A DNA stretch of 64,000 nucleotides, taken from assembly GCA_030264375.1 (NCBI GenBank), contig JASCQW010000072.1, forward strand, positions 81,633,150 to 81,697,149, read 5' to 3'. Below the pieces are notes generated by a model. The model ran no database searches. It worked only from the letters and a program-made list of their open reading frames with translations, and was not told the origin of the DNA. This document shows positions 1 to 64,000 of this stretch, one piece after another (position 1 is the first letter of the stretch; each line of letters opens with the position of its first letter). The DNA comes from Carcharhinus longimanus. Lineage: Eukaryota. Both the position numbers and the translations under genes were made by a program.

Positions 1-147
1 TGTGAACACAACTCCCACTCACCTGATGAAGGGGCAGTGCTCTGAAAGCTTGTGGCTTGTGCTACCAAATAAACCTGCCGGACTTTAACCTGGTGTTGTG
101 AGACTTCTTACTGTGCTTACCCCAGGACAATGCCAACATCTCCACAT
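1..147 (+). mobile_element. Penelope-like element terminal repeat, family 2 (cut by window start)
   Basis: CCTGATGAAGG..GAAAGCT..CCAAATAAACCTG..GGACTTTAACCTGGTGTTGTGAGACTTCTTACTGTG; the same sequence recurs at 9779-9832 and 31246-31455. Confidence 0.7.
19..55 (+). ncRNA. Minimal type-I hammerhead ribozyme motif, intact core
   Basis: Stem I TCAC/GTGG; CTGATGA 23-29 plus extra A; stem II GGGGC/GCTCT; GAAA 44-47; palindromic helix III AGCT; UH = TT at 50-51. Confidence 0.65.
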
Positions 148-149
148 CC

Positions 150-893
150 TCAAAAAGGTGCCATGAGCCATAACCTGCATGAGAGGACCTTTCAAAAAAT
201 ATGTTTAAAAGGCCACCTCATGCCTTCCATACCATGTTATGTCCCCCTAAACAACCCCAATGTTCCTTTATGTCCCCCACCCATCCCCATGGCCCCTCAT
301 GTCCTCTGTGTTACGTTGTGACTCTTCCATGCCCATTGACCCACTATACACTGTATAGGTCTCATAGCTACAATAGGATTTGTAAAAAAAAAGCTTTTAA
401 AAACTCATACATAACTTCCAACTATGTTTTTTAAAAAAGTCATTTTACTACAGGAGAAATCAGACCCTTTACAATTTCGACAGTTGAAACAGCAAGCACT
501 TGAAACCTCAATCTTGTGAAAATAGATAGTGTAATTGACAGCATACATCTGAGAGTCAGAACTGTTAATCAAATAATGCTTTCTCTGAGACTCAATTGTT
601 TCAACAGACTAATTAATTTCTGGGCTCCTAACCAAGCCTCATTCTACATTTTTGGCATTAAGCATGAACATGGCATGAGTGTGTGGGGGCTGAGAGCAGT
701 GCAAGGGATGGAAGGCCTTTTTGTTTTTATATGAATTGGGATTTAAACAGCCCACCTCAGCAGCTGGCAAATCCTTTTGGCTGTCTTCCAACTTATTCTG
801 AGGTCAACTGGCCCACACCCAATGACCACCCCACCCCCAACTCCCCCCCACAGAGGCCAATTGGCAAAGCTGAGAATTTTCCCTATTCCCGCT
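150..893. mobile_element. Degenerate non-autonomous DNA transposon-like element (Harbinger-type end)
   Basis: C-rich body ending ..GCTGAGAATTTTCCC, resembling the GGGC(A/G)GAATT/GATTTT terminal repeats elsewhere in the window; left end unclear. Confidence 0.3.
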
Positions 894-1139
894 ACTTGCT
901 GAGGGTGAAAACCAGACAATGCAAGTATCCAGTTTTTGTATGATAGTGTCAGCAGGCCGTAATCCACACATGACATTCACACATCTGTATCTTCTGAGGC
1001 TTACCAACTGAGGCTTGCACAAATTAATGCAATGATACCCCAGCAGCTTAGCATCATACCGCAAGAAAGTAGAATGCTCTCAAAACTTATCATCAAACAG
1101 TAAAACAATAGCCTCAAAATAACAATCCACATTCTTTTA

Positions 1140-1460
1140 CTTTGATTTCCCTCGTGGCTTCAGCCAGGAAAAAATTTCATCAGAAATCCATCTTTTCCAC
1201 TTCACAAGCTGCACAAATCTCACCATTTTCTTTGCTACATCCAGAAGAATAGATTTTGTGGTTTGCCAAAACTCTTTGGGTGTTCTCTAGTGAGCTGCCA
1301 CCTGCAGCGCTTGAAACATGTTGGTGGTTTCCACTGCAGCCTCTGCTGCCTCATCATCCTTAAACTCATCTAAATTAATGTGTCATTAAAAAGAAACCTA
1401 TTTTGTTCTTCTGCCTTCTCTGACCTTCAATATTGATGATCAAATGATATCAGAACACAG
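1140..1460 (-). mobile_element. RTE-clade LINE fragment (endonuclease-RT linker), decayed
   Basis: Minus frame reads INLDEFKDDEAAEAAVETTNMFQAL..*RTPKEFWQTTKSILLDVAKK..KWKRWISDEIF, typical of the RTE/BovB linker (..ELW..K..WLS.E). Confidence 0.55.
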
Positions 1461-2149
1461 GCTGGCCTCTCTCTGACAGGCAATGAGGGCAAGAGGAGAA
1501 TAGAAATCAATAGAGAAGGATTGTTTGTTGTGCCCGGAGCAAGAACAATGAAAGACAAGACAACCTTGACAACCAATATTATTGCCCGCGAGTTGGTAGG
1601 ATATGGATTCCAGAGTTTCAATTGAGGGCAAGTAAGTTCCTAGGCTCATGTAAGATAGCAGAGGTGTTTGTGGAGTTGGGGAGTGGTGGGGGTGTGGGGT
1701 GTGTGGAGGGCAGCAGTTGCAGCTCAGCTGCTTTTTCATAAAATGTCTTTTGGTCTCAGTTTCTAATCTTTCACCAGGAAGACTACAAAGTGATTGGCAT
1801 GATTGACTTCTTCAACTTCCCACACTTGAGTCAAGCCCCACTCCAGTCTGACTGACTGAGGTCTACATTTCAATGTCAGAAGGCTCTTAGGGTGAATCTC
1901 AGTTCCATTATTCTGTCGTGTGTTGGGTTTCCAACATTTGCAACAATGTTCAATGATTTTGAGCAGGGGATTTGATAGTTGAGGCACAACCAATGAATCG
2001 CATACCATAGTACAAAAGTGCAAGTGACCCTACCTCCAACCACACCCCCTTGCTCTCGTACACAAAAATATAAATGCAACCCTACACCAAAAAAAAAATT
2101 GGGACAGCCCCCACGCATCCAATCAATGCCCCTATGCACAAAAAACATT

Positions 2150-3012
2150 GGGTGGCAGCTCACTTAGCAGTGGTCGTACTGGTTCGTAACATCGGTCAAT
2201 CGGCATGTCAAACCAGTAAGATTGCGAGAGGTGCAAAAAACTGGTTTCACGCCTGGTTTTTTGCCTCTCGCAATCTTACTAGCCCTGGATTGCCAGTGTG
2301 ATCAGCGTCGGACGTAAGAAGGGCGCAAGGCTGATTTAAATATTTAAATAATCATTTTCATATAATTAGTGAGTCCCAGACGCAATTGTCCAGCCTCACT
2401 TTTCTTAATGGTCTTGCTGGTTGATGTCCTAACCAGCGAAGATCACGTATGGTTCTCATCAATGGTGTTGTGATGTAATAGTATCAATGTTGCAACCAAG
2501 GCCATTGAAGCCCCCCTGGGTGGTCATTGGGCAGGGGGATGGACAGTGCCCTTTGGGCAATTCCAGCCTGGGACCAGGCAGTGCCAAGCAGTAGTGTCTA
2601 AGGGGAGGTAATGGATCCCAAGCGGAGGCGGATGGAGGCAACTGTACACTCTGCAAGGAGAGATCAGCCACTGCGGTTATTGGCGGGGGAGGGGGGAGGC
2701 GATCAGCCGTGGAGGCCAGCGATCAGGGTGGGGCCGGAGGGAGTGATATCCAGAGGAGTGTCAGATCTTCCAAGTACACTTTACACAGGACACCCCAGAT
2801 CTGTGCATGTTCAATAGTGCACTCTAGCTGTGAGCAACTGGCTTTCTGGCAAGAATAGGCTCCATCCACTCCCCCTAATGGCATGAATCACACTTTGCTT
2901 TTTTTTTACAGTAAGTGGCATAAGATCGTAAGCTCACAGAAAAAATAGGCGCAATTCTTTCCCAATTTCATGTTCGTTCGGCCCTTAGGATTTTTTTGGT
3001 AAGATCGTCCCC
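2150..3012. mobile_element. PIF/Harbinger-type non-autonomous element (long family)
   Basis: GC/CpG-rich; right end ..TTAGGATTTTTTTGGTAAGATCGTCCCC resembles the ends at 39428 and 60086. Confidence 0.5.
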
Positions 3013-4659
3013 ACAGTTCTTTATTAGCCAGCTTGGTCATGTTTGCCACACAGCTATCCATAATTACTTCCATTGATTTTCTCTCTCACCACCTCCTTGT
3101 CTGCTGCGATCAAAGTTCACAAATCCTAAGCTTTCACTCTCAGGACTTCAAACTTCCTAAAGTTCGAAATCTGGTAAAATCCCAATTGATAAAGAATATC
3201 AAGAAACAACCTTTTTTCAATCTTCCAAGCTAGCCAATTGTTACTAGCTTCCCATGCTTTATCCACAGAGCCTATCTCCATGACTGTGGATTTTAAATTA
3301 ATAAAGGTTTTTGTAAATGAAGTATCAATGCAAGAAAGGATAACCCATCAGTGCCACCTCTGATGGAGGGAGAAGAACAGCAAGCGCTATGATGCACTTC
3401 TGACACTGCTGTGCATGTCCAGATTTGGTGTTAGACCTTTACAGCATTCAGTCACATAGAGCACAAGACAAAGTGACTGCCACTGAAATACACACAGAAT
3501 AGATCATCTCAAACTCCTGCATATCCAATGGTAAAACGATGTGAAAAGGTCAATAAGCTTTAGGTCATTTTTTGCAAGCTTGCAATATTACTAGCACTAG
3601 TATAATTATGGTATTAGATACAATAAATTTAGAAATCCAACTGATTCAACTGGTTTCATTGGTAGGGAACAAGCTTAGAAACAAAAATAAAAACTGCAGC
3701 TTCTGAATCCGAGATCAAGAAGGCAAAAGAGTTAAGCGCTGAAGCGGCTGAAATTGACATTAAGTCATTCAGGTTAATTCAGGCAAGGTCAACCGAGAGA
3801 GAGACACAATGAGAAGAACCAAGAAGCCAATTGCAAAACAGCAAGATACAACAGCAGGGACTGGGAAACCTACTGTTGAGGTTCCTGTCCAAAATTTCCA
3901 CCACCAAGCTAGCAATAATAAATGAGATTTTAGAGGTGTGGGGACATGTACCACCTATCATGAGGGGTCATCCTGATTGTATGCTTCAAGTACATGAATA
4001 GCCATTTAAACATTTGGCAAAAGGAGCAGTTAATGGGAAAAAAATACTTGCAACAAGGACGAGGCAACAAGTGGTCCTTAAAGATATTATCAATATACAT
4101 TGGAAAGCTGCTTTTGCTCTATAGGCTTCAATTCTGTCAAAAGATTGAATTTTTATTTCCAGCTGTCTATTCAGATTTCAGATTTCCACCACTTGCAGTT
4201 TATTTTGCTTTAACTTGCAGATTTCATTTCCAGAAATATCAACAAATATTACATTTTTAAAATTGTCATGGTTCATTTGTAGCTTCAGCATTTTGCTGGG
4301 TCCTATAAAGGTCTCCAATTATCTTGATCTTAATGTGCTGCATTATTGTACATTAATTGTCCAACAATTCAAGAATAGCACCAAATTAATTAAGATATTT
4401 AGCAGACCAGGTACCCAATTTCTTAAAGTGCCACTGACTAATCCTTTGCAGAGCCTTGTATACAGGTGAGTTGGTGAGCGAAGTACTGTCACATTTCCAT
4501 GTGAACAAATTGAAAATAAAAAACAGGAACTGGGAATTTTGAGAAAATGGAAAATTTCCGTCAGCAAGCAGAAAAGAAACAATACACATCAAAAGATTGT
4601 GCTGGTTCACTTTAATCTTTAATATGAAGTAGTTGTTAATCTGTAGTTGGTAATGGGTT

Positions 4660-4945
4660 GCATGGTTTGCACAACTGCCTCACAGCGCCAGAGACCCAGA
4701 TTNNNNNNNNNNNNNNNNNNNNNNNNNNNNNNNNNNNNNNNNNNNNNNNNNNTCTGCATGGGTTTACTCCGGGTGCCCCAGTTTCCTCCCACTGTCCAAA
4801 GATGTGCAAGTTAGCAATGGCCTTGCTAAATTCTCCCTCGGTGTACCTAAACAGGCACCACAGTGTGGCAACGAGGGGATTTTCACTGTAACTTTAATGT
4901 AGTGTTAATGTAAGCCTACTAGTGACAATAATAAATAAACTTTAA
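4660..4945 (+). mobile_element. V-SINE (HE1-like head and core), tail type B; contains 50-N gap 4703-4752
   Basis: CTGCCTCACAGCGCCAG..GGTTTCCTCCCAC..CCAAAGATGTGC core; tail GTGTGGCAACGAGGGGATTTTCAC..GTGACAATAATAAATAAACTTT. Confidence 0.85.
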
Positions 4946-5049
4946 AAAACTAAAAAAAACCTGACTATGCAGTGCTAAAAAAAATACAATAATTTTACAA
5001 TGTTTCTGGTTGATAATGAAAAATGGTGGTACGCTTGAAACGAACACTC

Positions 5050-5193
5050 AGTGACTCACCAGCATTGCCCGAGTGAGTTTCATACCCACCGATTCATCAG
5101 CACAGACTTAGCGTGGATATCCAATGACTCACTGGCACAGTTTGAGTGGTATATCCTAATGACTCATCGGCTGCAATTGTAAGTGGATATCCC
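5050..5193. repeat. Degenerate minisatellite, 4 units of ~35-38 bp
   Basis: Units begin TGACTCA (5052, 5125, 5160) or CGATTCA (5090); the last three end GTGG(T)ATATCC. Confidence 0.7.
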
Positions 5194-6063
5194 TTAATAA
5201 AATCATGACTGGCCTGATTTAAAAGGAATCATCACCATTGCGGCTCTGCAGTGCACAATAAATAACAATTTCCACTTGACAAAACTAATGTTTAAATAGG
5301 ATGATGCTTCTTTTGTGCATCACACAATACTATAGTTCATGTCTTGATGTTGCTTTCATTGTCACCACACTTTCTATTAGTTGTATCACTTTGGATTGAC
5401 AAGAACTCAATTCAACAATATTGACAAACTGATGTCAAATCTGTATCAGAATACAGACAGGATTATTGTACAAAAATCACTAAATGCAACCTTACATTTT
5501 TCTTTAAGAATATTGTCACCTGCACATCACTTTTCCATTAGTCACACACTTGTAACTTCAATACATAAGCCAAAAACCAAACAAATTTCCTGTTTAAAAA
5601 ATCCATGGCTTTTATCTGTCGACAACTACTCTATTCTGAAACCTTGAAATTACATTGCGTGAATGTTGACACACAGATGTTTAGCAGTTTGCATGACATT
5701 TCCTTGTCCATCACATTAGTGGATGTATTAGCCTATCAATTTCATTTCTAACTTTTTTCATTGACTTTATTTCCTCATTGTTTTACAATTGAGACTATAA
5801 TTAACTTTGTGCTATGAAAAATGATCAGTCTAATCCTGCTCCCTGCAATAAATGGTTTTCCATGACAATTTCTTCCTCCTTTTTCAGATTCATTCTGAAC
5901 AGGTACCTAAATTTGGATTTGGTAGGCTCAAACCCAAACTCTGCATTTTTTCGACAGTTATTTTTAGCCTGATTCCTGGCCTCCTCATCAGTCAAATTAA
6001 ACCGAACTTGATCCCCGCACTAAAAATCCAAAATAAATACTCTTGAGCTTTCTAGTCGAGTGG

Positions 6064-6190
6064 AGGCAGGATTTTCCAGCTGCCCTCGCCCCAATGCCAG
6101 AAAATCCTGCCAGCGGTCAATGGACCTTTGCATGGTCCATGTCCTGCCTGCTACAATTCCAGTGGTAGGCAGGATGGCAAAATTCTACCC
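6064..6190. mobile_element. Harbinger-type MITE (~127 bp)
   Basis: TIRs AGGCAGGATTTT / AAAATTCTACCC; interior GGTCAATGGACCTTTGCATGGTC shared with 51445-51570. Confidence 0.7.
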
Positions 6191-6305
6191 TATGTCTTAG
6201 TGCGAATGTCAGATATTAACATTTAAAATTACATATATTTTAATTCCACAAATAAAAGGTTTTTTTCTCCTTCCCCATTTTCAATGAACTTAGCATTCCT
6301 AACCT

Positions 6306-6600
6306 GGGTGGCACGGTGGCACTGCCTCACAGCCCCAGGGTTTCATTCTCGGCTTCGGTCACTGTCAGCTCGGAGTCTGCTCATTCTCCCCATATCTGTG
6401 TGGGTTTACTCTGGATGCTCCAATTTCCTCTCAGTCCAAAGATGTGTAGATTAGGTGCATTGGCCATGCTAAATTTTCCCTCAGTGTACCTGAACAAGCA
6501 CTGGAGTGTGGCAACTAGGGGATTTGCACAGTAACTTCATTGTAGCATTAATGTAAACCTTCTTGTGACACTAATAAGCCTACTTTGTTTTAAAGTTTAC
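6306..6600 (+). mobile_element. V-SINE, tail type B
   Basis: GGGTGGCACGGTGGCAC head, V core, tail GTGTACCTGAACAAG..CAGTAACTTCATT..GTGACACTAATAA. Confidence 0.85.
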
Positions 6601-7702
6601 TTATGTACTGCAATGGAGCGTCAGCTGTGGATGATACACTGAGATCCTGCCTTGAGCTGTAAACGTGAACTTTTCACAGCTTTATCATTTAAGTAGGAGT
6701 TCTAATATGTGCTTTAAATAATCAAATTCCTAAATGCCACAGTTCTTATTTAATCACTTGAAAATTTACTTGAAAGAATTTAATCCTTTGAAAGCATTTA
6801 ATCCTTCAAGTGAATACGACAAAATTTAGGATCACTAAAAATATTTATACGCTGACAAGACATGAGTAACACAGTTTAATATTCCTTGTTGTGTATATCT
6901 GGAACAATGAAATTGCACTTGTATTCTTTTAAGGCCTGCATTATCAACATAAACTTTTGACCAGTAAATCTCCTGCCACAGCCGCAATGCAAAAATTAGC
7001 TTGCTGGAATTGAATGATTAGAGTACATTAACTAAGCATCCCAATTTCTGATAAGTTCTGGTAAAAACTTTTTGCCCTTTCTTCCCTAATCTTGGATACA
7101 AAAGGTTAATTGTTGGGCACTCAATACTATTCAAGTAACCCCAAAGACTAATAATTAAAACAGGAGCTGTGTGTGCATAGCTTGACGTTATACCAAAGAT
7201 ATTAATCTATTCAGTCATTGATAAGTCTATTATTTTCTTTTTGTGTGGGACTAATGCGGCAGGAAGTGTAGTAGCAACCATGAAATATGCATCCTTCATG
7301 CGAGATGAAATTATTTCAGATTTAAAAACATCAACAGTGTTAAACCTACACCAATATTATGCTATTACACCTTAATGGAAGGCCAGGATATGAAAAAATG
7401 GAATTATGGTGATGTCAACACATGTGAAAATTCAGATTATGAAGACTAATCAGCTATTTTGATTCAGCCTCTGCTGCTTATTTGATAAAATGAGGTGGAT
7501 GGAATGACTAACAATCATTCTGGAAACAACAGTATTGAGCATAAGCACGTTAGTATTCTACAACTCGGGATATCCAATCATGCTTTTCTTAAAAATAAAC
7601 TTTTTCCTTCCATAAGTGAAATGTTTCAGAAGGGCATCAGTTTATTGGAGATAAACAACTCTAGGTGCCACAGTTTTTCTGTAGCCTGAAACAAGCAAGT
7701 TA

Positions 7703-7993
7703 GGGTGGCATGGTGGCACACTGGTTAGCACTGCTGCCTCAGAGTGCCAGGGGACCGGGATTCAATTCCAGCCTCTGGTCACTGTCTGTGTGGAGTTTGC
7801 ACATTCTCCCAGTGTCTGCATGGGTTTTCTCCAGGTGCTCTGGTTTCCTCCTTCATTTCAAAGATGTGTGGGTTAGGTGGACTGGCCATGCTAAATTGCC
7901 CCTTAGTGTCAGGGGGATATGGCCTGAGTGGGATTGTGGTCAGTGCAGACTCAGTGGGCCGAATGGCCTCCTTCTGCACTGCAGGATTCTATG
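7703..7993 (+). mobile_element. HE1-type V-SINE (tail type A, CR1-derived)
   Basis: tRNA-like head GGTGGCACACTGGTTAGCAC..GGATTCAATTCC; tail GGGCCGAATGGCCTCCTTCTGCACTGCAGGATTCTATG. Confidence 0.9.
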
Positions 7994-9140
7994 TGATGTG
8001 GTGTATCTGGATTTCCAGAAGGCATTTGACAAGATGCCACACCAAACACTGCCACATAAGGTAAAAATGCACAGTGTAATGGGTAATGTATTAGCATGGA
8101 TAGAGGATTGGTTAACTAACAGAAAGCAAAGATTGGGGATAAATGGGTGTTTTTCTGATTGGCGATCAGTGACTAGTGGTGTGTCTCAGGGATCAGTGTT
8201 GGGAGTGCAATTGTTTACAATTTACATAGATGATTTGAAGTTGGGGGCAAAGTGCAAAATTTGCAGATGACATTGAGATGTATTGAAGAGCAAAGTGTGC
8301 AGAGGATGCTGAATGTCTGCAAAGGGATATAGATAGTCGAAGTGAGTGGGCGAGGGTCTGGCAGATGGAATACAATGTTGGTAAATGTAAGGTCATCCAT
8401 TTTGGTAGCAAAATGGACTTATTAAATGGGAAAATATTGCAGCACGCTGCTGTGCAGAGGGACCTGGGTGTCCTTGTGCATGAATTACAAACAGTTGGTT
8501 TGCAGGTGCAGCAGGCAAGTAAGAAGGCAAATGGAATTCTGTTCTTTATTGCCAGAGGGATGGAGTTTAAAAACAGTGAGATTATGTTGCAGCTATATAA
8601 GGTGCTGGTGAGGCCACACCTGGAGTACTGTGTACAGTTTTGGTCTCCTTACTTGAGAAAGGATGGCACTGGAGGGGTGCAGAGGAGATTCACAAGGTTG
8701 ATTCTGGCGTTGAGCAGGTTGGCTTATGAGGAGAGACCTAGTAAACTGGGAGTATACTCTTTGGAATTCAGAAGAATGAGGGGAGATCTTATATAAATAT
8801 AGAAGATTATGAAGGGAATAGGTAAGATAGAAGCAGGGAAGTTGTTTCCACTGGCAGATTAAACTAGGGGAATGGCCTCAAAATAAGGGGAAGCAGATTT
8901 AGGACTGAGTTGAGGAAGAGCTTCACACAAAGGGTTGTGAAATCTGTGGAATTTCCTGCCCAGTGAAGCAGTTGAAGCTACCTCATTGAATGTTTTTGAG
9001 GCAAGGATAGCTAAATTTTTGAGCAGTAAAGGAATTAAGGGTTATGGTGAGCAGGCGGGTAAATAGAGCTGAGTCCATGAAAAGATCAGCCATGATCTTA
9101 TTGCATGGCGGAGCAGGCTTGAGGCTTCTTATTCTTATTA
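7994..9140 (+). mobile_element. CR1 LINE 3' fragment (RT domain to 3' UTR), frameshifted
   Basis: DVVYLDFQKAFDK, GVSQGSVLG, KFADD, VRPHLEYCVQFWSPYL, RRMRGDLI motifs spread over ORFs 7710-8270 and 8365-8796. Confidence 0.95.
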
Positions 9141-9354
9141 CATCTAAAGTGACCAATTATGGCCAATTTCAGGGTTTTGCTGTTTTCATGCCATTAGTGC
9201 CATGATGCATTTATGTATGTCATATTTTAACTAAAGATAGTGGGAACTTCTTGATTGTGTTCCACTTTTAATGTAATATGTACACACTGTATTTTATTTT
9301 CCAAAATCCAGTGGCAAAGGATAAAACAGCCTATTTTTACATATTTTTAAAAAA

Positions 9355-9678
9355 ATGTTACCTTTCTTCCAGCCATTCCTACCCCCACATCTTCATCTGT
9401 CACAGTTTATCCTCTGATTTTAGTTTTTCTGCTCTTTGGCCATTCACACTCTTTGTTCTCTCTATGGGCTGCCATTAGCAGTCTTTTCCTCTGGTTTCTG
9501 TGACTATGGCTCATCTTTCATTCCCTCCCTCTGCAGTATAAATATCTCCCACTTTGTATGACTTTTAGCTTTGACAAAGGGTCACCTGGACTCGAAACGT
9601 CAACTCTTTTCTCTTCTTACAGATGCTACCAGACCTGCTGAGATTTTCCAGCATTTTCCCTTTTGGTTTCAGATTCTA
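9355..9678 (+). mobile_element. Penelope-like element 3' terminal region, family 1
   Basis: Pyrimidine-rich UTR, then GGGTC..GACTCGAAACGTC..ACAGATGCTACCAGACCTGCTGAGATTTTCCAGCA; this terminus follows the PLE ORF at 20990-23750. Confidence 0.8.
9567..9605 (+). ncRNA. Minimal hammerhead ribozyme motif, U3-A8 core variant
   Basis: AGCT-TTGACAA-A-GGGTC-ACCTG-GACTC-GAAA-CG-TC-AACT; palindromic helix III ACGT; GUC cleavage triplet. Confidence 0.55.
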
Positions 9679-9778
9679 NNNNNNNNNNNNNNNNNNNNNN
9701 NNNNNNNNNNNNNNNNNNNNNNNNNNNNNNNNNNNNNNNNNNNNNNNNNNNNNNNNNNNNNNNNNNNNNNNNNNNNNN

Positions 9779-9832
9779 TATCAAATAAACTTGTTGGACT
9801 TTAACCTGGTGTTGTGAGACTTCTTACTGTGC
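9779..9832 (+). mobile_element. PLE family-2 terminal fragment after gap 9679-9778
   Basis: CAAATAAACTTGTTGGACTTTAACCTGGTGTTGTGAGACTTCTTACTGTGC matches 66-116. Confidence 0.75.
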
Positions 9833-10104
9833 AAACAAGTTTCTAACAGGGTTTGAAAACATTTATAAATAAACCTTTCTGTTCTAAATTGTACAGGAGG
9901 CACCAATTCATTTTCATCTTTTGTTACCAGCGAAATGTTTCGACTGGTCTTTTAACAAGTTTGACTTTCTCTAAGTGCTTGGCAACATTGCACTGCATGG
10001 TTAGTAAAGTAAATATTGAAAGCTGTTCAGTGGCGAAGGTTCAGCCGCAAATCAATAACACAGTTTTATCTGAAGGAACAGTGCCATGTTAGTTTTTATA
10101 ATTA

Positions 10105-10325
10105 AACCAGATAATGCTGGAAGTATTTCAGCAGCTCTGGCAACATCTGCGGAGAGAGAACCAAAGCTAATGGACGGGATTTTCCAGTGCTGCCCAGGAA
10201 TCATTGTGAGTGGGATGGAAAACTTGAAGGACTAACAGAAGTTCTGTTGGTTTTGGGCAGGAATTTCTGATCTGGCAAGACTGGAAAGTCCCACCCGATG
10301 TTTCAGGCTCTGATCTCTCATTAGT
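10105..10325 (-). mobile_element. PLE family-1 terminus, split by a MITE
   Basis: ATGCTGGAAGTATTTCAGCAG..CATCTGCGGAGAGAGAA..GCTAAT|GTTTCAGG is the reverse complement of the PLE end. Confidence 0.6.
10172..10296. mobile_element. Harbinger-type MITE
   Basis: TIRs GGACGGGATTTTCCAGT / ACTGGAAAGTCCCACCC; 3-bp flanks AAT/GAT. Confidence 0.7.
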
Positions 10326-10386
10326 CCACCCCGGTTGGAAAAAGCTACTTTACAAAGCTAATAAACCAATAACTGAGAATATTTCC

Positions 10387-11005
10387 GATGGCACGATGGC
10401 ACAGTGGTTAGCATCGCTGCCTCACAGCACCAGAAACCTGGTTCAAAAAGTTAAAGTTTATTTAATAGTCAGAAGTAGGCTTACATTAACATTGTAATGA
10501 AGTTACAATGAAAACCCCCCACTCGCCACACTCTGGTGCTGTTCGGGTACAATGAGGGAGAACTTAGCCTGACCAATCCACCTAACCAGCATATCTTTCA
10601 GACTGTGGGAAGAAACCGGAGCACCTGGAGGAAATCCACGCAGACACGGGGAGAATGTGAAGACTCCAAACAGACAGTGACCTAAGCTGGGAATCAAGCG
10701 TGGGTGTCTGGTACTGTGAGGCAGCAGCGCCAACCATTCTGCCACAGTGCTGCCCAATTCCGGCCTTGGGTGATGGTGTGGAGTTTGCACATTCTCCCAG
10801 TGTCTGCATGGGTTTTCTCCGGGTGCTCTGATTTCCTCCCGCAGTCCAAAGATGTGCAGGTTAGGGTGAGAGGACTTGCTATATTGACCTTAGGGGACTG
10901 GAAAGGGTCATCACATGGGGTTATGGGAATAAAGCCAGGGTAGGACTGTGGTTGGTGCAGACTCAATGGGCCGAATAGCCTCCTTCTGCACTGTAGGATT
11001 CTATG
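10387..11005 (+). mobile_element. HE1-type V-SINE (type A), split at the B box
   Basis: Head 10387-10445 ends GGTTC(A); resumes AATTCCGGCCTTGG at 10756; ends GTAGGATTCTATG. Confidence 0.85.
10447..10755 (-). mobile_element. V-SINE tail type B, full length, nested
   Basis: Reverse complement runs from GGGCAGCACTGTGGCAGAATGG head to the ..TAAATAAACTTTAACTTT tail. Confidence 0.9.
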
Positions 11006-11655
11006 AAACAAGCAAGTGATCGCTAATTACATTACAGAATAATTTCTGATGAGATGCTGTGAAGACTATCTGCTTTGAAATGAATGATGGTTATAGATTG
11101 CAAGTCATATATTATGAGGCTTTGTTTTGAATATACATTTAGCTTTGTTCAGTGATGATGATAATTGTGCATGTTATCTCAGATATTGATCCTCAATATT
11201 CCTGAACTAAAGGAGGATGAAAATAATAAGAGAAACGGTGGTTCCAGCTCATGATGAATAGTCATTGATTCCTGCTGTAAATTGTACACTGGGCAAAAAC
11301 ATTTAGTCACTTCCCACAATCAAAAAGTCTTTTGAAAAGAACAGCATACACTCTTAGCACAGAAAGGGAGAAAATTAGGAGAAAAAACACAACTATTACG
11401 CCTTTCAATAGAACGTGATAATTCACCATTTAGTTCAGTCTCAACGTCTAAGCTCGCTGAGTTTTCCCCAAATAAGACTGGTGTCTAGTACCAGCCTGAT
11501 TTCCAGGGCACAAACCCAGTATACTTGGTAGTGCATCTTCCTGAAGAAGTTCCATTAAGAGGTCGCTTCCAGAGACGGTATAGCCTAGGGATTTGGCTAT
11601 ACAATCAGGTGAGAGGGTCAGTCAGAACGGCCAAAGTGAAAAGCAGCCAGCAGAC

Positions 11656-11731
11656 TCTCTGTGAATGGAGGAGGAGATGTCTGGATCAAGTGAATTCTCT
11701 GTGAATGGAGGAGGAGATGTCTGGATCAAGT
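11656..11731. repeat. Perfect 36-bp direct repeat (2 copies, 4-bp spacer)
   Basis: TCTCTGTGAATGGAGGAGGAGATGTCTGGATCAAGT at 11656-11691 and 11696-11731. Confidence 0.95.
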
Positions 11732-12589
11732 TGCCATATTACTGATGGGAATGGCAGCCAATTCCTTATGCCCAGTACTATCTAAAGGGTCTGTCTACAG
11801 ATAATATGCACATTTGTCTGTGAATGACCTGATGATTGCCAATCTTACCCTTTAAAGTGACTACTGCATATGAATCTCATGGCACTCCAGCCTCCTGCTG
11901 TGTTCTCAGCTCCTATGAGCCAATGCGCTGCAGACACAGCATGGGTTGCAAACATCACTGGCAAAATTTCATTGCCTTTCAAAATTACTTGCCTGCCTCT
12001 AAAATTACCTTAATTGACTTGCTATCGCTGACAAGTGAGTTGCCATCATCACTCTGAAACTGTCTCTGGTAGAAGTGCAAGGCAATGGAAACAGGTAGGG
12101 GAGCTTCTCTGAAGCATTTTATGCCATTTTCTTGCCCCAGCTCCCAGGTGTAGGACAGCTCACCCCACTATCTGTATTATACGCGATTATCATTCAAGTA
12201 ATAATCAACTCATCAATTCCTTCGTTGAATGTTCAGTTTCAAGTGCAATTAGCTCCCCAGCTATCTCCATCACAAATATTAACAAAATAATCCCCAGAGA
12301 AGTGTTTTATCCTTTTTCATTTTCTCCTGCTTGCTTCCAATATCTTGCCATAGTGAAAGGTCGAATTACAGAGGTTACTTAACCACAGCTGAGTCCAACT
12401 TGGTCTTCATGTCAAACATATACATTTCCAGACACCTACTGAATCTCTATAATCAAATCTTATTTCCACAGAATATTGTGGTTATGAATTTATGCACCAT
12501 GACCAAAATGCCAAAAATTGGCTTGTATTCTCAGTAGACTGAGAGTGCCTGTGTAAATGCCATGAATTTCCTTTCATAATTCCAATTAT

Positions 12590-12840
12590 GGGCAGCATGG
12601 TGGCACAGTAGTTAGCACTGCTGTCTCACACTGTTGCGTGTGTTTGCCCCGGTTTCCTACCACACTGTAAACATGTGCAGGTTGGGTGGATTGGCTATGT
12701 TGAACTGGTCCCAAGTGTCCAGGGATATGTAACTTAGGTGATAAATGAATGGGGTTATGCCTGGATAAGATGGTCTTTTGGAGAGCTGGTGCAGACTCAA
12801 TGGGCCAAATGGCCTCCTTTTCACTGTGGGCATTCTATGA
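12590..12840 (+). mobile_element. HE1-type V-SINE with internal deletion
   Basis: GGGCAGCATGGTGGCACAGTAGTTAGCAC head; GGTGCAGACTCAATGGGCCAAATGGCCTCC..ATTCTATGA tail. Confidence 0.85.
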
Positions 12841-13639
12841 AATTTTATGGAACCCAGTTTATAATACCACGTTGACGCGAAGAACAAATTTCTACATATT
12901 TGTGATTGTTTTAGTACTTGTCTGTCCAGAATGATTGGATGGCACTGTAAAAGATGGCATTCGAACATGCAGCAATATTTTACCCACAAACAGGCAGCTG
13001 TAACTAATTCCACATTTATTCCTTTGTACCTAATCCTAACAATTAAATAGCTCTCTCGGGTGTTGTAAAGCTTTCTCCTCTGCAATATAAATGTTCCTTC
13101 AATGCTCATTGTACTGCTTCAGATCTCAAAACATTCAGTATCGATTATAATGACTTTTAGGATGAAATAATTCATCATCAGAAAGTGCGTGGCAATTTTT
13201 CTTTCTTGGAGAGAAAAAAGATCTGTGAACATTTTCTTTGCCATGATTGTATCACACAAACAAATGACATAATTCCATTCTGTTCTTTTGGCATCGATCA
13301 GTTGGAGGATTTGCCATTTTTGATTTTCAAGGAGAAGCTTAAAGGAGAGAAAGGTAATAAGCAACTGAAGCCACAGCTGCCAGTAGTATGGTGAAGGGAA
13401 TGAGGAATGCATAAGGATCCAGAGCTGGCAGAAAGCAGAGTTTCTACAGCATTTGTATGCTAATTAGAGATAGTGAGAGAAGTTTGCCCCAGTATATATT
13501 TTAAGCATAAGGTACACGTGTCGAGTGGAGCTCTCTACACTCAGCTGTCATGTTTATTTTGCTGTCAATCTTGATCGGCAGCAGTAGAAGCACCATTTTG
13601 TTGGTTAGGTGCCAGTCTTATGGTTCGATGGCCGCACTT

Positions 13640-13940
13640 AAACTATTAAAACAGAATGTGTTAACTTCAAATCCCCTTCCAGAATTGCAAGTTTACAATC
13701 TAGACTGTTACATCAGTGATGAGGAAGCACTGTATTTGTGTAACTGCGGTCCGTCTAATGAGAGGTTAAACCCAATCTGCTTTCTCAGGTGGATGCAAAT
13801 GATGCGGGACCTCGCTGCGTACAAACTGGATGTTGGGTTCCTTTACATCACAAGGTTACTGCTTTCAAAACTACTTCATTGGCTATAAAACAGTTTGGGG
13901 CAGTTGTAGGGAGTGAAAATCACTGTAGGAAAGTTCTTTC
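13640..13940 (+). mobile_element. DeuSINE (SacSINE1-like), degenerate and internally deleted
   Basis: ATGAGAGGTTAAACC..TCTCAGGTGGATG core; tail CTTTCAAAACTACTTCATTGGCTATAAAACAGTTTGGG. Confidence 0.6.
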
Positions 13941-14247
13941 CCTTGTATCCTCAATGTTGAAATTAATGTTAGGCCAGCATTTCCAATTAACTTCATTCTT
14001 TTCCAGAACCTCAATGCTGTTAAAATTCCTGAACTTCTCTCAGCCAGTTCTTCCTTCCAACTACAGGCCCTTGAAACCGCCAAGTGTGAAGATAGTTAGT
14101 CACCATTGATGTCCCAGCCATCCCTTTTATTCTTTTTGTTGGGTTTTTATTAATGAAATAAAGGCATCAATTACTCAAAATATTTTGTAAACATATTTGT
14201 TGTTCATTTATTGAGATGAAGCTTATGAGAACATTTACACAAACATT

Positions 14248-14760
14248 TACACTAAGGAAATTTGTCATGTCAGCTACGACACTCACCAACTTTTACACTT
14301 GCAACATAGAAAGCATTCTCCCTGGTTGTATTACAGCTTGGTATGGCTCCTGCTTTGATCAAGACCACAAGGAACTACAAAAAGTTGTGAATGTAGCCCA
14401 ATCCATCCTCCCATCCATCAACTCTGTCTACACTTCCCTTTGCCTTGGCAAAGCAGCCAGCATAATTAAGGACCACACACACCCTGCACATTCTTTCTTC
14501 CACCTTCTTCCATTGGGAAAAAGATACAGAAATCTGAGTTCATGCACCAACCGACTCAAGAACAGCTTCTTCCCTGCTGCTGTCAGACTTTTGAATGGAA
14601 TTACCTTGCATTAAGTTGATCTTTCTCTACACCCTTGCTATGACGTAACACTATATTCTGAACACTCTTGTTTCCTTCTCAATGAATGGTATGCTTTGTT
14701 TGCAAGACACAATACTTTTCACTGTTAATGTATGTGACAGTAATAAATTAAATCAAAACA
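14248..14760 (+). mobile_element. Rex1/Babar-like LINE 3' end
   Basis: LRKF..TLTNFY..IESILPGCITAWYG..HPAHSFFHLLPLGKRYR..RLKNSFFPAAVRLLN; tail GTGACAGTAATAAATTAAATCAAA. Confidence 0.88.
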
Positions 14761-15519
14761 AACAAACATAGAAAACTTGAAGTCATTAGCAGTAGAGCTA
14801 TATATACTGTGCTCTGCTCACAGGCAAGTGAAACTGAGACTGGATCATGTGACACATTTCCCTTCTCATGTTGACATGCTGCTATACATTAAAAGAATAT
14901 CAGCCATTAAAACGCTTGTACTGCACACTTTGGACCTTTTATGAAGACTTTCAATTTTAAAAAAAGGAATCAATATATAATCCTCCAGCATTAGAAATGA
15001 GATAGAGACAATAAAACAGGTAAGAGTCAGTGCTGAAATTCTGAATTTCTTGCTATGAAGAATCATTACAATAAACGTAGGGTTTGGTTGAGAGATGATT
15101 GCACACCTAGGCGAAGTGAGAAGATATTAAACTGACAGACTTCAAGATTTAATTAATCCACATAGATCCTCTGATGTCCCTAATATATATTTCAGTGAGA
15201 GAAATTCATTTTGAGAGATGGGAAAAACAAGGAGAAATGATACAATAAGAAAGGAATCTAACTTTGAATTTTCCTCTGAAGGTATAAGGTATAAGCATTT
15301 CAGCTATTATCTAACTGCAAGGTTAGTATTTCATGTGAAAATTAAAAAGAAGAATATCCTTGGAATTATGCTTCATGATTTGCAGTAGTGCACAATTTTC
15401 CAAAATGAAATTGGACGATAGTTAAGGGTCTATAGCAGAGCATGCTTCTAAAACTGCAAATGCTTTATATTATTGATGCTAAGATGCCAGACTTCCTTTA
15501 CTCGTTTGAAGGTCAATAG

Positions 15520-15790
15520 AAATGTAGCCATATTGCAGTCTTGCTCCAGGCTTGAGCTCATGGTCTAGGTTGACATGTCACTGTAATGGAGAATATTCTG
15601 AATTGTTCAATGTGCAAATGTTTGAATAAGACCATATCTTCTGTTCAAAGTGTATATGAAAGATAAAATGACACCTTTCAAAGAGCAGGAAGTCCTCCCA
15701 GTGTCCTGGTCAACAATATTTCTCCCAGTATTTTCTCAATCAACACTACTAAAACTATTCAGTTATTTCATTACTATTTTGTGGAATATG
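15520..15790 (+). mobile_element. DeuSINE (SacSINE1-like), degenerate
   Basis: CTCCAGGCTTGAGC..CTAGGTTGACA..AAGAGCAGGAAGTCCTCCCAGTGTCCTGGTCAACAATATTT..CAACACTACTAAAAC. Confidence 0.6.
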
Positions 15791-17135
15791 GGTATAATAG
15801 AGGATTTAAGCACTTATCTGAATATTCTAGTGCTTGCTCTATTATGGAGTATGCACTCAGTAACACTAATCCAAGAACAGAGAGAGAGACGGAGAAAGGA
15901 ATGGATTTGAAATCCTGGAAGAGCAAACCAAATACTTGGCAAAAGAACATATTGATAAATAGGAAATTTGGGAACTTCTGTCTTGGACTTTCGGCATGGG
16001 ACTTGATGCTTACACAGACTGTAGACGTACTCAGGTATCTGTTTCAATACTACGTCTAAACAGGTGACTGAGTAAGCACACAGATCCTAGACGTGATTCC
16101 AATCTCTCTCCCTTTCTAGAGTTTAACATATGACTGGTGTTAATTTATGTCATGATGATGTATCATTAACATATCCCATCGGTTAACTCTCTATATTACA
16201 CTTTTCATAACCAAAAATTTCCATCAATTGCTTGTGACACCACTATTGGCTACTGCAGTGGTAGTTGAATGAAGTATTTACACTTGCTCAAGTTAAATTC
16301 ATTCCAGGTCCAAACCACCGCAAATATGCCAGCCCTCTTAAATGTTCTTTTTTAAATAGCATGATTTTCACATGGTCCTGTAGTTAAAAAGATCAAATAT
16401 TTGATTAGCAACAAAATGATCATCAGGCCTAATCCTGGAGCTGTCCATCACTCCACCTCACCAGCCACAATCAAGCGATAGCTTCTTTTCAGCTTTTAGC
16501 CAGACAGTCAGATGGAACACACATTGTTAGCAAGGCGTTGAATTGTGGGAGAACGAGACATAAGTTGGCAGGGCACAAATTGCCCTGCTTGTTCTCAGTC
16601 ACTCACAAAACAACAGGCTTCAGAAATGCTAACTCCTTGCAGTATAAAAGTGTGGTGCCTCAAATAGCCACAGATAGATTTACTTTGAAGACTATGATAC
16701 TCTTAGAACCTCCAACTGAGGTATTTTTCCTTCCACTATCTGCAACCACCATCGTCTCAAACTTTACCTATGCTGGTCAAAAAGAGAAAATACATTTTTA
16801 GGAAACAATAAAAAGCCCACAAGTTTGACAATGAAAGCCATCTAACCACATTCCTTTTATAATCATTTCCCTCTCCAGAAGCAGCTCCAGTATTCTCCTG
16901 AACCCTGTCCACTTGAATGAATTCGGTAATGACCACTTGTGAGATGGTATGAGGTGGTAACAAGAGTGCATGTTAAAACTTAAAGGAGGTTTGAAAGGAT
17001 TCTTCATACAGCCAGCAATTACTGGTCAACCAAAGTCCATTTTTCTTAAAGAAAGGATTTAGACTGCTCCTTGAAAGATATGGAAGAAAACACTACCTGC
17101 TGTATGGGTCAAATAACGTGTTCCAACATTAAGAA

Positions 17136-17307
17136 TTCATAGAACCCCTACAGTGCAGAAGGAAGCCATTTGGGCCATCAAGCCTGCACTGACCACAATC
17201 CCACCCAGGCCCTAGTCCCATAATCCCTTGCATTTACCCTAGCTAGTCCTCCTGACACTAACGGACAATTTCGCATGATCAATCCACCTAACCTGCATAT
17301 CTTTGGA
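17136..17307 (-). mobile_element. HE1-type V-SINE, 3' half
   Basis: CATAGAACCCCTACAGTGCAGAAGGAAGCCAT..CAATCCACCTAACCTGCATATCTTTGGA. Confidence 0.85.
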
Positions 17308-18961
17308 TTCTTTGTTACATCTATTAATTCTCTATCATAATTTCTTCTATCATTTTACAACTATTTGGATACAATGCTTCTGTTGATAATATTTACTCCA
17401 TCACATAGTTCAATGAAACTCTCCCTTACATTTTCACACATTGTGTTGGAGGAGGATGTTTGACTTCCTTCTACAGCACCACAATGTGGTTGAGACCAAG
17501 AACCAAATAGATTGGGTGAGAAGCGGCATGTATAAAAGTCAAACACATTTTTAAGCATTACATAATCCTCTATTCTGACTGGATGTTGTTTTTGTACATT
17601 TCCTTGTCCTCAAGCAGAAAGCATCTAGACAGAAGATTTGGTCCTTCCTGGCATTACCAGGTGCCTGCAGTGCAAACTGCTCAAAATGCACTATCTAACC
17701 TTCTTTACAGATGTCATGGATGCATGACCATTCTGTGACCAAGATAAAATTCTATATTTATGTGCAATGCCAGAGACAGAACCCTTCTTTGACTACATGA
17801 ATGGAAAGTACATCAGCTTTAGGCTTCATTTCTCTCCTTTTTGGAACCTGATACATGGGACAAACTGATTGGAATGCTAGCTGAGATGGCTCCTCGGATT
17901 GACAGTTCTAGAATGTGAGCAGTTGCATCTCACTGACTGCTGGCCCATGTTCAAATCTCTAATATGAATGCAATGCACCATCCAGCATTTCAGCTGAAAT
18001 CTTTCATGACCAATGGACTACACAGGACATCAAATGTTTCAAGTGTCAATGAATATAAATATATATATAGTCCACTAGAAAGCATATTCTGTGATTATGG
18101 GCTGTCATCTTTTTTTAATAGTGTTTCTGACTTGGCAATTTTAGCTCTGATGACAGTGAAGCTCCCCCAGTGCAATGCAACAGACCTGGCCATAAACTGT
18201 AAGGCACCAGACATGAAAGTCTGTCTGCAACAGCACTTTAAAAAAGGACTAAAGGAGACTAAAAAAAAACAATCTTTTGCAAAGCATTCAATTAAAGAGC
18301 CAAGCAAGTTTGGAAATCTCATCTCCTGGACCCTGATGCATAGTCCTCTGGGTGAGCAGCCAGAAGATAGATTAAGTTAACCCAGGAAGCTAAGCCCCAG
18401 AACCCTCCATATCCTCTCCCCGTATTTAGATTAAATTTTCATTTAAATGATTCTAAAGCATTTTCATCTAACACCATACCAGTAAGTTCATTTCACGTGT
18501 GAATAACAACTTCTGGGAAATTTATCTTCTATTAATTTAAAATTCTGTCCTCTTGTCCCATTGCACAAGTCTGCTTTGTGATAATGCTCATGTGCTAACT
18601 TCCCTAAACAATTTACTATCATAAATGTCTCAATATCGTTAGCTCAGAGTCCCATTTCTCAATGACACCAGATGCAGAAATACAGGATTGCGTATTATTA
18701 CTGCATGACTAATGACCCCAATCTACAGTTTAAAGTGCTTTAACAAATTGGCTATTGACATTTTCCAGTATATTATTTCCTTAATTTGCATTGTAATACT
18801 TTGATTTTTTTTCTTGGCTCTTTCTCATTTTGAGCCATGGCCAAATTGAACTTTAGAATTTTGTAATTAATCAAATATTATGAAAAGAACAGTACATGTC
18901 CGAAACCTTCAATCTAGCTGGTTGTAATTTCTTGCCATTACAATGTACATAGACATATAGA

Positions 18962-19735
18962 CACAACCATCTTCAGCTGCTTCATCAGTGACCTTCCTTC
19001 TATCACAAGGTTAGCAACGGGGATGTTCACTGATGATTGCAGAATGTTCAGCACCATTTGCAACTCATCAGATACTGTCGCAGCCCATGTCTAAATACAG
19101 CAAGGCATGGACAACATCCAGGTTTGGACTGATAAGTGGCAAGTACAGCCATTGCTATGTAGACATCCTATCAGTTATTGATGATGAAAAATGGAACTAG
19201 ATCAGTCATATAACTACTGTAGCTACAAGAATAGGTCAGAGGCTGGAAATCCTGAAAGTCAGGAGTATGACGGAATACTCTCCACTCATCTGTATGAGTG
19301 CAGCTCCAAAAAAACAGAAGCTTGCTGTCATCCAGGTCAAAGTAGCTCACTTCATTGGCATCCTTTCCACAAACATTCACTCCCTCCACCACTGATGCAC
19401 AGTGCCAACCAAGGCTCCTTAAACAACATCATCCAAGCCCATGACTACTACCATCTAGAAGGACAAGGGCAGAAGGCACATGGGAAAACCACCATCTGGA
19501 AGTTACTCTCCAAGTTGCTCATCATCCTGACTTGGAAATATATCACAATTTCTTCACTGTCGCTGGATTAAAATCCTGAAACACTCCCGAGTGGCACTGT
19601 GGGTGTACCTACATTACATGGACTGCAGCAGTTCAAGGAAATAGCTTACCACCCATCTTCACAAGGGCAGTTAAGATTGGGCAATAAATGCATGCTGGCC
19701 TAGCCAGCAAAGACATCCCTTGAATTAATAAAAAA
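18962..19735 (+). mobile_element. CR1/L2-group LINE family 2, RT C-terminus and 3' end
   Basis: TIFSCFISDLPS..GMFTDDCRMFSTI..DNIQVWTDKWQV; tail GGGCAATAAATG..GGCCTAGCCAGC..CATCCCTTGAATTAATAAAAAA. Confidence 0.8.
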
Positions 19736-20169
19736 ATTCAATCACATAATACAAGCAGTTAAAGTTGACACTTTCTTATAGTTCTGAGTAGCTGGACAGG
19801 AATCTAGGATACTGTTGAATCCTGTAAGCAGCTGTTCGTATGCATACTACAAATGAAAGGAAGCCAAGGAAGGGGCAACAATTTTGTATATGTGCAATTG
19901 TTAAGTCTTTTCAGTTATCTCCATTGAAATGCTGAAAAAAGATATATTGGTCACAAAAGACTACAATCACAATAAATAATTTTTAATGCTGTGCTGTTTG
20001 CCAGCTTTTGCATTCAGTTCCGCTCAAAACTAAATGTACAGAAGCCCTTCAATATACTAGGTATCATTTCACAGTTTGTACATGACAAAACTCAAATGTA
20101 GCAAACAGCAAGGAGAACAGTAACAGCTATTTCAGGAGGACATAGATAAATTTGTGAAATGGACAATGT

Positions 20170-20396
20170 ACCCAGGTTTATTTCCAGCCTGCGGTAACTG
20201 TGTGCAGTTTGCATGTTCTCCCCATGTCTGTATGGGTTTCTTCTGGGTGCTCAAATTTCCTCCAAAGATGACCAGGTTAGGTGGATTGGCTTTGCTAAGT
20301 TGTCCCTTAGTGTCAGGGAGGGTTAGCCAGGTAAATACATGTGGTCACAGAGATATGGCCTGGGTGGGCTTGCACTTTAGGGATTCTATGATTCTA
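20170..20396 (+). mobile_element. HE1-type V-SINE, degenerate
   Basis: V core GTTTGCATGTTCTCCCC..GGTTAGGTGGATTGGC; tail GGATTCTATGATTCTA. Confidence 0.8.
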
Positions 20397-20424
20397 CATG
20401 GCAAAGTAAATTTAATGCAAAGAA

Positions 20425-20893
20425 TGCCAGATGGGATGTACCCCAGGATACTGTGGGAGGTGAGGGAGGTGATTGCAGAGCCCCTGGCGATGATCTTTGC
20501 GTTGTCAATGGAGACGGGAGAGGTTCCGGAAGATTGGAGGATTGCGGATGTAGTTCCTATTTTCAAGAAAGGGAACAGAGATAGCCCGGGAAATTACCGA
20601 CCGGTGAGTCTGACCTCAGTGGTTGGTANNNNNNNNNNNNNNNNNNNNNNNNNNNNNNNNNNNNNNNNNNNNNNNNNNNNNNNNNNNNNNNNNNNNNNNN
20701 NNNNNNNNNNNNNNNNNNNNNNNNNNNNGGTGGAGGCGAACTCGCTGGGGTCTTTTAAAAGACTTCTGGATGAGTATATGGGATTTAATGGGATTGGGGG
20801 TTATACATAGGTCTATGGATTGGTAGGTATTGATGTGATCGGCGCAACTCGTGGGCCGTAGGGCCTCTTTGTGCTGTAGTGTTCTATGTTCTA
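20425..20893 (+). mobile_element. Young CR1 LINE, 5'-truncated; middle lost in gap 20629-20728
   Basis: PDGMYPRILWEVREVIAEPL..VPEDWRIADVVPIFKKG..GNYRPVSLTSVVG; 3' end GGGCCGTAGGGCCT..GTTCTATGTTCTA; CpGs retained. Confidence 0.92.
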
Positions 20894-21249
20894 AATGAGA
20901 AACTTTGCATTTTTGAGTCAAATATGCCATATTCAGAAATGAGGGTAAAAATGTGATGGGTTTTCATGCCATTGCAAATAGGAAAGAAGAATCCCAACAT
21001 AGTTACCAAACCTGCAGCAAGTGTGGTGTTGTTGCTATCTGACGCACTGACCTCTACCTTGCAGAAGCTGAGTATCAATCCTTTCCTACCATTCTTGTAC
21101 CATGACCTCAACACCAAACACTAAGCAGTTTTTTCCAGTATTGTCACTAATTTCATTTTTTCTGGAGATCTTCCCTCTAGCTTCCCACCTTCTCCAACCT
21201 CAAACAATCCTCTTCGACCTCCTCCCCAAAATCCACAGATTGATCCATT

Positions 21250-21445
21250 GTTGCGCAGGTTAGGTTGACTGGTCATGCTAAATTGTCCTTTAGTGTCAGG
21301 AAAATTAGTAGGTTAAATATGTGGGGTTATGGGGATAGGGCCTGGATGGGATTGTTATCATGGGGATAGGGCTGGGTGGGATTGCCATCGGTGCAGGCTC
21401 AATGGACCAAATGGCCTACTTCTGTACTGTAGGAATTCTATGATT
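21250..21445 (+). mobile_element. HE1-type V-SINE 3' half inside the PLE, with a ~30-bp tandem duplication
   Basis: GGTTAGGTTGACTGGTCATGCTAAATTG; ATGGGGATAGGGC..GGGATTG twice; tail GGAATTCTATGATTC. Confidence 0.85.
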
Positions 21446-22874
21446 CAGCCTGTTTCTTCCCCACTGACCTCATTTTTTCAGTATTATTTCTTCTTCTCTT
21501 GTCTAGTCCTTTCCCACCTACATCTATGGCCACTCTAATACCCTATGTCCGTTTAACATTTTCCAGTTTTTTTGACCTAGTCATCACCTTTTCAATATAT
21601 ATGGCCAATCCCTCTACACCTCCATCCCTAACCAGGATGGTCTAAGGGTTTACCCTTCTCCCTTGAATGGAGGCCTGACAGTCCCACCCATCATCAACCT
21701 CATCTGCTTGGCTGAACTTGCGTCCGCACTGAACAATTTCTCCTTTGTCTAATTTCCTCCAAACAAAGTGTTACAATGGATATCCGCATGCATCCATGTT
21801 GTCTTGTCTTTTTGTGGGGAATGTGGAACATTCCTGGTTCTGTTCTACTCAGGGCCCCCTCCTCCAACTCTTTGGCTGATATTTTGATGACTGTTTCTTA
21901 TTATTGCCCAGATCTGGAAATTTTAGTAACTCTGATTCCAAATTCCATTCTTCACTCACATTCACATGGTTCATCTCTGACACTTCCCTTCCCTGACCTC
22001 TGTATCTCCATTTCTGGGGATAGACTGTCTATTAATATTCAGAGTCCACCAACTGCCAAAGCTACCTCAACTACACCTCCTTACACCTTGAATCCTGCAA
22101 GAATTTAATTCCATTCTTCCAGTTTCTCTCTCCAACGTGTCTGGTTCTGAGGATGTTACCTTCTACAACTGTACGTCCAACACGTCTTCCTGTTTCTTCA
22201 ACTGGGGATTCCCAACACTGTGGTTCACAGGGCCGTCAATTGTGCCCGATCCACTTTGTGTACTTTAGCTCTCATCCCTACTGCTCCATCAGTAGCCACA
22301 GCAGGGTTTCCGTAGTCCTCGCGTTCCACCCCACCAGCCTTTACATACAAAGAATCATCCTCCACTATTTCTGTCAGGTCCAGCATGATACCATCATCAT
22401 ATGCATCTTTCCCTCCCCTCCTCTGTCAGTATTTTGAAGGGACCATTCCTTCAACAACACCCTTGTCCAATGCTCAATCACTGGCAGTACCTCATCCTTT
22501 TCAAATGGCATCTTCCTGTGCAATCGAGTCAGTGTGACACCTGCCCTTATAGCTTGTCTCTCCTCATCTTCCAAGGACCTAAATATTCCTTCCATGTGAG
22601 GCAGGGAATTAAACTGTACTGCTTTCAATTTAGTATCTTGTATTCACTGCTTACAATGCAGTCTCTATACTGGGGAGACCAAAGGCAGATTGGGGAAATT
22701 GTTTTATGGAACACCTCCTCTCACTCAGCAAGCATGATCCCAAGTTGCTTCCCACTTTAATTCACCAACTTGCTCTTACACTCATATTTTTGTCATTGTC
22801 CTGCAGCAGTGTTCTAGTGAAGCTCAACACAACTTCTAGGAACAGTACACCTCACTTATCTTATTTTTAGAAAC

Positions 22875-23194
22875 TTATTCTTTCATGGGATGTGGGCGTG
22901 ACCAGTAAATCAGCAGTTATTGCTCAACTCCAACTGCCCTTGAACTTATTAGCATGCTAGGACATTTTAGAATGCAGTTAAGAGTCAACCACATCATTGT
23001 GGGACCAGAAAAGAATGGCAGATGTGTATCAGATAGGTTACAGCAAATGATGATTACAGAGACCAGCTTTCAATTCCGGATTTTATTCACTGAATTTAAA
23101 CTCCACCAGCTGCCATGGTGGGACATGCACCATGTCCCCGCAGCATTTCCGTGACTTCTAGATTGCTAATCCAGTGGCAACACCATTATACCAC
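22875..23194 (-). mobile_element. tRNA-headed SINE family 3 (tail shared with LINE family 2)
   Basis: Reverse complement starts GGTGGTATAATGG and ends CAAGGGCAGTTGG..CCCACATCCCATGAAAGAATAA; similar to 61245-61555. Confidence 0.65.
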
Positions 23195-23399
23195 CGTGTT
23201 CCTCTCTTCCGATAACAGGAGTTCAAAAATTTCAGACCACGCACTCTGTTCCCATGTTGATTTTTTTTTTGCCATGTGCCAGTCAAAATCTTGTTTTTCA
23301 TGTTTTTTGCTTTCAAACAAAGCTATTTGTGAATCAGCCATTCACGCACTCACTCTGGACAAATGCTTTGTCTTGTCATCAGGAGCATTACTGTTCTCT

Positions 23400-23525
23400 T
23401 GCCAGAATTTTACCAGCATGCTCACTCCAGAATTGGGGCGGGCAAAACTCGCAGGATGGCATTCTTTGTTGGCTTCAGGCAAGATCTTACAAGCCTCGGG
23501 CAGGCGAGGCGATGAAATTCCAGCA
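23400..23525. mobile_element. Harbinger-type MITE
   Basis: GCCAGAATTTT / AAATTCCAGC ends; interior similar to 41066-41191. Confidence 0.65.
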
Positions 23526-23759
23526 TCCGTATCTTTTGTTCCATGACATTTCTGTCATTTAATCTCTCCCACCCACTACTTATCCCAGACCTCACTTTTA
23601 TTCTGCCTACCCCTTCCTGCCTTTCAATGGCAAAAATCCCATCACATTTCTGCCTTCCTTCAGTTCTTAATACACATATTTGACATGAAACGTTAAATCT
23701 GTTTCTCTACAAATGTTTCCAGATGAGCTCAGTCTTTTCAGCAGTTTGTTCAATCAAAT

Positions 23760-24430
23760 GTTACCAGGGATAAGCAACTTCAGCTATCCCTAGAATGTTT
23801 AGAGAAGTAGGGATTGTTCTTTTTAGAGCACAAAAGGTTATGCAGAATTTAACTGATGTTCACAGAGAGAGAGAGAGAGAGAGAGAGGGGAAAGAGAAAT
23901 TTGCCCATGTAGGATTACTATACCGACTACATCATTTCTCCAGGGAAGAGTGTGCCGTGGCTGCTACCTACATGTTGGTACTCATTATCACTGGAGAACA
24001 CCATGTGGGCCACACAGGCAGTGGTGCATGGTACCTCTGCCACCCCACTCCACCTTGGGAAATGACAGTCTGCATAGCCTCTCTAGCAGCATGTGAATAA
24101 ATTTCTCCCCAAAGGGTTGTAGCAGCATACATAGTGAAAAAGCAGTTTCCACTGGAAAGAGAGTCAGTAACCAGAGAACACAGATTTAAGATAACTGGCA
24201 AAACAAGGAGGGGCAATGAGGATTTTCTTGTGTGTGAATTTATGATGGTCTGGAGCGCACTGCCTGAAGGATCAGTGAGCGCAGATTCAGTAGCAGCATT
24301 CTAAAGGCAATTGAAAAAATACATAAAACATTTTCTTTTTAAGGGCTATGGAGAAATTGCAATGAAGTGGGGCTAATTGTATGGTTCACTCAAAGTTAGT
24401 ACTAGCGCAATGAGCCAAATGGCCTTCTTA
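23760..24430 (+). mobile_element. CR1 3' end, degenerate, interrupted near a (GA)n tract (23864-23887)
   Basis: GGGATTGTTC..TTAGAGCA..AAGGTT; GTTTCCACTGG..AACCAGAG..CACAGATTTAAGATAA; GAGCCAAATGGCCT. Confidence 0.65.
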
Positions 24431-25239
24431 GTGCTCATTATTTGATGTGTCACAGGGAAGAACTTACCACCACATTCATTAAGTGAACTTCAAACCGAAA
24501 CAGCAGGGAAACTAAAAACAGGCCTAAGATTTCCACAAGTCTGAATTAATTTATTCAATGAATTGTATGCATTTTATTCTGAATAACCTGCATGTGCTTT
24601 TGATGCAAAAATTAGCACTGTACATGAAACGTTAACTCAACTCTCAGCTATCACATATTGCAACAACTATTCTGTACTGTGCCCTGTTCTGAGATTTTCA
24701 TAACGTTCAACGATCAAAGCAAGCCAGACCATTTCGTCAATGAGGTGATTTGAAAAATGCCCATTTCAACTCAAGATGTTAAATATACAAAGAAGCAGTG
24801 ATTATATTCCGTAAAACTGCCATTAAAGTGCATCTACCATACTCATTTTGCTGAGAAGAAAGTTGCACGGAACTACTTCTGGTTTGCAATTCTAAAATGT
24901 CATGCGTTTAAATGCCTTCACCAGTGCAATTGAAACTCCCATCCCAATCTGCCAACATAATAGAATACACAGGATGGAATGAGTTAAAATCAAATAGCTG
25001 CACTGATGAGTTCAAAGAATTTCAAATTGTAGCCATACAACTCATATCTGAATAATAAGATTTTTCTTGCTATTGTTTTGATGCATTTTTTTGACCATTG
25101 GAGGTACATTCTCTTATTTTGTGAAATGACAATAAATTCTGCAACAACATGAGAATATAATGTACAAAGTTCTCATGTCAATTAAGAGACTGCCCATAAT
25201 TCTCATCAAGTATTATACCAAAACTGTCAATTCACATCT

Positions 25240-25835
25240 AAAACTACATTTTCAAGATCGAGTTCAACAATTTTAGACTGTAATCTCTTCCCTTATTTTA
25301 TTTCTCTTTTCAGATTCCAGTTTCAGTATCCTGCTTGCCTTGTTTTCTTGTTTTCAGACAGCAGCTGTTCAAAATCTGTCATTCACATGTCTTCTAGAAA
25401 TAGCTTTTGTTTCTTCACTTATCCTATTACCACTCCCTTTGGCCTTACGCCAACAATTCTTTTTGCCATTTAATCTCGGCTGCCACCACATCACAGATCT
25501 TCCCTTTTGTTGTATTTCCAATACATTCCCCCTCCTTCCCCACCATCTCACCACCCACCCCTCATCCATCCCATTTTGCTTGCTTAAAACCTATTACAAT
25601 TCTAACTTTTTCAAGTTCAGGTCATTGACCTGAAACATCAACTGTTTCCCTCTCATTAGATGCTGCTTAACATGTTGAGCATTTCCAGCATTTTCTATTT
25701 CAGATATTCAGGCTGAAAACCTACCACCTTGCCCGCCCTGGAATCAGGGTGGGCAAGTTTCCCAGAACGTTAATCTCTGTTCGAGCGAGGCTGTAAAATC
25801 CCGCCCTCAGAGTCTGCAGTATTTTGCTCTTGTAT
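25240..25835 (+). mobile_element. PLE family-1 3' end
   Basis: GAGTTCAACAATTTTAGA (ORF end), UTR, then AGGTCATTGACCTGAAACATCAACTG..GATGCTGC..TTTCCAGCATTTTCT. Confidence 0.75.
25711..25806. mobile_element. Harbinger-type MITE with TCA TSD
   Basis: GGCTGAAAA..GTAAAATCCCGCCC flanked by TCA at 25708-10 and 25807-09. Confidence 0.7.
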
Positions 25836-25879
25836 GATGTATTCTTTTTATCAGCTCCATCTTTGAGCACTAGATGGCA

Positions 25880-27400
25880 TGGAATGCCAGATCCCCAGGG
25901 GCCTGTTCTGGGGCCTCAGCTTTTCGCTACGTTTATTAACAACTTGGTTGAAAAAATAGAGTGAAATATCCAAGCTTGTAGGTGGCACTGTTGTTACCAC
26001 CAGATAAGAAAGGATAGAACGGCTCCTCTCAGTAGTCCCTCAGGATTCAGTGTTGAGGTGGTTAAATGATGCTGTAGGTCATTGTATCTTTACTTCTAAA
26101 GACAGCAGCAGCAGGATTGATTTAAAATCCCTGCCTGTGGTGAGTGGATAGTCAAACAAAAGACATTTAAACTTGCACGTTGAATGCGAAGTGAGAGAGA
26201 CAGAGAGAGAGGAGATCCATGCTGAAGTTTTCCCACTTTGTCATCTTTTCTATTTCTGTCAGTGGCCTGGAGAAAATAGTTCTTAAAACACAAGAGAGTT
26301 TTAGCTGGCTTGACAATGATCCTCTCTCATCAACTGACCGGTGACCCAAGTATGGTTATGGTTAGTGGATTCCAGGAGTAACTTGCTTAGATCATGGCTG
26401 GCTGAATTCCTCTGTCAGCCAGGATCCTTTAGCTAAATAGATTAGTTCTAATGCGTGTTCCCTATCCAGTTGAGTCTGGATTCCTGCAAATTAATCAGGA
26501 AACATGGTTCATTCATATTCTTCTCAAGTGAGTATCTTTGATGGGTTTCTGGAGACAGTTTGGCTCCAACCTATGGCTTTGTAATTATCATGTTGAATGA
26601 CACAAATGTTCAGCCATCTTAATAACTGGAATGTTGCCTCAGTCACCAATGGGCAAGCAGTTAGAAGAGATAGTTAGTAATACATTACGGGAAGCAGCAA
26701 GTTGAAAAATCGACGAATCAAGTGAATGGGAAAAACTATTGTAGGCAAGGGCAAAAGCACCACTTTTGATCAAGAAAGATAAATCGGATTCTATTAATGG
26801 CAAGAAGAGGGGAGATCAAGTAGAAAAATCTTTGGAAGTTAGTAGACAAAAGTAATCAGAAATATAAGGTTGACCTTCATTTCAAATTGGTTAGACTACC
26901 AAAGGGAATATGTTTCATACATGTAAGCTTAATTAGATACATCTGGAGTACAACACCTTCTCTAGGACCAATACATCCTTCCTGAGGTGGAGTGCAGATT
27001 CACCAGAATGATATCCATTTAAAGCATTAAATTATGAAGGCAGGTTACATAATGTTGGCTTGTATCCTGAAGTGTTGGAGATTCAGGGCTAATTAGTGTG
27101 AGGTGTTAAAAGGATTTGACAGCATAGATATAGCATCACCTCCTGTGGGGAAATCAAGAACAAGCTAAGCTATTCACGAGGAACATCAAGGAGCATTTTT
27201 TCCACACAAAGTGGTTGAAATCTGGAAATGTCTCCAGCTGAAGATGGTGGATACAAGATTAATTGTAGCTTTCATGATAAACAGCTTTTATCAGATAAAA
27301 TCAAAGAATTTGAAGCAATGGTGAGTTATTGGAATCAAGGTGCAGTTCAACCTCCAACTGAGCAGACTTGAAATGCTGAATGGTATTCCTGTTCCTATCT
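25880..27400 (+). mobile_element. Old CR1 LINE fragments, interrupted at 25992-26626
   Basis: CCCCAGGGGCCTGTTCTGGGGCCTCAGCTTTT (PQGSVLGP-like); CATCTGGAGTAC; GCAGATTCACCAGAATGATA; CTGAATGGTATTCCTGTTCCTAT tail. Confidence 0.7.
25992..26626. mobile_element. Probable solo LTR
   Basis: Begins TGTTACCACCAG, ends ..AATAAC; ~630 bp of non-CR1 sequence interrupting the CR1. Confidence 0.4.
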
Positions 27401-27597
27401 TACACATGCACGCACGGGCATACACGCACACGCCCCCTTTTCTTTCTAGTGGACTATATCTAAACACAGAATTCAAATAAGCTCAAAATATGCAATATTT
27501 AATATAATGTACCAAAATACTGAATTCTAAACTGTTGGGTATTTCAAGTTCATTAATGCAACTTCATTCAATGTACATGGATTTAATTTGTTTCACA

Positions 27598-28000
27598 GGG
27601 CAGAATTCTTCCATTTTGAGATTAAGTAGTGGGGGACAGGAATGCGGAATATTTCTCACCGCATGGGCTGGTGGGAAAACAAACCAAAACAAACCTGACC
27701 ACATTAATTATGCAGCTAAGTGCTTTGCATCATATTCAGTGGCAGAGCAGGCCTGGATAGTACATACTCCACCATCGTGTCTGGATGCCATATCAAAGAG
27801 GGGTCCAACACCACTGACTCATTACTGAAGAAAGAAGATGGATCTCCTGAAAATGAAGATGGATCTCCAGCAATATTCTGCAGCTAAACACACCCACCCC
27901 AACCCAGGGCACTAAATCCTGCAGTTGCTTCCCCCCCCAGCCACTGCTATAGTATCCGTGGTGCAGGGTTGCCAATGGCCTCCATCCCAAACTCCAGAAT
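27598..28000. mobile_element. Harbinger-type element fragment
   Basis: Starts with the GGGCAGAATTCTTCC TIR motif; GC-rich body; right end unclear. Confidence 0.4.
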
Positions 28001-28039
28001 ACAGTCACTAAAAAAAGGTCTATTTTTACTTCGCAGCAT

Positions 28040-28590
28040 CATTTAACTGCCCCAGCTCCTCTGTGATCAAAAACCTCGTCATTCATACCTTTCTTACCTC
28101 TAGATTTGTCTATTCTAAAACATTCCTCGCTGGCCTTCCACATTTGGAACTCTGTAAACTTGAAATCATCCAAATTCTGTTGTCCATCACCTTAGTTCCA
28201 TCAAATCACATTGACTCAATCTATGGCTGGCTAGCCTACAGTGACTCCCGGTCAAGGATAACTTCAATTTTAAAACTCTCACCCTTTTTTTCCCCAAACT
28301 CTCTAATCTTCTTTTGAGATCCTTTTGAGATATTTGCAATCCTCTGATTCTGGTCTCTTGAACATCTGTTTTCACTTCACCATATGTTCAGCTGATTGCA
28401 TCTGAAGGTCTGAAATCTCCTTTCTAAATCTTTTGTCTTTCAAGAGGCTCCTTCAGACCTACTTGTTATTGGCACTTCTTCTAATGCCGCCTTTGTGCTT
28501 GGTATCAAACTTTCGTTTAGAACTCTCCTGTATGGTGTATTTTATGATGTTTATTACACTCAAGGTACAACACACTTACATGTTGTTGTT
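28040..28590 (+). mobile_element. L2 LINE 3' end, degenerate
   Basis: LVIHTFLTSRFVYSKTFLAGLP..KLEIIQ resembles L2 LIHAFVTSRLDYSN.LLAGLP. Confidence 0.75.
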
Positions 28591-28704
28591 AAAAAAAGGG
28601 CAGCCAACAGTGGAAACCGCAGTGATGGCACTTCTGCTCTCTCCCATTGGTGCCAAAATGATACAATTATTAGGAAAACTTGTAAATGACTGAGCAATGT
28701 GTCC

Positions 28705-28768
28705 ACTTTCACAGAACTTCAATGCAGTGTTAAGGTAACCTACTTGTGACACTAATAAATAAACTTAA
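28705..28768 (+). mobile_element. Isolated type-B SINE tail
   Basis: TTTCACAGAACTTCAATGCAGTGTTAAGG..CTACTTGTGACACTAATAAATAAACTT. Confidence 0.75.
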
Positions 28769-31245
28769 AAATATTCTTTTGGATGAAAGGTTGCTTTGTA
28801 AGTTACCACTTGCAATTTTCAGGTAAAAATGGATGGAGATGGCATTGCATGCACTCTAGGATTTGTAGCAAGTAGTGAGTGATCTAACCACAGGTCGCAA
28901 GATGGTGTGGATGCTCAGGAAAATTACAGATTCTCTTCTTGGAGAATTTTCTGTGGGAGTAAAGGACTGTTCTTGGTTCTACAGAAACACTGCAGCCTGC
29001 TGCATGCCTGTGCCCGATCTCCTCCAGCAGTGACAATCCTTCAGCACCTTGAACCTGCTTGACTGTGGGAACCAACTGATTTCCTACCATTCTACTGTTG
29101 GCAATCTCCAACAAGGCACCTATTGTTTGCTGATGGTGTCCAAATAAGCCGAATCTAAGCTTCATTCAGGTCTCCTGACATCAGCTGATCTGTTGACTTC
29201 ATGGCCATTTTGGGCAAATATTAAATATTTTCCTTCACTTCTTAAGTGTTCTACAAGTCATGAGTTAGCCATGTTAGCTATTTCTACCAACATACCAGGA
29301 TGGAAAAGATCTTCTGAACCCTTCTCTGATTTTAAAGATTATTTACTTTTACGAACATAGATTTTGTCAGAATGGCTGGCACAAGAATTTTGACTTGTGC
29401 ATGTGTTCTGATGGTCACTCATCTCATTACTGTTGATATGAATCAGTATCAAATTTGGTTCTAGAATTCCTTCCCAAGATCAAAGACTGTAATATGTAAT
29501 GCCTGCTCTTAGTTTCTTTTAATGTCTACTTTGACTTGCTCAAAATATCAGAAGACAAAACCATGGGTACTGATCATCTTTATATTACAACTACACTTCA
29601 AAAGAACTTCAGAGGCTATAAAATAGGAGGTTGTGAAAGATACAATAGAGAATGAATCAGTTTCAAGTAGGCAGTTTCAATTCAACCTATCAGTTACATA
29701 TTTCTAAGCTGTGTGCTTTTCTTGTATGTAATTGTTAAACTATACACTTCAGAATTTTAGTAATATGCACATCTTGACAGTTTCACAAAGCTTTTTCAAA
29801 TAATTGTCTCAGTAGATTTATGGTCACTCCCCATAACTTTGAAATGTTTGCACCAAAAATACTTTCTTTGGTCCAAACTGCCTGAATTGAGTTGATATAA
29901 ATGCTAGTGAGGCACATAGTCTGTAGGCTGTAGTAATACTGCACTCAAGTTTTGAATTCTAGCCATCAATTGTAACCCTCACTGCCTTGTTCATATTGCA
30001 GTTCTTCAACATAATGTTTCTCTCACCAGACACTGCAGCTCTTGAACTCTCAAAATGCTCATCAATCTAATGCTCTGCTGTATCCTTTTCAAGTAGTTGT
30101 CTTAATGGGTGTTGTGACATCTGACAAATTAGGCAGTGGCTTGTTTAAATAGTTTGCCATCTAATGAAATGGTTCCAATGTTTTTGTTGCTCATTTCTTC
30201 GCCCCATAAAGGTTGATAAAGTTTTTGCTAAGTGTCCTCAATTTTATATTTTGAACTTGTCACTTATTTGCATTCTCTTACTTGTTACATGATTTTTTTC
30301 AACAATATTTGATTGTATACCATGTTCACTTCAGAAAATAACATCCATAGTTCCTGCCAATGTCATCTAACAGCTTAAAAAAGTGTTGGTAATTTCTGGA
30401 ACTGGTATGATCTCTGGAAAAGTCATTTTGTATTAACACATCTGTCAAAAGATCCTTAAGTGTGCACAACTTTAAAGTTTTTTATTACCAGCCACCTCAA
30501 TTAGCATCATGTGATTTTAGCACTTGATAAACATGACACTACTCCCTCTGCAGTATGCACTGAAAAATATATATTTTCTCAAAGATTTACACAGAGCAAA
30601 ACAAGTTGTAACATTGAGAATATAACTTCATACAATGGATGATTCAGATTGAGTTTGTTAACACAGATCATAAATTGTAAAGGTAATGGTCATTAAAGGT
30701 TACGGTAATTTAAGTCGTAAATTATATTCTCATTCATTCACTGGCCTCAAATGTTCAGGCTTTGTTTTAGTATGCTTTCTCTATTCTATCTACTGCATTA
30801 CATGCAAAGTGTAAATATCCTTCCCTTAGCGGATGTATGACAGATTGAGCATTTGATTTTAGTTGTTTGGTCTGCTCTCTTGCTATTTAACTCGAATCCT
30901 TTTAAGTATATCAACGTTGTTGTCACTTTAGCATTGATTGCTGGTAACTGCCTTACTTTGTTAAATCAATCTTATCTGCAGGCATTGTGGAAGGCCAAGA
31001 ATGGGCTGTGTTTGCTGTACTTTGGTAAGTCTACTTTCCTGTACATATTATATTTTACTTTTACTTTGATATTTTGATCAGGGTATGATCCTTGGCTCAA
31101 TTTTATATTCAGTCAAAAGATTGTGGAACAATGTACTGAACTTCTGTACTTAAATTTCTTTTCTCCTTGATTTTCTTACGAGAATTATTTTAACTTGCTT
31201 TTTTTTAGCAAAATGGTGTCATTTTCCCCTGTTGCTACGTTTTTG

Positions 31246-31455
31246 ATGTGGAGATGCCGGCGTTGGACTGGGGTAAACACCGTAAGAAGTCTCACAACAC
31301 CAGGTTAAAGTCTAACAGGTTCTTTTGGTAGCAAAAGCCACTAGCTTTCATAACGCTTGCTGCCGCCTGACAAGGGGGCAGCGTGTGCTCCGAAAGCTAG
31401 TGGCTTTTGCTACCAAATAAACCTGTTGGACTTTAACCTGGTGTGGTGAGACTTC
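31246..31455. mobile_element. Fold-back mini-PLE (family 2) with 14-bp TSD
   Basis: ~65-bp inverted arms at ~31284-31349 and ~31392-31457; flanks TTGCTACGTTTTTG (31232-45) and TTGCTACATTTTTG (31456-69). Confidence 0.85.
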
Positions 31456-31799
31456 TTGCTACATTTTTGGCCACACACAGTATTTGTCCTCATGTAACTT
31501 ATCTTTACAATGCTTAATCAGTGTTAACAAACTCAGTCGAAATCTTTCATGAAAATGGTAGTACTATTCAATTATCAGTTACTGTATTGTCAGTACTGCA
31601 GCTTATTTTGCTGTCTGGTGCTGCTCTGCAAATAGTTCTCTAAAATTCTAAGCACTTTTAACCACATTACTCCGAGTGATCATCTATTACACAAAAACAA
31701 TTCTCACTTCAATATATTCTGAATACTGAGAACTCTTTCACATGCTCATCAAGTTCTGTCTGAACTTAAAAGTTTTAACCTTTTTTTTCCCTCACTTAT

Positions 31800-33070
31800 A
31801 TTCTTTTGAAGCCACAACTGCCCCATCAGTCTACTCTCAGTCATCGGCGAAGTGATGGAAGGAGTTATCGGCAAAGCTATCAAGTGGTACTTTCTCAGCA
31901 AATAACATGTTCACAGGTGCTCAGCTTGTGTTCCACTGGGGCCACTCAGTTCCTGACCTCATTACAGCCATGGAGAAAACAGCTGAATTCCAGAGCTAAA
32001 GTGAGGGCGCCTGCATTTGACATCAAGGTAACATTTCACCGTGTGTGGCATCAAGAAGACCCAGCAAAATTGAAGTCAATGGGCATCGGGGGAAAAATTC
32101 CCACTGATTGTAGTCATACCTAGCATAAATTCAGATTGTTGTCGTTGTTGGGGGTCAACCATCTCAGTCCCAGAACACTGCTGTGGGAGTTCCTTACCTG
32201 CCTCACCAATGACTTTCACTCCAACATAAGGTCAGAAGGGGGTGAGGGAGGGGGCGGGGGGACTGAACGTTCATTAACAATTTTGTGGTGTTTAATATAA
32301 TTTGTAATATCTCAGAAAATGAAGCACAATGTGTCTGCACAAGGTCTGGTCAAGATCCATGCTTGGGCTGATAAATGGTAACTTTGGTTACACAGAAGTT
32401 CCAGGAAATGAACATCCCTAACATGAGAAGCTAACAGTATTACCATTGCTGAATTCATCCATCATGAACATTCTGGGAGTTCCATTGACCGATCACTGCA
32501 CTGGAAATACTGTGCCTACAAGAGCAGATCAGAGACTGCAAATCCTGCAGCAAGTAACTCACCACCACCATCCACAAGGCAAAAGTCAGGAGTATGATAA
32601 AGTACTCTCCATATGCCTAACTGCAGCACCAACAACACTTGAGAAGCGGAGACCATCGAAGACAAAGCAGTTAGCATCCCATCTATGATCTTAAATATTC
32701 ATCCTTGCACTGATGCACAATGGGGCAGGGTGCCATGTAGAAGTTGCACTACAGCAATTCACCAAGACTCCTTTGGCAGCACATTCTAAAATTCTTGGCT
32801 TCTAACAATAAGAAGAGCAAGTACAGCAGGTGCATGGAAACAGCAGCAGCTACAGGTTTTCCTCCAAATCACACACCTATTGCAACTATATTGCTGTTCC
32901 TTCATTTTTGATGTGTCAGAATCCTGGAACTGCCTTCCGACAGGTGTGGGAATCACAGACTACCAGCAGTTCTCAAAGGTTGCTCACTACCACCTCCTCA
33001 AGGACAAAGGTGAGTATTAACCGCTGGTGTGGGAGTGACAATCGCATCCCATGAATGAATGCAAAAGAAG
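31800..33070 (+). mobile_element. CR1/L2-group LINE family 2, RT to 3' end, degenerate
   Basis: SLLSVIGEVMEGVI; AFDIKVTFHRVWHQ..KLKSMGIGGK; tail CGCATCCCATGAATGAAT. Confidence 0.8.
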
Positions 33071-34893
33071 TTTTTTTTAAATGCTCAATTTACCCAAGCC
33101 CTATTCCTTGGTTTATCTGATTTTTATTTGCTTCTGTGATTTTTTTGTTGATGTACTATAGCGCATAATTATGTCATGGCGCATCATCGATGGTAAATCC
33201 CTGAATTTAATCATACAATTTGCCTTACAGATGGTTTTTTCCATTTGTCTGAACATCAAAGTATGCTGATTGGGATTAACTGCTGTTTTTACCCCTTTCT
33301 GTACAGTAAGCCGGTCATGACATTGGGATGCCATCCAATTCACTTACCAGCATTCTTATTTCATACTTTAATGTTTGAGTGCCAATGAACTGAATGAAGT
33401 CTTATTATAACAGTGAACCTTCCTCAATGTCAGGCACACTGAAAGAGGCAGAAGACAGGTGCTTTAAAAAGCATGTTGATAGAATGAAGAAACCTCCTTT
33501 GACCGTATGGACACCATCATCAGTTGACTATGATTATGGTCACTTCCACGGCTGCTATCCCATAATTTTACAAATATTGCTGTGTCAAATCACCTGCCTT
33601 AACTATGGGCCTTTTCCCTGCACTAGATTTCTCAACAGTCCAAAAAAAGAACTGTTTCATTTTCTTTCCCTTCTGAATGGCTGAGGTGAGACCAGAAATG
33701 ATGGTAATTTTGCTGTCTGCAGTTCTATGCTATAATATTTTGACACTTGCAGCAGCTTGACCTACTGAGTCACCCATTGAGAATGGTCCCTTGCTGTGCA
33801 ACGCAATGAGGCTCATTTTGATGTTTCTTAGAAAATTGAAAATGACTCATGGTTAAGTTCATAAAGTACATCAGCTGATAAAGCAGTTTGATTTCACACC
33901 GGAGTTGAATTGCCTACAGTGCAATTGCAATGATACTTTAGAACCTTTGATTAGATTTACCTTAGTGCTCCAGATTTACCCTTTCTGTACCATTTAATGT
34001 CATACAGCTATTATGTTCCCTGCACTCAGTTTCTTTCAAGTCTAAACAGCTGCAATCGCTTCTTCATAGCTCAATGCTCTGACACTGAAGATCGTTGAAA
34101 GGAAGGAAAACGGGGTTGTAAGTCCAGTTCTACTGGCCCATACTATTTAATGGGCCAGTTGAAAAGCAAATCATTTGCCTAGCTTATTGGTATGAAAAGT
34201 GCAAGGAGATCAATCCACCTGACCACTTACATTAATTTCTGATGCTTAAGGGTTGTATAAAATATTTGAAACCCTCTTGATCAGAGCATTATGATATTGT
34301 TTTGATGTAAAAATGCTATTGATATAATAAAATTAAGATTTAACTAGTACCCAAACACATCTATAACAGTTTTGTCTTAATGCTATTTGAAAAGAGCAAG
34401 AAAGGACAATCACATCCATTCTCATCCCAACCAGTGGATGATGCAATTTCATGACAGATCCATGACAAGGGTTATCAAAGGTAACTCTTGAAGGAGTTCA
34501 AAACAAACTAAAAACGCTACCCAATTTCAGGCAAGTCAATCGCGCAGACTTAAAACAACAATTTTCTGAATGAATTATTAGGCTCATCTTGCTAATCCAT
34601 TCCAAAATATCCCAGTGATTACTCAAGTTTTTAATCAAACCCCTGTTTAAAAAACCAATAAAGCATATCCATAATGAGCATATGCAGCATTTACTAAAAT
34701 TATTCCTCCCAAAAGGCCATTTCATTTAAAGTGTTAGGTCCTCATCTATTAATACATTCACAATCTCAATGCCTTAAATTTATTTCAGATTTTTTTTCTG
34801 TCATTTCATTTGCTATCACTTCATTTGTATAACAATTTCCTACGGAATAGTTCCCTCATTGATCTATTTTATCTCGCGTGCATATACTTTTCC

Positions 34894-34895
<2 letters not shown>

Positions 34896-34952
<57 letters not shown>

Positions 34953-35072
34953 NNNNNNNNNNNNNNNNNNNNNNNNNNNNNNNNNNNNNNNNNNNNNNNN
35001 NNNNNNNNNNNNNNNNNNNNNNNNNNNNNNNNNNNNNNNNNNNNNNNNNNNNCCCCCCCCCCCCCCCCCCCC
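34896..35072. other. Assembly gap flanked by poly-G and poly-C
   Basis: 57 G, 100 N, 20 C. Confidence 0.9.
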
Positions 35073-36109
35073 TTATCCTCTCCCATCCCTTAGCTGCCCA
35101 CTCCATTGTTATTGCTGAACATTATTCTATTAACCAGAGTTGATATTTAATGCAACTTTCAAGACTAAATGATACAGTGGATTAGTCCACTGACCTTTCA
35201 TCTTGAACTGCAGTGAAGATTGATTAAATTAAAGTTTACTCTGCCAGCTGGAGGGGTTTTACTTAAAATACATTTACATTTTGGACTGTCTCCATTCCAG
35301 TATGAAAGCTGATCTTTTTTATTGTATCTGAAGTACAGAAACTTCATGTCCTTCCAATTAATTTAATCCAAGGGCATAATAATAAAAACAAGGGATGACC
35401 TTTTTTTAAAAGAGTTAAGCATTATAAACTATATGAATCAAAGAAAAAGGAAAACCGATTTCACCAATAAATCTGATGAGATTCATAAAGTATCGCTTTT
35501 GGAGTGTACTGGATATCGCACTACTTGCATACACAATCGTTATGAGTCAGTAACACTCCCCCACCCAAAGAAAGGCAAAGTGAATGACCAGTTAAAAGCA
35601 AGAATTTTATTGTATTGATAACAGTGTTCACTGTCATTACAGGTAAAAGCTAATGGCAACTTCTGGCATTCACACATGCACAGTTAAAACGCCGATATCT
35701 GCAGGTTGCTGTTAGTGGTATCATGCTCCCGGCATGCTACTCTGCTCCAGTCTTCTCAGATGACATCTACACAGCGATCACTGCCATGGCATGAACCTAC
35801 CATTGCCCACTATGCTTGCACTAAACTCAATTAGAAAAAATCAGGCTTGGAGTAACTGAGATTTTAAACAGCGCAGAAAGTGATAAATTAATCAATTTTT
35901 GTAAAACATTAGTTTTCCAAATGTCCATCCTCATTCTCAAGGAAAGAAAGATACTGCTGCAGATCTTTAAATAATCGGGAAGGATGCACATTTTCTCCTT
36001 CAAATGCAGTTGTGGGATACATCCACTAGAGGTGGAGTGATGGCAGAGGAGTGGTCGTGAGAGGTTTCTTTGCAAACATCTCACCTACGAGACCATCTCC
36101 AGTGTTGCC

Positions 36110-36230
36110 AAAAACCTTCAGTATTAAATGGGGGTGTCAGCTTTGTTCATGCACTCAAGTCTCTGAATTGCAACTTGAAGCCAACGATTTCCTGACTCAG
36201 AGGTGAGAGAGTGTTACCACTAAGCCAAAC
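36110..36230 (-). mobile_element. DeuSINE (SacSINE1-like) 5' head
   Basis: Reverse complement TGGCTTAGTGGTAACACTCTCTCACCTCTGAGTCAGG..CAGAGACTTGAGTGCA..GCTGACAC. Confidence 0.65.
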
Positions 36231-36692
36231 CCAACATGTTGCACTATTTGCTCTGTATAATACAACTGCTGTGATTCAAGTGACCTACCAGTCTTATTTT
36301 GAAATCTTAGCACTGCAACAGCTGAATTAGTAACATTCTTGTCTTGAATTAGAAGGTTGAGGGGTTGAAGGCTCAGGAGCACACGCTCAGGATACTGTGA
36401 TAATACAAGTTGAATTTCCAGTAATAACAAGAAGTGTGTAATATTCTTTCAGTAGTATTTTGAATTGACAATCAATTGCATTTTCTCTGGACAATCCAAC
36501 TGACACAATCTGAATGGCCTTATTTACATTCTAGTGACAATTTTAAAAGGTGTGCAACAGCTTGATTTGTTTAAATTGGCTACAGAAAATACTAGAATAC
36601 TGTAATTTCTTTCCACAATGTCAGTTTTGACCCTTAATTTCTTAAATCCATGCTTTTGAAAAACGCTGCAGTGTTATAACAGTGAGAAGCAT

Positions 36693-36889
36693 GGGGTGAA
36701 CCTTACTAGTCTCTCAGGTGCACTCCATGTCACAATGTTTCAACACTCTGACATTTTTGGAGAGTCGTGAGCTTGTTGGAATTGGGGGTNNNNNNNNNNN
36801 NNNNNNNNNNNNNNNNNNNNNNNNNNNNNNNNNNNNNNNNNNNNNNNNNNNNNNNNNNNNNNNNNNNNNNNNNNNNNNNNNNNNNNNNN

Positions 36890-36930
<41 letters not shown>

Positions 36931-37627
36931 CAACAATGTCAGTGCATTGGGAGATGCATACCCAGACATTGGCGCCATTCCCCCTTCGGCATGTTCTCCC
37001 CCACTCTGACACTGGGTCACCCGCATTGAGGAATCATGTCCCTCCCGATAGGTCCCCTGGCTGACCCCCAGCATGACCCCTTTGAGATCTACCCTGTATG
37101 ACCTCCTCCACACTGCGGACACACCCCCACACCACCCATTTCCCCCATCAGGCCCCACCCACTGGCATTGCCCCTGGCACACCTGTGGTGCCTAAAATCT
37201 GCTGCTGGGGTGTTCTGGTGGGCACTGCCAGGTTGTCTGATAGATAATCGCCAGATGGGCATGGCTCAATGGGCACTGTTCAGTCAGCCCCCACCACCCA
37301 GGGACTTCAATGGCCTCCAAGCCCCCCGGTATGACCAGCTCGCCAGGTCTGTGCTTGTGCAGAGTGATTCACACCAGCGAGGTGGGAAGCATCCAGGAGG
37401 AGAGAAACAGGCGAATCCAACTTGCTAATGATATTGAAATTCAGTCAATCTCATGCGAAGAAGCTTTTGCCCTTTCTGGGTGCAAAGCAGGTCACTCCAT
37501 TGGAAATGGGCCAGGAACATAGCAAACTGTTTGGCACCAGGCGTGAATAGGGTTTTCACTGTCACATGCTAGTTTCCCGGCTCATTCTGCTGTTCGCCAG
37601 GCATGGCAAAGTAGTAAAATCGCATCC
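36693..37627. mobile_element. Harbinger-type long non-autonomous element (gap 36790-36889 inside)
   Basis: Ends GGGGTGAACCTTAC / GTAAAATCGCATCC; GC-rich interior with TGGCACTGCC-type motifs. Confidence 0.55.
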
Positions 37628-38819
37628 ATTATGTTTGATCAAGTACATAAATGTTGCTTTGGCATTACCAAAATTTTAAAAACATATCTTCCCATGTTAT
37701 ACAACTTTTGTACAATTCAAATTGAGTAGGAGTACACGTGATGATGATTGTATCAGGGCGTGCCTGCAAAAGGCCGTTATACACTTTGCACTTAAGTAAA
37801 TTTCTGACTTTCCACGTTGCACAACAGCCAAAAGCACATATCAGAATATCTGGTATGTGCTACATGCGACAATCTCCAGATCAATTTTGCCATAGTAAAG
37901 GAAAATGATGTGCCTCAACTTTTGATATACATTCGCTGCAGGAAAGGCTCCCTAATGGGATTTCTATTTAAAAAAGGATTCTATTCAAAAAATGAATCCG
38001 CGTAATCAATAAATGTGATAGAATACGTTACTAGCATGTCAGTAAATCCAACAGTTGGTACAGCAGGTTTGCGAGCATCCAAGAAAAAAACGGTTAATGT
38101 TTCAGATGTGGCCCCACATCAAAATCAGTGCTGAAGAGCCACACCCCAAAACACTAATCTCACTCTTGTATGCAGAGGTATGTGATCTGCTAGGCATGAC
38201 TGTGCAATCAGCTATGATCAGTATTACAATTAAACATGATAAAATATGTAACAAGGAAGCATTCAGTATTTTAGTTCACAGCACCTTAGATGTTTTAAAT
38301 CTGATAATTTAAATCATACTACCTACTTGCAGGCACCACCAAAATACTGTTACATCCCCATGGCCGAGCAACACTTCACAGTTCTGCACTTCAGATTTTG
38401 CAAAGGTGCTGCAAATTTCAATTATTTCCAAACAGCCAGACATAGTTTTGAATATTTGGCAATGGATTCAAGAGCTTGAGGAAAATTGGAGAAAGTAAAG
38501 AAAAGGGATGCTGGAGAAGGCAAGGATGTTTGAAGGGCATATCAGACGAAGCTTCTTGATAATGGAACAAATTGGATTTCAAATTAAAGCTGGTAGAACA
38601 AGAGACGCAAGTGTTACAATTTAAATGGGAAGTAATACAACAAAGAGCTAGTGTTTTCAAGTTAATTGCAATAATAATGTAGATGTTTAGCAAAGCTGCT
38701 TTAAATTCAGAGTGAAAACGATCACGTGTACACAAATATTTTTGGTGAAATTATACAGATCTACAGATTATTTTGAGAGAAATATGCCCATTTTTTTGTC
38801 AGAGTGATTGACTTCAGCA

Positions 38820-39428
38820 GGGATTACAGTAGCTCCCCACTACCAGGGAACCAGCGGCCCAAACCCACTGGAGTGAAGGAGGGGGGCAATCAAGGTCCCC
38901 TGAGGGTCAGGTGGTGGGGAGGGAGGGTGCCTGGGCATTGGCAGCTTGACAGTGCCAACCTGGAGCCCCTGGCACTGCCCAAGGGGCAAAATGCTAATGC
39001 CCAGGATGCATCTTGGCACTGCCCATCAGGCATGGGGCAGTGCCAAGGGGGCAGGGCAAGGAAGGAGGCCAGCAATTGGAGAGTTGCACAGCTGGCATTG
39101 AGAGTAGGAGAGTCGCACAGCTGGCATTGTGGGGATTGCGGGGCTGGCCAGCAATTGGAAGGTCAGCGGTGCGGGGCCACTGCATATGCATCAATCACGG
39201 CACTAACAGATCACTGCACGTGCAATGGCTTGCTCAGTGCTATGCTACTGGCCTCCCGGGCAGGAATAGGCCACGCCCCCTGAATTATAATGATATTCAC
39301 ATTAGTGATCTCTGTGGTGTGCAAAGTGTGGATGATTCTTCTTGGAACTCCACTGCAAAAACTAACTTGAATTAATCCAGTTTTCATACAAATTCGACAC
39401 TTAGAATTTTTTGAGAGAATTCCAGTCC
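38820..39428 (-). mobile_element. Harbinger-type long non-autonomous element
   Basis: Right end AATTCGACACTTAGAATTTTTTGAGAGAATTCCAGTCC is the reverse complement of the 60086 start; interior similar to 60200-60300. Confidence 0.65.
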
Positions 39429-39929
39429 AGGTCTTTTCTAGAACATTCTTTTTTTTAGCTCTGTAGCTCTACCCACAGGCTTAAGCAATCAAGTACAGTT
39501 ATCATTGAAATGATCAATACTCAAACACATCAATCAAACCATTAAAACACTGCTTTTCTCCCCTTTTAACCAAAGACATTATTTTCAGTTAAATCATTCC
39601 AAACAATCACATATACATCGTCATTTCTTACGGTCTTACTTATCCAAGCATAAAAATAGTCACTGAGATACCAATCTATGGTTAGATCTACATATCTGAT
39701 GTTATGGTTCTGTATGCTCATGTTGATGAGACAAGTGATCACTAATCATAGGAAAATGAAATGCATTCTCATAACAACTGGCCTCATATGTTCAACTAGC
39801 CCCTTTATCAAATCTTTGTCATACTAGGGAGACCAGTAGGGGTGCTAACCTGTGCAGTCTTAAATGTGCACATTTAATATTCTATTGCTGGCAAACTTCC
39901 ACAGTATGGACAAACTTTCTCCTCTCTAG

Positions 39930-40235
39930 TTTTTAAAGTTTATTTATTGGTGTCACAAGTAAGCTTACATTAACAATGCAATGAAGTCACTGTGAAAAGC
40001 CCCTAGTCGCCACACTCTGGCGCCTGTTTAGGTACACTGAGGGAGAATTTAGAATAGCCAATGCACCTAACCAGTACACCTTTCGGACTGTGGGAAGAAA
40101 CCAGAGCACTCAGGAAACCAACACAGACCCGGGGAGAATGTGCAGACTCCACACAGGCAATCACCCAAGCAGGGAATCAAACCAAGGTCCCTGGCATTAT
40201 GAGGCAGCAGTGCTAACCACTGTGCCACCATGCCC
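39930..40235 (-). mobile_element. V-SINE tail type B, full length
   Basis: AAAGTTTATTTATTGGTGTCACAAGTAAGCTTACATTAAC..GCTAACCACTGTGCCACCATGCCC. Confidence 0.9.
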
Positions 40236-41065
40236 ACTGTGTGTCCTCTGATGACTCTTAAGCATAAAAGGAGTCTCAAAGACTTTGTCACATACATCAC
40301 ATTTGAAAATTCATTTACAGTTGTGTATCAGTAAGCTTTTCAGGAAGAAGGGAGGCTAAAATAAAACCTTACACTTCTGCCACTGGGATGATCTCACTTC
40401 CAAGTGTGTATTTTTGTGGCTCTTGTGCACGTTTCTCTGGGTAAACCTTTTTGAGATGTTATAGATGTGCTGTACCTCACTCTCATGAAGCAACTCTTCC
40501 ATATGTCGAATGGATGAGGTCTTCAGGATGAGTTGCACTTTTCCCTTGCTTTGAACATATGTTGAGACACGATGAGCATTTCCACAACGTGGGCTCACTA
40601 TTTCTCTGGCATCTTTGGTGGAATGTATATCATTTAATCATCACATCATTCTTTGACCCAAAGTATCTTTTGACAGCACTAATTGCCACATTAAATGTGG
40701 ATATATCAACTGCAAACTCCTCAAATATTCACTGTTTTTTTTGCTCAGAGACAATGTACAAGTATCACCTTCTTACAAATTGCTGCTACATTTGGATTGT
40801 ACATCCCAGTAGCAATTAAGTCAGTCTTGAACCCCAAAATCCATCACTTTTACATTATGGGAGGATCTCCAAGTGATAAAATAAATGGTTCTATAGCTGG
40901 TAGAGTTAAACTTGTCTGTACCATCCTTGCCATCACTTTTTGTTAAGTATTCATTAGGTTGCTACATATCTGATATATTTGAAATACAAGGATGGTACTA
41001 GCCCCTAATCAGGTTTACTTACAATACTTTAATACATCTCAGAATTCACAAGATTTTTGTACACG

Positions 41066-41191
41066 AGCCAGAATTTTTCTGACAAGCCTGCCCCAATTCT
41101 GGGGACGAGCGAGGCTCGGAGAACAGCATTCTCGTTGGCCTCAAGCGGGATCATATGAACCTCAAGTGGACGTGCCAATAGAATTCTGCCC
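41066..41191. mobile_element. Harbinger-type MITE
   Basis: AGCCAGAATTTT / AGAATTCTGCCC ends; same family as 23400-23525. Confidence 0.65.
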
Positions 41192-41639
41192 ATGGTGTCA
41201 GCTGGAATCTTTCCTGTTTCATTAGCTGCTAAGCTTCACCCATAGGTCTACGCAATCAAGTACTGCTACATTAGATCAGAGAAATGACTAAGAATCAAAT
41301 GCAGATCAATCAAACCATGCAAGACAGTCCACAAATCACATTTTGAAAAGCAGCTCTCCAATAAGAATCAATAAAAGCAACCATGTCGGATAAAAGGTTC
41401 AACAGTGTATTTACTTTCATGGTTTGTAATGAATAATGAAGGAGGGTCTGCTGGCAAACTAAATATTGAAACATCAGGATTCAATAATCTAACTCAAAAA
41501 TACCATGAACGGTGGTGACAAGTACATAGTAAAAGCTGCATTTGAGCAAGTTTTCTTTTTTTATTTAAATACTGAATGAGCACTGTAGCATTCAGTCCTA
41601 GGTTGCTACAACCCTTTGATGACCAATTTACAGTAACGT

Positions 41640-42420
41640 TTCTATATAGTACATTTAATGCCACAAGATGTCTTAAGATGCTTCCCAGAAGCATTACAAA
41701 CAACGTATGATGTCAAACTACACAAGGAGATCTTACGTCAGATGACCGAAAGCTTGGTCAAACAGGTAGGTTTTAAAATACATGTTCAGAGAAAAGAGAA
41801 GTAGAGAACTGTAGGGAGGGTATTCCACAGTTTGGAGCCTAGCTAACTGAAGACACGGCACCAATGATGGGACATTTGTAATTTTGCATGCACAACAGGC
41901 CAGTATTGGAAGAGTGCAGATATCTGAGAGGGACAGGAGGAGATTACAGAGATATGAAGGGGCAAGTTCATGTTGAGATTTGATATCAAGGATGATATTA
42001 AAGCCAAAATGTTGCTTGGCCAGGAGCCAATGGAAATTAATGAGCACAGGATGAGAGGAAATAGAACTCACTGCACTTAAGACATTGTCAGATAGGCTTT
42101 GGATGACCTCATGTTTATGGAGAGTCGAATGTGGGAGTTCAGCCAGGAGTATGTTGGAATGGTCAAGTCTATAGATAATTAAGGCATAAAGTGCGGGTTT
42201 CAACTGATAAATCGAGGGGGGCACAATCAGAAGCTCATTTCAGGATCAAATGTGACACCAGGTTTGTGAACAGACTGACTTAATCTCAACCTGTTATCAG
42301 GGAGAGGAAGGGAGTTAAGAGCAAGGACCAAAAATAATGGTTCTGTCTTCCCAACATTTAACTGAAGAAAATTTTTTGCAAATCAACTACTGGCTTTTGG
42401 ATAAAGAGTTACATATTTAC
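41640..42420 (-). mobile_element. L2 LINE 3' fragment
   Basis: ORF 41733-42224: RLDHSNILLAELPHSTLHK..VIQ..PVLINFHWL..LAPSYLCNLL. Confidence 0.85.
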
Positions 42421-42474
42421 AAATGAGAATGAGAGCAACTAGAGGGAAGTTCCACCAATTTCATCATTGGAAGT

Positions 42475-42900
42475 CAGCCTTTGCTCAGTCGTAGTATTCT
42501 CACTTCCGAATTATAAATTCATGGGTCCACAGCACATTTCAGCATTTGAACACAACCCTAAACTGATATTTAAGTGTTGCATCTGTCAGAAATGCTGCAT
42601 TTTGGATGAAATATTAATCCGAGACCATACCTGCCCTTTCAGGTGCAAGCAAAATAACCAATGATGCAATTTGAAGAACAGCATTGGATTCCTCTTAGTG
42701 TCCTGGCCAATATTTACCTGGGCTAACGTCATTAAATCAGATTAACTGACTTATTGCTTTGTGGGGTCAAACAGTGTACATTCGTTGCTTGGTTTCCTTA
42801 GATTAGTGTAGTGACTACATTTCAAAAATATTTAATCGGCTGTGAAGCATTTTGGGATTTTCCTAGATTATGAAATAAGATTGTAAGTGTAAATTCTTTT
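42475..42900 (+). mobile_element. DeuSINE (SacSINE1-like), near full length
   Basis: GCTCAGTCGTAGTATTCTC head; GGATGAAATATTAATCCGAG..TCAGGTG..GTGTCCTGGCCAATATTTA core; GTGACTACATTTCAAAA..GCATTTTGGGA tail. Confidence 0.75.
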
Positions 42901-44879
42901 TATGTTTTAAACACTACTGATTATAACTTGTTTATTCAAATGATACATCTCCCCCCTCCTTGGTATTGAGCATTTACACATTCAATTATTTTGATCACAA
43001 AAATAATACTGCAAATGTTGCACGTGACACAAGAATAGAAGATGGAAATCAGCTGTCAATGATGTACATTTTTTATATTATTTCATTAAAAAGGCACTTG
43101 ACCCTGCAATTACTTCTCTCCCCACCACCAGCACTTGTGTATACACATACACACCTCAATTTTGAACGCCATATGTTAGATTAATTTTCATTTAGTTATT
43201 ATTTACTGTGTACATAGACAGATGAAGCGTGTAAAGCTTCTGTGTTCTAAAGGGTGCCAGTCATGAAAGATAGGAAAAATTAAGATCTCCTCAGCACAAG
43301 TTATTTGTGTGAGATTTAGAGACAATGATGTCACTGTAGGTCATCACAACAGGCTCAGCTCTGGCGAACTGTATGTCACAGTAAAAACAGGAAAATGAGA
43401 GGGCTCATCAATCTCATGCTGCTCACATACATCTCCAAAGAGTGAGGTTTATAGTGCTGTGAGAGGGAATGTGAAGGGGCAGCATGCAGAAAGTCCACTT
43501 GAAAATGTGAAAAAGGGAGCCAGTGCTGGCTGGCAGCAGAGGAAGTTATACTAACGCCCAAAAAAAAAGAAAATGGTTGATATAGGTCACAACGGATACT
43601 ACGGCTAATTTACAGTAAGGAAGGATTACATTCTGATTATTGCACAATAGTGGTGAGGGAAAACGAAAAAAATGCTAAGGAGAGATGACAAGGGTACCAC
43701 AGAGCAAGAAAAAAAATTTTCTCCAATACACAGGCAAACATGGTAATGGCTACACGTTACAATGTTGTAGAGGGAAAATAAAATGAAATAAAGAACAAAA
43801 AATTAGCAAGAAGCAAAAACATATGCAGGAAATTTACTTATCATTAATTCTGGGACTGCCAATTTTATAAAATCTCCTATCAAATTAGCATAGACTAGTG
43901 AACCTGGAACCTTTTTGTCTGCACTAAAGTAGCTCCCCAATATTCTATCAACTTCCTCCACATTTTGAAGAAAGGGCCTTTTTAATTTTCTGTCAAATTG
44001 TGCATGTTGTGGGGACAAAAGGATGGAAAGCCTTTGTCATTTTTAACCTTTTATCTTGGACCCAATCATAGAAGGATATATTGTCACTGTTTACAAACTC
44101 AAACATGTTTACTTTTACTTTGTGTTATGTTTGGTTACACTATCACAGCTAGGAGCACTTCAAATTTAATGATGTTTTCAAACTAACATAAGTATTTCAC
44201 TTTACTGGCTGTATGGAAAATAATTACAGATACACTGCTCAAAAAGAAAACTACCCTTTCATAGGGCAACTTTGATTAAACTGTATTAAAACTATCCCAA
44301 TGATTTGAAACGACCAGTTAGTGAATCCTGTCATGAATGCACATTCTCATCCATTCATCAAATTCCTTTTAAAAGTGCTTACAGAGACGGACAAAAATGA
44401 GTTCAAGACCCAACTTGTCCCACACCTGAGAGTTGTAGCCTTTTTCCATGAATGCATCCAGCAGTAATACTGAGACAAAGCATGATTCATATTGTTCGTG
44501 ACACTCATTAGTTTGTGAAAATTCTTCGAGAGCATGTCTCGTCAATGAAGATCTGCTCATCCAACATTCTTCCTGCCTGGTTGAATAATCTCTGTACCCA
44601 AAAAGTGTTGACTTTCCTGTGCCAGGAGTACCAGAAGAGACACCCAAAAAGGTAGCACTCAATTACAGCCTCATAGAAGAATTTGATGATTGCAAGATCT
44701 ACTCAAAAGAATTGTAATTGTCTGAGGTAGTATAAACATGTATGTGGTGGCTTGGCTATGATAGCTGTACATTATTCCTAAAACTCAATTATCATCCACT
44801 TTGTTACCTAGATATTTGCAGTTAGTAACTATTTCAATGCCCACATCATGAATCTTCAAAGGAACAAAACTTGGCAGAG

Positions 44880-45070
44880 ATAAGCATGGGAAATTGTGAA
44901 GTTGTCCAAGTTGGCAAGGAAGAAAGCAGTATGCTATTAAAATAGAGAAGTTGGAGGTGGGGAGAGACCTGGGCATCCTAGCACATGAATGGTAAAATGT
45001 TAGTTTGCAAATACAGCAAGTGGTCAGGAAGGCCAATGGAATGCTGACATTTATTGTGCAGAGAATGGAA
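44880..45070 (+). mobile_element. CR1 fragment
   Basis: GGGAAATTGTGAAGTTGTCCA..GAGAGACCTGGGCATCC..AGGAAGGCCAATGGAATGCTG, similar to 8375-8565. Confidence 0.75.
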
Positions 45071-45076
45071 TAGAAT

Positions 45077-45362
45077 GGGGTGGCACAATGGTTAGCACTG
45101 CTGTCTCTCAGCGCCAGGGACCCAGGTTCAATTACCAGCTCAGGTCACTGTCTGTGCAGAGTGTATATGTTCTCCCTGTGTCTGCATGTGTTTCCTCCCA
45201 CAGTCCAAAAGTCATGCTGGGTAGGTGGATTGGCCATGCTAAATTCTCCATCAGTGTACCAAACAGGCACTAAAGTGTGGCAAGAATTTTCACAGTAACT
45301 TCACTGCAGTGTTAATGTAAGCCTGCATGTGACTAATAAAGTTTAGCTTTAACTTTAGCTTT
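45077..45362 (+). mobile_element. V-SINE tail type B
   Basis: GGGGTGGCACAATGGTTAGCAC..GGTTCAATT; tail TTTTCACAGTAACTTCACTGCAGTGTTAATGTAAGCC..GTGACTAATAAA. Confidence 0.9.
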
Positions 45363-45809
45363 ATTAACTGGCTTTTTCCTAAAGTCTATGGTTTTTTTTC
45401 ATCTTGTTTTTGTTCCATTTAAGAGAACTGCTATTTTACCTCTTTATGAACTTCTCCACCAAGTTTCTATTACATACTTCATTATTCTGTATGAGACCCA
45501 CAAGTATTTCATCATGAGCATACAACAGGATCATTGTGCCATTGTGTTCTGATTGCCAAGGGAATGAATTCTGTAGAGGATAAATAACAAAGGTGAAAGC
45601 CTTGTAGGCTCCAAGTAAAACCTGGAAGCCAACAACCATCGGGTCTTGTTATGAAGAAAATTACTGATCCAAAGTAGGAGAGTAGGGTTGACACCAAGGT
45701 TTCTCAATTTCTCAATAAGCTTGAATAGCTGCTTGGTATTAAAGGCTGAAGAGAAATCAACAAAGTAGCACAAGCATTATCGCCTAATCTGTCCAGGTGC
45801 TGTTGGATC

Positions 45810-45885
45810 ATAAAAACTAGAAGCTGGAGTAGGCCATTTGGCCTTTCGAGCATGTTCTGCCATTTATCTTGATCATGGCTGATGG
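45810..45885 (-). mobile_element. CR1 3' tail
   Basis: GGAGTAGGCCATTTGGCC..GATCATGGCTGAT. Confidence 0.65.
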
Positions 45886-46864
45886 ATCATGGAACAAATG
45901 GACTAAGAACTGAAAAGTCCATTGGCTAATGAAGTTATTAGGCACATTGTAACTGATCAGTATGTTGAACATGAGAACCATGAAGACATTTCAACACAAT
46001 TCATTCGTGACTTCATGAAAGAAAAGAACACAACTGACCACATTTTTCTTATTTGCTTGAGATCACTGACAAACATTAAAGCAATTACGAAGTTTTGTGA
46101 CAAAAAAAACAAAGTAAATTGAAATTCCATTTAATTATTGGAACCGCTTTAGGAGTGAGATACTTAAAACTGATTACATTTTTAGTCCAAAATTAGTTGA
46201 CTGGAGGAATTTTTCCATCATGCAAGTGCACATGCAAACAACAAGCAGGATACGATCTGCTGGACAATGAAGCCTATCGCATATAGTGGCTTGGCTACTG
46301 TGCATTGGCCTCTCCATTAACACTCGCTCGGTAAACTCCTAGAAAATGCAGATAAAGAAAGCCATGGCTCAACAGATCACTTAAAGTACTGCCTTGTAAT
46401 AATTCTTGGGATTACGAATGTTTCTTTCCTTCATCTCAAGTAAGTTCCTTCTAAACTACTCCCACACTTCAGCCTCCTCATTTTATTAGATTCGCTCAGT
46501 AGAGTAATTCTGTGAGATACTAACCAACTGCAGAGGAGACTTCTATTAATTTGAAATAACTCCAACAGCCAAAATAGTATCACAGGAGATTTGTTACATG
46601 TCAGTACAGTTCAGATGATTGCTGATGATGGGATTATGCTCCATGGGGTGTTACTTTGGTATACTTTATTGGCAGATTGTCCTGTCAACTGGAAAATTGA
46701 CCATCTCTCCTCAATTGCAGTGAGAATGAGAAGGGAAATGTGATTCATCCATGCAGATGAAGAAACTAGTTTTATTACAAATAATTCTTGAGGACCAGAT
46801 ATGAATCCAGTTGTATGGATGCATGTTACACTGGAGATGCAATGCATACTTTCTGAAAATTAGA

Positions 46865-47015
46865 TGGAACTTTCTGGCCATTCACACTGCTGGGATCTTC
46901 TGGTCCCATTGATAATGCACCCTTGTTGCGGGTTTCCTGGTGGTGAGGGGTACATCCAATGGGAAATCCATTGACAGTGGCGGGACCAGAAGGTCCTGCC
47001 GCTGGCCAATGGTGG
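46865..47015. mobile_element. Harbinger-type MITE, degenerate
   Basis: Internal inverted repeat GGGATCTTCTGGTCCC / GGGACCAGAAGGTCC. Confidence 0.5.
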
Positions 47016-47939
47016 GTCACCTCTGTGAAACACATTCCATGTCTTGGAACAAAATAGCAGTACAAAAAGGTGGAAACAAAACTCACCTAATGCAATTTTT
47101 TATGAATTATAAATGCACAACTGGTTAATTTAGCCAATGTTACTCATAACTCCCCCTGCTTCTTGCCTGAAAATGTGGGTGGGTCTCTGCCAAGGTTAAT
47201 CCTGCGTTACCAGCGGGTGTAGGGGACCCACATCCTGCCAGGAGAAAGCTAAACAGACTCATAGGAGTTCCTTGCATGCCTGTTGCTGCTATTAATTGTG
47301 CAGTGATTGGATTAATTGGTGTGGGGGGGGGACACTTTGTTTTGGGGACTGCGGGGGTGAATGATAATTACACCACTGACTGTGGGGCATGTGCTATGAG
47401 ACTAGTGACTGAGGTGGAATGTGACACCAAGTACCACTAGTCTTGAGTTCTCCTGTAACCCTAGAACTCTCCTGCTCTTGGGCCCCGAGACACTGAGTGA
47501 ACAAGTCACGAGTCACTGCCCAGAAGAATCCAGGGAAAATGGCGTCCAGAGCAACCTGTTCCTGGGATGTGGGACAGCAACACAAATTCCAGGCCAATCC
47601 AATGAAACTCAGGACAGTTGTTCACCCTAGGTGGAGACTCAAACAAGGGCCTGTGTACAATCTGATAACACAGATTAATATCTGGCAAAATGTGGGCAAG
47701 GATATGTTCAAACCCTGTTCAACCTAATAACACACAAGAATGGGTAACAGTAATCTGATGTGACAGACAGAACAAGGTCCATACACTCTGATAACTGACA
47801 TGAAGTGTATGCAGACTTCATGCAGTCAGTTTCTAGTTCACAAGGGAACTGTTCCCAGTGAATCATAACTGGCCATAGCCAAGCTGGCTAACAAAATTAG
47901 GACCAAATAATTTCCAGTTGAATTACCCAGCTATGAATT

Positions 47940-48335
47940 ACAAAGTGCTGCATAAATGCAGCAGATCTGGTAGCATCTGTGAAGAGTGAGAAAGAGAGTC
48001 CAATCTGACTCTTCTTTGAAACTGGGACTTCCTAGTTGTCGCCCGTGTAACCTGAAGGCCAGTTAAATGTGGCAAATGTGGCTGTAGCATGGAAAACATC
48101 ATACTCCTTTCGAGGGACTGATGATGAGGAATAAAGAAACAATGAATGTGTCCAGATAAAGTGTGGATGATGGCACAACAGCCAACTAGATGCAACTTGA
48201 AGAGATAAATTAAGAATCCAGACAAGATCAGCATCAGATTTTCATCGTCTGGGATATATTGGTTTTTGTGTTAGAAGTTTCTCTCCTCAGATGCTGCCTG
48301 ACCTGCAAAGTATTTCTGGCAATTTTTATCTTCCC
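47940..48335. mobile_element. Two PLE family-1 termini in inverted orientation
   Basis: GCAGCAGATCTGGTAGCATCTGTG (-) at ~47959 and CTCAGATGCTGCCTGACCTGC (+) at ~48287. Confidence 0.6.
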
Positions 48336-49204
48336 TTGCTAAAATATTATTTTCAGGATAGCATCTCAGACAGAGAGTCCTTTTAGTCTGCAATTTCTGC
48401 TTGACATTTTTTTGACAAATTCTTCATGAACTATTTACATTTGCAGGACTTGCTTGGGTGCCCTTTTGTCTTATATTTTTCCTACTCCTCCTTCGTAAGT
48501 GATGAAATAAACATTAATTCTATTCATTATTCATTTTATATCTCGATCAGTCCTGTTTGGAGCCATATAGTCCTTTATCGTGCAAATGCAGAATCCTTTT
48601 ATTTAGCTACTACAACTATGTGGAGATTACTAAACATGTATTGCTTGATGCTGACCTTCGAACGTATCAGCATTCAAACTGACGGAATTTGAGGCAATAT
48701 TTTTCTGAAAAATCCATTTATTTATTATAGTTGTAGATTCAGTCCAAAATGGGGTCTCACGCTGAAGAAGTACATTTGCATGGAACTATCACTCTACGTA
48801 GGCAAGTGGTCTCTCCCATTTATCCACATTCTGAAGATATTACTATATCGAATGGATGCAATCCTTTTGCAGTCTAAGGATAAGAAGTCAATTGTACTGT
48901 CAAATTCTGGCCCAGTTGGGGCACGGTTAATTGAGCAAAACTTGGGATCTAACCTGGGACTTCCAAATTACTAAGGGTCAATACCACAGCAAACAGTCAA
49001 CTTAATCGTTTTAACAAGGTTACAGATACAGTCTTCATGGGACATGGCTCAAAAGATGCACATTTTTGTTTTAACCAATGCAACCAAGATCATTACAACT
49101 ACAATTTTTCTACCTAGTTTCATTACTGTTAATTGGATGAACTTCAAGTTTTAGAACACAAGATTGATGGCTACTGCCAACAGTAACTCTCATCACTTAT
49201 CTGA

Positions 49205-49475
49205 AGTGATGGCAAGGCTTAAAGGAGATGCATGAGGCAGATTTTTTACACAGAGAGTAGTGGGTGCCTGAAAATCGTTGCTGGGGAAGGTGGTGGAAGC
49301 AGATACAGTCGTGACTTTTAAGGGATGTCCTAACAAGCACATGGGATGGGAATAGAGGGATATGGTCCCTGGAAGGGTAGGGGATTTTAGTTAAGTTGGA
49401 CAACATGGTAGGTGCAGGCTTGGAGGACTGAAGGACCTGTTCCTGTGCTGTCATTTTATTTGTTCTTTGTTCTTT
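49205..49475 (+). mobile_element. CR1 3' end
   Basis: TTTTTTACACAGAGAGTAGTGGGTGCCTG..GGTGGTGGAAGCAGATAC..CCTGTTCCTGTGCTGT..TTGTTCTTTGTTCTTT. Confidence 0.85.
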
Positions 49476-50164
49476 AAGTGGACATTGTAGCAGAGATTAT
49501 TAATCCGACAGAAACAGTAGTTGTTACACAAGATAAATTCTTTTTGTCTGGGACACTAGTCAACATAGCAATCTGCCAATACAGGCTTCTAGCGCATAAC
49601 CTGTATTTACCATCATGCAGTGAAAACTCAAAGCTTCAGTAAAAGTTAGGCAGAATCCTTAAACATTAGGAAGGCAATGAATAACTCAAGTACAACTGGC
49701 AAAAAAAAAATTAATCAGATATTTCACAAGTTGCTCAAGATGACTCAGAGGATTGAACATTAGGCATAATAGTCCACATAATTTGGGTATTACTAAGGCC
49801 TCCAGCAGGATTTAGATTGACCAAGTCAAATTCTGTCATTATTACATTGTGCTGCAGAGGATTTATAAGCCTCTCTGCTACTTTCACCATTTTTCAATGT
49901 AAACCATTTTTTAACACTACCACAAACTAGTGGAGCAAGCCACTCAGTCCCTTAATGGTGCTCCTTTATTTAATAAGCTCATGGCTGATCCAAGTTCAAC
50001 ACTCTTTTGGAGGCAAAAAGATTGCGGATGCTGCATAAAAAAATTAGAATTAAGGTTAGGAGAGTTAATAGGTGGTAGGAGATTCAACTTGTAGCTAATA
50101 ACAGCATTATTGGCGATTCCAGGGCTTTGCTTTGATCTGTATGAGATTCTTAAATGTGGTAGTA

Positions 50165-50332
50165 TAGTGAGGGGGGGAGATGGTGGAATTGGGAGGAAGA
50201 GAGGGAGGGGAAGGAAGGACATAGGTGAAAGGAGGGAGAAGCAGGAAGGTGGTGAAAGGGGGAAGGGTAGTGAAAGGGGGAAGGGGAGGAAAACACAAGG
50301 GGAGGAAAGAGAGAGAGAGAGGAGAAGAAGAA
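50165..50332 (+). repeat. Purine-rich low-complexity tract
   Basis: Predominantly G/A; GTGAAAGGGGGAAGGG twice; (GA)n. Confidence 0.8.
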
Positions 50333-50469
50333 ACCTCTTGTGGGTGATGGAGTTACTGGCAGGAAGCTTGAAGAGCTATGAAAGAAGGAAGGCTCCCTTC
50401 CGAGCTAAATATGTGCAATTTGCAGCTGCGTTCAATGAACTGAACTTAGGCCCACTTTGTTTTGTGTCC

Positions 50470-50855
50470 CTTTGCTGATTTGGTTTTTGCTCTGGTTTCT
50501 TTCATATTTCCTTTATGTGTGTTCAGGTAGCAGCTTTCCTGCCATTTGCATCCCAACCTTCCATTACCATTCATTTTGGCCCCCACATGAAAAACAGCTT
50601 GTCATTTGATCTTTTCTGCCTTGCACCTTATCATAGAGCTTCAATTTTGTTCTTGCTACCACCGTGCTAAATCCTGCTGGAGACCTTATTGAAAACCTAT
50701 TGGATTTCTAACTTTTATCAAGTCTGAAGAAAATACTTCATCTGAAACTTTCAATTATTTTTCTCCCCACATAAGCTGCCAGAGCTAATGAGTATTTAGA
50801 GCACTTTCTGTTTTTATTTCTAATTCCCGCATTTGCAAATAATTTGCTCTTGTAT
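50470..50855 (+). mobile_element. PLE family-1 3' end, degenerate
   Basis: CTGAAGA..GAAAC remnant; CTCCCCACATAAGCTGCCAGAGC..TTTCTGTTTTTATTTC. Confidence 0.65.
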
Positions 50856-51444
50856 AGTTTGTAGAAACTACGGTTATTCCCGAGATTGATAAATCAATGC
50901 GAAGAAAAGGTGAATAATTCAGCAGAACTCATTAGCATAATTTGGTAATTCAGCTTTTTGCAGGTGCAAATCAAATTCCAAACAAACTGCAGTATGTTCA
51001 AGACATGAGGCTCATTTCCTGGAATAGACAAAAACAGTTTGCTCTGCCAAGCAATCACTCCATATGTGGAATAAAACACAAAAAAAACAGTCATTTCCCT
51101 AGCCATACCTACAAAACAGAATGAAAAATATTTGTTGATTGGACCAGAAAAATAAATAAGTTATTATTTATAATGCTGTTGACAGACATTTTACTCCTGG
51201 ATTTGCCCATTTGCCTGTTTGGATAAGTGCCTCTGTGCCACTCAAATAGCTGATGAAAGAACAGTTCTCTAAAGGGAGTCTTAAAACATCTTTTCAAACT
51301 CTTAGCCAATGCACAGAGATAAATAAATGCATTCCCAACACAATCCTTAGATGTACAAATATCTCCATGACACGGAGAATAGTTCTTCACCTTTAATTGT
51401 CCCACCTGCATATTCTTACAATGCTAGCAACAAAGATAAGCCTT

Positions 51445-51570
51445 GGGCAGGATTCTCCGGCCACACTCGCCTCAAAACCGAAGAATCCCGCCCAAGGTCA
51501 ATGGACCTTTGCATGGTCTACCCCCCACCTGCTACAATTCCTGCGGCAGGCGGGATGGGAGAATTCTGGC
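51445..51570. mobile_element. Harbinger-type MITE
   Basis: GGGCAGGATTCTCC / GGAGAATTCTGGC ends; same family as 6064-6190. Confidence 0.75.
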
Positions 51571-52404
51571 AGAAAATTGGAAATGATTAGGTTGAGTTGC
51601 ATCTTTCCTTCTTTATGAAATATCTCGATATTATTTCAGATTTGTACTCAGGAACTCATTCCAAAGTTGAATCGTTTCAAAATTAGTGATACTTGGTTTT
51701 GATTTAGAAGTAAAATAGAAAGATTAAACAATGCCATGGTTAAAGATTAATTTGCCACATAGTTTGTTGGCTATGTTTGCTAAATAACCATTCCTTTCCT
51801 CAGATGCCAACTTTCATTCATTCATCTCAAATTACTGAATTTGGTATTTCATCTTGTATTGGGAATTCTCATTAAGGTTTTTACTTGAGCCTAGTCTTGA
51901 AGACAGATTTTGCAACCTAAACATGACAAATACGGACAATTTCATAAGATACACCCTGAGGCATTTTCAGTTCAACAGAAATCTGTACTGCATTTACACA
52001 CATACTTCAAATGTCTTAGCTAGCTGTCATATTCTAAGAAACCAGCTGGAACAATTTCAGATCTCAATTAATTGAAGAAGAAGCCTATAGAAATATACTA
52101 ATCATACAGAAACAAAGGCAAATGTTCAAAGAATTCAGGTTTGCAATTAAGACAGCCAACCATACAATATTTGCACTGCTGTGCATGTTAATCTTCAATA
52201 TTAACATCCACAATATCAAAACATGCATCAAATTAGTTGGCATTTTATGTGCTGACCCTTTCCTGGACCTGAAAGCTACTGATTCTCTTGGCAAACAAAT
52301 TAACTCTTCAAACACTCCCAACCCGTATCAGAAAAATTCTGCTTTTTCCAAAATTAGCTCCGACTGAGGGCCAATTGATCACACAAACAACAAATCCCAG
52401 ACTT

Positions 52405-53395
52405 CCCAACCCACAGACTGCAATCAGTAAGGGGAGGCAACAACACCTCCTCCATGATCATCTACAACGCCACTGCCCCACAAGGCTGTGTCCTCAGCCC
52501 CTTACTATACTCCTTATACACCTGTGACTGTGTGGCCAAATTCCCCTCCAACTCCATTTTCAAGTTTGCTGATGACACCTCCATAGTGGGTCCAATTTCA
52601 AACAATAATAAGACAGAGTACAGAAAAGTGATAGAGAATCTGATGAACTGGTGCGACAACAATAATCTCTCCCTCAATGTCAACAAAACAAGAAGATAGT
52701 CATCAACTTCAGGAAGTGTAGTAGAGGACATGCTCCTGTCTACATCAATGGGGATAAAGTGGAAATGGTCGAGAGATTCAAGTTCTAGGTGTCTCAATCA
52801 CCAACAATCTGTCCTGGTCCCTGCAATCTGACACTATAGTTAAGAAAGTCCACCAATGTCTAAATATGAGGCTAAGGAAATTTGGCACGTTTGCTACGAC
52901 TCTCACCAACTTTTACAGATGCACCATAGGAAGCATTTTTGGGCTTTTTCACAGCTTGGTACGGCTTCTGCTCTGTCCAAGATCGCAAGAAATGACAAAG
53001 GGTCTTGACTGGAGCCCAGTCCACTGTGCAAACCAGCCTCCCATCTATTAACTCTGTCTACACATCCCGCTGCCTCAGAAATGCAGCCAGCATAATCAGG
53101 GACCCTATGCACCTGGACATACTCTCTTCCATCGGGAAAAAGATACAAAAGTCTGAGGTCACGTACCAGCTGACTCAAGAACACTTTCTTCCCTGCTGCC
53201 ATCAGACTTTTGAATGGGCCTATCTTGTATTAAGTTGATTTTTATTCACACCCTAGCTATGACTGTAACATTGCATTTTGTACCCTTCCCTTTCCTTCTC
53301 TATGTACAATATGCTTTGTCTGTACAGCATGCAGGAAACAATACTTTCTAACTGTATACTAATACATATGACAATAATAAATCAAACTAAATGCA
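52405..53395 (+). mobile_element. Rex1/Babar-like LINE, RT to 3' end
   Basis: APQGCVLSPLLYSLYT, FKFADDT, NLSLNVNKT, LRKFG..TLTNFYRCTI; tail ATGACAATAATAAATCAAA. Confidence 0.92.
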
Positions 53396-54289
53396 ATACT
53401 ACAGTTCCCTCTTCTTTTCATTCCACTGTTTGATTCATTCAACTAATGTACATTGTAAACAGCAGCTTATTTCGATATTAGTACCTTGATCTTCTGTTTC
53501 ACTTATCACCTTCCCCATTCGTCAGATATGGTCAGATACCTCTCTCACTTAGGCAGATAAAGGATACAAGAAGAGAGTCACCTCATCAACAGTGGATATC
53601 AAAACAATTATTCTTTCCTTTTTTTTTGCAAAGGCACAGCCAAGCTTGACATGTGAAAGAAAGGAGGAATAGCTTGGCATATCAAGTCGATTATTTTTAA
53701 ATCACCAAAGCTGATTAAACTATTAATTGTTTCATCCTTCTGCATAGCTGAGCAAAACCCACACTCCTATCAGTATCAGACTCTCCGCTTACTCCATCTT
53801 TCAATGCCCAGAGATCAATTGAGTCACTTGCAGCCAATCAGGGCCTTGACAATCTGCCAGCAGCATAGGAACTGCTTGGAGAAGTTGCCTGATTAACTCT
53901 GCTAGCCTCTCTTCTGACTCACTGGGTGAGGTGCAGGGGTGGGGTGGAGGGGGGGCTCCAATTACCACAGGGTAATTAGCAGGGATGGGCTCTCTGGCTG
54001 TCATGGCCACCTCCCAGCATTTCCCTCACCCCTGCTATGACAAACCCTCCCCTGGACCTGCCTGACTAGTCTGCTACCTAGACCCACTTCCCTGATTAGG
54101 AGGGAAGCCTACTTTGATACACCCTCACCTTCCAGACACAGTCCCAGCAGGTCCAGCTTCCCCTGGCACAGCTGAGGCTGCAAGGCTACCAGGCTTCTGA
54201 GTGGTTGGCTACTTCTGGCGGAGGGTGTGCTTCATTCTAAAACATGGCATCCCAATTGGCAATTAATTTGGAACCTGCCAGAGGTCTTT

Positions 54290-54460
54290 TAAAAAAACGT
54301 ACGCAGCATCCCAAATGGGACCTAACAAAGTTCAATGTAAATTTAACATAACCTCTCCACTTCTCACTCTTCTAAAAATAAACCTGAGTGCTTGATTTGA
54401 ATTTTTTATGGCCTTTTCAACCTGCATCGCTACTTTTAATGATTTGTGTATTTCTACTCC
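54290..54460 (-). mobile_element. CR1 fragment
   Basis: Reverse complement of the GVEIHKSLKVA.QVEKAIKK region of CR1 ORF2. Confidence 0.55.
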
Positions 54461-54469
54461 GAAGGGTAC

Positions 54470-56070
54470 TGAACTCTGTAATCAGCAAACATCCCCACCT
54501 CTGACTTGATGGAGGGAAGACCTTTGGTGAAGCAGCTAAAGATGGTTGGCCCTAGGATAGTATGTTGAAGAGCCCTGGCAATGAAGTCCTGGAGCCAAGA
54601 TGACTGACCACCAATAATTTTGTGCTAGGTAGAACTCTAACCCGCAGGGAGTTTTCCATGATATCCACTGACTTCAATTTTGCCAGGGCTCTCCAATGTC
54701 ACTCTTGGTTGAATGCTGTTGTGATGTTAAGGTCAGGCACTCATACCTCACCTGTTGAGTTCAGCTCTTTTGTTCATATTTTAACCAAGGCAATATTGAG
54801 ATTATGAGGTGAGCAGTCCCCAATCCAAACTGAGCATCTGTAAGCAAGTTATTGCTGAGTAAATGCAGCTTGACAGCACTGTTGATGATCCCTTCCATCA
54901 CTTTGCTGATGATTGTGAGGAGACTGATGAACTAGTAATTGGACAGGTTGGATTTGGCTTACTTTTTGTGGACAGGCAATACCTGGTCAATTTTCCACTT
55001 TGGCAGCTACAGGCCAGTATTGGAGCTGTACAGGAACTCGTTGGCTAGGAAATGAGAATTTTGGGCCTCAAGTCTTCAGGACTGCTGGGATGTTGTCAGA
55101 GCCCATAGTCTTTGGTTGTCAGGGCCCAGAGTCTAGTGCCTTCAGCCATTTCTTTATATCACACAGAGTGAATCTAATTGGCTGAAAATTGTCATCTGTG
55201 ATGCTGGGGACTTCAGAGGCTAAAACAGATCATCCACTCTGCAATTCTGGCTGAAGGTTGTTGTAAATGCTTCAGCCTGATCATTGGCACTGATGTTACC
55301 GGCTTCACATCATGTAGGGTGGGGATATTTGTGGAATCTCTAACTCCAGTTAGTTGTTTGATTGTCCACTATTATTCATGACTTGATGTGGCAAGACTGC
55401 TGAACTTTGATCTGATCTGTTGTTTGTGATATCACCTAACACTATCAATCACGTGCTGATTCTGTCGTTTGGCCTGTGTTAAAGGTTCACCAAGTTGGCA
55501 CCTCATTTTGAGGCTTGCCATGTGCTTCTTCTAGCATGCTTACCCACACATCATTGAACAAGGGTTGGTTCCCAGCTTGTTGTCAATGGGAGACTGAAGG
55601 GTATGCCTGCTAACGAGATTGCAGAGTATGGTTGAATACAGTTCTGCAGCTGCAAATGACCATATGCCTCACTGACACCCAATAGTAAGCTGCTAGATCT
55701 GTTCTAAATTATACAATTTGATATGTGGTTGTGCCACACAACATGATGGATGGCATCCACACTGTGAAGAAGGGACCAATACTGGACAGATACATTTGCG
55801 ACCGATCGTTTTGTAATCATTTGCTTTTCCTTCTCGTTGGTTCCCTCACCATCACCAGCAGGCCCAGTCTGGGAGACATGCCCTTCAGGACTCAGCCAGC
55901 TGATTCAGTAGTGGAGGCAACAAGTCACTCTTGATGAATTCCCCCACCCAGAGTACATTCTGTATCCTTGTTACCCTAAAGAGCTCCTTCCAAATGGTGT
56001 TCGATATGGGGGAGCACTGATCCATCAGCTGAGAGGGGGTGGTAGGTGGTAATCAGCAGGAGGTCTGCAC
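54470..56070 (-). mobile_element. CR1/L2-group LINE family 2 (endonuclease through RT), degenerate
   Basis: Reverse complement LLLITTYHPLSADGSVLPHIEHHLE (endonuclease) and LGPTIFSCF..EVGMFAD (RT). Confidence 0.85.
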
Positions 56071-56459
56071 TTTATTTAAAAAAAAGGCAGAAACTACTCT
56101 AATCAAAGAAAATGTGAAATTTCATTTGGAAAAACCAAATAAAAAGCTATCGAATCAGCTGCAAGATAATGCAGGCAAGGTTAAAAAAGCTATACTTGAA
56201 GGGAGAAGGAATCTTCCCTAGTCAGTTTCACCTACAACTTCACTTGAGAGTTGATATCTTGGTAATCTAGCACCAAGCGATCTTGTAGCTTATTCTGAAT
56301 CCTGTGCTTTTACCTGATTTCCCCTCCGGCTACAGCATAAACTTAGCCAAGATACCATAGGCCTCCAACAAAAAAGACAAATAATTCCAACTTGCATTCG
56401 CGTTATGTTTTCCTCTTTTGTATTTGTTCTTTGTGTGCGTGATAGTTTATGTGACATTT

Positions 56460-56712
56460 GGCAGGATTCTGTGCCCGATAGCAATATGGGCACAAATTCC
56501 TGCACGAATCAGAAAATGAGAATCACATTGGCGAGTCTCCCCCCCACCCCCATCTGACACACATTGGCGAATCTCTCTCCTGCTGCCCCGAACACAGGAT
56601 TCACAGCATTGCCGGCTTTTTCTGGCCGCACATACCATGCCCATGTGATAGTGTGGACCTGCATATTTCCTTTGCCCCAAGTGCTGAATTATTTGGCAAG
56701 AAATGCCAGCAG
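56460..56712. mobile_element. Harbinger-type element, degenerate
   Basis: GGCAGGATTCT start, AAATGCCAGC end; GC-rich. Confidence 0.4.
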
Positions 56713-57034
56713 CGCAACCAATAAGCTGTGCATCAATTCTCTCACTCAGCCAGCTCTGTACAAAAATTAGAAAAATTCCATCTGTTATTTCAAAACCTCT
56801 GGGGCAAGAGTGTGATAATAAATAACCATTTTTATTTTTTAAATGCATAAGCTTGTTCTATTTTAATTGGAACAAAAACACACACTAACCTCACGTATAA
56901 AAACAAACTTTGATCACAAACAACAATAAACACACAAGCATTGCCTGTGACACCACAGAGGAATTGTAATGCAGGCCAATGGATATTTTTTTCTGACTAT
57001 TCCAAGACTGATCTCACAGATACAACATTTAACT

Positions 57035-57390
57035 GGTATTCGTACATCACGGAATCATTTCAACACAGGAGGTCTATGGCTCATCGCGTCTGCACTAGTT
57101 CTCCAAATGAGCATCATGACCTAGTGCCATTTGCCTGTCTTTTCCCAGCACATTGTTTCTATTCAATTGATCATCTATTGTCCTCTTGAATGCCTCAATT
57201 GGACCTCCTTCCACCACACTTCCAGGCAGTGCATTTCAGGCCCAAACCATCTGTTGTGTAAAAGGTTTTTGTCTCACATTTGTTTCTTCTGAAATATCAC
57301 TTAAATCTGCGCCCTGCCCTCTTCTTCCTGCTCCTTTTATGAGCGGGAAGAGTTTATACCTATCTACTCTGTCTGGGCCCCTCGGATTTC
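57035..57390 (-). mobile_element. CR1 3' end
   Basis: TTGAATGCCTCAATT..CCACCACACTTCCAGGCAGTGCATTTCAG..TGTGTAAAAGG..TATCTACTCTGTC. Confidence 0.75.
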
Positions 57391-57460
57391 TTGATTAATA
57401 ATCCTTTCACTGGTTTCTAGGTATGATTTTAACAATTTCCTTTTTGAGCTTCCACTTTTA

Positions 57461-58111
57461 GGCTGGGATTTTCCACTCCCATTTACATCGGGCAGGTTCG
57501 GCAATGGGAGCAGAAAACATCATGAGGAGGCCAGTCACATTTCACAACGATGTAAATGTAGGAAGTAATTGTCCCCACCTCCCCTCGCCATCAATGGCAG
57601 GCCACTTGTTCACAGTTCATTATTGGAATCCTCATTGTAATAGGTTATCATATAATTATCAGGCCTACATGTCAGAATCATATTCCACTTCAAAAATCTC
57701 CATCCAAGGTAGCATGATGTCAGAATATGAAGCACAACTGGTTTCTGAAGCAGGCACCTACGGGGTAGCACCCCCAGGGGAGATCGGAGGCAAGTGCAGC
57801 AACAAGGGGAGAGGGTTGCACCAGGGCAATGCCAGGGTTGTGCCAGCAGGGATGCACCTGGATGAAGATTGTTTCCTGGTTTACTAGCCTTTAAAATTGG
57901 TGCCCGGATCATTTAGTTGCAGATTTGATGTAGCGGGACAGGTGAATCAGAGGCCATCCGCCAGCAATACATTGTGGAACCCATGATTGCAACCTCTTTC
58001 TTCTAAATCTTGTACTATATTATGTAAAAAGTTGACATTGCCATCAGCTGGCTCAACATCGCATTTCCCGCTTGACATCAGCCTTTGCCCTTTTCATAGA
58101 AAATCTAGCCC
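57461..58111. mobile_element. Harbinger-type non-autonomous element with TTA TSD
   Basis: GGCTGGGATTTTC / GAAAATCTAGCCC; TTA at 57458-60 and 58112-14. Confidence 0.7.
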
Positions 58112-58505
58112 TTAGATTCTTTTCCTCTATCTTCTCCATTTTCCCTCACTCCTCAGTTCATTAAATCATCACCATGCATCTCTCTGATTTGGCAATGGGC
58201 TGTATAGGAAGTCAATAATAGAGTGAATTCTAAGTTTCTCTGTTCAGTAATTCTCCTTGATTCTTTTTTCAGTCAGGCAAGTTCAAAACACCAAGAAAGT
58301 GCTGAAAAGTCAAATAGCAGAGTAATCTGCAGTGGCACAGCTTGAGGTGCAAGGGCAGAAAAGGTAGCATGCTTGATGGCTGTTTTCCAGGCTGAAAAAA
58401 ATTCTTTCCACTTCTGGAGTACCCATTTGACCTTTCTGCTTTGTAATGGAGAGGTACTTTCATTTAAGTTTTGATAGCCCTAATGACCAATTTGAGTACA
58501 TTCAT

Positions 58506-59196
58506 TAGTGTTGCCAACTCCCATTTTTGACTGGAACTTCGTGACCATTGCTACCTGCAACTCAGGAGAAAAATTTCTTTGGAAATTACCTTCCTTTTGT
58601 TGTATATTATTTGATTTTGGCAGAGAATAGAGCAGATTTTCATTTTAAATAAGGCACAGCATATTATTTGCTGCATTTCCAGTAACTTGTATTTTGGTTG
58701 AGTCGGAGCAGCTGCTTGGGTGTGTCAATTGTCAATTCCTGAAACAACTTCAGCATCTGTTAGGACTAAGATGAAATTAGAAGTGAGAGAATCTGAGCCA
58801 GGAGTGACTGCAACTTCTTGAATGTAAAGAAAAACATCACCTTGTCGTGACAGACAGCGACAACTCTGTTCTTCTAAGTGTGACTTAGCAATCCATAAAG
58901 TTAAGTTGGATGTCCTGACCACTGCTACAAGCAAAAAAAACCCCACAGGAAACATCATTGGGATAATAGGAAATGTCTTATTTTAATTCTCTTTGAACAA
59001 TTTTAATTGTTATTAAAATATTGGCAATGAAGAAAAGAGACTGTTTGATTTACTAATTCTTGACTGCCAATTGGGTAATGCTGAATCTATTTGCCTTCTG
59101 ATTGGCTGGGTAAGATGAGGTACCCAGCCTGAATGTGTTGGGCAGCCAATGGTGGCAGTTAGTCATGTGACAAAACCTTCCTGGTTGGGAAGCCTA
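58506..59196. mobile_element. hAT-type non-autonomous element
   Basis: TIRs TAGTGTTGCCAAC / GTTGGGAAGCCTA (10/13); 8-bp flanks ACATTCAT / AGGTTCAT (6/8). Confidence 0.55.
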
Positions 59197-59384
59197 AGGT
59201 TCATGCTTGTAGGTGACATTAGGCCTTCATGCCCTGCACCCAGTAATACCAACTACATTAACACTGCACCTCATAATGCATCTGGCTATTAGGCAGTTAC
59301 TGCATCAAAACAATTCTTTACACAAGAAAATTTTAGTTTTAAAATACTTACTGCAATGTTGATTAGTTCTGAAGGAAAGCAGCT

Positions 59385-59420
59385 GTGTGTGTGTGTGTGT
59401 GTGTGTGTGAGTGTGTGTGT
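59385..59420. repeat. (GT)n microsatellite
   Basis: ~17 TG units with one interruption. Confidence 0.95.
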
Positions 59421-59974
59421 ATATCTAGTTAGACATGGGTTTCAGTCACAAATGCAGTGTATTACAGCAAAATATAAATGGTGAAGAATTGCAACAAAAT
59501 AAGCAATAACAGTATCGATTTTCTGGAAAGATATTCTATAATACTGCATGGAGTGATCCATCCAAAGAGTTATTCACATTAGATTGCAGTATTTTAGAGA
59601 GGATCCACACTCGTTCTCCAAATTTCCACATGGATTCTCCTAATCTCCTATCATAACCTGTTGGGAGATCGAACGATTCCTCTGAGAAATAACACAATGG
59701 CTGAAAATGTCTATTTTCAGTTGTTTGTGTTTTTCCAAAATCTCATCTTTTATAAAAACACAAGTAAACAGCAAGGTAGAAAGTGTCATCCTCCCACCCT
59801 ACAACCACCACGCCCCCATCCGCCCCAAATGGAACAAACTAACCACGGTAAAATCTCTGAGGTAAAGACAAAGATGAACATTTCTCTCAGCCTGTATGGG
59901 GACAATCACACCAAAACAGCAATCCAACAGTAAAAACCACCTTGTTCCAGCCAGTCTTTCTGCATCCCGTGAAC

Positions 59975-60085
59975 AAAGCCCAGTCCATCTGCAAACCAGC
60001 CTCCTATCCATTGGCTCTGTCTGCACTTCCCAATGCCTCGGAAAAGCAGCCAGCATAATAAAGGACCCCACGCAGCCGGACATTC
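59975..60085 (+). mobile_element. Rex1-like LINE fragment
   Basis: QTSLLSIGSVCTSQCLGKAASIIKDPT matches 14400-14480 and 53020-53110. Confidence 0.8.
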
Positions 60086-60459
60086 TGACTGAAATTCTCC
60101 CAAAAAATATTCCAAGTGTTGAATTTGCATGAAAACTGGAGTAATTCACACCGGTTTTCTCAGTTGGAGTTCAGAGAAGAATCTTCCACACTCTATGCAA
60201 TGCCTATTCCCTCCTAAAAGGTTGGCAGCATAGCACTGAGTAGGCCACTGCACATGCGCCAATCTGTCAGCGCCAGGATTGGCGCATGCGCAGTGGCCCC
60301 TCTGTGCTGGCAAGCTCGGTCGCCGGCCCTCCGGCCCTCCATGGGACAATCACTGGCCCCCTGACCATTCCCAGACCAGTCCCAAAAATCCCCTCCTGGC
60401 CTGTCCTGATCTCCAGCCTCATCCCGCCATTTCCCGGCCCCCCCCCCCCGTGGCCCCCC
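60086..60459 (+). mobile_element. Harbinger-type long element running into gap 60460-61121
   Basis: GACTGAAATTCTCCCAAAAAATATTCCAAGTGTTGAATTTG; internal palindrome CACTGCACATGCGCCAATC / GATTGGCGCATGCGCAGTG. Confidence 0.7.
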
Positions 60460-61244
60460 NNNNNNNNNNNNNNNNNNNNNNNNNNNNNNNNNNNNNNNNN
60501 NNNNNNNNNNNNNNNNNNNNNNNNNNNNNNNNNNNNNNNNNNNNNNNNNNNNNNNNNNNNNNNNNNNNNNNNNNNNNNNNNNNNNNNNNNNNNNNNNNNN
60601 NNNNNNNNNNNNNNNNNNNNNNNNNNNNNNNNNNNNNNNNNNNNNNNNNNNNNNNNNNNNNNNNNNNNNNNNNNNNNNNNNNNNNNNNNNNNNNNNNNNN
60701 NNNNNNNNNNNNNNNNNNNNNNNNNNNNNNNNNNNNNNNNNNNNNNNNNNNNNNNNNNNNNNNNNNNNNNNNNNNNNNNNNNNNNNNNNNNNNNNNNNNN
60801 NNNNNNNNNNNNNNNNNNNNNNNNNNNNNNNNNNNNNNNNNNNNNNNNNNNNNNNNNNNNNNNNNNNNNNNNNNNNNNNNNNNNNNNNNNNNNNNNNNNN
60901 NNNNNNNNNNNNNNNNNNNNNNNNNNNNNNNNNNNNNNNNNNNNNNNNNNNNNNNNNNNNNNNNNNNNNNNNNNNNNNNNNNNNNNNNNNNNNNNNNNNN
61001 NNNNNNNNNNNNNNNNNNNNNNNNNNNNNNNNNNNNNNNNNNNNNNNNNNNNNNNNNNNNNNNNNNNNNNNNNNNNNNNNNNNNNNNNNNNNNNNNNNNN
61101 NNNNNNNNNNNNNNNNNNNNNGACTCATGTAGGTGGCAATTTTGGACACAGCTCTGAATTCCAAATCTCACGGGACTGATAGTGCAGTTGGTCAACTGTC
61201 ATCAAGATTTTATTTATTTTTTAAAATTGCAACAGTTAGCAGAC

Positions 61245-61555
61245 ATTCCCCTAATGTTCTGGGACCCGGTTCGAATCCCACCACCAGATGGTGGAATTTG
61301 AATTCAGTAAAAAAAATCTGGATGTAATATTGACTGAAGAACATGATACCATTGTTGATTGTTGGAAAAACCCACCTGGTTCACTAGTGTCCTTTAGGGA
61401 AGGAAATCTGCCGTTCTTATCCAGTCTGGCCTCCATGTGATTCCAGAGCCACAGCAATGTGGTTGGCTCTCAACTGCTCTCCAAGGGCAACTAGGGATGG
61501 GCAATAAATGTTGGCTAGCCAACGGTGCCCATGTCCCATGAAGGAATAAAAAAAA
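61245..61555 (+). mobile_element. tRNA-headed SINE family 3
   Basis: B box GGTTCGAATCC 61268-78; tail CAAGGGCAACTAGGGATGGGCAATAAATG..CCCATGAAGGAATAAAAAA. Confidence 0.75.
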
Positions 61556-62747
61556 TCTTCTTTGGCTTTGGTTAGAAGCAAATCTCAGCAAAGACCCATT
61601 TCTCCTGGAGTTGTAAAATTCATGGCACCAGATTTGCTTCCAACACTAGATGGAGAACAGGAGTGAGCGTGGGCCATGGGGCCAATATGGTGCTGCTATC
61701 AAGCCCTATGCTGGATGAGAAAACTGCCTTAAGGGTCTCAGGGGTGAGAGCGCTTAGTCTGGCCTTACAGTTCAACATCACTAACCAATAACTAAAAAGT
61801 TAATTAATGCATGTCAGGCAAGGGTAAATTCAGGCATATCTGAAATCTCGTGAAATCAAACAAAACTTGACTCCACTGACTAAAAACACAATAATGAATT
61901 ATCTTAAAATGCAGTGACTCATGTTAGTAAGCATAGTAGCCATTATGCACACAGAACTATTCTCCAAACCCCCAGATGCATGACTAACTTGTAAAGCCAA
62001 ATAGCCGATCTCACTTATTGTTGAGGTTCACAAGTGGAAGCAGGCCACTTGAGTGAGATTGCTCATCAGAACTTAGCTTGAATATACTGTGTGTATATAA
62101 ATAAATAAGCTACTTGCAAACAATAAATCACGTTGAATTAAGGTCACAAAGCACTACATGTATTTCCTAGTAGTGTTCAAACTAAAGCTCAACTCTTAGC
62201 CTAACAAATCAACCTGTTACACCACAAGCTATTTCTGCATTTAAAAATACAGGTTGCAGTTAATTGTGGTCAACAGTTGAGAAATTGAACTGCTCGTGTG
62301 GCATTCCTCAGTCTGCACGTCACCAGGAAGCATAAATTAATTCGAAGTGAACCAGGAAATCTTAGAAAAATACAGAGGAACACAAGGCAAACAAGTTAAA
62401 CATGCATCTGTTATTCTCAGCAAAGGTTATTTCGAGCACATCTTGCTCTTTTGATCTTCGACAGATTCTATTTCCTTCTACTAAAAGTCAAAGTCAACTC
62501 ACACTGTAGCCACTTAAAAAAGTAGCTTGTAAGAACAGACAATCTGGGGTTCCCACTTGAACTCATCTATCTCCAATCTGGTTGGGTTCAACTTATACGA
62601 TTGATTTAGTAATACCATTTCTTACTGCTCCTGTGGATGTTCCAAAATAGAAAGTTTTCTCTTGCTTCTATCATTGAGCGTAACTTCTCCAAACAATTCA
62701 GCATTACTATGAAACCATTTATTCTGTGACACCCCGATCAACTATTT

Positions 62748-63032
62748 GGCTAGAATTCATGCCCCACTGCCAGCTAGAAGGGAGGATTTGGCGCTCAGCC
62801 AAATCTCCATTCACTGCAGTGGGTTGGAGAATTCCAGCTGCAGGTGAGGNNNNNNNNNNNNNNNNNNNNNNNNNNNNNNNNNNNNNNNNNNNNNNNNNNN
62901 NNNNNNNNNNNNNNNNNNNNNNNNNNNNNNNNNNNNNNNNNNNNNNNNNATTCACTGCAGTGGGTTGGAGAATTCCAGCTGCAGGTGAGGTCGGAGAATT
63001 CCAGCTGCAGGTGAGGTCGGAGAATTCCAGCC
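62748..63032. mobile_element. Harbinger-type MITE with internal 26-bp tandem repeat, spanning gap 62850-62949
   Basis: GGCTAGAATTC / GAATTCCAGCC ends; GGAGAATTCCAGCTGCAGGTGAGG repeated. Confidence 0.6.
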
Positions 63033-63457
63033 TTTCTCACATCTGGCAACAAGGGTGTTAGCTTGAGTATTTGAAATAAGGCTTGAATTCAAAATCCCTG
63101 GTAGAAACATCAGTGTAGTCTCCATTGAGCAGGGGCAAATATCTGAACACTAAAACACTGTGAAATGGATATCACAACTCCATGTGTGACTGAACTATGG
63201 GAATCACAAATTAGGTTCTTTAAAATTAAAACTTCATCGTGCCAAGTACAATCCATTTTATTGCATTTCAGAACACTGAGAGCTTCACCATGGTAGTGAC
63301 GGAAATATTCAAAGAAATGCATTCAACCAAGAAACAGCTGGTCACAAAGAAAAAAATACAATCATAAAGAAAACAAATTTGCAGATTAGCTTCGACGGAA
63401 ATATTCCTTTGATTAAAATTATTCATCCCTGCAAGTTAGTAAACTTAGTAGAATAAA

Positions 63458-63763
63458 GGTGGTGTGCTGGCAGAGTGGTTAGTACTGCTGCTTCACAGTG
63501 CCGGAGATCTGGATTCAATTCCGGCCTTGGGTGATTGTCTATGTGGAGTTTGCACATTCACCCAGTGTCTGTGTGGGTCTCTGCTGGGTGCTTGGGTTTC
63601 CTCCCACAGTCAAAAGATGTGCAGGTTAGATGGATTGGCCATGTTAAATGTGTGGGGTTACAGGGATAGGGTAGGGGAGAGGACCTGGGTAAGATACTCT
63701 GTCAGAGTTAGTGCAGACGCGATGAAATGAATGGCCTCCTTCTGCACTGTATGGATTCTATGA
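63458..63763 (+). mobile_element. HE1-type V-SINE (type A)
   Basis: GCTGGCAGAGTGGTTAGTAC..GGATTCAATTCC; tail AATGGCCTCCTTCTGCACTGTATGGATTCTATGA. Confidence 0.9.
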
Positions 63764-63794
63764 CCCTTTGAAGATGCAAAATATTAGCTCCATT

Positions 63795-63850
63795 ACCTCT
63801 CCACTGATGCTGTCAGACCTGCTGAGATTTTCCAGCAATTTCTGTTTTTG
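63795..63850 (+). mobile_element. PLE family-1 terminus
   Basis: CTCTCCACTGATGCTGTCAGACCTGCTGAGATTTTCCAGCAATTTCTGTTTT. Confidence 0.75.
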
Positions 63851-64000
63851 TGGTCTCACCAGTACCTTGTACAGTTACAGCAAGACTTTCCTACTCTTAT
63901 GCTCCAACCCCCTTGAAATAAGGGTCAACATTAGCCTTCCTGATTATCTGCTGCACTTGCGTGCTAGTTCTTTGTTTCATGCAGAAGTACCTCTGAAGTC
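63851..64000 (-). mobile_element. CR1 fragment
   Basis: GGTCTCACCAGTACCTTGTACAG..AGCCTTCCTGATTA is the reverse complement of the LYKVLVRP and IRKAN region. Confidence 0.8.

Follow-up and report, generated by a model that had tools for sequence, protein, structure and literature searches.

Does the unusual catalytic core of a hammerhead motif in the genome of the shark Carcharhinus longimanus record the decay of one old repeat, or a change that was inherited and kept by selection for self-cleavage? The motif lies at positions 9567-9605 of the 64,000-nucleotide stretch of DNA analysed here (the window) and has U3-A8 where its relatives have C3-G8. The first-pass annotation had suggested that this double change may reflect selection for ribozyme function in a subfamily of Penelope-like elements (PLEs). 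Comparison of sequences across the genome leads us, with good but not complete confidence, to the following reading: the motif represents a type I hammerhead of minimal form within the pLTR of a PLE, and in the youngest subfamily of that element U3-A8 has replaced C3-G8 in a compensatory change that was likely selected for self-cleavage.

The 39-nt sequence reads exactly as it was annotated, and the 5-bp stem II, the ACGT palindrome, the GTC triplet and three of four stem I pairs are all present in the window copy (Table 1). It has the features of minimal type I PLE hammerheads, namely Y3-UGA-N-R8-A and GAAA boxes with a Watson-Crick 3-8 pair, an extra base between positions 9 and 10.1, G10.1-C11.1, a stem II of at least 4 pairs, a palindromic 15.1-16.1, no monomeric helix III and an NUH triplet (GTC). 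The cut is predicted to fall between 9601 and 9602, in an architecture like that described in PMC4209133, and helix III is predicted to form only in a dimer, through the ACGT palindrome. The pattern matches once in the window and in 0 of 100 shuffles, and reversed-pattern controls gave 0 matches in the 2.68-Gb genome, which argues that the motif is not a chance occurrence. A scan of the window with Rfam returned no hammerhead at E<=5; since a C3-G8 motif at window positions 23-55 is likewise overlooked, this miss is not attributable to U3-A8 and reflects the minimal architecture. Directly behind the cut site, at 9606-9625, a pyrimidine tract ends in CAG-ATG and resembles a splice acceptor.

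Table 1. Features of the U3-A8 hammerhead, its carrier and a related copy in the window
Feature	Position	Strand	Remark
5'-truncated copy of the 3' end (pLTR) of PLE subfamily A	9353..9676	+	3' end meets an assembly gap at 9679
TATA-like box TATAAAT	9537..9543	+	First T 30 nt before first hammerhead base; predicted pLTR promoter
Stem I, 5' strand	9567..9570	+	9567 is the predicted transcription start and a hot spot of family 5' junctions (13/79)
Core U3-U4-G5-A6-C7-A8-A9 (TTGACAA, 9571-9577) and extra A (9578) between positions 9 and 10.1	9571..9578	+	
Stem II	9579..9593	+	5 pairs (9579-9583/9589-9593), one G-U; G10.1-C11.1 at base; 5-nt loop
G12-A13-A14-A15.1 (GAAA, 9594-9597), palindrome ACGT (9597-9600), GTC triplet (9599-9601)	9594..9601	+	
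Stem I, 3' strand	9602..9605	+	3/4 pairs; C9569-A9603 mismatch
Conserved pLTR segment 3' of the hammerhead	9606..9676	+	
Decayed copy of C3-G8 family C (CTGAAGA, 50724-50730)	50720..50817	+	Stem II no longer pairs

The window copy itself is probably a dead fragment that does not cut. Stem II folds with a pair probability of 0.75 in this copy. Position 9603 is A here and G in 50 of 55 subfamily copies, which breaks one stem I pair: the majority sequence of subfamily A has 4/4 pairs and the window copy 3/4 (the norm for type I PLE motifs is 4-5), and the pair probability of stem I is at most 0.02 in the window copy vs 0.25-0.52 in the subfamily. No matching partner motif lies within the 64-kb window. 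The A at 9603, the loss of stem I in folding and the missing partner together argue that the copy is inert.

The carrier is, as judged from its coding remnants, an EN+ PLE. Positions 9353-9676 match the majority sequence of subfamily A at 88% identity in 332 aligned columns, from -226 to +106 relative to core position 3. In four long copies the sequence continues upstream for 1.6-2 kb, and the broken frames there contain RT motifs, a linker of the form CX4CxxC and a GIY-YIG-type end; an RT with the DKG motif followed by a C-terminal GIY-YIG can be read in them. One locus (L326) is a whole unit: each of its two pLTRs carries the U3-A8 motif, the two motifs lying about 3.2 kb apart on either side of an RT/EN remnant; the pLTRs are direct in L326, L318 and L307 and inverted in L313 and L315. 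Family 3' ends cluster at +95 to +104 (35/80 copies) and at +130 to +139 (22/80), about 35 nt apart, which corresponds to the PLE tail (10 of 90 copies were dropped at gaps). A Pfam search of 10 decayed element fragments found no relevant family. Homologues of the fragments carry GIY-YIG (54% identity) or RVT_1 and GIY-YIG, and among those with a name the best are proteins of cartilaginous fish; the RT of P0008 was dropped as evidence for the RT, as it gave no alignment with the element RT fragment. The clade is probably Neptune: a CX2-5CxxC linker precedes the endonuclease in the L150 and L326 fragments, and in the parts of PMC8557442 covered here such a linker marks Neptune, with a linker motif also in Nematis. 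A non-LTR retrozyme was considered and rejected, given the single match in the window, the absence of a tandem array at the locus and the continuation of long copies into an RT/EN remnant.

If U3-A8 had arisen by independent decay of the window copy, it should be private to it. The age of the copy and its broken stem I might invite this reading, which is effectively refuted by 608 exact matches to the U3-A8 core with identical flanks in the genome and by its presence in 52 of 55 copies chosen blind to the core. The other combinations with identical flanks are rarer (C3-A8 166, C3-G8 129, U3-G8 27; the four account for 930 of 1,003 matches). The core-blind set consists of 90 copies picked by a downstream word, of which 55 cover the core; the three remaining ones are two U3-G8 and one gap, and none has C3, in a set where true CpG positions keep the majority base in only 64-73%. 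A DNA search of the animal's own genome (2.68 Gb; 5,645 candidates, 40 scored) gave the same picture, with 27 TTGACAA and 1 TTAACAA among the 28 central copies parsed from 30 fetched loci (the parser missed 2). The downstream 33-mer has 2,529 exact matches, and capture-recapture puts the copy number at about 27,000, a rough guide only, resting on 2/90.

The copies fall into subfamilies that can be told apart by sites outside positions 3 and 8, subfamily A having the triplet GUC and subfamily B GUU. By these sites 29/30 fetched C3-G8 copies and 24/30 fetched C3-A8 copies are of type B, and 19/27 U3-G8 copies of type A. The CpG at positions 7/8 of B decays both ways (71 CTGATGA and 5 TTGATGA among the first 100 listed of 169 matches with N7=T), so that C3-A8 is explained as decay and the A8 of subfamily A as inherited. 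C3-A8 was accordingly rejected as an intermediate master. An intermediate subfamily combining U3-A8 with GUU was rejected as well: it has only 42 matches in the genome, and these are mutated copies of A and of B mixed together. The majority core of an older family, C, is C3-G8. In a tree built with masking of positions 3 and 8 (53 rows, 98 columns, bootstrap not settled; 10 of 22 C rows omitted as lacking the downstream motif), A including the window copy forms one clade (99/99), which lies within B when the tree is rooted on C. The median non-CpG divergence is 6.3% in A vs 9.4% in B (p=0.025). From this nesting and the lower divergence of A, U3-A8 reads as the inherited state of a large subfamily derived from C3-G8 relatives, with A the youngest subfamily and B and C its C3-G8 relatives. 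The core CTGAAGA that had been offered for comparison is indeed present at 50724-50730; the copy that carries it is a decayed member of the older family, C, with identities of 74% to C and 59% to A, and the comparison is properly made with the sister subfamily B.

There are hints that U3-A8 is shared with related species. In contigs of other organisms (four runs, four studies), 9571 and 9576 showed no alternative letter among the 40 of 54 rows listed, in which 9585 and 9603 did. In run X4 (organism D), window position 9601 (N17) is T in 2088 of a depth of 2156, with no alternative at position 3 or 8 among the rows listed, which may point to another species with a U3-A8 lineage whose triplet is GUU.

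Subfamilies A and B differ at 6/39 motif positions (the two bases of the 3/8 pair, two loop bases, N17 with U->C, and a stem I wobble turned into a Watson-Crick pair), and all six differences preserve the fold; the stems covary among A, B and C. In a simulation with B ancestral and a simple mutation model, all six were fold-preserving in 0.4-0.8% of random placements, and jointly with the 3/8 swap in 0.03-0.17%. As all six changes keep the fold and this is expected in under 1% of placements, we consider it likely that the compensatory U3-A8 was kept by selection for the predicted self-cutting, in a single evolutionary event. The proposal of the first-pass annotation thus fares well, with the qualification that it concerns one event and a state found subfamily-wide. 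The likely path would lead from C3-G8 through a U3-G8 wobble or a CpG-driven C3-A8 to U3-A8, in either order. B with C3-G8 and A with U3-A8 represent a natural before-and-after pair, in thousands of copies. Such a pair argues for PLE hammerheads as parts maintained by selection rather than passengers of the elements; the function of these hammerheads is called unclear in the part of PMC8557442 covered.

The strongest competitor, which we nonetheless consider unlikely, is neutral hitch-hiking: the master of A may have carried a catalytically irrelevant motif in which CpG decay produced G8A and a chance mutation C3U, the element then carrying both changes along as it spread. The swap is indeed one event only, and G8 lies within a CpG in B. 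Moreover, the next 65 nt behind the motif have 7 A/B differences and are thus conserved like the motif, while the upstream 170 nt are only 56% identical; as a consequence, constraint on the ribozyme cannot be cleanly separated from constraint on the whole segment. No sampled copy starts at the cut site, and an anole PLE inserts in vitro without need of cleavage (PMC11167929, as far as its accessible text goes), two points that also weigh against selected self-cleavage as such. Against hitch-hiking, two core changes would strike positions 3 and 8 and remain complementary with a chance of about 1-2%, the other nine invariant core bases are unchanged between A and B while all six changes keep the fold, and the same swap occurred independently in Schistosoma PLEs according to the accessible text of PMC4209133.

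A, B and the window copy are all predicted to fold at lowest energy into an inactive hairpin, through pairing of the core GAC with the cleavage triplet, and this too speaks against selected self-cleavage. The competing hairpin is the lowest-energy fold of the majority sequences of all three families (A, B and C). It could hold the ribozyme off until a protein binds. One may ask whether the fold was selected as a structure, for example as a protein-binding, promoter-proximal or translation signal at the 5' end of the RNA, and not for cutting. The motif coincides with the predicted transcript start and uncleaved RNA appears to be the template, both in agreement with such a role. We regard it as quite improbable all the same. 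The 3-8 pair forms in the catalytically active conformation of the hammerhead, and the triplet remains NUH in both A (GUC) and B (GUU). In the available parts of the two relevant papers, low in vitro activity of minimal PLE hammerheads is reported and other functions are not excluded (PMC4209133), which favours the structural role, and a C3G/G8C double mutant partly rescues a PLE hammerhead (PMC11167929), which disfavours it.

With selected self-cleavage as the preferred reading, the position of the ribozyme in the transcript bears on how it would act. The spacing from the TATA-like box to stem I is 30 nt in both A and B, although 12/30 positions differ. Among 79 copies with a 5' junction (of 90, 11 dropped at gaps, all from the first matches on one contig), the 5' end coincides with the first base of stem I in 13 and lies at most 2 nt away from it in 25, and 0/79 begin within 2 nt of the cut site, where there is no pile-up. 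Subfamily B has the same 5' peak (18/63 copies, chosen for an intact motif). The spacing, the junction peak and its absence at the cut site suggest that the transcript begins with the ribozyme and that copying proceeds from uncleaved RNA. The peak could alternatively stem from template switching at the AGCT palindrome. Three of the 13 junction copies (L159, L215 and L229) are insertions that fold back perfectly around the AGCT of stem I, which suggests self-priming of the cDNA end.

In the mechanism that we propose, the element RNA would start at the first base of stem I, and reverse transcription from the tail would run off the 5' end of uncleaved RNA, the main insertion template. Helix III would arise from pairing between the ACGU palindromes of two motifs, in the same transcript or in two RNAs, and the cut after GUC would follow, probably slowly and with help from an element protein. 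From the side of the genome, the junction statistics support the in vitro finding of uncleaved RNA as template, and they point to a start site at the 5' end of the ribozyme. A more speculative extension, which we rate as doubtful, is that the cut would remove the capped first 35 nt of the transcript and act as a dimer-triggered self-decapping switch, limiting or timing expression and not preparing the insertion template; U3-A8 would then show that catalysis was selected though the cleaved RNA is not inserted. A literature search, to which most subscription papers were inaccessible, found no paper on PLE hammerheads of sharks or on a start site at stem I.

The novelty that had been implied for U3-A8 did not hold, since PMC4209133 describes it in PLEs and PMC3088659 in other natural hammerheads, and the motif of subfamily A is a fresh example of the known U3-A8 PLE hammerheads. 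Comparisons with these systems draw on the accessible text of the papers cited. Minimal U3-A8 hammerheads occur in the pLTRs of Cercyon PLEs of Schistosoma mansoni, with about 1,300 matches (Cervera and De la Pena, 2014; PMC4209133). The shark motif shares with them the type I minimal design in a pLTR, U3-A8, the extra base between 9 and 10.1, G10.1-C11.1, a palindromic 15.2-16.2, a short stem I, the occurrence mostly as single dispersed copies, and motif pairs about 3 kb apart in full elements. It differs in its cartilaginous-fish host and 5-bp stem II, and in that a subfamily tree locates the swap, which is the mark of the youngest subfamily. Terms for shark or skate are absent from the two supplement files of PMC4209133 that were searched. 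Supplement file 2 shows a U3-A8 core for S. mansoni(4) and a C3-G8 core for S. japonicum, the two having a nearly identical stem II, a parallel swap between sister families.

Natural U3-A8 hammerheads cited as active in vitro (Perreault et al., 2011; PMC3088659) have the same core covariation; the passages covered do not deal with minimal, dimer-dependent PLE motifs, and for a minimal PLE motif the literature covered contained no test of U3-A8 activity. In PAc, a Poseidon element of Anolis carolinensis, uncleaved RNA is used as substrate and a protein assists (PMC11167929). The shark element resembles PAc in its pLTR hammerhead, in a 30-40 nt tail that results from the use of two 3' end sites and, as inferred here, in having unprocessed RNA as substrate; PAc differs in having C3-G8 and in belonging to the Poseidon clade, the shark element having the CX2-5CxxC linker of Neptune and Nematis. 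With Neptune-type EN+ PLEs (Craig et al., 2021; PMC8557442) it shares the DKG motif, the RT, the CX2-5CxxC linker, a C-terminal GIY-YIG with two internal cysteines, tandem and inverted pLTRs and the tail, a likeness of motifs.

The window holds other repeats of this kind. Eight further decayed pLTR fragments of the same superfamily lie at 23710, 25657, 38081, 47979, 48288, 50770, 63804 and 10149; they were found by the downstream motif, and none of the eight retains a whole hammerhead. A second repeat family, probably another PLE family, has its own minimal hammerhead, the C3-G8 motif at 23-55 (core at 23-29, with an AGCT palindrome); it also occurs as an inverted pair at 31245-31460 and, beyond the gap, as a fragment at 9779-9830.
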